In this document: positions 1 to 64,000 of the stretch, piece after piece
Numbering within the stretch: position 1 is the first letter of the stretch
Layout of the letters: each line of letters begins with the position of its first letter
Source: Zygnema circumcarinatum SAG 698-1b
Lineage: Eukaryota; Plantae; Zygnematophyceae
NCBI GenBank assembly: GCA_037447605.1
Contig: CM074814.1
Coordinates: 372,001-436,000 of the forward strand
Length of the DNA stretch: 64,000 nt
Direction: 5' to 3'
The notes under the pieces: model-generated
Told to the model about the DNA's origin: nothing
The model's input: the letters and a program-made list of their open reading frames with translations, nothing else
The model's database searches: none
Position numbers and translations under genes: made by a program

Positions 1-2102
1 CCAAAGGAAGCTGAAAGGGGAATCAATCAACATGGTCGAGCCATGTCCCCGTATCGATTATAGCTTCGGTACTCCCTTTCTGAGGGAATAGAGAGTGAGA
101 ATTCATGCCTTATACCCATGAGTTCGCCCGGGAACTCTCTGCGAACTCCTTGATTTGAATTCGCCGCCATTGTCTGAGCGCAAAGCCTTCAGCTTCTGTC
201 CTGATTCTGTCTCCGCCTGGTTCAGCCAATCTCGAAAGGCTCCGAAAGCCTCTGACTTGTTCTTGAGGAGCGTAATCCAAATCTTCCTCGAGTAATCGTC
301 GAGGAACGTGACGAAGTAACGTGCTCCGCCGTTGGTCGCCGGTGTAACTGGGCCACACAAAGTCAGAATGTACCAATTCCAACTTTTCTCGTGCTCGATA
401 GGACTCGTCTCCACTCCTCACGAATGGTCTCCTGTGCGCCTTGCCCTCCACACACTCCTGGCACAACCCAAGCTCCTTCTCCACTGCACCCGGGTCTAGC
501 CCGCGGACTAGCAACCCCTTCGCGACCAACTGGCATTCCTCTCTATGGTGTAGTGACCAAGTCTTCCTATGCCATACATCTACGGCATTCTGCGGTTGCA
601 TTGGCATGCTCATAATTCTCCCTCTTATAATCAAGATAGCCAGCCCTCCTCTCTCACCAACCCCTAAGCATTGTCTCCCGGTTTACGTATGGATGGCCGC
701 ATGACTTCTCCTCCAAATAGAACACTTTGTATCCTTTCTTCACACACTTGGCTACTTGGGGCAGCAGGGAGTGCCTTTTGGCACCGAGGGGTGTGAAACG
801 TCACCAATTGACCCAACTTCTCTTGTATGTCTTCTTCATTGATGACCGAGCCGTCTCCGAGTATCATCCTCACGGCTCCACCTCTCGTCACGGTGACTCC
901 TTCACCGGTTGCTGAATGGACTGAGCGTGTCTTCTCCAAGTCGTCGAGCTTGGAGAACATCGATGTGTCTCCGCACATATGCGTAGAAGCGCCGGAATCA
1001 ATCAGCCACGGCCGCTTCGGATCCTCTACCTGAATCCTTCCCACAAACGCATTCTCAGTATTCTCCGCCAGCATGAGGTTGTTCTCAACTGCTACCTTGC
1101 AGTCTGAACTCCTGTGGCCTCTCTTCTTGCATTTGAAGCAAGTGCCACTGAACGCCTTCTTCTCCTTCTTGCCGGATGAAGTCGCGTTTCCTCCCTTCTC
1201 TTGGCTGCCTCTGTTCTTGAAGCAATCGCTGGAGTAGTGGCCGATCTTGCCACACGTATAACACGTAATCGCCGAGCGTTCTCCTCGGGCTGACTTCGGG
1301 GCGCCTCCTCTTCGATTTGGTCGAGTGTGCAACGCAAGCACTTTCTCCTCAGGGCTGCCGACATCCTGAATGGAGTCCTCCTCCTTTATCCTACGCTTGA
1401 CTTGCTCAAGAGTCATGCGTGGTATTAGTGGGAATTTGTCTCAAAGCCGCCAGCGCCACATCATCTTGGGTCAAACCCCGAAACACAAGCATCTTGCCAG
1501 GGTCTGCCTCTAATGGTTTCCCAGGGGCTATGAACCTCTCCATCAGAGCATCAAACCTGACCATATAAGCTTCTAGTTTCTCATCACGAAGTCATCTTCA
1601 TCTTACTTTGGCTAGCGTGTAAAGCGGCGGTCGTCACATTGTCTTTTACATCATACATTTCCTCTAGGCATCTCCACATGGCATGAGAGGTCTTCAGATC
1701 ATAAAGCATAGAGGACGGACTTCCTCTTACGCTCATTACAATCTGCGTCAGGGCCTTGTTGTCCTTGGCTTTCCATCGTGCGAGCGCCACGTCGTGCTCC
1801 GACTGCTGCTCCGCTGAGGCTCCAACCGGTAACTCCGGCGCCTTGATGCTGCCATCAACATACCCAAGCAACCCTTTGCCTACAAGCAAGGGAACCAACC
1901 TCCATCTCCACGCCTTGTAATCCTGCCCATCAAAGGCCGGAATGCTGAACTTGACGTGGTCCTCCGAGTCTCCATGAGCTCTGATACCACTTGTTGGTGG
2001 AGGGACTCCTCCACTGCTGCCGTCCGTTCCTCCATTCGGGTCACCCTCCATCGGAGTTCGCGTTCCAATCGACGATGACATCTTCAAATCTCTCACATTC
2101 AC
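1..2102 (-). mobile_element. Degenerate Ty1/copia LTR retrotransposon gag-pol, truncated by the window edge
   Basis: Copia domain order on the minus strand: gag (FDGQDYKAWRWRL...LLGYVDGS, 1584-2102), two CCHC knuckles (CYTCGKIGHYSSDC, CFKCKKRGHRSSDC), protease (WLIDSGASTHM), GAG-pre-integrase (WHRK...CQECVEGK), integrase (LELVHSD; [11 protein letters not shown]; LRSDNGGEF). Split by several frameshifts. LTR and PBS not identified. Confidence 0.93.
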
Positions 2103-3107
2103 TCATAGCCCATTTTACTCCCGCGAGTGAATCTGACAAATAATGCAGTGAGGAATAACTTGAGAGAGAAATGAATAGGAGAAACACGCTCTAAAACTCC
2201 TTAATAATTGAATTCACTCATACACATTGAGAACCCTCTCTCAAATCGGCCGCTCAGCAATCTCACAGCTCACTACACTCACAGCACGAGTAAGTGTAGT
2301 GTTAATGTAACCTGGCCGAAACGGCCTGCGAGACTACAACAGCTTTGAATGGTGTTTTGCCTACGGCAAAAACAATCCTTAAATGCTATGTCACTACACA
2401 CGTGACAACAACGTACTCTGAAGCTTCACAGCATGCGACTAGCGGCACGCAAGACACTTATCGATCAATCCTCTTGTAGTCGGATCTCGTGGGCTACGCG
2501 GGATCCAGCATTTTTTGCTTCCGTCGGATCCGACTCAGCCTTCAGATTCAATCCGCGTCTTGCGGTAGGATCTGACCTTGCGCACCAAGATAGATGTGGC
2601 GTCGATCTCCCAGCGTCGTCTGCGCGCCGCCAGGCACAAGGCCGAGGCGCAGCTCCGGTACAGGTTCTGAATGCGTAGCGCCGACAATCCCGCCAGCATA
2701 GGTCCATCAGCCAATCGGCCTTGTAGCCATGTCGGTTCGGTCGCCTTAGCGATTTCTACTGTCAGCGTCACATGCTTCGATTCGCTCGCGTCCCGTGTCC
2801 AGCGCCCGTCGGCCCGATTCCCTAGAGATGTTAGAGTGGCCCTCGTCAATTCCCGACTACGCCCGGCGCCAGCTCTTACTCTCTCACCGACCAAGAGTCC
2901 CACAGGTACTTACCCGCCGCCCGTCCGGTCCTAGGCGCACTCGCCCGCCAAGGGCCACACACACAACACACGCACACAAAACTAATGTCCCAACAACAAC
3001 TTGTCTAGTGACTAACTACTATACACTAACAAGGGACACGTGGCAGTTTGCCATTGGACAGCCCTGCTTCCAATCCTCCATGCTGGTAGGAGGTTCAACG
3101 GGGGAAG

Positions 3108-3193
3108 TGTAAAAGGGGCGTGGGTGACTGTCGTCACCCAACCAACATACCGGCATACGGTTGCACGCCCGTCCCAGGCTGCTCCCCACTCTG

Positions 3194-3227
<34 letters not shown>

Positions 3228-3289
3228 CTCGAGGTGCTGGTCGAGTGCTTTTCCGCGCAGGCTGAAGGAGTCAGATCTCAGCCGTTACA
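3108..3289 (+). repeat. Putative 5' LTR of the gypsy element
   Basis: Starts TGTAA and ends TTACA (inverted termini), followed after 1 nt by the tRNA-iMet PBS. The left boundary is less certain than the right. Confidence 0.65.
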
Positions 3290-3290
3290 T

Positions 3291-3302
3291 TGGTATCAGA
3301 GC
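3291..3302 (+). promoter_or_regulatory. Primer-binding site complementary to the tRNA-iMet 3' end
   Basis: TGGTATCAGAGC directly after ...TTACA. Confidence 0.9.
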
Positions 3303-6300
3303 CGCGTTGCGGCCTTCTCTTGTGACAGAGAACCTAGTGGGTCATGGTGACCACTCGCCGGGCTGGAGGGGACCCGGGGCCCTCGGGGCCGCCACCTCCA
3401 CCACCTTTCCCCCGGGATGAGGTGATGGAGGAGAACTCGGAGACGACGCCCGTCCCTATGGAGGGGCCGAGTCCCGAGCCCACGGGTGACCAAGGTCACC
3501 CGGGAGAACCCACCACCCTGCTTCCCACCCAGCGGGCAGTGAAACCGGTAGAAGCGCCAAGCCCGGACCCTACCACCCCATGATGGGGCCCACATCCGCA
3601 AGTGGCGGCCGGTGAGCGAGGATTGAGGATCACGGGGAAGAGTGTGAGGCCCGAGCGTGAATACGTTGAGGCACTCCAAGGAGGTGGACGACATGGAGCT
3701 TACCGGTCAGGCGGGCGGTGGACGGCTCCGGATGGAGTTGAGGGAGGCTGGCGGGAGGCTACGAGATCGCCGAGAAGAAGGTATGCCCCGAACCCCTCGG
3801 TGGCCAAGGTGGATGGGGCGGTCTCGAGGGAGGGGTTAGAGCACACCGCCCGGTAGCATCGTATTCTGCAGGCGTCCCGACTGCAAGCTCTTACGGAAGA
3901 AGCGGCCCCCACGGTTTTCCGCGGGGAAGCCACTCCCGTGGGGGTGGCGAACCTGGCGGTGGGGACCCGTCGAGGCCGGTGACTGGCCAGCGTGAGGAGA
4001 AGATCCGGTCCTGGGGACTGCTCCCATAACCCTCTTATGCAGGGCGGAGTCCGGGAGAAAGCTGCGAGTAGCCCGCTTTCCTTTTGGGGCGGAAACAGCC
4101 ACCACAGGCTGGTGGCCGGTGAGATTTGGAATCAACGAAGGGTTACCGCCGGCGACCAGTCCCCCTCCGGTGGGTAGCTGCTTACGCGACGCTTCGAAGG
4201 AAGCGCATACGGGTGTATGAGGGCCTCTCGATGAATTAGGGACGATTAGGATAAGTTAGAGATGAACTTATCAAACACTTGGCACCTTGGATCCGGCTTG
4301 GAGGCCGGGACAGATTTGAGAGCACATGGTCCAAACCGGCGTCAAGCGGTTTACGCGGACACGCGACAAGTGGTACCCCAAATCACCACTCACAAAACTG
4401 GGCGGTGAGGTTCTTTTCCACGCCGGGGAATGGCTTGAAGCCACGAGGAAGCGGTAGGACTAACCCGGACTCACGAAACGTGGGACCCCGTGACCTCGAG
4501 GCTGTGCTTTGATCGCGACCATTCCGGTTGGACACCGCCCCTGCCGGTGATGCGGGGCCCTTCCCGACCCGGCAGGGGGGTGGGGCGGCGTGGCTGGTCG
4601 TGGAAGGCGAGACCCTCGGCACACGCCAAGATGGCGAGGGAAAAGAATGCTTGAGCGGCCGGAGTGGCACCTTGCCCGCCCTGCTTACCGCGACGCTGAG
4701 AAGTTGACTCGGAGAGTAGGAAGATGCGGCGGGAGAACAAGTGTTTCGGCCGCGGGGGCATAAGGCCGGGATTACCCTGCGAGCTGGGGCCGAGGGCAAA
4801 GTAGAAAACCCCAACCACCAGCGGTTTAGAATTACGGCTGTAGCTGAGGTAGATGCTTCCCGAGGATGGGGATGGAGAGCGATTCGCGGCGAGATCAATG
4901 TTAGGGACTTTTGTGGCAGGTCCACGGACATTCTTAACTGGCTGAAGGCGGACAGCTTTAGGGGTGCACGATCGTTATTGTGTCATGCGCTACGATTCCA
5001 TGTCCCTTTCCCGCCGCGGTGGTGACTCCTCTAGGTTTATGGATGTAATGATCGTGGCGGGTGGCGTATTTCCATTCTCAATGTTATGGGGGATGATGTC
5101 TTGATGAGATGTGCCATGGATGCCTTGCTTATCTTGCGGGATACTTCCCACATCCTTGGGCTGCATGTGCTGGTTCCTCAGCACTTGGCAGTTCGCACTT
5201 TTCCCAACGCCACCTGGCGGTTGGTGAAACAATTTTGGTAGTGGCATAAGCTACACGGGAAGGATTCACCTGCTGACGGTTGGATCCTCACACCTGGTGT
5301 GGAGGTGACTGCTCGGCTCCTCACCCTCGCATATAAAAGTATCCATGTTCCATTTTTGCCCATCAGGTAATGACCTTTCACTGGTCACTGACACAATTCC
5401 GCTAGCCGACATCAAGTATGACGGGGTGCATGCAATCCTTTGTTGTCTCCAAGATTACCCGTAGATTTAAGGACCGGATCTCATTCAAAAGTGTTACTTT
5501 CTTCGGGGATGGACGCAAGGGCCGTATCTCCGGCAAAGGTCACACTCAAGATCAAGCTCCACCCTACCTCAAAGAAGTGCCTTCCCACAATAACCGCCTC
5601 CGAACTACGTTATTTTAGGGAGTGCTTGGTTAACCAGCGGTCAAAGCCTGACTTTTTCCATCCCACAATCGTAGATTCCATTGCTGGGATAGCGCATCAC
5701 ACCGCACCCTCGGGTAAAACTACATCCATCATGTCACAAGTAGTGTTGATACTCCTTATCTCGCCGCTATGCAATTGGCCAAAGCTGTTAAGGAGGGTTG
5801 CACCTTGTTCATGGTGCATGTCATGACAGCCACTGAGGATGTTCATGACGAAGATTAGGAGTGGCAGATCACATCTACTGACGTGCTCTCCACTGTTCCC
5901 TCCCCGTTCCAACCTTTGTTGGATGAATTCAGGGATGTCTTCCCTGATGACCTTCCAAGAGGGTTGCCCCCATCAAGAGGGGTGGGGCACACAATCCCTC
6001 TTGAGTTCGAAAGTAAAAGCCGCCATACGACTATCGTTAAGCCCGAAAAGGATTCGAGAGATGCGAAAAGCAGTTGGCAACTTTACGAGACAAGGGCTGG
6101 ATAGAACCCAGTCAAAGCCACTTTGGGGCGCCCATCTTGTTTGTTGGGAAGAAAGATGGTTCGTTGAGGATGTGCATTGATTATCGCGCACTCAACAAGA
6201 TCACCGTAAAGAACCGTTTTGCTTTACCACGTATTGATGATCTTTTGGATCGTCTTCACGGCGCCAGAGAGTTTACGTCACTCGATCTTGCTCGGGGTAC

Positions 6301-9287
6301 CATCGTGATCCGTGTTACAGTTTGATGCCAAAACTGCGCTCCCGACACCCATTGGTCATTTCCAATATAAGGTGTAGCCCTTTGGATTGACTAAAGCTCC
6401 GGCGACTTTCCAGGCTGTAATGAACGAGATGTTCATCGGCATGGACGAAGCTTGCCTATTTCACTCGGAGCGATATCCTTGTCTTCAAGAAGACAAATGA
6501 GGAACATCTTGAACACGCTCGGAAAAGTGTTTGAGACCCCGAGGAAACACTCACTCTTATGCCAAGAGGAAGAAATGTCACTTCATGCAACGAGTTGCTT
6601 TATCTTGGCATATCTTGAATGATCAAGGCCTTTCGCTCCCATCCTCGCCAAAGTTTCACCGTAGAAACTTACGCCACCGACCGACTTGCATCAGTTGAGG
6701 CTCCTTTTCTCGGGTTTCTATGCAATTATTTTCGTGAAGTTCGTCCATAAGGGTTTAGTAAACCGGTACCCTCTGACTAATTTGACACGCTCCGGGTGCC
6801 CCTGCGATGGACCCCCTCAATGCCGTGATGCATTCGGCAGGCGCCATGCACTTGTGCCACGCGCATCTACTTCCTGCTTAGCGACCCGGCCCAAACCTTA
6901 TGAAGTGGCTTGTGATGCTTCGATTCAGCCTTTGGGTGCCGCCTTTGTTCCGTGGATGGCCAACCTTGCTTTATGAAAGCCGCAGAAATGAATCCTCGCC
7001 GAAGCAACTATTCTCGGCAACGTAATGTGAACGCTGTAGTGGTCCACTCAGGACATGGCGGTGCTATTTAGAGGGGCGTAGGTGCCACGCCGTCACCGAC
7101 CACTCGCCGACGCCTTCAACCCAATGTGCACTGCCTAGGCGGTGTGCACGCCGTCTGAGTTCCTCCAAGGTTTGATCGCCAAGCAGTTTATCGCCCCGAA
7201 GGTCAATGCAGCGTAATCTTTACCGAGTAGGCAGCCTCGGCATCTTGCCTGGATGGTGCGCTCGTCGACTCGAGTGTTGGTGGAACGAGATGACAGAGGT
7301 GAAGGGCCGGCCAACCCCGAGTCTCCGTATCCAGTATGTTTTGTCATAGATCCCTCCACCAGTGACGCAGTCAACCCTCCTGCTCTCTCGGATCTCAGAC
7401 AGATGATCCAAGAGGGGTATACTGGTGATCCTTTGTTCCTGGATGGCCAAGGTAATGGCTATAAGGACAAAGTGGTGTCAAAGGACGGATTTTGGTACCA
7501 CGGCCAGCAGTTGGTCGTGCCCAAGGCCGGGACTGTACGGCAGCTCATTCTGGGTGAGCTACATGATCCTCCGTACCGAGGTCACATGGGAGTTGCCAAA
7601 ACCCGTGAGGCACTGCTCCGAGAGTTCTGGTGGCCTGGACTCTCGAGGGATGTGAAAGCGTATGTACTCGCTTGTCCAACTTGTCAACGAACAAACCCCG
7701 CACTGGCAGGATCCCTGGCCAGCTGCAACCCCTCACACCTCCTTTTCGGAAATGGGATAGTGTGGGTATGGACTTGATCACAAATCTTCCTCGTGATAAC
7801 CTCGGGCATGACTCCACCCGTTTGCCGACGCACAAAGAAGAAGGTGCATTTTACAATCAACTACTAAGACAACAAATAATTTAGGATTGCACGGGTTGTA
7901 TGTTGACAAAGTGTGGAGAGCCAAAGATGGTCTTCAGATACCGTAAATTGTGTCCGACCGCGGATCCACGCATTCAATCGCCATTTGACCCGGCGTTCAA
8001 AATCGTTGGGACCAAGTAAGCGTTGAGTACGGCTTTCCACCCGCGAACCGATGGCCGCATCTTAACGGGTGAATGATCCCTCGAGGATACCGCATTATGT
8101 GGACCTACCCCGATGGGTGGGACGAACCGCTTCCTGGCCGAAAGTATGCCATCAATAAATGCTACTGTGAGTCCATTGGTACCACCCCTTTCTTCCTGAA
8201 CTTTGGCCAGCATCCCCTAAATCCCTTGCAACCAAGGGATCAGCCCCCTGACCCGTGGAACATGGGTGTCCACAGAACCCCCAACCCTTGGAAGCTGAGA
8301 GGGACTGATGGGACTCAACCTCCCGCAGTCAGATCTTTTGTCCGACTAATGTCTGAGGCGCTGCAGAGGGCACGGCAGACCTCGCTATAGCGCCCAGCGA
8401 CAAAGGCCTATAGCCGACCGGCCACCGCATACCCAACTCACCTTCAACGAAGGCGATGAGGTGTTGCTAAGTACGGCGAACTTGAGACTCAAAGCTTATG
8501 GCGGAACACGTAAGCTGTGGCCCCGCTTCGTCGGACCTTTCCGGGTCGTGAAGCGAATCAATGATGTCGCTTACAGGTTGGATTTACCATCCCACATGAA
8601 GGTGCATCCGGTCTTTCATGTGGGTTTGCTAAAGGTCTACCGTAGCGATGGGAGGATCCAACCACCCCCCCCACCAGTGGAACTTGAAGGTGAACTTGAG
8701 TATGAAGTTGAAACCATTCAAGCCCACCGTCTTGTGAGAAAGGGTCGATCTTCCCGTCACGAATACCTCGTGAAGTGGTTGGGCTATGGGGTTGAACATA
8801 GCACATGGGAAGCCGAGGGCAACTTAACCAATTGCCAGGAGCTCATCAACTTGTACTGGGAGGCGCAGGCCGCNNNNNNNNNNCTCCGTCCTAGTACTCT
8901 CACCCCGGGCGCGGGCCGAGTGGCCAAGGCGTCGGGGACCACCCAGGACCAGGAAGGGTCCTGGGATCGAACCTTGCGAAGGTTGCAAGGGTTCGATGCG
9001 GCGCGGTATACAGAGACATATATGTACCGCGTCGCCGATGTGGTCGAGGGATCATGGAATCCCGACCACATCTTCCTTACGTTTTGGAACGTAACCGTCG
9101 TCCGTACAATTACGGGTTACCGTTGGTACGGACGGACTGTCAGTCGGACCTCGCGCCGCGCGCGTAGGATCCGACCGTGCACCGACGTACGGCGGCGCTC
9201 CGCGTCTCAGACTCAGACTCAGATCTCAGACCGATCTCAGACTCGGCTGAGATCTGAGTCAGATCTCAGCCGTTACAGAAGTTCTTT

Positions 9288-10141
9288 ATGGCGATGTTTA
9301 GGTTTCAGAGGGAGGCCCTTATGTTGGAGAAGACGACGAGAGAAGAGCAGGCGAAGGAGGTCGAGTTTTTGAGGATGGAGGTGGAGAAGTTGCGACAGGG
9401 AACGAGCCATTGTGATAGCTCTCCCGCACAGCCTCATGATCTTCAGGAAGCGAATATTGAAGTTTTAAGAGCTCTTAGATGCTACTGTGCTGAACTTCGA
9501 GAAAAAATTACTCCGCTGCTGGCCAATCAGAAAGAATTGTGGCAGCGTCTTTCAACGCGCTTAAGCCTGGAGTTGAATTTTGCAGGCCTGCACATGCAAA
9601 ATGTGCGTTGGAAGCACGCATTGCATCCATAATGTTTGCCAATTTTGAGAACGAATACTTTTATCCCTCAGGAGTTTCTGTTTGGCTTGACCCAACGAAG
9701 CGAAGCAGTGATGCTTTTCAGCATTTTAAGGAGCTGACGGAAAAGGAGCGGTGGACGATTGAAGAGAAAGAGGAGCACTTCAATACCTTCGTGGATGAGA
9801 AATTGACGGCTCTTTTCTGCTTTCTGAGAGATCTGGGATCCAAACATCTTGATCCTGCATGGGCTGAAAGTTATTTCTATGTAAAAAGAAGCAATTCCAA
9901 GCTTATGGCCCTGTTTAAAGCGCTGTGGTCAATGCACAAGCTGGGACAGAGCTTTGACCCTCCTGCCTCCATCTTTAGAGTTGCAAGGGGAGCTGCATTT
10001 GACCCTGCTTTAATGCAATTGGTGTCGTCTATTGACTTGAGTGAAATTGGAGGAGTGCAGCAAGTAGCGTTCTCTGTATCGCCAGGCTTTCGTGTTCGAA
10101 ATTCAGTCATTCCTTCCCATGTGTATACTGCACTCGCTTAA
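9288..10141 (+). CDS. GIL1/IRK-interacting (DUF641-family) protein, coiled-coil plus C-terminal domain; one apparent frameshift
   Basis: Family-like motifs HAKCALEA..IMFANFENE, LDP, KALWSMHKLGQSFDPPASIFRVARGAAFD, VAFSVSPGFRVRNSVIPSHVY. ORFs 9288-9632 and 9539-10141 join through a single indel, probably in the A-run near 9502-9507 (pseudogene or homopolymer error). TTTCAG at about 9303-9308 may be a splice acceptor, so the 5' end is uncertain. Confidence 0.72.
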
Positions 10142-10434
10142 CCGAATGGTGAGGCCACTTGAACCTTGCAGTCCTTTACTTGATGCTGTGAAAATTGTAC
10201 TTTAGAGGGCATCCTTACTTTGAGCCTTACTGTCTAAAGAGTGGTCGAGCGTAGCGAACGAGTCTTTCGTTGCAGCGTTGCTTCCCTTTGTTTGTCCCAC
10301 GGCGGAGAGGAGGAAAGGAAGGAGCAGGCTATGGCCAGCAAGCAGTCAGGTTATGAGGTGGACAGATTGAGGGCAGAAGGATTTTGGGAAAGAGATTGCG
10401 GAGCTACTTGTGTTTTTGAGACATAGATTTTGTT

Positions 10435-10514
10435 CACGAAGAGAGAGGAGCAGGTGAAGGAGGTCAAGTCTTTGAGGATGGAGGTGGAGAAGTGGCGACA
10501 GGGAAGGAGCCATT
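10435..10514 (+). pseudogene. Relic duplicate of the 5' part of the GIL1/IRKI-like gene
   Basis: About 80 bp closely matching 9333-9411 (REEQVKEVKSLRMEVEKWRQG vs REEQAKEVEFLRMEVEKLRQG), with an in-frame stop just upstream and no downstream domain. Confidence 0.75.
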
Positions 10515-11402
10515 TCGGAGGTGTTTCACAAAATTCTCTCTCCTAAAGGAATGTTCAATTCTTAACCCAAATATGTTTCTCCTGCAAAACTTGTTCGGGG
10601 GATTGAAGTTCTGAGAAGTAATGTATGGACGGCCGCAGTGACGGATCCACGGATGTCTCTGGATTGGCCCCCTCTCAGATATTTGAAGGCTGTTCACCTT
10701 TGAACGTTGAATAGAAGTTAGAAAATCCAATTTTTCCAACTCACTGGTCAGCTCCCCTAACGTAAAATCTTATAGATCCCCCCGGTCTGCTGGTGACATT
10801 CTCCTTTCCTATATTTCATTTAAGTAGGGAGTGCTTTCAAACTCGTGAGGCGTCTGAGGGGACAGGAAAGTGAAACGGTTCGTTCATTGTGTAGACGGTC
10901 TGTGTTTTTGGATAAACTCACCTTTGCAAATATGTGTAGCGGGCCGAAGGAGGCAGAGTGTGGGGAGTTGGGAGGGGCTCTTCTTTCACATGGGGTAGAG
11001 ATCGCTCCTTTGTAGTGTGGTAGAGCTCATGGAGCTTTTAGAATGTGCTTGGGAAGGAGGCAGGTCAGGGCGTGGCACCCCTTGGTCTTGCCACTTGGCT
11101 CTAATGCAATGCATGTGCTTGCATAGGCGTGCCCTTCTAACGAGAGTCAGTCCTTTTGCGATGATTCATGCCATTGCCAAATGTTAATCCATCTCTATTG
11201 CAAACAACAATCATGAGGCAGCATCATCGCCAGAACAATGTTCAGTGCCATCCGATTGATGGCTGCCCCATCCATGCATAGCCCATGCATTCACGAATGC
11301 CATCGCTGGCCTTCCAACGAAACCACGAGCAGTCCCAAATGTCGTTAGGCCCAAAACACGGAGTTGTTGCACTCCGTTGAAGCACACGCGCACTCAGGCT
11401 CG

Positions 11403-11715
11403 CACGTGTGAAAGCCCGATCGATGCTGTGACAGTTAGCGTTGCCGAAACGTCACATGGAGCCTTCCTCACAAGCGCATGGCACTTCCGTACACAGTGGG
11501 GACAGCGATCGGAATTTTTTCCTTTGTCGTCTTGTGCATTCGACCACCTCGAAATTGGCGTCACGTCAAGCACTTCCACGTGGCGACATATCGAGTTGCC
11601 ACGTCAGGGAGTTGCGAACTGAAACGTCAGAATGACGTTACGTGGACACGTGTTTAACTCTCACACGCAAACCGATCTGGTCTCTTTCGTGGCGTTAGTA
11701 AACGGTGTCCACGTG
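11403..11715. promoter_or_regulatory. G-box/ABRE cluster upstream of the 12542 gene
   Basis: Four CACGTG (11403, 11577, 11647, 11710) plus several ACGTCA motifs within about 310 bp. Confidence 0.45.
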
Positions 11716-12541
11716 GAAACGCAGATCGCGGGTTGGGACCACGCACGCAACCTTTTTGTCGGTTCCGCCGAGTGCGGAGGAGGGCCGTGCGGCCGTTCTC
11801 TATTTGTCAACCAAAGCTGAGCTGGCCCAATAGAGAAGCGCCACGCGGTTAATGTTGCCACGGCGCGAGTTCCCATTGGCAGCTGGCTGGAGTCCGGTAT
11901 TCCATTCTCAAGGGCAAGGCCCCCTTCGCTTTTGGCCACTTTTTGCTGCTGCTGGAGGAGGGCCTTGGAAGTGCGGCCATGGCGGAGGGAGTTTGAATGG
12001 AGTGAAGATAACGCGCGTATTGGAACGATCTCAACGAATATGGCGAAGTAAAGGGCTGAAAGGTTGGTATTCTGACCTTTTTTTTGTTTCTGTTTGTTGC
12101 AAGAAAGCTGCTTGTCGAAGCTTAGAGTTTGCTTGCGAACCGCCATTTCTCGGGAAAGGAATCGGTACTTTAATTTTTAAAAGGTTCTTAGTAGGGTTTT
12201 TATTGTAAGTGACACTATTCTGTCGTGGATTCTTAGGGAATGTATTTCTACTTCACTTGTCAATAGTATTTATCGCTAGAGAATGCAAGTTATTTCAAGA
12301 GGATTTTCAATATTGAAATATATTTTGACGCTCCTGTTCCCTGAGTCACACTCTTCACCAATGATTCTTTCATTGCTTTTTTCTTTTCTCGAATCTCGAT
12401 TTCTGTCGATCGTGTTCCCTTCAAAACTGAACAGTAATACTCTCTAAGTAGCGTTCCTCGCCACTAAGTGCCTCCTCGTTCTTTCTCTTTCTCTCAGATT
12501 TTCCCTCTCTATCGCAGCGTCTTGCAAGGAGACTTGCAAGG

Positions 12542-14138
12542 ATGGAGGATGCAGTGACGCGTCTTGTATTGCTACCAAACAGCCTCCTCTGCGCGTCGGT
12601 GGGAGCGACAATCGGTGGATGGTTGGGGGCTCTGGGCGTGAGAGTGGACGGTGAGTCGCACTTCCTGCTGCGCGGAGCGTACAGGGGAGCGATTTCCTTT
12701 GGAGCGGCGGGCTGGAAACTCCCGGAGACCATTCTCAGGCAGGCGGCCATGGACTCCGCTGCAAGGAATGGAGGAGGAGGAGGCAGGTTGCTGCTGTCGC
12801 CGTCTGTGATCCCGTGAGTGCTGCAAGATTTGGAGGCTGCTGCTGCATGGAGGATGTCGACTTGAATGAAAAAACTTTAACAGCACAAGTTCCGATCCAG
12901 AAATCGACTAAAGGATTTATATCCTTGTTAAGGTCCTGTTTTTAAAGCAGGACGTTGTCGCCGAAATCCTTCGTTATTAAAGTCGTCAGTGCATCGGAAG
13001 GATTTTCGTTTTGTTGGTTTCTTCCCTGAGTTAAATCTGTTTGGACGAGCCCCTGTAGATGAGGCGGTTGCCGTTTTTCCTTTTTCAATTTGCGAATTCA
13101 ACTAAATTAAATTATCAGTTTCTCAAGCGATTGTCGAAGAAGCAACTTTCAAACCATCAGCAGTTCTGAATTTAAGCCTGTCTACCCCTGATCCTTAAGT
13201 CAACCTAATCTGTCAAATGCTAATCCTTAACCATTCGATTAAAATTCTGAGCAGGAGCTTGTTTCTTGCGTGTGTGGGTGGCAGAAGCAATCCGGTGCAG
13301 CTGCAGCTAGACCTCCCTCGCCTGCAGCACTACAGCGCCAAGCTGCAGGACATTCGCATGCAGCATGCGGAGGAGGTCAAGAAACTGAGGGAGGTCGTCG
13401 AGTTTCATCAGGTCAGTCGTTAAACATGCTCTTTATGACCCTTGTTTTGACTGTATTGTTTTTCCTATGGCGACCCTTTCTTTTCAATTTTCTTGCGTAA
13501 CTAAACGGATATAGGCAAGTAACAAATATATATATGTATTTTTTTGTGATTCAATAACTGCAGAGGAAGGCAGAGGACGCTATCCTGGCGGCCGCTGCTG
13601 CCAGTGCAAAGGTGGCGGAACTTCAGAGTTTGTTTGAGGTCAGTCACAATGCTTAACCGTAGTTGCAGCACAATTATAGTATACTGATGAGAAATATTCT
13701 CTCTCTTCCCCCTCTCCCTCAATATCCCTCTTCAAATCTATCTCTCTCGCCCTCTCCCTCTCCCTCTTCCTCCGCCCACATCTTCCCCTCCCCTCCCCCC
13801 ACCCCCACCATTTCCTTTCGGACTCTCAAGTGAATGTTACATGGCTTACCGTCTGATTCCACCTTCCTATCTCTTCCTTCTTTATCTCTATACCGTCCCT
13901 TCTCGCGTTGCTACAGCTCGAGGAATCGTCGATCGAAAAGCAGCTGGTTGCCTTATCTCGCAACCGCTCTGCCCGCGCAGCTCGTGCTGTCGGCAGGCCC
14001 CGCCTCGAGTCCGGATTCGGCTCTGATGATGGCCGGCAACAGCCTGAACTCGGCCGCCAAATGTCTCCCCTGGAGAAGTCCCCTCAACCATTGAGGGAAG
14101 TGGAGAGAGCCGACGAGCGCCCAGGGGAGGGAGCGTAA
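12542..14138 (+). CDS. Hypothetical 231-aa protein: Gly-rich hydrophobic N-terminus and coiled-coil
   Basis: Four phase-compatible GT-AG exons (12542-12813, 13285-13411, 13564-13638, 13917-14138) give a continuous 696-nt frame. Confidence 0.75.
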
Positions 14139-14990
14139 GCCAAGTCTTCTTGGATACCAATGACAATGTCTTTACAAATAAGCAAATAAGACTCATCTCG
14201 AATGGAAAAATAGGTCTTATAGTTTAGCCTGCATGCTGCAGCAGATGTTCGAGAGGAGAGAAAGAAAGAGAGGGAGTGCGGGAGAGCGAGGGAGATGCAT
14301 CTGGGAGGGAAACGGAGGGGAGAGGAGGCGAGCATAGTGTGCGCAAGGCAGAGCCGGTTCTGAGCCGATGTTTATTGTTGAAGCAGGCCATACGAAGGCT
14401 GTTCGTATATCTTTTGCCGAAAAATTCACAACTTTTTCTACAACCAAAACGGAAAATCAAATGTTTGCTTTCTATATTATATGCGCCATACGTGTCTATG
14501 GTCTGTACATTTCCTGCGGGTGCGAGTGCGACATGTTCTTAATCCATATGTATATCATGCGCATTTAACATGCGTGTGCTATTCGGTTCAGGCAGACGAC
14601 ATGCATAACCTCCATGCAGAATTCATGGATCTCATCAATCGGCCATGAAGGTCATTTCACCGTTCCTCCCAGGTTTACCAATTTATTCAGCAGAAGGTCA
14701 AATTCTTCGTCTCCTTCACCAAAAGATACTCAACTCTTAAAAACGCATTCTGAATGCTCCGGGCTTCCGACCTTCCTTTTCGGCCTTTTAAGCAGCAGAA
14801 GCAAAAACTATCAGTTTACCCTAAATCCTCGATACTGATTTACATCGAATTACAGAAAGAATGTAACTTCGCCAGTTGTCAATTTAATCCTAGCATCATA
14901 CATGGATACATACGTAGCCAAAACCTGCTATTGAAGATGAAAGGCCTTTCTTAACCATACTCCCCCTTGACCCACATATTATAATCATAC

Positions 14991-17900
14991 CTAGTTCCCA
15001 TCGACCAACAAACTATAATCATTGAATTCTGCCGCTCGATACTCCGCCTTGAAAATCGCCTTGAACTGCGTCGTCGCCTCCTGCGCCATCCCCAACTGAA
15101 TGTCGAACCCCTGCATTTGAGAATTCAGTGTGGCAATTTCGGCCCTCTGAATGCCAATGCTCGACTTGGGGCAGGACTTAAACTTTGGGAGCATGCTGTA
15201 GATCGGCGATGTGTAATCAGAAACCCCAAAATCGCTGTTCGCCATGTCGTCAAACCCTGCCAAGCTCCCTGTTATGGGAAAAATCTTCATTGGATTCATG
15301 TTGGGCACCGTTGTGTAGTTGCTGCACTGGCCGTAATACGGAGGGTTGTAACGCGTGCCGTCGACGATGATGTACTCAACGCTGTTCCCTGTGGGCAGGC
15401 CGCTACAGTTTCCGGTGAACCATGGATCGGAGCCGAGCGTGTTGGGGGGGTTGCATTGGAAGCCATTGTATGAGGTTTGATCGCATAGTCTTGAAAGCCA
15501 TGGCGCGATCTGAGACAAAAACAACAACTTGTTGTTAATGCGTTTCATGTTGTTTCATGTCAACCATGTTTGCATGTTCGTAACTAAGTTTAGTCATTTA
15601 AGCAATAACATAGGATGGAGTTTGGGCTACTACATGAATCTGACCTGGTTCCATGCTTGGGTGTTGTAGTACTTCCAATACATCTCCATCCAGTAGCTCC
15701 CAGGCTTGGTCAGACAGTTGTTGGCGCTTGGATTCTGGCAACTTATGATCCCAACCGTCCATGTGATGTTCTTGTGCACGATCCCCGTCACCACGTTACT
15801 GCTCAACACAAGATAAAATGAACGTAAGTGACATTGAACATGAACCCAAAACCCCACTTCAAGGCTGCTCGTTAGCCTCATTGGATCATACAATTTCATC
15901 AACATTCGATAAAGAAACACCATTGACTCATTCATTCAGTTCAGGTTTTTTTTATTCCTTCAGACATCCAAAAGTAAAAAACATCCTGTCTTACTTTTTG
16001 CCGTTGTTTATCTTCACTCCATCTTGGGTACGTTCGCAGATCCCCCCTTCTACTCGAACTCCGCTTGACGCGTAGTCAATGTAAATGCAATGCTTCCCTC
16101 CAACGATGTGGTTGCAGGATACATAATTTGCTGCAACCCAACTTCACCTTAATGTTTAAAACCAGAGCCATCAGTAACGATATCAGACATTAAAGATAAC
16201 ATAAAAAAGGGTTTTTAGGGTTTTTGACATGGCTGCAAATCAACTCTGTATTTGAGATTCTGTATTGGAATACCTGGATTGACCCAATGTGTGTTGAAGT
16301 AGATCCCCGCTCCATCCCCCCAGTACTTAACAAAGGGCTCCGTGTATATGAGGTTGTGCGTGAAAGTGTTGAGCATGCAGTCCGCCACGTTGTGCACGTT
16401 CATGCCGCACTGTATGCCCATCACAGAGAAGTTGTGAATCTCGTTGTTGCGGATAGTGATGCCTACCGCCATGTAGTAAAGCAGGACTCCAATCGAGTTC
16501 CCTGTAAAGGTCCCAACAGCAGGGTATTAGGGAGGGGAGGGAGATGACGTGAGGCGGAGATGAGATAAGAAAGTAGAGAAAGAAAGAGGAGAGGGCGAGG
16601 GAAAGAGAAAGCATAGGGAGAAACAATGCCCATACATATAGCAGACAAATCGAGAGGGAGAGAGCGAGAGAGAGCGAGAGAGAGCGAGAGAGAGCGCGAA
16701 GGAGGGAGAGAGAGAGAGGATTGTACTAAGACAGAGGCAAACGTAACGCTGGTGGGACTCTAAGACCCTCCTCCATCTACATCCCACATACCCGAAATGT
16801 CGCTGTTTGAAATGATGTTGTCGGAGCGGATCAAGTTTTGCGCATTTCCGCAGTACGAGAAGCGCACCACTCCTGGACACGAGACCGAGCCCGGATAGAG
16901 CGCCTGATTCGCTCCTTGCAGCCCCGGGGCGAACAGAGTCATGGAGTCGATGTGCACTGTTGTCGAAGCAATCACATCCGTTCGACCGTAAACTGAGCCC
17001 TGAATAGGATTTAAAAAACAAAACGTAGAGAAGCAAAAAACCCAAGTAAGAAAGTTGAAACTGGAAGCATTAGAAGAGGCACAAGGGCGGGGTAGAAAGG
17101 GGGGGGGGGGGGGGNNNNNNNNNNGGGGGGGGGGGGGGGGTGTGGGAGAGAGCAGAGACGAAAGAGCTGCAGATGGAGAAAGGGAAGAAGAAGAAGAAGT
17201 CTGTCAGAGAGCCCCTTACCGCTGCTATATCGATCCCATAGCTCTGCCATATAAAGACCGCCGGACATGAATTAACTCCGCTGAAATCCGGCATGTTCAA
17301 GCAAGCAGGGGAAGACTCCGTCGCCGCAATCCTCACATCAATTCCGTAGAAAAACACATTGTTCGTTCTCCAGAACAAAACCGCAGGTTGAAGATCGCTC
17401 TTATATTCAAGCTGTGGGTTGACCCCCGGATTCAAGGGGCGAATCGAAGTGCAAGACCACTCGTCCCCACTCATATTAAGCGGCTTTGAGAGAGTAATGT
17501 CCCCTGAAATCAGCAAATAAACCGTTGTTTTGTTCACGTATTGGAGGCGGCCGTACAGATCCTCCTCTGTGCCCGCAACCACTATTACAGGTGTGCGCGT
17601 ACAGCCGGTGGGTGCGCGCACCGGGTCGGCATTTGTGGGGTCCGCCGTATCCATGTCCGGCAGTCGGACGATCAGTTTTTCCTGCCTTTCGAGGCGGCTG
17701 CGATCTGGGGCACAAATGAAGTCAAAGGGTCAAAAGAAAGATGAAAGAAAAGAAAGGTGAAAAGAAAGAAAGAAAGATGTAGAACGGAAGCAGAACGGAA
17801 ACGGAGACGGAGGGAGAAAGAAGGCGAGATTAGAACGGGTGAGGGAGAAGGGGGAAGAGTGGGAGAGGGAGAGAGAGAGGGAGAGGGAGAGGGTGAGGGA

Positions 17901-18428
17901 GAAAGGGGGAGAGTGGGAGAGAGAGAGAGAGGGGGAGGGAGAGGGTGAGGGAGAAGGGGGGAGAGTGGGTGAGAGAGAGAGAGGGGGAGAGGGAGAGGGA
18001 GAGAGTGAGGGAGAAGGGGGGAGAGTGTGGGAGAGAGAGAGAGGGGGAGAGGGAGAGGGTGAGGGAGAAGAGGGGAGAGTGGGAGAGAGATTGAGAGAGA
18101 GAGAGGGAGGGGGAGAGGGTGATGGGAATGGGAATTGGAGGGGTTAGTTTGGGAGAATTGAAATAGGTTTTAGTTTGGGTTGTGGGTTTGAGAGGATCAG
18201 GGAAGTATCTAAATTTTTGGATTCCGTGGGTTTTTTGGAACGAAAAAAAATAATAACAAAAAAACAAATGGAAACTTGTATTTTAAAAGATATTGTTGAT
18301 TTCCAGTATTTTTTTTGTCAAGTTTTTAAGCATTTCAAGAAGGGGTGGAGAGCTAGACACCCACCGATGACTATGGCGGAGACTCTGGCCGTAAAATGAA
18401 CCGCCAAAAGGAGAACTGCATAGAACGC
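14991..18428 (-). CDS. Secreted right-handed parallel beta-helix (pectin-lyase-like fold) protein, copy A1
   Basis: Exons about 18365-18428 (signal-peptide part), 17220-17704, 16792-16999, 16274-16501, 15995-16130, 15645-15798, 14991-15509. Beta-helix turns ITIRNNEIHN and NTFTHNLIY; motifs DGAGIY and CIYIDYASSG. Paralog at 32756-36157 has the same intron positions. Start exon unresolved. Confidence 0.82.
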
Positions 18429-19519
18429 CTGTCATGGCAAAATTCCGTTACATTTCCGTTAGCTCATATCTCAGTTAGAAATCGACATACGAGAAACAAT
18501 CGAGCCTACCTCTCTCCCAGACAAAAAAAAAAAAAACACTTTACTTTTCTAAATTTATTTATTAGATAAAGAAACTCTACCGAACACAACAGAAAAGGAA
18601 TTTTTTAATTATTCCCTGCATTTTTTTTCCATCCTTGGAAAATCCTCTACCGTGCTTTCCCTCTCCTTAATTTCCTAACCAAAATATTATTCAAGGCTAG
18701 CATGCCGATGGGCAGCTATTCTGAGAAAATAACAGACCTACGAAATTTGATGTACTCGAGATAATTTCTGAACATGACCGGAATTCACAAGAAACGTCGA
18801 ATTCAAAAAAAAAATGTTCATTGAAAAACCCAAAACCAGATGCGGAGGATAAAAATCACCAGAATAAGTGAAGAAGGCGAAACTGAAGCTCTCCCCATCT
18901 CTCCCCAACACTCCTCTTTCTTTATCCGTCTCCCCCGGCTGCCACTCCCGCTCCCTCTCTCTTTTCTCTCTTTCTCCTTCTCCCTCTCCCTCTTTCACTC
19001 TTCCTTGCCTTGTCTCTCTCTCTCCCCCTCGAATTCTTGCTCTCCCTCTTTCACCCTTCTCCGTCTCTCCCTCTCCCTCTCCCTCTCCCTCTCCCTCTCC
19101 CTCTCCCTCTCCCTCTCTCCCTCTCCCTCTCCCTCTCCCTCTCCCTCTCCCTCCTCCCTCTCCCTCTCCCTCTCCCTCTCCCTCTCCCTCTCCCTCTCCC
19201 TCTCCCTCTCCCTCTCCCTCTCCTCTCCCTCTCCCTCTCCCTCCTCCCTCTCCCTCTCCCTCTCCCTCTCCCTCTCCTCTCCCTCTCCCTCTCCCTCTCC
19301 TCCCTCTCCCTCCCCTTTCCCTCCCCTCTCCCTGCCCTTTCCCTCCCCTCTCCCTCCTCTCCCTCTCTCCTTTCTCCCCTCTCCCTCCCTCCCTCTCTCC
19401 CTCTCCCAGAGCCGACCCTTTAATTCGGCGCGCTGTGGCGGTTCCCGTCCCTTCCCCCCCCCTCGCTCCGCCGCCATCCGGCCCGGCGCCACCCCGGGGC
19501 GGTGCTATGCGTCAAAACA

Positions 19520-20398
19520 TGTCGGTGGAGCGATTTCAGGGATACGACAGGATTCAAGACAGAATCTACCTGCGGGCCGTTTGTCGTATTTGAGATCCTA
19601 AGATCCTGATATGAGATTCTGTAGGGTGGTTTGTCGATTCTGGACGGTGGGAAAAATGCCAGCTGGCAAAAGGTTACATCTGGGCCGTCGATTTGCAAGT
19701 TGGTCCTAAACGACAGATTTGGTTTGCCGGACAAAATCTGTTGAGATTTGTTTGAGGATCTGTCTTTTCTGGGTCCTTAAAAACGAAGCGTCTTTGCCAG
19801 GTGGCAAGTGCTGACACGTACACGAGTGGTCCGATTTGGCGTATCTTCGATTTGTCGCTTTGGCAAAAATGACAAACTGGATTCTCCCAATCGTATGCAG
19901 ATGCGCGCCACGTGGAAATTTGTACGGGCACAATTTTCAACTTGCCATTCAGGGACTGACACGTTTTGTCGTTTTGAGGACACGTCTGAGAATAACATTT
20001 TCCTCGGCAGCTCCAAAAAGCTAGAAACCGAAAACCTTCGAAGTGTCGAAATGTCGATGGAATGTCGGTGGAGACTGCACTGGATCCACAATCTGCGCCA
20101 CCGACCATTTTGGGCCGACATTTCCAGCCACTGATTGCGGAGTGCTCACCACGTGTACAAAAGTCAACTTTTTCATCGACATTGAATATTGGCCACCGAC
20201 AAACCGACCAAACTTTCAACGGCCACTCGACGACGGCGCGCCCCCTTAGGGACTCGACCACACACCACCGACCGTCAGATTTAGCAGCCAATCGCAGGGC
20301 TTCGCTACGCGTGTGGCATGTGCGAGAGCGGACATTGATTCGCGGATCGGGAAGTTGAGAAGTGGCGGCCACCCGTGGCAAATGTCGGCGAATGTCGG
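19520..20398. promoter_or_regulatory. Shared bidirectional promoter region of A1/B1, rich in TGTCGG
   Basis: Six TGTCGG/CCGACA (19520, 20063, 20115, 20196, 20383, 20393), two G-boxes, and an inverted repeat ATACGACA...TGTCGTAT (19542-19589). Confidence 0.5.
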
Positions 20399-20998
20399 CC
20401 ATCGACACGCGGGAAAATTTGATGCCGACGTTAAAGCGCGATGATGGGGAGTAGGATGATGGGAGAGAGGGAGAGAGGGAGAGAGGGAGAGAGGGAGAGA
20501 GGGAGAGAGGGAGAGAGGGAGAGAGGGAGAGAGGGAGAGAGGAGAAAGGTTGGGTGAGGGAGGGAGGGAGGGAGGGAGGGAGGGAGGGAGGGAGGGAGGG
20601 AGGGAGGGAGGGAGAGAGAGGGAGGGAGGGGGATTCCCAGAGAGAGGAAGGCGAGCGTGGCAGAAGGAGGTGACAGGGAGTTTGAAAGGCAAGGAAGCGC
20701 TACTTTAACCGACCAGGTAAGGATCGTTGCACTGACTCAAGTGATTAAATCTAAACATGTACATATATATTTTCGTAAACATAAACATGGCATACATGTT
20801 GCATAGATTAACACTTCATTTCCATTGATTAGACATCTAATGTTTGACATGAACGAGGATTTTCTCTCTCTTTCTGATGTGTATTCATTCCTCTTTCTAC
20901 AGATTCCCGTTCCCCCTAACGGAACCACGACATCACATAGAACACCCCCCCCCCCCCCTTCCCTCCCTCCCTCCCTTTCCAAATCCTCGCTTTCCACC

Positions 20999-23012
20999 AT
21001 GGAAGCTTCAACGAAACCTCCCTTTCTCCATCTCCTGCTCCTCCTCTCCTTAGCCTTAATCCTGACCCCCCAACCGGCTCTCAGCCAATCAGCTCTGGGC
21101 TTCCCGATAGGGTTTATCGGTGCCGACGTGTACAACTCCACCAGCAAAGGGTTCAGCACCAAAGCCTTCCTCATAAACCTCAACCGTCAATCCACCGTTG
21201 GTCCCGGAGCGAGCGCCTCCGTCGACCCCCGCGCCGTCGTCACCGCATGTGCCCTGTCGCCCATAACGGCGCTCAGTTACCTGACCAGTTTACAGAAGTA
21301 CCTCAGCGTAGTGGCGCTCAGTTCGACAGGGATCCGTTCCAGTTCACGCTTAACTACCCCGATCCGTGCCTCTCTTGTTGACGTGTCGTCCGATGGTTCG
21401 ACGTTACTTGTGGCAGACGCCGTTTACGGCGACGGCGCCGTTCTACTGAGCGCCGACGGAACGGCGAGCAGTACGGTCGTCACAAGGACATCCTGTTCGG
21501 CTGTAGGCTTTTGTGGAAACTCATCCATAGTTCTCTCATGCTCTAGCGACAACATTACATGGACAATCTACTCGTTGGAAGTTGATGGGCTCACTATATA
21601 CCCCTTCTCGTCTCAAACCAGGAGCTTCACCATTGACTATAAGCCCCTCCAACTGACATGTTCTCCGGGAGCAGTGAAGAATGGGGTGGGATTTTTGGCT
21701 GTTTTATCTTCAAAGGGAAGCCTATATACCTACCCGTGGCCCTTATCCTCGACTGTGAAAACAAAATCCTCTCTCTCTCCAAATTTGTCACCGAATTCGT
21801 TTGCGTTTGACAGTGCGAACAATCGAATTTTAGCGACTATGGGAGGGTCAGACCTTTCGCCGTTCAGCCTCACGATCGACTATTTTAAGTATTCGGAGTC
21901 AGGCGGGGCATCGTCGAAGAACGCAAACTCCTTCAAGATCGCGACGGAGTCATCAATCGGTATGTTCACTTTCAGACTTCTATGGAGCTTAATCTCTCTC
22001 GCCCTCTTTCTCTCTCTCTCTCTCTCGCTCTCTCCCTTTCTCTGTCCCTCCTATTCTTGTCTCATTCTATTTTGCGCTCTCACCTTTCTCGTTCGCTTTC
22101 TCTCTCGTGCCTGCTATTCTTCTTTCTTTTCAGCTTTACACCCCTCTCCCGCCCCCTCTCTCTCCCCACCTCTCCTCCCTGTGTCTCGTTTTGAAGATCT
22201 TTCCCCCTCCTCCCTCCATCATCACTCTCTCCCCTTCGTCTGTCTCCCCCATCCTTTGTCACTTACTATCTCACAAATCTCCTCTCCTTTCCTCGTGTTA
22301 ACAGGAGGCCAGATCATCGTTTACCCATATCCAAATTACGCCTATGTAGCAGTTCCTGAAGGAATACTCACTCTCCCTCTCGCGAAAGACAGCAACGGAA
22401 TGTCATCACTTTGGGGACTGGAAACGTCCGAGTTCGGGAACTACCAGCCTTATGCTCTTTGCTCTCAGCCATATGTGCTTCCTGCCTCTCCTCCCCCACC
22501 TTCCCCTCCCCCCCTGCCTCCCTCCCCTCCCCCCCCTTCTCCTCCTCCTTCCCCGCCTGCTCCTCCTCCACCTCCAGGTACTCCCAAGAATCTCGAAGCA
22601 AACCACCCCTCTTATTAACATAGTATCGTCTCTAATGTTTCAGATTTTGTAAAAATCAATTGCAGTAACCTTACAATTCCTCCATCCATGCCTTGGAAAG
22701 ACGGGTCAAAAGAACCTTCCTTACCTCTAATCTAACACGTTACTTCACCTGCTCTTTGCAGAATACTGCGGCCACATTATCCCCAACTACTTCTTCACTC
22801 CACAGTTCAACTACTGGAAGAGCGGCGAAACAATTGGAGTGTTTGTACAACCCAAAACAGTGTCTGAATGTGCGACTATGTGCAACACGACGCCGGGATG
22901 TTACGGCTTCTCTTACAGAAGCAAGGGCTGCTACATAAGAAGTGCTCCAAGTGGGCTTCCGTGGGTGGACCTCACAACCGATGCATATTTTTTGTGCAAA
23001 TACTTGCCCTAA
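20999..23012 (+). CDS. Secreted chimeric protein: beta-propeller-like domain + short extensin-like Ser-Pro linker + PAN/Apple domain, copy B1
   Basis: Exons 20999-21959, 22305-22577, 22762-23012. Signal peptide MEASTKPPFLHLLLLLSLALIL; VDVSSDGSTLLVAD blade-like segment; SPPPPSPPP run; PAN-type cysteine pattern SECATMCNTTPGCYGFSY...GCYI. Paralog at 37508-40162. Confidence 0.85.
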
Positions 23013-23377
23013 TGATATTCAGAACGACCGACTCATAATGTAGAAGAAGTATTCATGCAGTAGAGTCCGACCCATAATGTAGAGAAGTATGCTATGCATG
23101 CAATAGGTGAGTGCAGGTAGGTGCGGAGTATTCTGAGCAGACCAGGTCGTCCTTTTCATGTCTTTGCGCAACTCTTTTTGCGCACATAATCTATGGGTAG
23201 AGGGGGAACGGGCTTTATCTCTTGTACTAAATATTGCAGCAGCTCACATTTATTGTCTCTCCCTGTCTCTCTCTCTCGCGCTCTCTCTCTCCCTCCCCCT
23301 CTCTCTCCCTCTCCCTCTCCTTCTGCCTCTCTCTCGGGAGAGAGGGAGAGAGGGAGAGAGAGAAAGAGAGATCACAC

Positions 23378-24137
23378 ATTTTGTTGGTGCTCCTTCAGCA
23401 TTGTGGGGCCCTTCAAGCCATGCATTGGAGTGGCTATAGCTCTCTGACCCACCACCTGAGAACCTAAAAACCCTAAAAACCCTAAAAACACTGAAAACCC
23501 TGTGACATCCACAAAAGCACAGAATCAGCCAAGAGTATTTCAGAAAGAAATTTGCACAACTGCTGTGTCATATGCAGCAAGGTGATGAGATCTAAGCAAT
23601 AACTGACGTCATTCCTTCCTTCACAATGTCGACCCCTTCCCCTGAAAACAATTTCGATCCATGCACCTGCCCTGCTTTTGCAGGAGTTGAGCAAGGTGAA
23701 AAAATCCTGGGTTTACAGAATAGTGAATAGTAGTTTTTCCTGGCAGCAGTGCTGCTGCTGAGGGAAGTGAGTAGCAGCCACACCTCAAGAATAGTAGAGG
23801 GGTCCAGTCCCGCCTTCGCTCTCAGAGCCAATCTTTCAGAGAACGACGCCATCATGCTGCATGATCAAACACAAACCATAAATGTCATGTGCTGCAACCT
23901 TAAAATTGGTCTCTCTCACTCTCCTTTCTCTCCCCTCTCCCCGCTCATCTCTTCCCTTTCTCTCTCTTCTCTTCCTCTTTCTCGTTCTGAATCCCTCCTC
24001 CCCCTCCCCCTCCCCCTCTCTCTCTCTATGGACGTAGAGCATATGTACATGCACACGCATGCATTTCGACACCTGCCCGTGACCATGTTCACCACCAGCC
24101 TCATGGCAGCGCCATTTCCGACCTCTCCAAGAAAGAA
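23378..24137 (-). pseudogene. GLYR2: Glyoxylate/succinic-semialdehyde reductase (GLYR2-like) pseudogene fragment, three exons with introns
   Basis: Exons 24073-24137 (FFLGEVGNGAAMRLVVNMVTG), 23784-23856 (SMMASFSERLALRAKAGLDPSTILE), 23378-23455 (VVGQRAIATPMHGLKGPTMLKEHQQN). No N-terminal NADP-binding domain; conserved Lys of AMKLVVN changed to Arg; the YPTAFPL segment is deleted. Confidence 0.85.
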
Positions 24138-24213
24138 CTAATGCCCAGATGGCAGAACCAGGGCCAACCGCAATGGCTTACCGGGCCCTTCGACCTTCTC
24201 ACCTGCAGCGGCC

Positions 24214-24492
24214 ATGGCGGCCGTAGTGACGCGCCTCCATAGGAGCCTGCCATGGCTTCCACCATTAGGAAGCGATTTTAGGGTTTCACCGGAGAAGGAG
24301 CTTCCTCCCAAGAGGGAAGACTTGGCCGCTGGGGCGGCCACGTGGCAGCATGTGAGGCCGAGCTCTCCCTCCCCCTCCCACTCCTGCAGCAACTGCATCC
24401 ATGCCCTTCCTACAGCTCCTCCAACCACTACCAAATCCGAAGCCGGAAAAAAAAAGACAAGTAAAAGCTTGGCGAAAGATAATATGAGATGA
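24214..24492 (+). pseudogene. Truncated duplicate of exon 1 of the neighbouring USP gene
   Basis: 24381-24445 aligns to 25776-25841 with 5 substitutions and 1 indel (SPSHSCSNCIHALPTAPPT vs SPSPSCSNSIHALATTPPT). Confidence 0.75.
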
Positions 24493-25305
24493 AGCGGCAA
24501 TGCGACCACCATACATAACATGTCCATGGACATGTGTCCATGTCCATGTCCATGTCCATGTCATGTCTATGCTGCTTCCAGAACCCGGCTGCTCTTGAGC
24601 CTGGAAGCAGATTCCAGCCATGCCTTTTCCTTTCGTCCTTTGGTCCTCGTGGTTCCCTATGTTGTTGTTGTTGAACATGCACATTTCATGCTATCGCCAT
24701 CGTGAGACCAATCCCAACTTCCTCTCTACCGTATGCCCAAAGTATTGTCAAAAGGACGATTTGCAATGTGCCCCGATCACACGCTCCCACTCTACAGACA
24801 TGTCCCTATCCTCTACTATCCATGAATGCCGCTTCGCCACGTATAAAAATTCGAGTACGTGGCGCCTTACCATTGGTTTAAACTCGGCGGAAGTTCACAG
24901 CGGAGACCCCGCCCGCCGTCGTCTCTCGGCCACTTCCCGCGCGCCACGTGGCACCTACACCATTTTTTCCGCGGACCTAGGGCTCAGAGTTGAGCTTCTT
25001 CCCTCGCACGTGTGGCCCCAACCTTGCATGTCGCCACGTGTCACTTCCTCCCTCCCTCCCTCGCTCCCCCCCTCCTCCCCGTCCTCTTCGCTGCTCCATC
25101 TTGGCTCTCGGTAGAGAAGGCAACCCTAATTTTCTCGAGATTCTCTAGAAGCCCTAATTTGCTCGTTCGCTCCCTCCCTCCCCCTTCTCTCTCTCTCTCT
25201 CTCTCTCCCCCTCGCCCTCTTTGCCTGTCTCTGTCTCCCTCCTGCCGCTATGGCATAGCAAGCTTCCAGGAGGGGCTAAGCTCGCAGGCTGCGCCTCTCC
25301 CAGCC

Positions 25306-28300
25306 ATGGCTGTCCTTGGAGAGCGCAACGGAGCCATGGCTTCATCTCCTCCTGCGGGAGCTCGTCAGACTGTGGGGCGGTCCCCACTCATAGGCCCTCA
25401 GGGGCCGCCACATGGCCCTAATCATGCAAGGACCTCTCTCTCTTCTAACCCTAATCCTAGTCCTAACCCTAACGCTAACCCTAACCCTAATTCTCACCGC
25501 CATAAACACCCAAATCTTACCCCTCGTTGTAACTCCAACCCTAATTCTGCAGTGCAACAATTGCAAAGTCCCAATTCCCCGCCACTGCCTCCCCTTCCTC
25601 CCCCTCCTGCTCCCTCCCCAAAACTAACATCATCAACAGCCTCCACTCCTGCTGCATCTGCTGGGTACCTCTCTCCCCGAAACCCTAATTCCACCCCCCT
25701 CCCTCCCCCCCACTCCCCCTTCTCTCCCTCTCCCCCTCCCTCTCCCTCTCCCTCCGCCTCCCCCTCCCCTTCCCCCTCCTGCAGCAACAGCATCCATGCC
25801 CTTGCCACAACTCCTCCAACCTCTACCCAAATCCGAAGCCGACCTATTCACAGCAATGGCCATCCCCATCCCCATCCCCATCCCCTTCCCCTTCCCCTTC
25901 CCCTTCTTCCCCCCCATACACATGGCCCCCATGCTCATGCCCACGCCCCCGTTACACATGCCAATGTTCTCCATGCCCATGGCCATGCCCCCCATAGCCC
26001 CCATAGCCATGGATGTGTGAGCGGAGAGCCCCCTGAAGCCGTGGCCCGGTACAGGCTCATTCCTCCTCTGCAGATGAAGTGGCAGGGGCAGCAAGTCATA
26101 GGGCCGGGTCTGCGGAATCTCGGGAACACGTGCTACCTCAGCAGCGTGCTGCAGTGCCTAACTCATACACCTCCCTTCGGAAATTTCTGTCGAAATCAGC
26201 TGCATTCCAAGATATGTAAGTTGCTTCAGCCCTTCCAGACTCTCCCTCTCTCTCATTTTTTCTCATTCTTTCCTTTTTCTTTCACTTTCTTTCTCTTTCT
26301 CTCTCTCTGTTTTGATTTATCGATTGTGTAATGTTCGGTATTGTGATTTGCAGGCACGAAGCTCAACCCTGACAGTCCAGAAAATTGCCCCTTCTGCATC
26401 TTGGAGCTGCGAATCTGGAGGTCTCTGACTTCAAACATCGAGAAAGATGCTCCGCGGCAGATTTATTCGAAGCTAAAATTGATCGCCAAAAATTTCCGAG
26501 CAGGTCGACAGGAAGACGCCCACGAACTTCTCCGCCATGCCATCGAAGCCTGCAACAAGGCCTGCATAGAACTCGAGAAAATCATACTCGGAAAACGATG
26601 TCGACGTAACTGCGGCTGCAATTCCACAGAACCCTCCCTAAACCCACTGCAGGAAAACGGAAACTTCAACACATCTCATCCCAAACCTACCCCCAATCCC
26701 TCCAATTCCCCCATCCCTATCTGCAAACCAGACCAAACCCTAATCTACAACCCACCAGAGTGCGGAATCAAACCCCCCAATGGTCCCCAAATGGGGTGTA
26801 GCTGCGGGAGAGGTCCGGGAGGTAGGAGGGGGGGAGAGAGTGGTCCGGGAGAGGAGCCCCGTACAGTTGTGCAGGAGATATTTGGGGGCACACTCCAAAG
26901 TCAAGTGCAGTGCTTGGCCTGCCTCGCGGAGTCCAACAAGATCGATGCGATGATGGACCTCAGTCTCGACGTGCATCGTCTCTCCTCTTTAAAGGAGGCA
27001 CTCGCACGCTTCACGCAGCCGGAGATGCTGGAGGGAGACAACAAGTACCGCTGCGAGAGGTGAGGGAGGGGAGGGAGGGGGGGAGGGAGGGAGGAAGGGG
27101 GAGGGAGGGAGGGAGGGGAGGGAGGGGAGGGAGGGGAGGGAGGGGAGGGAGGGGAGGGAGGGGAGGAGGAGGAGGGAGGGAGGGAGGGAGGGAGGGAGGG
27201 AGGGAGGGGGGAGGGAGGGAGGAGGGAGGGGAGAGGGAGGGGAGGGAGGGAGGGGGGAGGGAGGGAGGAAGGGGGGGAGGGAGGGAGGGAGGGGAGGGAG
27301 GAGGGAGGGAGGGAGGGGAGGGAGGGGAGGGAGGGGAGGGAGGGGAGGGAGGGGGAGGGAGGGAGGGAGGGAGGGAGGGAGGAGGGGAGGGAGGAGGGAT
27401 GGAGGGAGGCAGAGGGAGGGAGGAGGGGAGGGAGGGGAGGGAGGAGGGAGGGGAGGGAGGGAGGGAGGGGAGGGAGGGAGGGAGGGAGGGAGGGAGGAGG
27501 GGAGGGAGGGAGGGGAGGGAGGGGGAGGGAGGGAGGGAGGGAGGGAGGGGAGGGAGGGGAGGGAGGGGAGGGAGGGGAGGGAGGGGAGGGAGGGGAGGGA
27601 GGGGAGGAGGAGGGAGGGGAGGGAGGGAGGAGGGGAGGGAGGGGAGGGAGGGGGAGGGAGGGAGGGGAGGGAGGGAGGGAGAGGGAGGGAGGGAGGGAGG
27701 GAGGGGAGGGAGGGAGGAGGGGAGGAGGGAGGGAGGGGGGTGGAGGAGGGAGTGAGGGAAAGGGAGAGGGGGAGGGAGGGAGGAGGGAGCGGGGGGAGGG
27801 GAGGGAGGGTTGGAGGGGTGTGGAAGGGGGGAGAGTGGGAGAGAGTGAGTGAGGTGTAGTGGGGGAAAAAAGGGGACATGGAGGGAAAGAGTTTGGAGGG
27901 GGAAGGAGAGAGGGGGGAGCGGGGATGGGAGAGTGGTAGGGGTCTTGGAGGGAGAGAGAGGGGGGGGGAAAGGGGAAGGTGACTCAGGGAAGAGTGGAGG
28001 GGGAAAGATAGTGGTTCATGTGTTCGTTGTTGGACCCTATTGAAGGACTTAATATGTTATTTTTCCGTTCTGTGCAACAGATGTAAACGTCTTTGCAGCG
28101 CTCGCAAAGCAATGTCCATTCAGCAAGCTCCAAATGTACTTGTAATTCAATTTAAAGTAAGTTTATTTTCCCTTCTGATCCCGCTCTTTTACTCTCTCTT
28201 TTCTTTTCACTGTCTCTCCATTCCTTACTGTCTTTTCAAACTGTTTGTTTCCCTTCTCTGCAGTCCGTCCTTTTCGAGAAAAGCTGTGATATGTCTCCCT

Positions 28301-31300
28301 GTACTTCGTTCAGCTCAGTTTTCAGTTTGTTGTTTACTGACAGTTCATTTTGTTGCTTGTCTTTTTTTCTTATTTCAGAGATTTGAGAACATTCTTGGAG
28401 GGAAAATTGATCGACACATTCGGTTTGACACAACTGTTTCACTTGCAGAGCATATGAGTGCCGGATCAAAGGTACATTTCTGAAACAAATAAAATCTAGA
28501 CTTTAATCATGAATTGTATATAATAATATTCCACACATATTGAGGTACTTAAAGTCTCCTTTTCCTTGTTTTTTACGGTAGCTAAAATACACATTTTTCC
28601 CCCTTTTTTTTTGAGGCTGCAGGATCCGAGACCTAAGTATGATTTATATGGAGTTTTAGTACATTCAGGATATTCGCAAGAATCTGGGCATTACTACGCA
28701 TATGTGAAGGTGAGTTGCCCAATTTCCGAGAGAGGGGGAGAGAGGGGGGGGGGGGGGAAGAGGAGAGGCAGAGATACAGAAAGGGGGAGATGGGGAGGGG
28801 AGGGAGGTGGGGGGGGGGGGGGGGGAAGGGAGGAGGGGACGAGAGTGAGATAGATAGAGAGAGGGAGAGAGTCAGGGAGAGATGAGATATGGAATTTGTC
28901 TTCTCTATTTGCTACTGACATCATTCTTTCTCTCTCGTTTCTCCTCCCCCCCTCTCTCGCCCCCTCTCTCTCTCTCTTACTTTCTCTCCCTCTCTCTCAG
29001 GACTCGTCTGGAATGTGGTGGTGCTGCGACGATGCGAGTGTCTCCCAAGTATCTCTTGAGACAGTTTTGAGCGAAAAAGCATATATGCTTTTTTACTGCC
29101 GAGATTCCCCTCGACCCCAAATCATAACTTCCCAAATCACATCTTCTTCACAGCATCCCGATGCGCATATTCATTACCGAGTGAAGCATTCTGCCGCAAG
29201 TCTCTCTCCCTCTCACCCTCTACCTCTCCCTGTTCCTCTCCCTCCCTCCCTCCCTCCCTCTCTCCCTCCCATGAAGAGACCGCTCAGCTCAGCTGCATCG
29301 AACGAGGCAGGAACAGGAGTTTCCAGAAAGGTGGAAAATGGGATTGTGGTAGGAGCAGTGGGTTCTAAGCTAGAAAACGGAAATTGGTTGGCAGTCAACG
29401 GACATGGAAACCCTAAAAATTGTGGGCAAGCAGGAAAGGCAGGAGTGAAATTTGTTTTGGTGAAAGATAGGGCGCGAATTATTGGGCCGAAACCCCCTAC
29501 TAAGGAGGATGAAGGGAGGCAGAGAGTGGTGGAGGGAGGGAGGGAGAAGAAGGATGCGGGAGAGGGAGCTGAGGGAGAGAGGGGGGCGGAAGGGGAGGGA
29601 GAGAAGGCGGGAACAGGGAGGGATGTGGGTGCTGCTACTAGTGCTACTTCTGGGAAGGAGGAGATTTCTGCTAAGAGTGGGAGCTGCATAGTAAATTCAG
29701 TAGGGGAGTCATGTGTGGGAGAGGTGAGTGAGTTGGGTGAGAAGAGAGATCCTGCTGAAGGAGCGGGAGAGAGAGAGAGTGTTAGAGACAGTAGGAAGGA
29801 AGGAGAAGAGGCAGATGCAACAGCAGCAGTAGCAGGAACAGAAGCAGAAGCAGCAGCAGGTAGAGGAGAGGGGGGAGAGGGAGGAGGTAATGGAGGTGGG
29901 GGAGAGAGAGACGAAAGAGCTGGGGAAAGTAGAGGAGAGGGAGGGAGAGGGGGGGAAGGAGAGGGAGGAGGTAGTGAAGTAGTTGCACCGGGAGTGGGAG
30001 ACTCTCGAGAAAGGGCCTCTGTGCCTTTAGAAGAGCAAATTGATGCTGCTAAAACCACAGGGGAGGAAGCGGTTCTATGTGGAAATTTGACTGGAAATCG
30101 AACCGCACAGAACGGGGGAGAAAAACCTTCAAATGATTGCCGAGACTTTGAAGTTCAGAATACGACCAATGACAACACGGCTCAGTCTAGTAAACCGTCT
30201 CAACAAGTTGCTGATTTCCATGCGGAAAATGGTGCTATGTTAGAAAATAGGGAGAAGCCCAGTTCGGTAGACCGGCAGCAGGAAACCCCAATCCCTGCTA
30301 CATGTGCAGAATCCGCAAAATCCGTAATAACTGATACTGCAATGCATGGAGACTCGCCTTCAGTTACCGCTCCCACTCTCCCTCCTCCCCCTCAACTACC
30401 CCCCTCTCAACCCTCTCTCCCGCATGCAGAGGAATCCGTACCGGTTGCTGTGTCCGTCCCAATTCCAGTTTCAGTCTCAGTTTCTGTTCCAGTTTCAGTT
30501 GAGTCCCATTCACAGAACAACAGAATGCGGTCGCCTTCTTCCCCACATTCTCCCATCCCTTCTAGTCTTCACATGTCGACTCAGTTCAGTTCTCCTGTAA
30601 AATCTGCAACAGAAACGGTATCGACGCATGTAGACGAACCCCTTGAACAGAGAGCAGAAAAAAAGCCGAAACTGACAGGTGATTTTGAAGGGCAAGCAGA
30701 GCTACTTGACGGCTTCAAAAAAAGGTGATTTTTCTGCCTCAATTTAAGCCCAGAAACCCTAAATGGTCAAAATTCCACATTAGAACAATCGTTTGGAGTT
30801 GTGCAGTGGCAGTTGCAGTTGCTTGGTCCTTTCTGTCGCTGTCTCAGTTTCAGTTTTCACGAGGTTCTATGTGCTTTGTGGATTCCGCAGAGTATGTGAG
30901 GAGGCGAGAGAGTTCCTTTTGGAGTGTGGGTGGAGCGACGAAGTGAGGAAACGTGTGAGAGCGGTGAAGAGGAGGAGGAGGGAGGAGAAGGGAGAGCCTG
31001 CGGAAGGAGAGAGAAGGTGAGTGCTTTCAGGGAGAAACAACATCTCTCTTTCTCTCGCCGTCTCCCACTCCCTCTTCAATCCTAAAAACCTAAAAAGTCC
31101 CCCTCCCCCTCCCCCTCCCCCTCCCCCTTCCCCCATATCTATCATGCAGAATGAACTCTAAAAACTTTTAAAACCCTAAAAGCAAGGAAGCTAAGTTTTC
31201 TGTTTTCTTTCATGTTGTTCTTTGCAGAGAAATGTTTTTAGAGGAGGTACGGAGGACGGAGCGAGGGCACATCCGTACGGCCGTTCCGCAGAAAATCAAG

Positions 31301-31372
31301 GAACGTCTTTATCGGGAGCTGAATGATTTTTTTTCCACAAAGGGGAATTTTGGAGCCTCTCTGAAGCGCTGA
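25306..31372 (+). CDS. UBP25: Ubiquitin-specific protease (peptidase C19; UBP25/USP36-42-like) with C-terminal ENY2/Sus1-like domain
   Basis: Cys box GLRNLGNTCYLSSVLQCL; GRQEDAHE; zinc motifs (CLAC; YRCERC); His box VHSGYSQESGHYYAYVK...WWCCDD. Exons about 25306-26215, 26354-27059, 28081-28156, 28380-28471, 28623-28709, 29001-30724, 30891-31016, 31228-31372. Symbol assigned from recalled similarity. Confidence 0.9.
27061..27840. repeat. Long intronic (GGGA/GGA)n polypurine tract
   Basis: About 780 bp almost entirely G and A in USP intron 2. Confidence 0.9.
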
Positions 31373-32755
31373 TAAATAAATCCTCTGTACGGATTTCAGG
31401 TACGGAGATCGATTTGTATTCCCAACAAACCCTAAATTTTCTTGGAACTCTGAACCTCCTTAAAGTCATAAAAAAGTGTACGGAAACTGACTTAACCACA
31501 AAGTGAATGTTTGAGTCAGCATAAGGATAACCCCAAATATTAGAAAATATTAACATTATCAAGGGCAAAAACTAGGTTACTTTATGCGACCTGATTTCTT
31601 CTCTGTTTTCGCACTTGCAGGTGAATGAGGGCAGAAAGAAGAATTTTCTTCACCCTTATATTTTGACTTGAGAACTAACACCGCAGATTTGATGAGCTTC
31701 CATGTAGTAAACGAACCATTCCGTTCCGTTTTCCGTTTCTGTTTGTCACGTCACATATAACTGCAGTTGAGAGGTGTAGTTCGGAGGCTGGAGTTCATTG
31801 GTGAGCAGTTACAGGGGTACTTTCTTACACATTTTTTCTTTCTTTTTTTTTTCTTAAGCAATGAGAGAGAAATGCACAACCTGATAGAAAAAGTGGCTAA
31901 GCCGTTACCCCCCCTTCCTCTGTTTTTTTTTTTCTTCCCTTTTTTGGACAGAGAGTAGGCTGAAGTAGATGAAGTAAGCATTACGGAAAATCTGACGTTT
32001 GGTAGCGCTGGGATCTATCCTTCACATGTCATTTAGTTCAAAAAAATATGTCGCACGACGATGAGCATTGACGCAAGGCACCTCTGCTTGTCAGACTGCT
32101 TGCAAGACGAAGAAAGAAAGAGAGAGAGAGAAAAAAAAGGGAGAAATTGCACTATCATTTGTGACGAGATACATGTCTTTGTGGTTTGAAGATAGTTCTC
32201 TCTTCCACTCCCTTTCCACCCCCCTCCCCCTCCCCTTCCCCCTCCTTCCTTCTCTCTCTTCTGTCCTTTTTTCTCTCCCTCTCCCCCCCCCCTCTGTCTC
32301 CCTCGGCCTAACTCTCTCCCTCTCCCTCCCTCTCCTTTTGTCTCTCTTTCACCTTTGAACGAGCTCCAATCAGAAGCCTGAAACATACTGCAACATTCCA
32401 CAGACCAACTCGCACCATCCTTTCAATCACTCAAACGAGTGACTTATTTAAAGAAAGAAAGAATATTCTTACATTAATTAAATAAATAAATTGATTGAAA
32501 CATGCTGTTCCCCTGTCTATTTGTTACTCTCTCCCGTCGCAACTACCTTCAAAAAGAATAAAAAAATGTCTAGAGTCCTCTATCCCCATAAATTGCTAAG
32601 AAATTATAAAAGATTCGCTTATGTCTAAATTTACTGTACCTCCAAAGCTTTCCTACTCTATAATAATGTAGCGATTACAATACACGCTTCTCATAAATCA
32701 CTTCCGATATCTTCCAATTCTAATCCTGACCTAAATTTTAACCCTCAAGTTAACC

Positions 32756-34640
32756 CTAATTTCTCGCCAGCAGCTTGTAATCATGAAACTCCGCCGCCCT
32801 ATAATGTGCTTTATACACCGACTTAAACGCCAAAGTAGCCGCCATAACCGGCGGCTCAGCCATCCCAAAACTCGCCATCTGTTGGCTTAATGTGAGAACT
32901 GCGTGTCTCTGTATCCCAATACTCGACTTGGGGCACGACCTAAAGTTAGGAACACTACTGTATATGGGGGCCTGGTAGTTAGAAGCCCCATAGTCCCCAG
33001 CGGCTAAGTTATCAAAACCAGCTAAAGCCCCTGTGAGAGGGATGGTAGTAACTGGGTTCATATTGGGCACTGTTGTATAGTTGCTGCATTGCGCATAGTA
33101 GGGCAGATTCATGCCATTTCCATCCACTATGATGTATTGGAGTTGATTTCCGATGGGAAGACCACTGCAGTTTCCGGTGAAGGTAGCATCTGAGCCGAGA
33201 GTGTTGGGGGGGTTGCAGAGAAAGCCGTTGTATGATGTTTGCTGGCAGAACTTGTTTAAGTATGGGGCGAGCTGCAAGGCGAGAGAAAGAGAGAGAGAGA
33301 GGGGAGGGAGAGGGGGGAGGGAGAGGGGTGTGAGGAGGATAACGGGTGGTGGGGCGGGGGGGGGGGGGGGGGGGGNNNNNNNNNNGAGGGAGAGGGGATG
33401 AGAGAGAGAGCAGACACGAGAGAGTGGGGGGGAGAAAGGGGGTAGACGAAGAAGAGGGAGAGGAAGAGAGACCAGGAGGGAGAGGAAGCGTGAGGGGAGT
33501 TCGGAAGAGGAGAGGGAAGATAGGTGGAGGTTGAGGGGGTAGGAGAAGAATAGAGAAGAAGAGAAGAAGAAGGAGGGGAAGGAAACCCAAGGAGAGTGGC
33601 AGAGGGAGTACATTTTTGACTACGAGAGGGAGAACGAGAGGGCGAGAGGCAAAAGTTAGTCACCTGATTCCATGCAGGCGTGTTGTAGAACGTTTGGTAG
33701 TTCTGAATCCAGTAACTTCCGGGATCCTTCCGGCAGTTGTTGGCTGATGGGTTTTGGCAACTGAGAAGTCCTGCGGTCGCCGTCAAGTTGCGGACGATCA
33801 TGCTCGTCATGATGTTGCTGAAAACCAGAAAAAAATGCAATAATGTTTATGAGGGAGCTGCTCAGAAGAAGGCTGTTTAGAAAAAGAAAGAAAGGAAAAG
33901 GGGTTTGGAACGTACTCAATACTCTACCAAACTGATACTGTTACTATGTATTGTCTGTAAAGGGGAGAACAAAATGGAACTGTTTTTCAAGAAATATTGA
34001 AAAATGTGAACGAAGGAGTTGCTGGAACGTGAGAGGTGTACAAATGCGTACTATTTTCCGGTGTTAAACTTCACTCCATCGTGCGCATTTTCACAAATTC
34101 CGCCGTCGATGCGAACTCCGGTGGACCCATAGTCGAGGTATATGCAGTGAGCTCCCCCGCGGATCTGGTTGCAGGAGAGATAATTGCCTGAAAAAAAAAA
34201 AAAACGAGCGAATGAATATGCCTGCGTCGGTTATACTTGTTAATAACAACAGCAACAATAGTAACAAAATAAAAAAAGATAAGGTAAAAAAGTAAGCAGA
34301 AGAAGACATGTAGATAGATGATTTGGGCCCCTGCTCACCTGGGTTTACCCAATGGGTATCGAAGTAGATCCCCGCCCCGTCCCCCCAGTAGCTAACAAAG
34401 GGCTCCGTGTATATGAGGTTGTTGGTGATGGTGTTGAGCATGCAGTCCGCCACGTTGTGCACGTTCATGCCGCACTGGATGCCGTTCACTGAAAAATTGT
34501 GAATTTCGTTGTTTCGAATCGTCACGCCGACCGTCATGTAGTACATCAACACGCCGATCGAGTTGCCTGCGTAGGAAGGGAAGCGCGGTGATGTTAGAAA
34601 GCATTGGGAGAGGGCATGTGAGGGGAGAGTAAGCGTACGG

Positions 34641-34726
<86 letters not shown>

Positions 34727-36157
34727 AACAACACAGCATGTGTAGTGACTAAAGGTGAGGCAGGCCCACCAGAGATGTCGCTGTTGGAGAGCACGTTCCC
34801 CGAGCGAGTGAGGCCGGCGGGGTCCCCGCAGTAGAGGAAGCGCACGACCCCCGGGCAGGAGACCGCGCTCCCTCCCTGCAGGCCCGGCGCGAAGAGCGTC
34901 ATCGAGTCGATCTGCACCGCGGCGGACGCGCTCACGTCCGTACGGCCGTACACGGAGCCCTGCGCCATGGGTCATGCGTCGGGGCAGTCAGCATGGGGCC
35001 ATGGCGGCTTGGAAGGATGCATGCATGGAGCATGGGTCAAACCGTTCAACATGCATGCGTCATCATCATGAAGCCGTCATCATCATCATCAAGAATTCAT
35101 TCATTCATTCAATCATTCGAGGATCAGGCATTGAACCTGACGTGAATCGAACACGCAACCTTCTGATCTGGAGTCAGACGACATCATCATGAAGCCGCCA
35201 TAATCAACATCATCATCATGAAGCCACCACATCATCATCATCATCATCATCATCAACATCATCTTTCCAAGAACAAAGCTGAGAATCTGTAAAACTCACC
35301 GCCGACACTTTGATCCCATACGACCGCCATATGAAGAGAGCGGGGCAGGTGTTGCTGCCCGCGAAGTCGGGCAGCCCCTTGCAGGCCTGCGAGGTGTCAG
35401 TCGCCGCCATTCGAATCTTAATCCCATAAATAAACACATTATGGGTCCGCCAAATCATGACCGCCGGTCTGTCATCAAAGGGGTACATGAGGAGGAGGTC
35501 GGCGCCCGCGTTCAACGGCCGGATCGATGTACATGCCCACTCGGGACCGCTAATGTTTAACGGTTTGGTTAAACTGAGGCTGTTGGCGAGCAACATGTAG
35601 ACGGTTGTGGACGGAGCAATGTTGAGGCGAGCATAGAGATCCGCTTCAGTTACAACGGTCAGTAGAACGGGGGTCATGGAACAGTTCCCGGAGACGGTCG
35701 AGACGGAGGGGTCTTTGGGGACTCTCACGACGAGCTTCTCCTGTCTTTCGAGACGGGTTCCGTCTGAAAATAAATAGATTAGAAAAGAAAGAAAAAAAAA
35801 GAGAAATTGATGAGTTAGAAAATAGAAGAATCGATTTGGGGTTTCAGTTTACTTTTTTAACCCTGGATAGATTTTTTTTCGCGGGAATTTTTACCAAGTT
35901 TAAGTTTTAGAAAAGGTGAAGGTAAACACCTGCTAAGGCCGACGGGAGGGACAAGGAAAGGAGTGCGCCCACGAGGAGGCAGAGGACCTGAAAAAGCAAA
36001 AAAAAAAAAAAAAAAATTAAATCATTCACGGCAGAATATGTAGGGGTAAAATAGAATAGAAATTAGTTGCTTGTTTGGTACGAGGTCAAATTCATGCGGA
36101 GGGGAACAGGGAGGAAGGGAGGGAACGTACGGCCGAGAAGCGGCTTGACCGGCCCAT
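32756..36157 (-). CDS. Secreted right-handed parallel beta-helix protein, copy A2
   Basis: Signal peptide MGRSSRFSA|VLCLLVGALLSLSLPSALA split over two small exons (36131-36157, about 35930-35987), then six exons colinear with A1, e.g. GVTIRNNEIHNFSVNGIQCGMNVHNVADCMLN and YWGDGAGIYFDTHWVNP. Confidence 0.87.
35132..35180 (-). tRNA. 5'-truncated tRNA-Trp(CCA) pseudogene inside an intron of A2
   Basis: Reverse complement CGTCTGACTCCAGATCAGAAGGTTGCGTGTTCGATTCACGTCAGGTTCA has the anticodon arm (CCA), T arm (GTTCGA) and 3' acceptor strand of plant cytosolic tRNA-Trp. D arm and 5' acceptor strand are missing. Confidence 0.88.
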
Positions 36158-36457
36158 GGCTGTGCGGGAGAGTGCTGAGTGGGGGAGGGAGAGAGAGGGC
36201 GCGCTCAGCAGAGAGAGGGAGAGGGAGAGTGAGGGAGAGAGAGGGAGAGGGAGAGTGAGGGAGAGAGAGGGAGAGAGAGGGCGAGAGGGAGAGAGGGAGA
36301 GAGAGGGAGAGGGGGAAATTGTAAGAGAGAGTGAGAGTGAGCGAAAGAGAGAGGGAGAGAGAGGGAGAGAGGGAGAGTGAGAGTGACAGTCCAGGTGGCT
36401 CTGTTGCGACGGTCGCCTTTATGCCTCGCCATGATGGCGCTGGCGGCGATGCGCCGA

Positions 36458-37292
36458 TGTCGGTGGTGTCGGCGATGTCGGTGATGTCGGTGGCCCCCTG
36501 CGTGACGTGGCAAAAACTGAAAGGTAAAGTCTGGCAGTTCGCATGTGACGGGTGGCGCGATTTCCCGCGCGCCTAATACGACAAAAAGACGGCTGTTACT
36601 CCACCCGCCCAAGTAGCACCCCGTGATCTCCGGCGGGATATCCGGACCGACAAGCATCGTTTGTCGTATTATGATTTGCACATCAAAAACTGGTCAGAGA
36701 AGACCACGACAGATTCGGTCCCAGGATCTGGCGTTGAAGATTCGTCCAGACTGGCATCGCGATATCAGATTCGTCTTCATTGAAGCCTCCGAATAGTCGC
36801 CGAAAACATCGAATCCATTGAATATTACGTGTCACCGTCACAGCGCACCCACTTTCGACACGTGGATGAAAAATCTCGATGCCAGTTCAGTGACAGCTGT
36901 TAAGCGTCGCTTTCTGACATTGACAACTGGATCAAAGACTTTGGCCAGTTACGAACCCGACAGAGATCCGTGTCGGTTTGCGGACCGAAACGACCGATCG
37001 ATTGTCCGAGGAGTCATCCAAGTCAGCGAGTAAATCTAAAACGGTACGGCCAATCTGAGACAGCTCTGTACGGCCGGTACGAAAACGGTCAGTCCACAAA
37101 CCTCCACAGGTAACACCTCCGTCCATACTCGATTAGTCACGACATTCTAACCGTACAGATCCGAATCTCCCTCCCCCGCTAAACGCCAAAATGGTCAACC
37201 CCTCATTTCAACGGCCCCGTCACTTGGCCAACTGTTGACAGCCGCTGACCCCGTGCACGTGACGTCACACTTTTGTCCGATAACAACCGACA
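36458..37292. promoter_or_regulatory. Shared bidirectional promoter region of A2/B2, rich in TGTCGG
   Basis: Eight TGTCGG/CCGACA (36458, 36467, 36476, 36485, 36647, 36957, 36971, 37287); perfect 12-bp inverted repeat TAATACGACAAA (36574) / TTTGTCGTATTA (36660); TATA-like GTATATAA near 37403. Confidence 0.5.
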
Positions 37293-37507
37293 AACCGCCG
37301 CCGACGGCTGCCTTTAATGCTCACTCTCCCTGTGGCGGGCGGCCGCCCTGAACCCGGAAGCCTGATCGGCAAAACCCGCGCCCCCCCCCCCCCCTCCTTC
37401 AAAGTATATAAGTTCCGCCTCAAGCCCACAAGGGCCTAACAACAACTGCACCATCCTTGTCATGTGCTCTAGAAACCTCTGACATTGTCCTCCTCCTCGC
37501 GGCAGCC

Positions 37508-40162
37508 ATGGCTGACCCTCTCCCCCTCCCTCTCCCTCTCCCTCTCCCTCTCTCTCTCCTTCGCCTCCCTTGGGCCCTCCTCCTCCTCCTCCTCTCTCTC
37601 CTCCCCTCCTCTCCCTCCCTCGCCTCCGCCCAGTCCCTCCTCAACTTCCCTCTCGCCTTCACCGGCGCCGACATCTACAACTTCACCTCCCGCTCCTACA
37701 CGAGCCGCGCGTTCCTTGTGGACCTCAACCGTCAGGCCGTTGTGGGCGACGGCAGCGACCCCGGCATAGAACCCCTCTCCGTCTCCACTGCCTGCGCCCT
37801 CTCCCCCTCCTCCGCCTTGGCTTACCTCACCAGCCTCAAGAAGTACGTCAGCGTGGTCCCTCTGACGTCATCCGGACCCTCTAGTGGCTACCCCCTTCCC
37901 ACCACTATAAACGCCGCCCTTGTCGACGTGTCCCCTTCTGGGAACACTCTCCTTATTGCCGACGCAGTCTATGGCGGCGGAGCCCTCCTTATGCCCTCTA
38001 TAGGAGGGACGAGCACTCCCATAGTGAGCTCTACCTCCTGCTCCGCCGCCTCCTTCTGTGGGAGTGCCTCCCTCCTTCTCGCCTGCTCCCGAGACAATAC
38101 AGTATGGACCATCTACTCCTTTTCCGTTTGGGAGAATTTCGTGTACCCTAATTCCGCTCTCTCCCTCAGTTTTGATGTCTCCTACAAGCCCCTTCAGCTG
38201 ACCTGCTCGCCTGCAGCAGCTTCAGGAGATTCAAGCGGAGGGGGGTTCATGGCGGCGCTTTCTGCTTCCGGGCAGCTTATTAGCTATCCATGGCCGCTCT
38301 CTTCCGTCCCTCTCAGCGTCTCGGCTATGTCTGTGGGAGCTTCACCGAATTCTTTCGCATTCGATAAAGTTAATAGTCAAATTTTGGTCACTGGAGGCAC
38401 CACAGATTTTACTCCGTACAGTCTTGTAGTTGACTTTATGCCGTACACGGAAGCTGGAGGAGCCGCAACACGGAACCCTAATTCAATCCGAACCGCCACC
38501 GAGTCTTCAGTTGGTGAGATACTGTACCTTTATCCCTTTGATCATTCTTTAACTTTAGTTAAATCCGTGTCTATCCATTTCAAAAGATCTTAGAAAATAC
38601 AGATGAAAGATGTCGATCGTCCACTTCATATCAATATCAATATTAATCTACTTCATGAAATGATTGTTTAATTAATCCTTTTACTTTCTCGGATTTGCCG
38701 TATGCAGGTGGGCAGATAATCGTGTACCAATCGCCAAACTTTGCCTACGTTGCGATTCCTGAAGGGATTGTGTACATTCCCTTGACAGACGATAGCCGAG
38801 GAAGCATCGTAACTCTCCCACTCGATTACACAGAAATAGGGCGATACCAACCCTACGCCCTCTGTTCTCAATCTTACATCGTGCCTCCCTCTCCCCCACC
38901 TCCCTCTCCTCCTTCCCCTCCTCCTCCTCGCCCTCCTCCTCGCCCTCCTCCACCATCTCCTCCTCCTCGCCCTCCTCCCCGCTCTCCCCCTCCCCGCTCT
39001 CCCCCTCCATTCCCTCCTTCTCCACGCCCTCCTCCTCGATCTCCTCCTCCTCCTCCTCAGTCTCCCCCTCCCTCCCCTCCTTCATTTCCTCCTTCATCCC
39101 CTCCCCCTTCCTCCCCCACTCTTCTTCCATCCCCTCCTCCCTTCCCTCCCCCACTTCCTCCCTCATCCCCTCCTCCAGTCCCTCCGCCATCTCCTCCCTC
39201 TCCTCCTCCCTCCCCTCCTTCTCTACCTCCCCCATCTCCTCCCTCTCCTCCTCCATCCCCTCCTTCACTCCCTCCCCCATCTCCTCCCTCTCCTCCTCCA
39301 TCCCCTCCTCCTTCCCCTCCCCCATCCCCTCCTCCTTCCCCTCCCCCATTTCCCCCCCCTCCCTCTCCCTCTCCTCCCTCCCCTCCTCCCCCATCTCCTC
39401 CACCTCCTTCCCCCCTGTTTTCCGTTCCTCCGGCCTCCCCACCACCACGCCCTCCTCCCCCTCCTCCAGGTATTCATCCTCACTACATTTCTGCGAACAC
39501 CTCTGACATAAGTCTATACATGGCCTGTACATGCTCCGTTAAGTTCATTTGCTTTAGAAACTCGCTAACCCCAGAAGCCATGTCTCATAACTCCAATTCC
39601 CAAAATCTTTCACTGCAGTTACCAGTCATCGTGTAACCCCTACCTTCATTCGATCCTCTTCGCTCCTTCACTCCCTCCTCTCCTCCCTCTCCCCTCCTGT
39701 CCTCCCCATCACTCCCTTCTCCTCCCTACCACTCCTCTCCTGCCCATTCGCCTCTCCTCCCCTCCCCCTCCCTCCTCCCCTCCCTCTCACTTCACCCTCT
39801 CCCCCCCTCTCCCACACTTCCTCCTCTCCTCCCTTCCTCCTTCCACTCACTCACTCACTCACTCCCTCCCTCCCTCCCCTCTCCCTCTCTCTCTCCTTCC
39901 CCCACCTGCAGAGTACTGCGGGCACCTCTTCCCGAACTATTTCTACTCCCCCCTGTCCACGTATTGGCGCAGCAGCAACACCATTGGCGTGTTCGTGCAG
40001 CCGCGCACCATTGCGGAGTGCATCGCAATGTGCAACAACGCGACGGGCTGCTTTGGGGTCTCGTACCGTTCCAAGGGCTGCTACCTCCGGACAGTACCCA
40101 ACGGGCCGGCATGGTATGATAGCACAATGGACGCGTACATACTCTGCCAATATATTCCTTAG
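37508..40162 (+). CDS. Secreted chimeric protein: beta-propeller-like domain + long extensin-like Ser-Pro stalk + PAN/Apple domain, copy B2
   Basis: Exons 37508-38513, 38708-39469, 39912-40162. Leu-rich signal peptide; about 195 aa of SPPP/RPPP repeats; PAN cysteine pattern AECIAMCNNATGCFGVSYRSKGCYL. Same intron positions as B1. Confidence 0.87.
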
Positions 40163-42935
40163 ATGATCTCTCTTTCTCTCTCTCTCTGTCTCACTCTCTC
40201 TCTCTCTCTCCCTCTCTCCCTCTCTCATTGTATCCTCTCCCTCGCTTTCTTCCTCTCGCTCTCCCTCCCTCTCCCTCTATTTTTCTCGTTCGCTGTCTCT
40301 CTCTCTCTCTCTCTCTCTCTTTATCTCACTCTCTGTCTGTCGCTCGTCTTTTATATTGGCAGTGGACAGAGATAGCCGTCCTTGTAGCTTTAGCTATAAG
40401 CTATGTTCGGCTACATAAATAATTTGATCATTAATTCTTTGAATTCGTTTGTAGAAGGGTCCTTTGGGAATAAAAGAACGCGTCTGGAAACCCAAGAAAG
40501 TTTCTATTTTCTTTTTTGCAAGTTCGGTACCGTCTGTAGAAGAAGGGAGAGATTAGGGTGAAAGATATGGAGTTTCAGGGGCAGTCAACTTGGAAGGCTG
40601 GGAGAAGACAGGGCCATAAGAAGCTTCCAATTCATTTCTTTTTTTATATTCATTGTAAGCAAATCTCTGATTCCGAGATTTCATTTATATTCATAATTCA
40701 ATTTTTAAGTTCAAACTTCAGTTAAATTCTGCTGAATGGGAGGAGGTATATTGCTGGAGTTCGCATACCTAAACTCACTTTCTCCTTCTCTCCTCTCACT
40801 CCTCCCTCGCCCCATCCTCCATCCTCTCTCCCTCTTTCTTCTTCCTCTCCTCTCTCTCACCCCTCTCCTCCCTTCTCTACTCTCTCCAGCCATGCATAAA
40901 AAGAAACCCTAATCATGCTTTCGTCCATGAGCGTCTCGTCTATGGCAGAAAAGATAATTAAACACAGCCAAAAAGTTCCTGCAGTTTGAAAATGACATAA
41001 AAATGGGGGGAAAAAACACGTTTATGATGTAACCAGACACCTTCTTCTTTACAAGTCTTCCATCACATCCCTTTATTGCTCGTCTCATTCACAAATTACA
41101 CATATGTGAGCTGCTGCAGACTTTCATTCCTCAGTCTACGAATCTCGCCCCATAGGCTCCCCTACTCCCCCTTTCCTCCTTCACCTCTAGAAAAAAAAAA
41201 ATATTCCTCAGCAGCATACCCCCCTCCCTTATCTTCCATCTAATTTACATCCCTCCCTTTTTTTTTCTTTCTTTCTTTCTTTCTTTCTCTGGCCTGAGCT
41301 TGCCTGACCATTCTCTCCATGTCACCTCACCCACAATTTAGGGTTTTACAGACGACCCATCTCCCCCAGGCTTTCCCACAACAAGAGGACTCTGCAGAGC
41401 CCCATCGCATCCGCCATGGCTATGGCCCCGCCTGCCCCGCATCATGCCGCCATGGCCATCGACCTCCTTCTCATGGCCATCGCCATGGCCATGGCCATGC
41501 TCCCCCCTCCTCATGTGAGCCCCATGGCATCTACGTCCCTTGCCTCCCTTCTCTCCCTCGCGCCCTGCCCCCTCCCGCACGTGTGAGGGGCTGCCATGGC
41601 GGCCTGCCTTCCTTACTTCGCCGTTCTCGCCATGCCCCCCATGGCCATGCTCATGGCCATGCTCATGCCCATGGCCATGCCTTCCCTGCATGCCCCCATG
41701 GCCCCCATGGCCCTCCACGTGGCGACTTCCCCGACTCCTGCGGTGCTCTCCTGTCGCCTGCGATGGCGGCGGTGTGGCGGCGGCGGCGGACTCCGTCATA
41801 GTTGGCAAATACATAATGACGCGTATGTGAATGTCTGAGTGTCTGAGCTTTGCACTGAACTTGGATGACGAGAAAAGCAATTCTACAGCTTGTGAACAGG
41901 CACTACGAGCTGGCTGAGAGAAATCTGCAAATGCGGTATTGGAGAATAGGCTGCAGCGCTCGTGCATTTATACCTTCATGACGGATTGCGTGATTGACGC
42001 GCCAGAAGGATGTTAACGCGGAAACTTAGGATCACGGCGGGCCCGTCTCGAAATAACGCGCACGCGAATCTTCTTATGTGCCGTACAAGTTTCCGCGTGT
42101 CCATCAGAGCACTGTGATTGGCCAGATAGTTCCATAGTACGTTTCTCAGGGGACGATAATACTGTAACGCGTTTTGGGATACCGTACACTTCACGGAATG
42201 GAACCGATCCGTTCTGTCACGTCACGCTGAAACAGGTTCCGTGTGGCTGACCGTTCGACAAAACAACGCAAGGGACGGCAGTTTAACGGAACGACTTTCG
42301 CGACCATTTAGTTAAGAGCATAGAACGGTCACCCCTCTCCCCCCTTTCTCTCGTTCCCTCTCTCTCAAACAAGCACAGGTTATTCTGTTGCAATGTAGAT
42401 ATCTGCAAGCCGCTCCTGCCGTGATGTACGAAGCAAGAGCGAGGGGCGGAGAGAGAGGGTGAGAGGGTGAGAGGGTGAGAGGGAAAAGGGAGAGGGAAGG
42501 GGTAGAGGGGGAGCGGGAGGGAGAGAGTGAGAGTGAGAGACGCCTAATGTGATACCCTTAAATATTGGAACCTTAAATTTCTGAGCCCTCTTTAGTGCTG
42601 CAGGTCACATTCTACATTCTTTTTTATAATAAATAGTTTAAAACCCGATAACTCAATCGAAGCACAGGTCCTTCGCTCACACCGCAAAACACAACCAGTA
42701 ATCTCCCACTATCTCAAAAAGCCCACATTCCCCTCTACCTCTACCACCTCCCCATTAGAGTCTCTGACTGAGAGTCTCTGACTGTCTGCCCCTCACATTA
42801 GAAGGCAGCCAATCACCACCCATAAATTTGGCAGCCGCCTCCTCTCCCTCCCTCTGCCAACATGCACCACACCAAACGATCATTCTATGCCGTTCGATCT
42901 GCCACGTGGCCGCCTGATCTCCTCCCATCCCTTCC

Positions 42936-45303
42936 TCAGGCTGTGCTCGGCCAAAAGCTCTCAAAGTCCCAACTCAATATCTCGTGCTGTCCTGTCACGC
43001 CCCCGGTCGCGGCGCTGAAGCCGACGTAAGCAGTCGTCAGCCCCGCACATGCGGCGCACGTGATTGGCCGCAAGACGCTGCAAAGCGCCGCCGAGTGCGT
43101 CAGCAACGGGTTCGTAGGTCTGATATCTCCTGTGTCGTCTAGGTACACACTCCATAGTTTCAAGGCGCCGTCGTACTCAATCCAAGCATATTTCACGGTG
43201 GTGAAATCATCGAGAAGAGTTGTGGTTTGAAGCTTGGCCGTTCTCTTAAAGTTTTCACGCACACCCACGAAAGGGCTCGCAGGCTCTCCAAGATAGATGT
43301 TTTGATAGGTATCGAAAGTAATAGCTGCACTCCCCACTGAGTTTTTTAACGTAGAGTTGTACGTGTATCCAAGATTTCCACCACTTGATCGTCCGAAATA
43401 ACCCAGCACTGCATTTGAAGTAAGAAGGAAAAATGTGAAACCATCGCCGGTCCTTGCATTGCTGCTGGAAATTTTAAAGGAGAACTTCGTCTTGAATGAA
43501 GCCTCTTGGCATCTCCCCGTTGCATTGTCTCGCAAAAGTTCGATTGGACTCTGATAGATTCCAATTCCAGTAAGTCTCTTCTCGTCTCTTGTTAGTTGCG
43601 ATCTCCACTCAATAATCTTTGCTGCATATCGACGAAGTATTTTACTTGAAGAAGTAAAGCTCGGGTAGGAAAAACTGGCTGGGGTGCTTGTTGCTAAACA
43701 CCACACAGAGAAAACGGTAAGACTTAAATCAACTTGCAGTGCAGGAAGAAGATTGGGTCTGCATAAAGTGCCATAGTTTTGCAAAAATAACGAGACCTGC
43801 AAGTACGCTTAACCACACTGATGCATCGCTAAAGGTTCGAGATAAAGAACAAACAAACTGTCCCAATTCTTTGGAAATTTTGGAAACCTCTCTCTCTTTT
43901 CGTCCCTTTCTTTCCTTTCGTTTTCTTCATCTTCCGCCCCTCTCTCCTCTACCTCTCCATCTCTCTCTCTCTCCTTCCCTCCCTCCCTCCCATCCCCACT
44001 CCCTCTGCATAATTGCCATTAGGCCGCACTTTGAGCATCCAACACATCCACATTCACAATTCACATTTAAGTACAAACGCTGCTTTTGCTTGCAAAGAAC
44101 AAGCTCCCCCATATCCGTTTTGACAGCAGGCAGGCACACAGAAACAATGGTGGGTTCAGCACGAATCGAACTCATAACCGGCATCAAGAAAACTCCCACC
44201 GACGACTTCCTGAATGCATCCCTCTGAAACAACCCAAAACATACCTAGAAATGCTCCATAAACCTTCACTTCGCACAGAGTGAGGTAAGTATAGGTTGGA
44301 AGGTACACCCAAACGTAGCGTCCCACAAGGTAGAAACAGCTCTTGACGAAGGGGAATCCATTGCTTGTAGAGCTGAACACGAAAACGTTAGTGGGGTCAC
44401 ACTCTGTGTTCCCTTCTCCATCCCACGCATCATTGTTGGGACCAATCCACACCTGCACTCCATTCATCCGTTCTTGAGCGATATCTGTTCTCCCATACAA
44501 CATAACAGTGTTCACCCTTGCACTATGACGGAGATCAACCTTCCACCAAATCGGTGGTTCTTTTACAGGGGTAGTGCTCGCGCATCTATCTTTCCCAGCA
44601 TCTGCTCTGCCATTGCCTCTGTAACCGTCCACTGCTCTATCAGCAGTCCAATCCCAAGCAGTGCTCGACAGAAATGCGGGCATATAGAGAGCCAAATTGT
44701 CTGCGATCTCCAGTTTGAACAATCACATACAAAAAACAGAAGCATATATGAGGTCATATCATGGTGAAACAGAATTGCAAAATTTCATCGACAAAAAATA
44801 AGATAATGACATTCTCATCCGAATACACAACCACTTCTGGACAAGAAATAGTCAGATTTGAAAAAAACAAAACAAACATCTTCATCCACCTCTTTGATTC
44901 TCAATCATCGTCATTGACCAAACATGAAAGTTGAAGCAGAAATTAATAAGGATAAACATGACTCGCCAGAACACCGACGAATGCACCCTTCAGAGTTCTT
45001 CAGGAGTGGGATAAGAGACTTAGATTTCAACTTGATAAGAGTCGTTCAAAAGGAAAAGACACCACTGAGGTGGAAGGTTTGAAGAAGAAGCTCGTATAGC
45101 GCGGCATGCATAGACCCTCTTTCGGAACATTGCATCTTCCCCCCATTGAATACATTGCTACGAACGAATTGTCCCCCCTCCTCTCACCTCCCTCTGGAGG
45201 AGGCGGCGGTGGGCTTGGAGGGGGAGGAGGAGCTAAAGGAGGGCTTGGAGGAAGAGGAGGAGAAGGAGGTGGGCGTGGCGGCGGGGGACGAAGTGCTGCA
45301 AAG

Positions 45304-45398
<95 letters not shown>

Positions 45399-46788
45399 CG
45401 AGAGAGAGAGAGGGAGAGGGAGAGGGAGAGGGAGAGGGAGAGGGAGAGGGCGAGGGAGAGGGAGAGGGAGAGGGAGAGGGAGAGGGAGAGGGAGAGGGAG
45501 AGGGAGAGGGAGAGGGAGAGGGAGAGGGAGAGGGAGAGGGAGAGGGAGAGGGAGAGGGAGAGGGAGAGGGAGAGAGAGGGAGAGGGAGAGGGAGAGAGAG
45601 GGAGAGGGAGAGGGAGAGGGAGAGGGAGAGGGAGAGGGAGAGGGAGAGGGAGAAGGAGAGGGAGAGGGAGAGAGAGGGAGAGGGAGAGAGAAGAACTAAG
45701 TACCAAGACGTGGCTTCTTTTCGTTTTAGAGTGTACTTGATCGACAATCCTTTGGTCAATGAAAAAAAGGCGCACGTATCTAAGTCATAACCGGCATCAA
45801 CGAAAGAAACAAACACGCAAAGAGGAGAACCTGAATGCATCCCTCTGAAACAATCCAACACATACCTACAAGTGTTCCATAAACGTTCACTTCGCATAGA
45901 GTGAGGTTAGTGTAGGCTTGAACGAACACCCAAACGTAGCGTCCAACTAGAGAGGAACACATCTTGATGAAGGGGAAGCCATTGTTTGTAGAATTGAACA
46001 CAAAAACATTAGTGGGGTCACACTCTGTGTTCCCTTCTCCATCCCACGCATCATTGTTGGGACCAATCCAAACCTGCACTCCATTCATCCGTTCTTGGGC
46101 GACATCTGTTCTCCCATACAATGCAACCCTGTCCACAACTGCACTGCGAAGCAGATCGACCTTCCACCACCTTCCATGATATGTACTTGCGCATGTATTT
46201 CCTCCTGCATTTGCTCTGCCATTGCCGTTGTAGCCATCCACTGCTCTATCAGCAGTCCAATCCGACCAAGTGTTCTCTTGACTTGCAGGCTTACGGAGGG
46301 CAAGATTGTCTGCAATCTCTTGTTGAAAAACAATTTCCTATTAGTAAAGGTATGCTTCCCAGTAATAAGTTGGCTCGGTGGCAGTTGAAAAAACTTTTCT
46401 TGTTTCACTCATGTGAGGAACAACTGGGGGAAGTACATTTCAAACATGATAAGCAGGCACGCATTGAATGTGATGCAATTGTAACGAATGTACAGAACCA
46501 ACCTTAGTTCATTACTGCCTTAATTCATTGTCTTCCTTTGCAGTAGCTCTCTTAGTCAATTTTTCTTGCTGACTCCGTCTCATTTTTCTGCCTCTCCCAT
46601 CTTTTCTCCTGATTCGTTTACGCCCATCACGCCATTTTTCCTCTCTCGTTGATTCTTTTCTTGGTTTATCTTCCCGGTTCTCTCTTTCTTATGTCGTTCT
46701 GATACCAACGATCTTTTCACATTTTTCCGTCGTTTCCATTGAATCACACCCTATCCATTTTTTCCTCATTTTAAACCTTAACCACTCG

Positions 46789-46824
<36 letters not shown>

Positions 46825-48294
46825 TCTCTCTCCCTTTCTTTTCCAAGCCTTAAATTACACCTTCCTCCTCTTTCCACCCTCCTCTCTTCTTTCCTCCCTG
46901 CTTTAGCTGATGTTTCTACATAGCGTAATCAGTAAGAAATTCCGTGGGGTGGACCTATATGGAGTCTAGTGCATTGCCCACCACTGTCTGAATTCAGATT
47001 CAGAGCTTCTCAAAAAAAAAGAAAGTTTGGAATCTCACGGTTTTCAATGTATCCGGGAATCTTGAAACACCACTTTCCAGGAATGTTCACGTTTGATTTG
47101 AGGGGCAGATCCTGTGCGCTGAAGTTTCTCAACAGCTCTACATAGTCGATAGCCATCCATTCATAAGTAACGAGATATCCGACTTCGTGGGAATCAATAT
47201 CTGCATAAGAGAGAGGGAGAGGGAGAGGGAGAGGGAGAGGGAGAGGGAGAGGGAGAGGGAGAGGGAGAGGGAGAGGAGAGGGAGAGGGAGAGGGAGAGGG
47301 AGAGGGAGAGGGAGAGGGAGAGGGAGAGGGGGAGGGAGAGGGAGAGGGAGAGGGAGAGGGAGAGGGAGAGGAGAGGAGAGGGAGAGGGAGAGGGAGAGGG
47401 AGAGGGAGAGGGAGAGGGAGAGGTAGAGGGAGAGGGAGAGAGAGAGAGGGAGGGAGAGAGAGAGAGTTGGAGAGAGAGAGAGCTCAGAGAGAGCCTTCGG
47501 CCCTTTATACCACGCTGGCATTCCTTCATTCACTCCCACTTTTCACATTCTTTTCTAGAACACGAGGAATCGCTATTTACATTACATTGTTAGACACTGT
47601 CTCCAGTTCAAATTCTTGTACTTCAAAAGTTACTTTTGAGACAGTAAAGCAGCAGAAAGACAACATAGAAAGTTGAGAAGGTAGCGGAAGTGTAAAGAGG
47701 GTAAAGGCAGCACACCCCATTCTAAGCCGTCCTCGGGGTAGAGGAAGCAAAAGTATGTCAGTAGCGATGAAATAGAAGAGGACCATGCGAGCCACACTTG
47801 AAATGTGCTGCAACAGAACATTGTATGCAATTGCAACAGTCTCTCTGTAAGAAATATTTTAAAAATAGACATATTTATAAGAGATCTTTGTAAGCATGTC
47901 CCCATGATGCTCACACATAAGGCAACACTCAAGTTCAAAAGTTAAAGTTAAGTTAAAGTTTCAGGTTCATGCTGCCACGAATGAGTTAGCAACCAAAGAA
48001 AAGAAGGCACAGGGGAGTTCTACCTTCCTGTTCTAACAAAGGGAGCTGTTTACTGTTTACTCACTTGTATTTGTTTCCCACATCAATGTAGGATTGAACA
48101 TCGATGTAGGATGCCACAAAGCCTGCATCGGGTTGAAAACTTTGAGCATGGGGGTCTGTTGGAAATGTTTCCTTCACATCTTGCGCGAGATAGGAGAGGT
48201 CCTCCGCTCTGGTCAGCGCCCTGTAATACACGTTGCCTCCTCTCCAAATGTCTGGGGGAGAGCATGTGAGGAAAGTTTGGGCACGGAGAAGAGA

Positions 48295-48361
<67 letters not shown>

Positions 48362-49455
48362 AAAATAGAGGGAGAGAGAAAGAGAGAGAGTGAGAGAAAG
48401 AGAGAGAGTGCGAGAGAGAGGGAGAAAAATAGAGGGAGAGAGAAAGAGAGAGAGAGAGGGAGAAAAATAGAGGGAGAGAGAAAGAGAGAGCGAGAGAAAG
48501 AGAGAGTGAGAGAAAGAGAGAAAGTGGGAGAGAGAGGGAGAAAAATAGAGGGAGAGACAAAGAGAGAGAGAGAGAGAGAATACACAGAGGAGTATGCTCA
48601 AGTACGGAGGGAAGGGAGAAAGTAGGAAAGTCACAAAGAAGGAAAATGAAAATAAGAGAAAGAGAGAGAAAGTTGAGCTGTTCGCAGAGGCAGGAGCAAC
48701 TCTGCACTTACCTATGTTTGAAGAGAATGGGGAGATTCTGGCATATCTGCCATATCCTGTACTGTCCCTGTATGCAAAATATCTCCGCTTTTGTTTAAGA
48801 GCACATAAATCATGCAAGTCCTCAGAAAACTTGAGGAACCATTTTTTTTTTTTTTTTTACGTTCGATATCAACGCTCTTTCCCTTTTGAAATATGATGAA
48901 GTCGATTCATCACAATTTACATCACTCGAAGGAATTTGGCATTTTCACATTGAAACCTTGTTTTTACACTTGGACAAAGCGACAAGTGGGAAGGAGGAAG
49001 GCGAGAGTGGAAGAAAGGGGGAGGGTGGAGAGAGAGAGAGAAAGACATACGATAAAATGAAGGAGAATGGAGAGACGGGGATGAAACGGAGTTGACGCAC
49101 GAGAATGAAGAGAGAGAGAGAGTGAGAGAGAGAGAGAGAGAAAGGAGAGAGAGAGGGAGAGCGAGAGAGAGGAGAAAGGGAGGGGGGAGGGAGAACGAAC
49201 TCACATGAAAAACAAGCTTCCCTGACTGCCCACAGAGATGGTTGAAAATGAGTTGTTGTAAAGGTCCACGGGCGATGGCAGAGGGAGGTACGGTGTGTCG
49301 CAGAACTGGCACACGGACATCGTGACGTCACCGCTCTCAGAGCCGTACGGGAACAGGTCCTCATCGGTGAGCGAAGCTGCGGGAGGAGGGAGGGAGAGGA
49401 GGGAGAGGAGGAGGGGGACGAGGGGAAGGAGCGAAAGGAAGAGTCGCGGCGACAT
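42936..49455 (-). CDS. Secreted mosaic lectin: signal peptide + NIDO + F-type lectin (FTP/F5-8C) + Pro-rich linker + F-type lectin + legume (L-type) lectin
   Basis: Signal peptide [24 protein letters not shown] motifs [46 protein letters not shown]. Two FTP exons (about 45867-46310 and 44246-44700: NLAL.....ADRAVDG...WWKVDL...LTLCEV.VYG). Pro exon 45188-45296. L-lectin exon 42936-43693 ([30 protein letters not shown]). Phase-1 introns join the modules in frame; one NIDO exon boundary was not fully resolved. Confidence 0.8.
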
Positions 49456-50135
49456 TGCTCCTAGGCACAACTCAAATTACAACTCTCCCTCCCTCTCTCT
49501 CTCTCCCTGTTTCTATCCTTCTCCCTCTCCCTCTCCCTCGCCCTCTCCCTCGCCCTCTGCCCTCTCCCTCGCCCTCTCCCTTTCCCTCCCTCTCCCGGAG
49601 TCGCTTAGACACTGCATGACAGCAGGGCAAGGCGAGCGGACGAGGGGGGTCCGTACAATCTTGCAGCGCCGAGTTGTAGAAAGTCAGCGCGGCCGAATCA
49701 GCAGGATCTCTGTACCGCCTCTGATTGGCGTGAGGGAAGGTATGGGGTGTTCAACTATCCATTACTGTGGTGCGTTTGTACCGTGCTTTTCTGCCACGTC
49801 AGATACAAATATAATTTCGTTCTGTGATTGGTCGACTTGATATTTGGGGTGTGTCTTAGAACATTTGCAGCCAAAAGAGACAAAACTGTGCGTACGCATA
49901 CGTCACCTGCTCGTACGCTTGTACCTTTTACAATGGCGGCCCTCCTCTTGCTGTTTCGTGTTCCACAGTTCCGTAAACCGCAAATCCTTAACGCTAATTT
50001 GAGAACTGTGAACTACGACTGAGACTGCAACTAAGACTGTCCAGCATAGAGAAGGAAGCCCTCCCTGCTTTATCCGGTTCCTCTTTTAGCCCTAATCTGA
50101 GGGTAGCCGCTCCCGGGCTCCCCCTCTCGCCCTCC

Positions 50136-58211
<8,076 letters not shown>

Positions 58212-59110
58212 AAATTTGAAATTTGGAGAAAAAGGGCCCCACCCAAATGGGAGTTTGTTTCGAGTCAAAAAGTGCCAATTGTGAGTTGTGAATAAAGCAT
58301 TCAAAGAAAGATATTTTGGATACTGCCCCCCCCCCTTCTTTTTCAGAAAGGGGGTGGGATATCCAAAATTGGGGGGGGGGTGCAGTATCATTCTCCTTAG
58401 AAAATTTATCATCATAGAACGGCTACTCTTGTTCGACGGGAACTAAAACGCATGGAACACACGAGCCATTCATTCAAAAGAAAAATGAGTTGACCTAGTT
58501 GTTGCTTTAACAAACCATGAACCAAAACTCAACCCATGGTTTTGTTTAACAAAACCGAACCCATGAACCCATCTAGGAAAGTGTGAAGTTTGTTTGCACA
58601 ATCAAAAGTAATCCCCATCCTAGAAGAGCAACTTTCTGCCAGCACTTTTTGCACGTGTGTATACGACTCCCCAGTGGCTGTCCCCGTGTCCAGCGTGGCA
58701 AATCGTGCGGCTGCCATTTGCAGTGCCTTATCCCTCGCGACAATTCAGCCGCTCGTTGGCCCCCGCCCTTCCCCTCCCTCCCTGCCACGTGGCAGATCCT
58801 GAGACACACAGGCAGCCCCCCATTTTAGGGTTGCTGGAGTAAGAACATTCCCTCCCTCTCTCCCTCTCGAGGCCTCTCTCTCTCTCTCTCTCTCCTCCCC
58901 ACATCTGCGTCGTACTCTTCAAGCAGAAAATTAGGGTTAGAGTGTTGGCAGGAACCCAACGAAAAAAAGATGATACATTTTCGACGTTCAAGCACTGCCT
59001 AAATTCTTAACTCCTTCAAATTTCTCTCCTCTCCCTCCCTCTCTCGCCCTCTCCCTCCCCCTCTCCTCTCTTTTTCCACCCCTGCGGGAGCGACGCGTGG
59101 AGCAGCAGTG

Positions 59111-62100
59111 ATGGCTACCGCGTGGGCGGCGCAGTGCGCCACGTGTAGCCCTGTGGTGCGCGCGGTCGTGGCCGAGGGGGCGGCCGTCAGCGCAGAGCGC
59201 GTGGCGGTCGGGGGAGGGCGCGCGCGGGGGCGGGCGGCGGGCGGCGCGCAGAGGGCGCAGGCGGGAAGGGGGCGGAGGGCGGGCAGGCCGCTAAGGCTCA
59301 GAGTGGCGGCGCAGGAGGCGGGCACCAGCACGGGTGAGGGAGGGGGGGGAGGGAGGGGGGGAAGGAGAGGGGAGAGGGGGGGGTAGGGGAGAGGGTGGGG
59401 TAGGGAGGGGAGGGAGGGAAGGGGAGGGGAGAGGAGGGAGAGGAGGGGAGGGAGAGGAGGGGGAGGGAGGGAGGGAGGANNNNNNNNNNGGAGAGGAGGG
59501 GGAGGGAGGGAGGGAGGAAGGGAGATGAAAAGGAGTGGAGGGGGAGGGGGGAGGGAGGGGAGGAAAGAGGAGGGAGAGGAGAGAAAGGGAGTGAGGGAGA
59601 GAGGGGGGGAGGGAGGGAGGTGAAATGGAGGGGGAGGGAGAGGGGGGAGGGGGAGGGGGAGGGAGGGAGGGAGAGGTGGGAGAAAGAAAGAGGGAATGGG
59701 AGGTAGGGTGAGGCAAAAGGCGGGGAAAAGAGGATGGAAGCGGGTGGGGAGGAGGGAGTGGGAGAAAGAAGTGAAGATGGGTGGGAGAATGTTGGGATGG
59801 GGCAGGACATGGAGTGAGTGAGGAGGGTGGGCAGTGGGAGGAAAGTGGGAGGGTGAATAGAAGGAGAAAATGGATATTGGGCAGCTGAGAAAGTAGGTGG
59901 GAAGGAGGAGAGGGAGGGAGGAAGAGGTAGGGGCTCGAAGAGGGGGTGGCTGAGAAAGGAAGGGGAAATGGTAGGGCATACCTTTAATAAGAGATGGCTT
60001 TATGAGATGATTGAACAGCCTTGACTGCGGATGTTTCTGCAAGACCTTTCTTTTATACTCCCTCTTTTTTTTTTTGCTGGTGATCTGCTGACATATTCTG
60101 AGCTTGTCATTAAACACTTTGTCTTACGATTTATCCCCAGTCATCTTTGAATTTGTGGAGCTCCTCCTGCTAAAGACCTGCAGAACAGTTTCTGACTGTG
60201 ATGTGAAGCAGACAATGGCTGACTTTGTGAACCTTTTCTGACCGGCATTTCACCGTTTTCAACTTTTTTGAGTTGCTGCTTTGACCTAACCTTCCAATGA
60301 CCCTCCTTCCTTCCATTTTCTTGCTGAGTTGCCTTCTCTCTTCATCTTCTCGTGAACTCTCCTCTCCCTGCACTGCTGAAGTTGGCTTGGACCTTCAAAA
60401 AGAAACCCTCCTGTAAACTCCTGTAAGCGTGATTTCCGAAATTTCCATCAGATCTTCACCCATACTTTAGTCCGCATTTTTCGGCGACATTCTGCCCGCT
60501 TGTAAGATTCCTTCCTGCTTCCTGCAGTGGTTGCTCAAGAAGTGGAGTTCACGTGGTCGGGCCCCGGCAGTGAGGTCCTCCTCACGGCTGACTTTCTCAA
60601 CTGGGACACAAAGCTTGCCCTGAACAAGGCCGGAGGGGGGCCCTTCCAAGTGAAGCAGGCACGTCGTTACCATCACTTTATCAAGCAGTTTCTTCGTTCT
60701 CATAACTTTATCGAGCAGATTCGCAGTTTCGCAGCGGAGGGGTAGAGCGTGTATTGCATGGACGTATGGGAGGCTATGGGGGGAGAGGTAATGCATGTCT
60801 AATGGGGCTGAGGGCAAGCCCCGAGCTGCGGAAATCAGCTCAGCATATAGAGTTAGGAGTCCCATAAGCATGGCAGTATATGTGAGGATAGGCAAAGAGG
60901 ATAGATGGTCATGTGTTGTGCATGTTATGAGCCGACTCCTCTCTCCCTCCGCTCCCTCTCCCTTCCTCCTAGCTTCCTTGGCTCGTCTCTACTCCTCCCT
61001 CCCACCTCCCTCCCCCTCTCTCCTCACTGTTTAGTACCCAAAAACCTGCAAAGTAGCCGCATCATCCAGCTTTCCGATGTTTGCTAGGCCTTCCATTCTG
61101 TCTAACGGATTAGCTCACAGCAGCCCTACCCTCGTGTAGCACCCCAAGTCAGCACTTTTTCTCCCTCTCCCACTTTCTCTCCCTTAGTTAATCCTTTTCT
61201 CTCCCTGCAGAAGCTCCCTCCTGGCAGTTACGCGTACAAGTTCATAGTTGACGGAGTGTGGCAGCACACTCCGGACCGGCCCACAATAGAGGATGGGACG
61301 GGGGGCCTCAACAATGTCGTCACAGTGGCAGGTCGGCTCTCAACCTCTCTTAGCAAATAAGGCGGGGATGAAGGAATCAAATCGGAATACTTTTCATGTT
61401 AGGGTAGGGCACGTAGCGCGGTTGTTGGAAGGCGGAAGGAGAAGTCGGTCCCTACATTTGTGAATTTTTGAGCTGTTGATTGAGAGCGGTCTTCTTACAA
61501 ATCGAATGACGTCTTCGCTTTCTTGCCACGTAAACTTATCTCTGGTTTTTCACCAAAAACCAATCACACCTCGGTTTGCGGCGAAGCCATCCCATCTTTC
61601 ACGTTGTGACTGAATTTCCATGGACTGCCTCTTATGATGAAGTTTCTAAGTATCACCTCATTGCAATGTTTGAGAACTTCCTTTTCCTTAGTGGGTGTGT
61701 GCTCTATCACCAAACCTGAGCTCCCAAGTTTGTGACTTCAAACCACTCCACTCCTTCCTTCATAATGCTCTGAACCCCAAAACCCAAATGTTAGCATTAT
61801 AACACAAACCCACATAGATATATGTCCAATTTCTTTGGCTTGCAGAGGCTCCCTCTCCTCCCCCTTCCCCTCCCCCTCCTACTCCAAAGGAGCCGGTAGC
61901 TGTGAAGGCTGAGGAGGCAAAACCGGCCCCAAAAGAAGCAGCTGCGGGAGGGAAAGCAGTAGGAAAGGCAGCCGGAAAGAAGGCAGCTGCAAAGGCAATC
62001 GGAGCCGCCATGGAGGAGGATATCATTCCTCTCTTGAGGGCTGCTTTGGAGAAGGAGGTTGGGCTGATTGGGCTTACTCTCACCTTTGAGGAGAATCAGG

Positions 62101-63117
62101 TGATTGGAAATTTCGGACCTTGAAAGCTTGAAAATTGAAGTTGTGGAATAGAGTGTGTTGATGGGATAATGGGGGGGGGGGGTCGATTCTGCGAAAAAAC
62201 GGTGGAAAAAATGTTGTTTTTTAGGTAGAGTGAACCTGGACCGAACTTAGGGGGATGTTCATTGCTTGCCATGGGCGTGCAAGATTGACACGCCTTGATA
62301 TGGGAAGAACGAGAAGCATGGATAGGGATTTGTTCTGTTAGCAGGGGAGAAAAAATTAGGTGAAGGATAGGGGGAATTGCTATGCTGTAAGGAATTGGGT
62401 TGTGCCCGTATTGACGTTCCTTTGCATCTTTTGAAGCCAATCTCACCGGAGGTTGTGTGTGTGGTGCCTGCAGTTGCGCGGAAGCTTCCTGAAGGACGGA
62501 GTTCCGTATGCCTTTTGGTGTTATTTCCCGGATGGCAAATTGGAAGGTACATGCGTGAAAACTGAGGATCTCGTTCTCCTTCTTCCCCCCCAACTTCCCC
62601 TCACAAGCACTTCCTTCCGCCTCTCTCCCTCTCCCTCCCCCGCCTCCTCTCACAAGCACTGTCCTCCCCCTCTCTCGCTCCTCCTCGCTGTCCCACTCAC
62701 TAACACTGCCATCTCTCTCTCGCCTCCTCTTCTCCCTCTACCTCCCCCACTTCCTCTCACAAGCACTGCCCTCTTCCTCTCTTGCCTCCCCCTCTCCCTC
62801 TACCCCCCCCCCCCCTCCTCTCACAAACACTTCCCTCCTCACTTGCCCCTCCCTCTTCCTCCGTCTCCCTCCCTCTCCCTCTCTTCCAAACACTTCCTGC
62901 ACCCCCCCCTTCCCTGCACTTCTCTAATTCTTTCCTCTTTTTTCTTCTTTCCTCTCCTTCCCCTGCAGGGGCCCGTGGATTCTCCCTCGCCACTCACGGA
63001 GGCGAACCGAGCACTGTAGAGCCCTTCCTTATCGATGAGAAAAGGATCCTTCCAGACCTTCTCGTGTTCTGGGTTCAGAAGAGGCTCTTCGCCCAGAAGC
63101 TTCTCTCTCTCAACTGA
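59111..63117 (+). CDS. NdhV: Plastid-targeted CBM48 (AMPK1_CBM-type) + NdhV (DUF2996) fusion protein, about 316 aa
   Basis: Six phase-compatible exons: 59111-59333, 60528-60658, 61211-61331, 61846-62099, 62474-62546, 62969-63117. Ala/Arg-rich transit peptide; CBM48 VEFTW..EVLLTADFLNWD...LPPGSYAYKFIVDGVW...NNVVTV; NdhV MEEDIIP...FWCYFPDG...GFSLATHGGEPSTVEPFLIDEKR...VFWVQKRL. Confidence 0.88.
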
Positions 63118-64000
63118 GTCTCCATGTCAGTCAGTCAGTAGCAGCGGAAAATTCTGCCTACTGGCTTCTTCATAGAAATGGGGATGGGGAAAGGGAACTT
63201 GCTGAAATTTCTAAAGTTATTGAACGTAGGATAGGGCAACCAACTGCTGTAGGATAGGAAGTATCTATCTCCAATGGGAACCACTCAATGGATCAGTGAC
63301 TTTGTTTTGTAGAGGGCAAAAAAATGTAGATGCAAGGTCGTAATTTAACGTGTGGAAAAATACCTGCAAGGAATGTTAACGGAGAATACTTTGGGATTTA
63401 GTGAATTTTAGCGCTGAAATTCCTTACTAGGTGACATGTATGCTAATCCGAACATTCAAACATTTTGGTTGAGGTATAAAAAGGATCGCGTTCTTTTGCC
63501 CTTTTACTTGTATGGTCGTTCTTGTTATCGAGGATATGCAAGCAAAAGCAAAAACTTAAAGTCAGGCTCTGCCTCAAGCAGGTGGTTTGGCTTTTCCTAC
63601 ATATTGCATGCCACCCACTCCACATCTACAGATGCAGTCCATGCTTTGTTGTCTACAGCGTTGAAACTCCTTTTTAGACCTTAGCACGCTTTGTTAAACG
63701 TTGAATGACTAGCCTTCGAAGACATCCAAGATCGAAACAAGCGGTGCGTATAAATGTTTAAAAAACAGAGTGGACACGGACACATCTGTTCAAGGTTGCA
63801 AACTTTTGAATTCTTTAAGCGCTTTACAGTTCGCCTCTGGCGGCAATTTCCGGCTTGGGGAGCAAATCAAGAAAAAACCGCTAACAAATTATAGAAACAG
63901 AAACGCTTCTATTTTCCCAAAATTCCCTCAAATTGACTAACAAACACTGATATCTTACAGTATTTACAATTGCACTGCACACGAAAATGCAAAGCATCTG

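Follow-up and report, generated by a model that had tools for sequence, protein, structure and literature searches.

The 64,000-nucleotide stretch of Zygnema circumcarinatum SAG 698-1b analysed here (the window; contig CM074814.1, positions 372,001 to 436,000) carries a gene that, taken as a whole, is best explained as an orthologue of the plant deubiquitinase UBP25 with an ENY2-derived tail gripping a helix of some partner, a reading to which we give a probability of roughly three in four. On sequence comparison, the last ~95 residues of the encoded protein are homologous to ENY2/Sus1, with helices 2 to 5 and the Gly-Trp hinge clear and helix 1 doubtful. ENY2/Sus1 (Pfam EnY2, PF10163) serves both the SAGA deubiquitination module and TREX-2 as an adaptor subunit. 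There it is a free protein of ~100 residues, whereas the UBP25 tail forms the C-terminus of a USP in the window and in all orthologues, the host USP having ~1300 residues in the alga and ~600-800 residues in land plants. The coordinates of the gene and its parts are given in Table 1.

Table 1 Features of the UBP25-type gene, in window positions.
Feature	Position	Strand	Basis
UBP25-type deubiquitinase gene, CDS (~1288 codons)	25306..31372	+	Spliced contigs, splice sites, frames
CDS exons 1-4	25306-26215, 26354-27059, 28081-28156, 28379-28471	+	Contigs with GT..AG joints and frame reading
CDS exons 5-8	28623-28709, 29001-30724, 30891-31016, 31228-31372	+	Contigs with GT..AG joints and frame reading
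USP (peptidase C19) catalytic domain, exons 1-6	26090..29102	+	Pfam UCH PF00443 on three exon ORFs
Long linker of low complexity within exon 6, rich in Pro, Gly/Glu and Ser	29103..30689	+	No Pfam match past the USP end
ENY2-like domain start (..GQAELLDGFKK and two bases of a split Arg codon)	30690..30724	+	By eye against alignment A1 and HMM consensus
Intron, phase 2, splitting a codon 13 codons upstream of the C-G-W hinge Gly	30725..30890	+	GT..AG joint in 4/4 runs
Tail exon A: helix 2, Gly-Trp hinge, helix 3, basic loop (VCEEAREFLLECGWSDEVRKRVRAVKRRRREEKG...)	30891..31016	+	Pfam EnY2 and UBP25-tail HMM
Intron, phase 2, at the loop before helix 4	31017..31227	+	GT..AG joint in 4/4 runs
Tail exon B: helices 4 and 5 (...HIRTAVPQKIKERLYRELNDFF...), TGA stop 31370-31372	31228..31372	+	UBP25-tail HMM

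The catalytic part of the gene was recognised by Pfam UCH PF00443 on three exon ORFs (E 4e-9, 3.5e-7 and 8e-4). The Cys box (GLRNLGNTCYLSS, near 26100-26140; read in the exons as NLGNTCYLSS), the His box (YGVLVHSGYSQESGHYYAYVK, within exon 5; read as GHYYAYVK) and the Asp block (CCDDASVS, in the final USP block WWCCDDASVS...AYMLFYCR that opens exon 6) of a USP catalytic domain are all present. An exhaustive protein search with the core exon returned UBP25 and USP36-type proteins, and this exon was 53-64% identical to source-named UBP25 proteins from Selaginella, Citrus, Phoenix and Acorus. UBP25 relatives also possess the tail domain and tail introns of the alga, i.e. a common non-catalytic architecture. 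These comparisons identify the gene as the Zygnema orthologue of plant UBP25, which is a ubiquitin-specific protease of the USP36/42 type. The algal protein and plant UBP25 (Arabidopsis subfamily 12; KEGG-style name USP36/42) belong to one family: among full-length proteins, those named UBP25 matched the catalytic core best. The algal protein differs in its length, which is roughly double that of plant UBP25; it has a low-complexity N-terminus of ~270 residues, an insertion within the USP domain and a linker of ~530 residues.

Transcript contigs from four public runs in three studies contained the GT..AG joints 30724/30891 and 31016/31228, exactly as the initial annotation had predicted. The contig alignments place these joints at 30722(+2)/30889(+2) and 31014(+2)/31226(+2), which are the same positions, and single contigs cover 29276-30722, 30889-31014 and 31226-31401. 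The run records are silent on the type of nucleic acid, but the spliced joints show that all four runs are RNA. Two small terminal exons are therefore joined by splicing to the long exon that finishes the catalytic domain, and the spliced contigs rule out a distinct gene further downstream as the source of the tail exons. Exon 6 (29001-30724) is a single open frame, with the USP end block (DSSGMWWCCDDASVS...AYMLFYCR) first and the splice to the tail last. Among the transcript contigs listed, none bridged the low-complexity positions 29199-29276; continuity between USP and tail across this stretch is indicated by the open frame of exon 6 and by orthologues that have both parts in one protein. 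At the other end of the gene, the putative start codon is the ATG at 25306, the first one in frame in ORF 25012-26331, and the joint 27059/28081 was deduced from the 81 letters of contig sequence that lie between 27054 and 28379.

Searches with the tail used either single exons or orthologues as queries, and the scores for the window refer to single exons rather than to the joined tail. Positions 30892-31015 (+) translate to VCEEAREFLLECGWSDEVRKRVRAVKRRRREEKGEPAEGER and positions 31229-31372 (+) to EMFLEEVRRTERGHIRTAVPQKIKERLYRELNDFFSTKGNFGASLKR, followed by the stop; these are the protein sequences that had originally been quoted for the last exons. The sole Pfam match of exon A was EnY2 (E 0.0037, 18 bits, profile positions 22-44 of 83), which did not reach the family cut-off of 27 bits. 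Against the UBP25-tail HMM, exon A scored 33.7 bits (E 2e-10). Exon B scored 17.3 bits (E 3e-5) and matched at HMM positions 68-93, following exon A in the correct order. phmmer with exon A against PDB had human ENY2 (4dhx_B) among its weak matches, which was not significant (E 0.2). Exon B alone had no Pfam match and found nothing relevant in PDB by phmmer. The short end of exon 6 on its own gave no significant profile match, and MAFFT placed this piece wrongly in the alignment; by eye, 30690-30724 resembles the conserved LExxK stretch of UBP25 tails, equivalent to the end of ENY2 helix 1 and the start of helix 2.

When profile A1, built from UBP25 tails including the window exons, was searched against PDB, human ENY2 (4dhx_B) ranked first (E 3.8e-6, 30 bits, ENY2 residues 27-98), and Sus1 and fly ENY2b made up three of the next four matches. 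In a word-indexed protein search the same profile retrieved UBP25 fragments only, with no free ENY2 at library-wide E-values. Together, the UCH matches, the UBP25 relatives, Pfam EnY2 and the UBP25-tail HMM uphold the initial description of a USP36/42-type deubiquitinase with ENY2-like last exons.

The hinge of the window protein reads ECGWSDEV, with Gly-Trp kept; across 22 aligned orthologous tails the Gly is kept in all but two, and so is the Trp. This Gly-Trp hinge is required for Sus1 binding to both Sgf11 and Sac3 (PMC2823527). The UBP25 tail is further like ENY2/Sus1 in its helix order, its length (~85-95 residues), the location of the hinge between helices 2 and 3, a V-P-x-x-x-K motif before helix 5 and a first intron at the codon and phase of yeast SUS1; an articulated hairpin fold like that of ENY2/Sus1 is tentatively predicted from models of two orthologous tails. 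In contrast, helix 1 and its E-x-G hinge are unrecognisable, and scores lie around or below the family cut-off. Pfam EnY2 matches in UBP25 tails begin at profile positions 7-27, helix 1 being the least recognisable part.

The occurrence of the tail was then compared across the family. A Pfam EnY2 match was present at the extreme C-terminus in 11/14 UBP25-family proteins scanned. Three of these reached the cut-off of 27 bits (P0012 Spirogloea, 28.4; P0021 Diphasiastrum, 27.3; P0014, 27.0), and eight further orthologous tails scored 13.7-25.8 bits. Tail carriers were Chlorokybus, Spirogloea, a liverwort, a moss, lycophytes, a fern, a monocot and eudicots, whereas none of the five outgroup USPs checked had an EnY2 match. 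The closest catalytic domains outside plants are those of animal USP36/USP42 and fungal and amoebozoan USP36-type enzymes; of these, neither the chytrid 'USP36' nor the slime-mould protein nor the bird and rodent matches within the 150 best representatives showed an EnY2-like tail. Precomputed Pfam lists of the Selaginella, Riccia and Citrus orthologues give UCH only, so the tail domain is easily overlooked. Angiosperm tails scored 14-21 bits on Pfam EnY2 versus 26-28 bits for Chlorokybus, Spirogloea and a lycophyte, which agrees with the earlier suggestion that land-plant UBP25 carries a more eroded copy. The algal tail is also nearer to the ENY2 consensus at the hinge, with ECGW versus SCGW in land plants.

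The tail introns told a similar story of conservation. The first (30725-30890) has an identical position and phase in the UBP25 genes of Selaginella, Riccia and Citrus, and the second (31017-31227) has a phase-2 counterpart at the corresponding site of three UBP25 genes from land plants. Yeast SUS1 has exons of 71/140/77 nt (PMC3201862); an exon 1 of 71 nt puts its intron 1 in codon 24, phase 2, with the hinge Gly as residue 37 (PMC3201862, PMC2823527). In this comparison with one yeast intron only, tail intron 1 matches SUS1 intron 1 in codon position and phase; tail intron 2 differs in position from SUS1 intron 2. The tail and both phase-2 introns are, as far as the aligned genes indicate, found in UBP25 orthologues from Chlorokybus to flowering plants. 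Because orthologues share tail and introns, the ENY2-type module was joined to the deubiquitinase at or before the origin of streptophytes. Judged from this distribution, the streptophyte UBP25 family had the fusion ancestrally, and it is not particular to Zygnema. Thus, the USP-ENY2 fusion initially noted is a real architecture, but one inherited by the whole family rather than new in this genome.

Fold was assessed on AlphaFold models of two orthologous tails, from Citrus and Spirogloea. For the Citrus model (pLDDT 86), the top 24/24 Foldseek rows were ENY2/Sus1 (TM up to 0.62/0.69, probability 0.96). The Spirogloea model (pLDDT 83) had ENY2/Sus1 in 13/22 rows, and VIA-align matched it to ENY2B (Z 6.4, rmsd 2.9 A over 76 residues); a look-alike search of the ESM Atlas with this tail returned no usable match. 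The orthologous models show four helices and ENY2 has five, helix 1 being predicted as continuous with helix 2. Mostly ENY2/Sus1 chains were returned, at fold-search E-values of 0.2 or worse, and in the VIA-align list generic helical proteins (coiled coils, designed bundles) tied with ENY2. It is very improbable that the likeness reflects chance or convergence of a generic helical tail. Such a reading would draw on these E-values and ties, on the shortness and all-helical nature of the domain and on the non-significant single-sequence PDB searches of the exons, but it is opposed by the recurrence of EnY2 in the right place in 11/14 family members (three at the curated cut-off), by the profile search that put ENY2 first (E 4e-6), by the ENY2/Sus1 identity of the top 24 Foldseek rows for Citrus and by the hinge motif, intron position and phase held in common with ENY2/Sus1.

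The long linker proposed between USP and tail was borne out as low-complexity and unconserved. It could not be aligned with the linkers of orthologues, except for a short KRK-type basic patch just before the tail, and a word-indexed protein search with residues 30-110 and then 130-610 of the exon-6 ORF (610 residues) gave no matches. The alignments indicate that the tail has been retained since the fusion while the linker evolved freely. In the partner-binding reading that we prefer, the tail would, by analogy with ENY2/Sus1, be an articulated helical hairpin that wraps a hydrophobic stripe on the long alpha-helix of a partner. It would tether a catalytically unselective USP domain to a nuclear complex, and the enzyme, held on a flexible linker several hundred residues long, would be able to reach substrates in the vicinity of that anchor. 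We consider it improbable that the ENY2-derived tail works without an outside partner, either by binding UBP25 in cis or a second UBP25 (regulation or dimerisation) or by nuclear targeting via its basic loop. The loop between helices 3 and 4 is indeed strongly basic in the window (KRRRREEKG) and K/R rich across the family, and the drift of angiosperm tails from the EnY2 profile would also suit this reading. However, comparison with orthologue linkers found no conserved helix for the tail to grip in cis, and both the hydrophobic pattern and the hinge have persisted from Chlorokybus through to flowering plants, in keeping with a conserved role in binding.

Animal USP36 and USP42 and yeast Ubp10 have been reported as H2B deubiquitinases, and this counts towards docking of the tail on the N-terminal helix of SGF11. 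UBP25 would thereby gain the nucleosome-binding zinc finger of SGF11 and form a second, ENY2-independent H2B deubiquitination module. Sus1 grips Sgf11 with helices 2-5 and the Gly-Trp hinge, which are also what UBP25 tails conserve; helix 1 is not required for this grip and is needed mainly for Sac3 (PMC2823527). Since good conservation is confined to helices 2-5, the partner helix is slightly more likely to be a short one of the Sgf11 type than one of the Sac3 CID type. The SAGA module (Ubp8/USP22-Sgf11/ATXN7L3-Sus1/ENY2(-Sgf73)) likewise combines a USP enzyme with an ENY2-type hairpin. In SAGA, however, a subunit of its own supplies the hairpin, which lies with the Sgf11 helix against the ZnF-UBP of Ubp8, whereas in UBP25 it is covalently attached via a long flexible linker and the ZnF-UBP, the domain against which Sgf11 and Sus1 pack, is missing. 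Tandem affinity purification (TAP) of Arabidopsis SGF11 recovered only ENY2, UBP22 and TONNEAU1A/B (PMC6128693); the absence of UBP25 from this set argues against a stable SGF11-UBP25 complex in Arabidopsis. Loss of UBP22 alone also strongly impairs H2Bub removal (PMC6128693). Overall, docking on SGF11 is a candidate that we regard as unlikely.

Alternatively, the tail may fill the Sus1/ENY2 site on a SAC3/GANP-type helix (TREX-2, nuclear pore), which would place a deubiquitinase at the machinery for mRNA export. The top structure and sequence matches include GANP-bound ENY2 and Sac3-bound Sus1. In addition, the title of a 2018 paper cited in PMC8944911 places free Arabidopsis ENY2 in the SAGA deubiquitination module and not in TREX-2, which, going by that title, would make space for a different occupant. 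Helix 1 and its hinge, which give much of the Sac3 contact (PMC2823527), are nevertheless what is least recognisable in UBP25 tails, as seen in the late start of the Pfam matches (positions 7-27) and in the one continuous first helix given by AlphaFold, and we rate occupancy of this site as quite improbable. The broader proposal, that UBP25 is a plant chromatin or nuclear-pore deubiquitinase with its own ENY2 whose tail takes the ENY2/Sus1 slot on SGF11 or SAC3, is held tentatively and regarded as unlikely. If true, it would mean that a second, ENY2-independent deubiquitination module has been conserved throughout streptophyte evolution; with SAC3 as the slot, UBP25 would occupy a TREX-2 position that, according to the same title, is not filled by free Arabidopsis ENY2.

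No description of an ENY2-like tail in UBP25 was found in the literature. A 2024 review of plant UBPs gives no extra domain or function for UBP25 (PMC11236618), and the tail provides a concrete, testable handle on this protein. From basal streptophyte algae to crops, a known free adaptor that assembles H2B deubiquitinases and TREX-2 thus appears here as a covalent part of a deubiquitinase.

On the + strand, a single intron-containing gene occupied ~25.3-31.4 kb of the window, with USP blocks (UCH, PF00443) located in three exon ORFs by ORF listing and Pfam. Taking the splice sites from the sequence gave a UBP25-type gene model of about 1288 codons over eight coding exons, its start codon being placed by inference. 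The initial annotation had proposed that this USP36/42-type deubiquitinase carries a built-in ENY2/Sus1-like domain, and the peptides it quoted were the exact translation products of the two last exons (exon A, 30891-31016; exon B, 31228-31372). As it had predicted, these tail exons were spliced to the USP transcript, with transcript contigs crossing the GT..AG joints on either side of exon A. Seven public runs contained roughly two thirds of the words sampled from 28.5-31.5 kb, a fraction close to the exon share there, and contigs from four of these runs (three studies) were placed on 25600-31550. The run records have no RNA label, yet the contigs skip GT..AG introns, so their source can only be spliced RNA. 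Single contigs joined 29276-30722, 30889-31014 and 31226-31401 before passing over another intron in the 3' UTR, and a second contig set (25916-29199) covered the USP exons. No contig among the longest pieces listed bridged the low-complexity stretch at 29199-29276, which falls within one open exon (29001-30724) that has the last USP block at its start and the donor feeding the tail at its end. At ~31400 (CAG/GTACGG), the transcript contigs departed from the genome and went on in unmatched letters, indicating a further 3' UTR intron just past the stop codon (31370-31372), which might make the transcript a target of nonsense-mediated decay.

Features of the UBP25-type locus (window positions)
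Feature	Position	Strand	Sequence	Source
GT..AG joint	26215/26354	+		transcript contigs
GT..AG joint	28156/28379	+		transcript contigs
GT..AG joint	28471/28623	+		transcript contigs
GT..AG joint	30724/30891	+		transcript contigs
GT..AG joint	31016/31228	+		transcript contigs
Cys box of USP domain		+	GLRNLGNTCYLSS	read directly in sequence
His box of USP domain		+	GHYYAYVK	read directly in sequence
USP closing block		+	WWCCDDASVS...AYMLFYCR	read directly in sequence
Low-complexity N-terminus (~260 residues)	25306-26080		NPNP and His-Pro repeats	
Pro/Gly-rich insert in USP domain (~85 residues)	26600-26860			
Repeat tract of about 1 kb in the exon 2/exon 3 intron	27060-28000	coding	GGGA/GGGAGG repeats, nearly pure	
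Telobox-like motifs (seven)	24278 (other strand), 25680, 26735, 29408, 30754, 31171, 31427		AAACCCTAA	
ACGTG (G-box-like) cores (three in ~100 bases)	24940-25045		CCACGTGGC, GCACGTGTG, CCACGTGTC	

Neither the low-complexity N-terminus nor the USP-domain insert of the algal protein was present in land-plant UBP25 orthologues (570-820 residues). The GGGA-repeat intron, which interrupts the USP domain and was spliced out in the transcript contigs, is strongly G-quadruplex-prone. Telobox-like motifs occurred in the promoter region, in coding exons, in each of the two tail introns and in the 3' UTR, and the ACGTG cores lay directly upstream of the 5' leader.

Searches were run per exon of the window or on database orthologues. 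The sole Pfam match of exon A alone was EnY2 (E 0.0037; profile positions 22-44 of 83), its 18 bits falling below the curated cut-off of 27 bits, and exon B alone had no Pfam match. Exhaustive HMMER searching from the USP core exon retrieved plant proteins of 570-820 residues (53-64% identity), several bearing the source name 'ubiquitin carboxyl-terminal hydrolase 25', from algae and seedless plants (Spirogloea, Chlorokybus, Riccia, Sphagnum, Selaginella, Diphasiastrum, Pteridium) and seed plants (Phoenix, Acorus, Citrus, Camellia, Rumex, Phlomoides). EnY2 was found by Pfam at the extreme C-terminus of 11/14 UBP25-family proteins (profile positions about 14-83), three of the 14 reaching the curated cut-off, and in none of five outgroups (a slime-mould USP, a chytrid 'USP36', a MYND-type UBP, and Artemisia and Persea USP-domain proteins). 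Against a local HMM of the orthologue tails, exons A (33.7 bits, E 2e-10, HMM 18-51) and B (17.3 bits, E 3e-5, HMM 68-93) matched in the correct order. A profile of aligned UBP25-family tails, including the window's exons, retrieved human ENY2 first among all PDB sequences (4dhx_B, E 3.8e-6, ENY2 residues 27-98), with Sus1 and fly ENY2b taking three of the next four places. The UBP25-like model of a Closterium sp. (P0008, a zygnematophyte, 738 aa) had Pro-rich low complexity after the USP domain and no ENY2-like tail, more likely reflecting a truncated gene model than true loss.

AlphaFold predicted four helices for both the Spirogloea (pLDDT 83) and Citrus (pLDDT 86, pTM 0.65) tails. In Foldseek searches of the PDB, the top 24/24 rows for the Citrus model were ENY2 or Sus1 chains (TM up to 0.62/0.69, probability up to 0.96, E only about 0.2), as were 13/22 rows for Spirogloea. 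Exhaustive VIA-align gave ENY2 (4dhx_B; Z 7.1, rmsd 5.3 A, 86 residues aligned), ENY2B (9jua_C; Z 6.4, 2.9 A, 76 residues) and Sus1 (3fwb_C; Z 6.0, 4.7 A, 83 residues), tied with generic helical proteins. The predicted structures are thus specific in ranking and consistent with an ENY2 fold, alone not being decisive.

The first tail intron is a phase-2 intron whose split codon precedes the hinge Gly by 13 residues. Mapping proteins on genomic loci placed an intron at the identical codon and phase in Selaginella, Riccia and Citrus UBP25 (3/3), all three also having a second phase-2 intron preceding helix 4. Yeast SUS1 exons are 71, 140 and 77 nt (PMC3201862), which places its intron 1 within codon 24 in phase 2, 13 codons upstream of the hinge residue Gly37 (PMC2823527), the same position and phase as in the UBP25 tail, whereas the second introns do not coincide. 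The one common intron is modest evidence for descent from an intron-bearing ENY2 gene, not convergence.

Sus1 helices 2-5 wrap Sgf11 residues 8-30, whilst helix 1 contributes to Sac3 binding without contacting Sgf11, and neither interaction survives mutation of Gly37 and Trp38 (PMC2823527). In UBP25 tails, helices 2-5 are retained together with the Gly-Trp hinge and the V-P-x-x-x-K motif, but helix 1 and its hinge are unrecognisable. Across orthologues the linker was unconserved, with no obvious helix for the tail to bind in cis. From these features we infer the function and partner of the tail: it would grip a helix of another protein, with the long linker acting as a leash tethering the deubiquitinase to it. 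A short Sgf11-type helix is a slightly better candidate than a Sac3-type helix. Speaking against SGF11 itself as the partner, purification of Arabidopsis SGF11 recovered only ENY2, UBP22 and TONNEAU1A/B (PMC6128693). Action in TREX-2 would be a possible alternative, for which there may be room since Arabidopsis ENY2 is reportedly absent from TREX-2 according to the title of a paper cited in PMC8944911.

Together, the UBP25-tail HMM, the PDB profile search, the Foldseek ranking and the intron support well the proposed ENY2/Sus1-like assignment and homology of the tail to ENY2/Sus1. ENY2/Sus1 is a free small subunit, unlike the UBP25 tail; because of this, and because exon A, scored singly like exon B, falls below the Pfam cut-off, we classify the tail as an ENY2-like domain belonging to UBP25-family proteins rather than as an ENY2 orthologue. 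UBP25 is listed with neither an additional domain nor a function in a 2024 plant UBP review (PMC11236618), and our full-text literature search found no description of an ENY2-type tail on a UBP25/USP36-type enzyme. Precomputed Pfam lists gave UCH only for the Selaginella, Riccia and Citrus orthologues (3/3); as a few family members do reach the Pfam cut-off, the USP-EnY2 architecture may already be shown for these in domain databases. Far from being peculiar to Zygnema circumcarinatum, the USP-ENY2 fusion is old and shared across the UBP25 family.

What the first reader, a model, noticed from the sequence alone, without database searches (positions are those of the whole stretch)
59111..63117. 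NDH subunit NdhV carrying an in-frame starch-binding CBM48 domain
Seen: transit peptide, CBM48, Pro/Ala/Lys linker and NdhV domain splice into one open frame, with no stop or second start between the domains. Known: NdhV is a loosely bound NDH subunit near the ferredoxin-binding site, and the cyanobacterial and angiosperm versions I know are single-domain. In plastids, CBM48 domains bring proteins such as PTST and SEX4/LSF to starch. Inference: the fusion could tether the NDH complex or thylakoids to starch (for example a pyrenoid starch sheath), or sequester NdhV on starch so that cyclic electron flow responds to carbon status. I know of no description of this architecture.
Basis: partly seen in the sequence, partly recalled or inferred. 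Interest (0 to 1): 0.9.

Follow-up and report, generated by a model that had tools for sequence, protein, structure and literature searches.

The report
Photosynthesis subunit with starch-gripping domain
In this alga, and also in mosses, liverworts, clubmosses and ferns, a small switch-like subunit of a photosynthetic electron pump carries an extra domain of the kind that grips starch; the seed plants sampled lack it and I found no paper describing it, so it may be an overlooked link between stored starch and photosynthetic electron flow.

Summary
The fusion is real. Six exons give a 316-aa transit peptide-CBM48-linker-NdhV frame. Four of five splice joints, including the CBM48/NdhV joint, are seen in transcript-like contigs from three studies. 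The N gap lies inside intron 1; that joint is inferred, not displayed. The fusion is not peculiar to this genome. It occurs in Chlorokybus, Klebsormidium, Zygnematophyceae, mosses, liverworts, lycophytes and ferns, with identical intron positions in the four other gene structures mapped. It is absent from cyanobacteria, a prasinophyte, one Ginkgo model and all angiosperm hits. CBM48 is a symmetric two-exon cassette, gained in early streptophytes and lost in seed plants; a lycophyte annotation shows it skipped as an isoform. The four glucan-binding residues are almost invariant, and the CBM is as conserved as NdhV. A pyrenoid-specific role is unlikely because pyrenoid-less plants keep it. Best reading (0.5, binding untested): the CBM shares loosely bound NdhV between starch and NDH, tying NDH activity to starch status or location. 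No paper searched describes it; a 2024 moss PSI-NDH study lists NdhV as having no database record. The scan's notes on this genome showed no earlier report of it.

The parts
59111..59333 (+). Exon 1: putative chloroplast transit peptide (aa 1-74; 21 Ala, 12 Arg, 3 Glu, no Asp); ends in a phase-1 intron
   Evidence: covered by contigs of X1 and X6; targeting is inferred from composition and homology, not tested
59334..60527 (+). Intron 1 (GT-AG, phase 1), containing the N gap 59480-59489 within a GA-rich repeat
   Evidence: joint inferred from contig ends and from the same intron position in Closterium, Calypogeia, Marchantia, Physcomitrium, Diphasiastrum
60528..60658 (+). Exon 2: first half of CBM48, with the AMPK W100-equivalent Trp (60602-60604); GC donor, phase 0
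   Evidence: Pfam, PDB, splice joint
61211..61331 (+). Exon 3: second half of CBM48, with K126, W133 and N150 equivalents (61238-40, 61259-61, 61310-12); ends phase 1
   Evidence: joint to exon 4 in three studies
61846..62099 (+). Exon 4: Pro/Ala/Lys-rich linker (about 56 aa, to about 62009) and first helix and strand of NdhV
   Evidence: linker disordered in the model of the Closterium ortholog
62474..62546 (+). Exon 5: NdhV core strands
62969..63117 (+). Exon 6: NdhV C-terminal part with the dibasic ferredoxin-side pair (63040-63045) and the C-terminal helix; stop codon
   Evidence: joint

Best explanation
The gene is the plastid NdhV ortholog in its ancestral streptophyte form: an intact glucan-binding CBM48 on a flexible leash in front of a normal NdhV domain. 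Shown here: the architecture, its splicing, its age and distribution, conserved binding-site residues, and two separately folding domains in a model. From the literature: NdhV comes on and off NDH and raises ferredoxin binding and activity in proportion to its dose. Inferred: the CBM binds starch granule surfaces or malto-oligosaccharides in the stroma and so sets where, and how much, NdhV is available to NDH. Either starch soaks up NdhV and damps cyclic or chlororespiratory flow when carbon stores are full, or it concentrates NdhV on stroma thylakoids next to granules so that NDH there is activated. The sign of the effect cannot be decided from sequence.
For: W100, K126 and W133 equivalents in 41/41 complete CBMs and N150 in 39/41; these four are the critical glucan contacts of AMPK beta1 and do erode in some plant SnRK1 beta subunits (PMC4032982). 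Mean pairwise identity is 0.60 for the CBM and 0.61 for NdhV across algae to ferns, while the linker varies from 39 to 153 aa. Model of the Closterium ortholog: both domains pLDDT above 90, linker below 50, pTM 0.48; the CBM superposes on AMPK CBM 1z0m at 1.0 A. The dibasic pair matching T. elongatus R122/K123 is kept. NdhV is transient and dose-dependent (PMC7021789; PMC6992706). Starch granules form between thylakoids (PMC10801857).
Against: No binding, localisation or mutant data. Conserved residues do not prove binding, and the L146 and T148 equivalents differ from AMPK. The seed plants sampled run NDH without the domain, one zygnematophyte-like transcript lacks it (P0101), and a lycophyte annotation has a skipped isoform, so it is dispensable for core NDH function. 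No seed-free plant NDH structure or proteome found here shows NdhV at all.
Confidence: 0.5

Rival explanations
1. The CBM serves starch rather than NDH: NdhV docks a glucan-binding module on thylakoids, helping to place starch granule initiation or to keep granules against stroma lamellae, much as PTST2 and MFP1 do in Arabidopsis.
For: Intact binding site; a thylakoid-anchored glucan-binding system fixes granule position in Arabidopsis (PMC10801857); the flexible linker could span a membrane-granule gap.
Against: NdhV is loosely bound and missing from most purified NDH, so it is a poor anchor; no coiled coil for recruiting starch synthases was seen in the model.
Confidence: 0.17
2. The CBM48 is a protein-docking module that holds NdhV on NDH, PSI or a partner in lineages without the extra stabilising subunits of angiosperm NDH; glucan binding is secondary or absent.
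For: AMPK-type CBMs also make protein contacts (own knowledge). Family-specific residues outside the sugar site are strongly conserved, e.g. Asp at the S96 position 38/41 and at the S144 position 41/41. Moss NDH lacks SubL and PnsB2-3 (PMC11629750).
Against: All four sugar contacts are near invariant. The SubL and Lhca6 additions are angiosperm-level, whereas the cassette is already missing in the Ginkgo model.
Confidence: 0.18
3. Soluble-sugar sensor: maltose or short malto-oligosaccharides released during starch breakdown bind the CBM and change the affinity of NdhV for NDH, switching on dark chlororespiration.
For: AMPK-type CBM48s bind short glucans (cyclodextrin complexes); NdhV is a dose-dependent activator.
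Against: No confident contact between the two domains in the model and a linker free to vary fourfold in length, which argues against direct allostery; competition with starch for the CBM would fold this into the best explanation.
Confidence: 0.08
4. Pyrenoid-specific tether of NDH or thylakoids to the starch sheath.
For: Several algae with the fusion have pyrenoids (own knowledge).
Against: Equally conserved in mosses, liverworts, lycophytes and ferns, which have no pyrenoid; the prasinophyte Pyramimonas NdhV has no CBM. A secondary pyrenoid use in algae is not excluded.
Confidence: 0.05
5. Neutral passenger or gene-model artefact.
For: Dispensable in seed plants; skippable in frame.
Against: Spliced joint in three studies; full fused transcript in about 146 short Logan contigs for the moss protein; CBM as conserved as NdhV.
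Confidence: 0.02

Closest known systems
NdhV (DUF2996/PF11210; T. elongatus Tlr0472, Synechocystis Sll0272, Arabidopsis NdhV)
   Same: C-terminal domain is orthologous: Pfam and PDB hits, dibasic ferredoxin-side pair, introns 4 and 5 shared with an angiosperm NdhV gene, P/A/K-rich N-terminal linker.
   Different: Carries a CBM48 between transit peptide and linker; all characterised NdhV proteins I found are single-domain.
AMPK/SNF1/SnRK1 beta-subunit CBM48 (AMPK1_CBM, PF16561)
   Same: Best sequence and fold match; W100, K126, W133, N150 equivalents kept.
   Different: No beta-subunit C-terminal domain; plastid-type leader; L146 and T148 equivalents differ; partner is a photosynthetic complex subunit.
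Plastid CBM48 proteins PTST1-3, SEX4, LSF1
   Same: Non-catalytic CBM48 in a plastid protein; LSF1 and SEX4 are PDB hits (E 7e-18 and 8e-13 with the family profile).
   Different: Those carry coiled coils or phosphatase domains and act in starch metabolism; here the cargo is an electron-transport regulator.
Database entries of the same fusion (Marchantia Mp1g06650/MARPO_0043s0057, Physcomitrium XP_024363498, Selaginella LOC9631897, Closterium CLOM_g20919, Mesotaenium ME000104S10603)
   Same: Same domain order; same five intron positions and phases in the Marchantia, Physcomitrium and Closterium genes (Selaginella and Mesotaenium gene structures not mapped).
   Different: Annotated only as hypothetical or AMPK glycogen-binding domain protein; not recognised as NdhV in the moss PSI-NDH study (PMC11629750).

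Membership tests
NdhV (DUF2996) | DUF2996 domain, homology to solved NdhV | tested here: met
   PF11210 E 4.8e-11 on exon 6; 6khi_V E 8e-7
NdhV (DUF2996) | Two adjacent basic residues facing ferredoxin (R122/K123 in T. elongatus) | tested here: met
   K292/R293 align with them; both basic in 19 of 28 fused orthologs checked, one basic in the rest
NdhV (DUF2996) | Orthology with seed-plant NdhV | tested here: met
   Tree; shared introns with Catharanthus
NdhV (DUF2996) | Physical association with NDH via NdhS/NdhI and stimulation of cyclic electron flow | not testable with these tools
   Needs co-IP and activity assays; the moss proteomic table did not look for it
CBM48, AMPK-beta type | Beta-sandwich fold and PF16561 match | tested here: met
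   ortholog model rmsd 1.0 A to 1z0m
CBM48, AMPK-beta type | Glucan contacts W100, K126, W133, N150 | tested here: met
   All four present in the window; 41/41, 41/41, 41/41, 39/41 in the family (residue list from PMC4032982)
CBM48, AMPK-beta type | Measured binding to starch or glycogen | not testable with these tools
   Needs a pull-down or ITC
SnRK1/AMPK beta subunit | C-terminal domain that binds the alpha and gamma subunits | tested here: not met
   C-terminus is DUF2996; no such Pfam hit on any exon or on the Marchantia ortholog
PTST / SEX4 / LSF starch proteins | Coiled coil or dual-specificity phosphatase beside the CBM48 | tested here: not met
   Only PF16561 and PF11210 found; linker is disordered
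Plastid stromal protein | Cleavable transit peptide and stromal location | tested here: inconclusive
   Ala/Arg-rich, acid-poor leader ending in a motif shared with moss and Marchantia; no predictor available

The most novel reading that the evidence does not exclude
From early streptophyte algae through ferns, photosynthetic complex I has had a built-in starch sensor: its activating subunit is held on, or released from, starch granules, so that cyclic and chlororespiratory electron flow is set directly by the starch store; seed plants dropped this feedback by deleting a two-exon cassette, and some lycophytes toggle it by splicing.
Probability: 0.3. Interest if true: 0.9.

Novelty: new variant of a known kind. 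Interest (0 to 1): 0.72.

Why it matters
It corrects the picture of NDH evolution: the single-domain NdhV of Arabidopsis is a derived state, and the subunit reported as having no record in moss exists under a misleading glycogen-binding name. If the CBM binds starch, it would be a direct physical link between a thylakoid electron-transport complex and the carbon store, of which I know no precedent (own knowledge). It bears on how cyclic electron flow is matched to carbon status, and it can be tested at once in Physcomitrium and Marchantia, where the ortholog is identified and the cassette can be removed in frame.

Tried and rejected
Two separate genes or a mis-join: rejected by splice joints, by the absence of an in-frame start upstream of exon 4 and by orthologs. 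GT donor at 60649/50 for exon 2: in frame, but contigs use the GC donor after 60658 and orthologs keep the three extra residues. Lineage-specific novelty and pyrenoid correlation: rejected by distribution. Degenerate, sugar-blind CBM: rejected by residue counts. Chara braunii: only exons 5-6 lie on a gappy scaffold end, so the state is unknown. Ginkgo, Selaginella isoform P0005 and Diphasiastrum isoform P0020 had no locus on record by exact look-up; the Ginkgo absence rests on one gene model and could be a skipped isoform. No CBM remnant in the Catharanthus locus. Donor of the cassette not found: PDB points to AMPK-beta type, Atlas hits are generic AMPK1_CBM clusters, plant and bacterial. Run X7 (same species label) did not hold the gene. 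A skipped isoform in this organism was neither seen nor excluded. Papers: NdhV+CBM48 and NdhV+starch-binding gave 0; DUF2996 gave 2, of which the one read mentions no carbohydrate domain; in the broader searches no listed paper held NdhV together with a CBM term. Gao 2016 was not held and Fan 2015 Plant J was not read, so a passing mention there cannot be excluded.

Full report
Observation. The region holds a six-exon gene on the + strand: 59111-59333, 60528-60658, 61211-61331, 61846-62099, 62474-62546, 62969-63117. It translates to 316 aa with one terminal stop. Searched exon by exon, exons 2 and 3 cover the two halves of Pfam AMPK1_CBM (CBM48 type) and exon 6 matches DUF2996. Exon 6 also matches chain V of the cyanobacterial NDH-1L structure 6khi, and exon 3 matches the AMPK beta CBMs, LSF1 and SEX4. 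It was assembled only in local scripts, and database orthologs stood in for whole-protein steps.

Transcription and the gap. Contigs of three runs from three studies show joints 60658/61211 (GC-AG), 61331/61846, 62099/62474 and 62546/62969. One contig in X2 carries all of exon 3 and exon 4, so CBM48 and NdhV are on one molecule. The runs are not recorded as RNA, but spliced contigs lie beside much shallower intron contigs, which is what RNA libraries give. The N run at 59480-59489 is inside intron 1 and cannot affect the frame. The exon 1/2 joint was not printed because the tool skipped the GA repeat. Two indirect lines support it. First, the exon-1 contigs of X1 and X6 stop at 59329 with 33 unplaced letters, which equals three letters plus a 30-letter overlap with the exon-2 contig that starts at 60527. 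Second, exon 1 ends in the same motif and phase-1 intron as in moss and Marchantia.

Distribution. A search with exon 6 found a Mesotaenium protein with both Pfam domains. From it, and from two further searches, 47 database sequences with both domains were collected, isoforms and near-duplicates included. Named sources are Chlorokybus, Klebsormidium, Netrium, Closterium, Mesotaenium, Calypogeia, Marchantia, Riccia, Physcomitrium, Ceratodon, Sphagnum, Selaginella, Diphasiastrum, Adiantum, Pteridium and Ceratopteris; two SM000 models are Spirogloea by my knowledge of the identifiers. In one search, 21 of 107 hits had the CBM, one was a lycophyte isoform without it, and 85 lacked it; every named one of those 85 is an angiosperm. 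Ginkgo (one model), the prasinophyte Pyramimonas (complete, with leader) and all cyanobacterial hits are single-domain. On a tree of the NdhV domain alone, Ginkgo plus angiosperms form one clade (99/93) among the fused sequences. The window groups with an unnamed EukProt transcript (99/90), and one CBM-less transcript from run ERR2041121 groups with Closterium (93/87). The short domain does not resolve deep branches, so the order of events rests on the accepted plant phylogeny (own knowledge): gain in the streptophyte stem, loss in seed plants, and a second loss or skipped isoform in a zygnematophyte-like sample. Hornworts, Mesostigma and other gymnosperms were not sampled; Chara is undetermined.

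Gene anatomy. All five intron positions and phases (1,0,1,0,1) are the same in the window, Closterium, Calypogeia, Diphasiastrum, Physcomitrium and Marchantia. The CBM is thus a symmetric phase 1-1 cassette of two exons, and removing it leaves an open 232-aa leader-linker-NdhV. Catharanthus has that structure, with one phase-1 intron where the cassette was and no remnant found. Diphasiastrum has annotated isoforms of the same gene with and without the cassette, joined at those same sites; these are annotations, not reads I checked.

Is the CBM functional? The four residues critical for AMPK beta1 glucan binding (W100, K126, W133, N150; PMC4032982) correspond to W100, K128, W135 and N152 here. 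They are present in 41, 41, 41 and 39 of 41 complete CBMs. The same paper notes that some Arabidopsis SnRK1 beta subunits have lost two of them, so they are free to change. Mean pairwise identity is 0.60 for the CBM and 0.61 for NdhV, while the linker ranges from 39 to 153 aa and keeps only its Pro/Ala/Lys richness and net positive charge. A model of the Closterium ortholog has two confident domains, a disordered linker and pTM 0.48; the CBM overlays the AMPK CBM at 1.0 A. This is a domain on a leash under strong selection, with an intact sugar site. Binding itself is not shown.

Mechanism. NdhV sits on NdhS/NdhI at the top of the stromal arm, is easily lost, supports ferredoxin binding and raises activity in a dose-dependent way (PMC7021789; PMC6992706); its ferredoxin-side basic pair is kept here. 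A glucan-binding domain on such an exchangeable activator most simply shares it between starch and NDH. That would either damp NDH when granules are large, or enrich the activator on thylakoids next to granules, which form between thylakoid membranes (PMC10801857). I give this 0.5 without fixing the sign. Rivals are a role in granule placement (0.17), protein docking (0.18), soluble-sugar allostery (0.08), a pyrenoid-only tether (0.05) and neutrality (0.02).

Comparison with what is known. It is an NdhV by every sequence test available, it has a CBM48 of AMPK-beta type, and it is neither a SnRK1 beta subunit nor a PTST or SEX4/LSF protein. The domain pair is visible in automated annotation, where UniRef names the proteins after the glycogen-binding domain. 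No paper in the searched library links NdhV with CBM48 or starch binding. [quoted passage not shown] The original Arabidopsis and Synechocystis NdhV papers of 2015-2016 (Fan; Gao) could not be read, so a passing remark there is possible. Three look-ups in the scan's notes for this genome showed no earlier report of this fusion.

Verdict. Real, ancient, conserved and apparently undescribed: a new variant of a known subunit. It is less exotic than a one-genome invention but more important, because it appears to be the normal NdhV of seed-free plants and can be tested in two model species. Interest 0.72; function unproven.

Noticed in passing
window 54500-58211 (+), gene starts further upstream: Co-oriented upstream gene with an AAA ATPase exon (PF00004), FtsH-like by eye, stop at about 58211. 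A 3838-letter contig of run X1 runs from NdhV exon 1 about 3.5 kb further 5', probably overlapping UTRs or read-through from this gene; a contig across two genes does not show one transcript.
   Followed up: partly
window 60659-60660; L006:2775-2776: Intron 2, in the middle of the CBM cassette, has a GC donor here and also in Diphasiastrum, but GT in Closterium, Calypogeia, moss and Marchantia.
   Followed up: partly
L006:501-5910 (Diphasiastrum O6H91_04G031500): Annotated isoforms with and without the CBM cassette, plus N-terminally truncated ones; a possible splicing switch for starch binding.
   Followed up: partly
L001:141-752 (run ERR2041121, P0101): Complete CBM-less NdhV transcript that groups with Closterium; independent loss or skipped isoform in a probable zygnematophyte.
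   Followed up: partly
P0177 and relatives (Physcomitrium, other mosses and some liverworts): The first residue of the ferredoxin-side basic pair is Ser or Asn in several bryophyte orthologs, and the Funariaceae-like moss sequences also differ in the C-terminal helix.
   Followed up: no
P0113: A single-domain NdhV-like protein is listed from the haptophyte Diacronema (Pavlova) lutheri in EukProt, JGI and Logan; unexpected, since haptophyte plastids are thought to lack NDH (own knowledge). Contamination or a retained orphan.
   Followed up: no
P0147, P0151 (ENA metagenome contigs): Divergent eukaryote-like single-domain NdhV proteins of unknown source with long Ala-rich leaders.
   Followed up: no
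P0100: A 670-aa Closterium-like model joins a retrotransposon polymerase-like stretch to the CBM48-NdhV gene; most likely a gene-model artefact.
   Followed up: no
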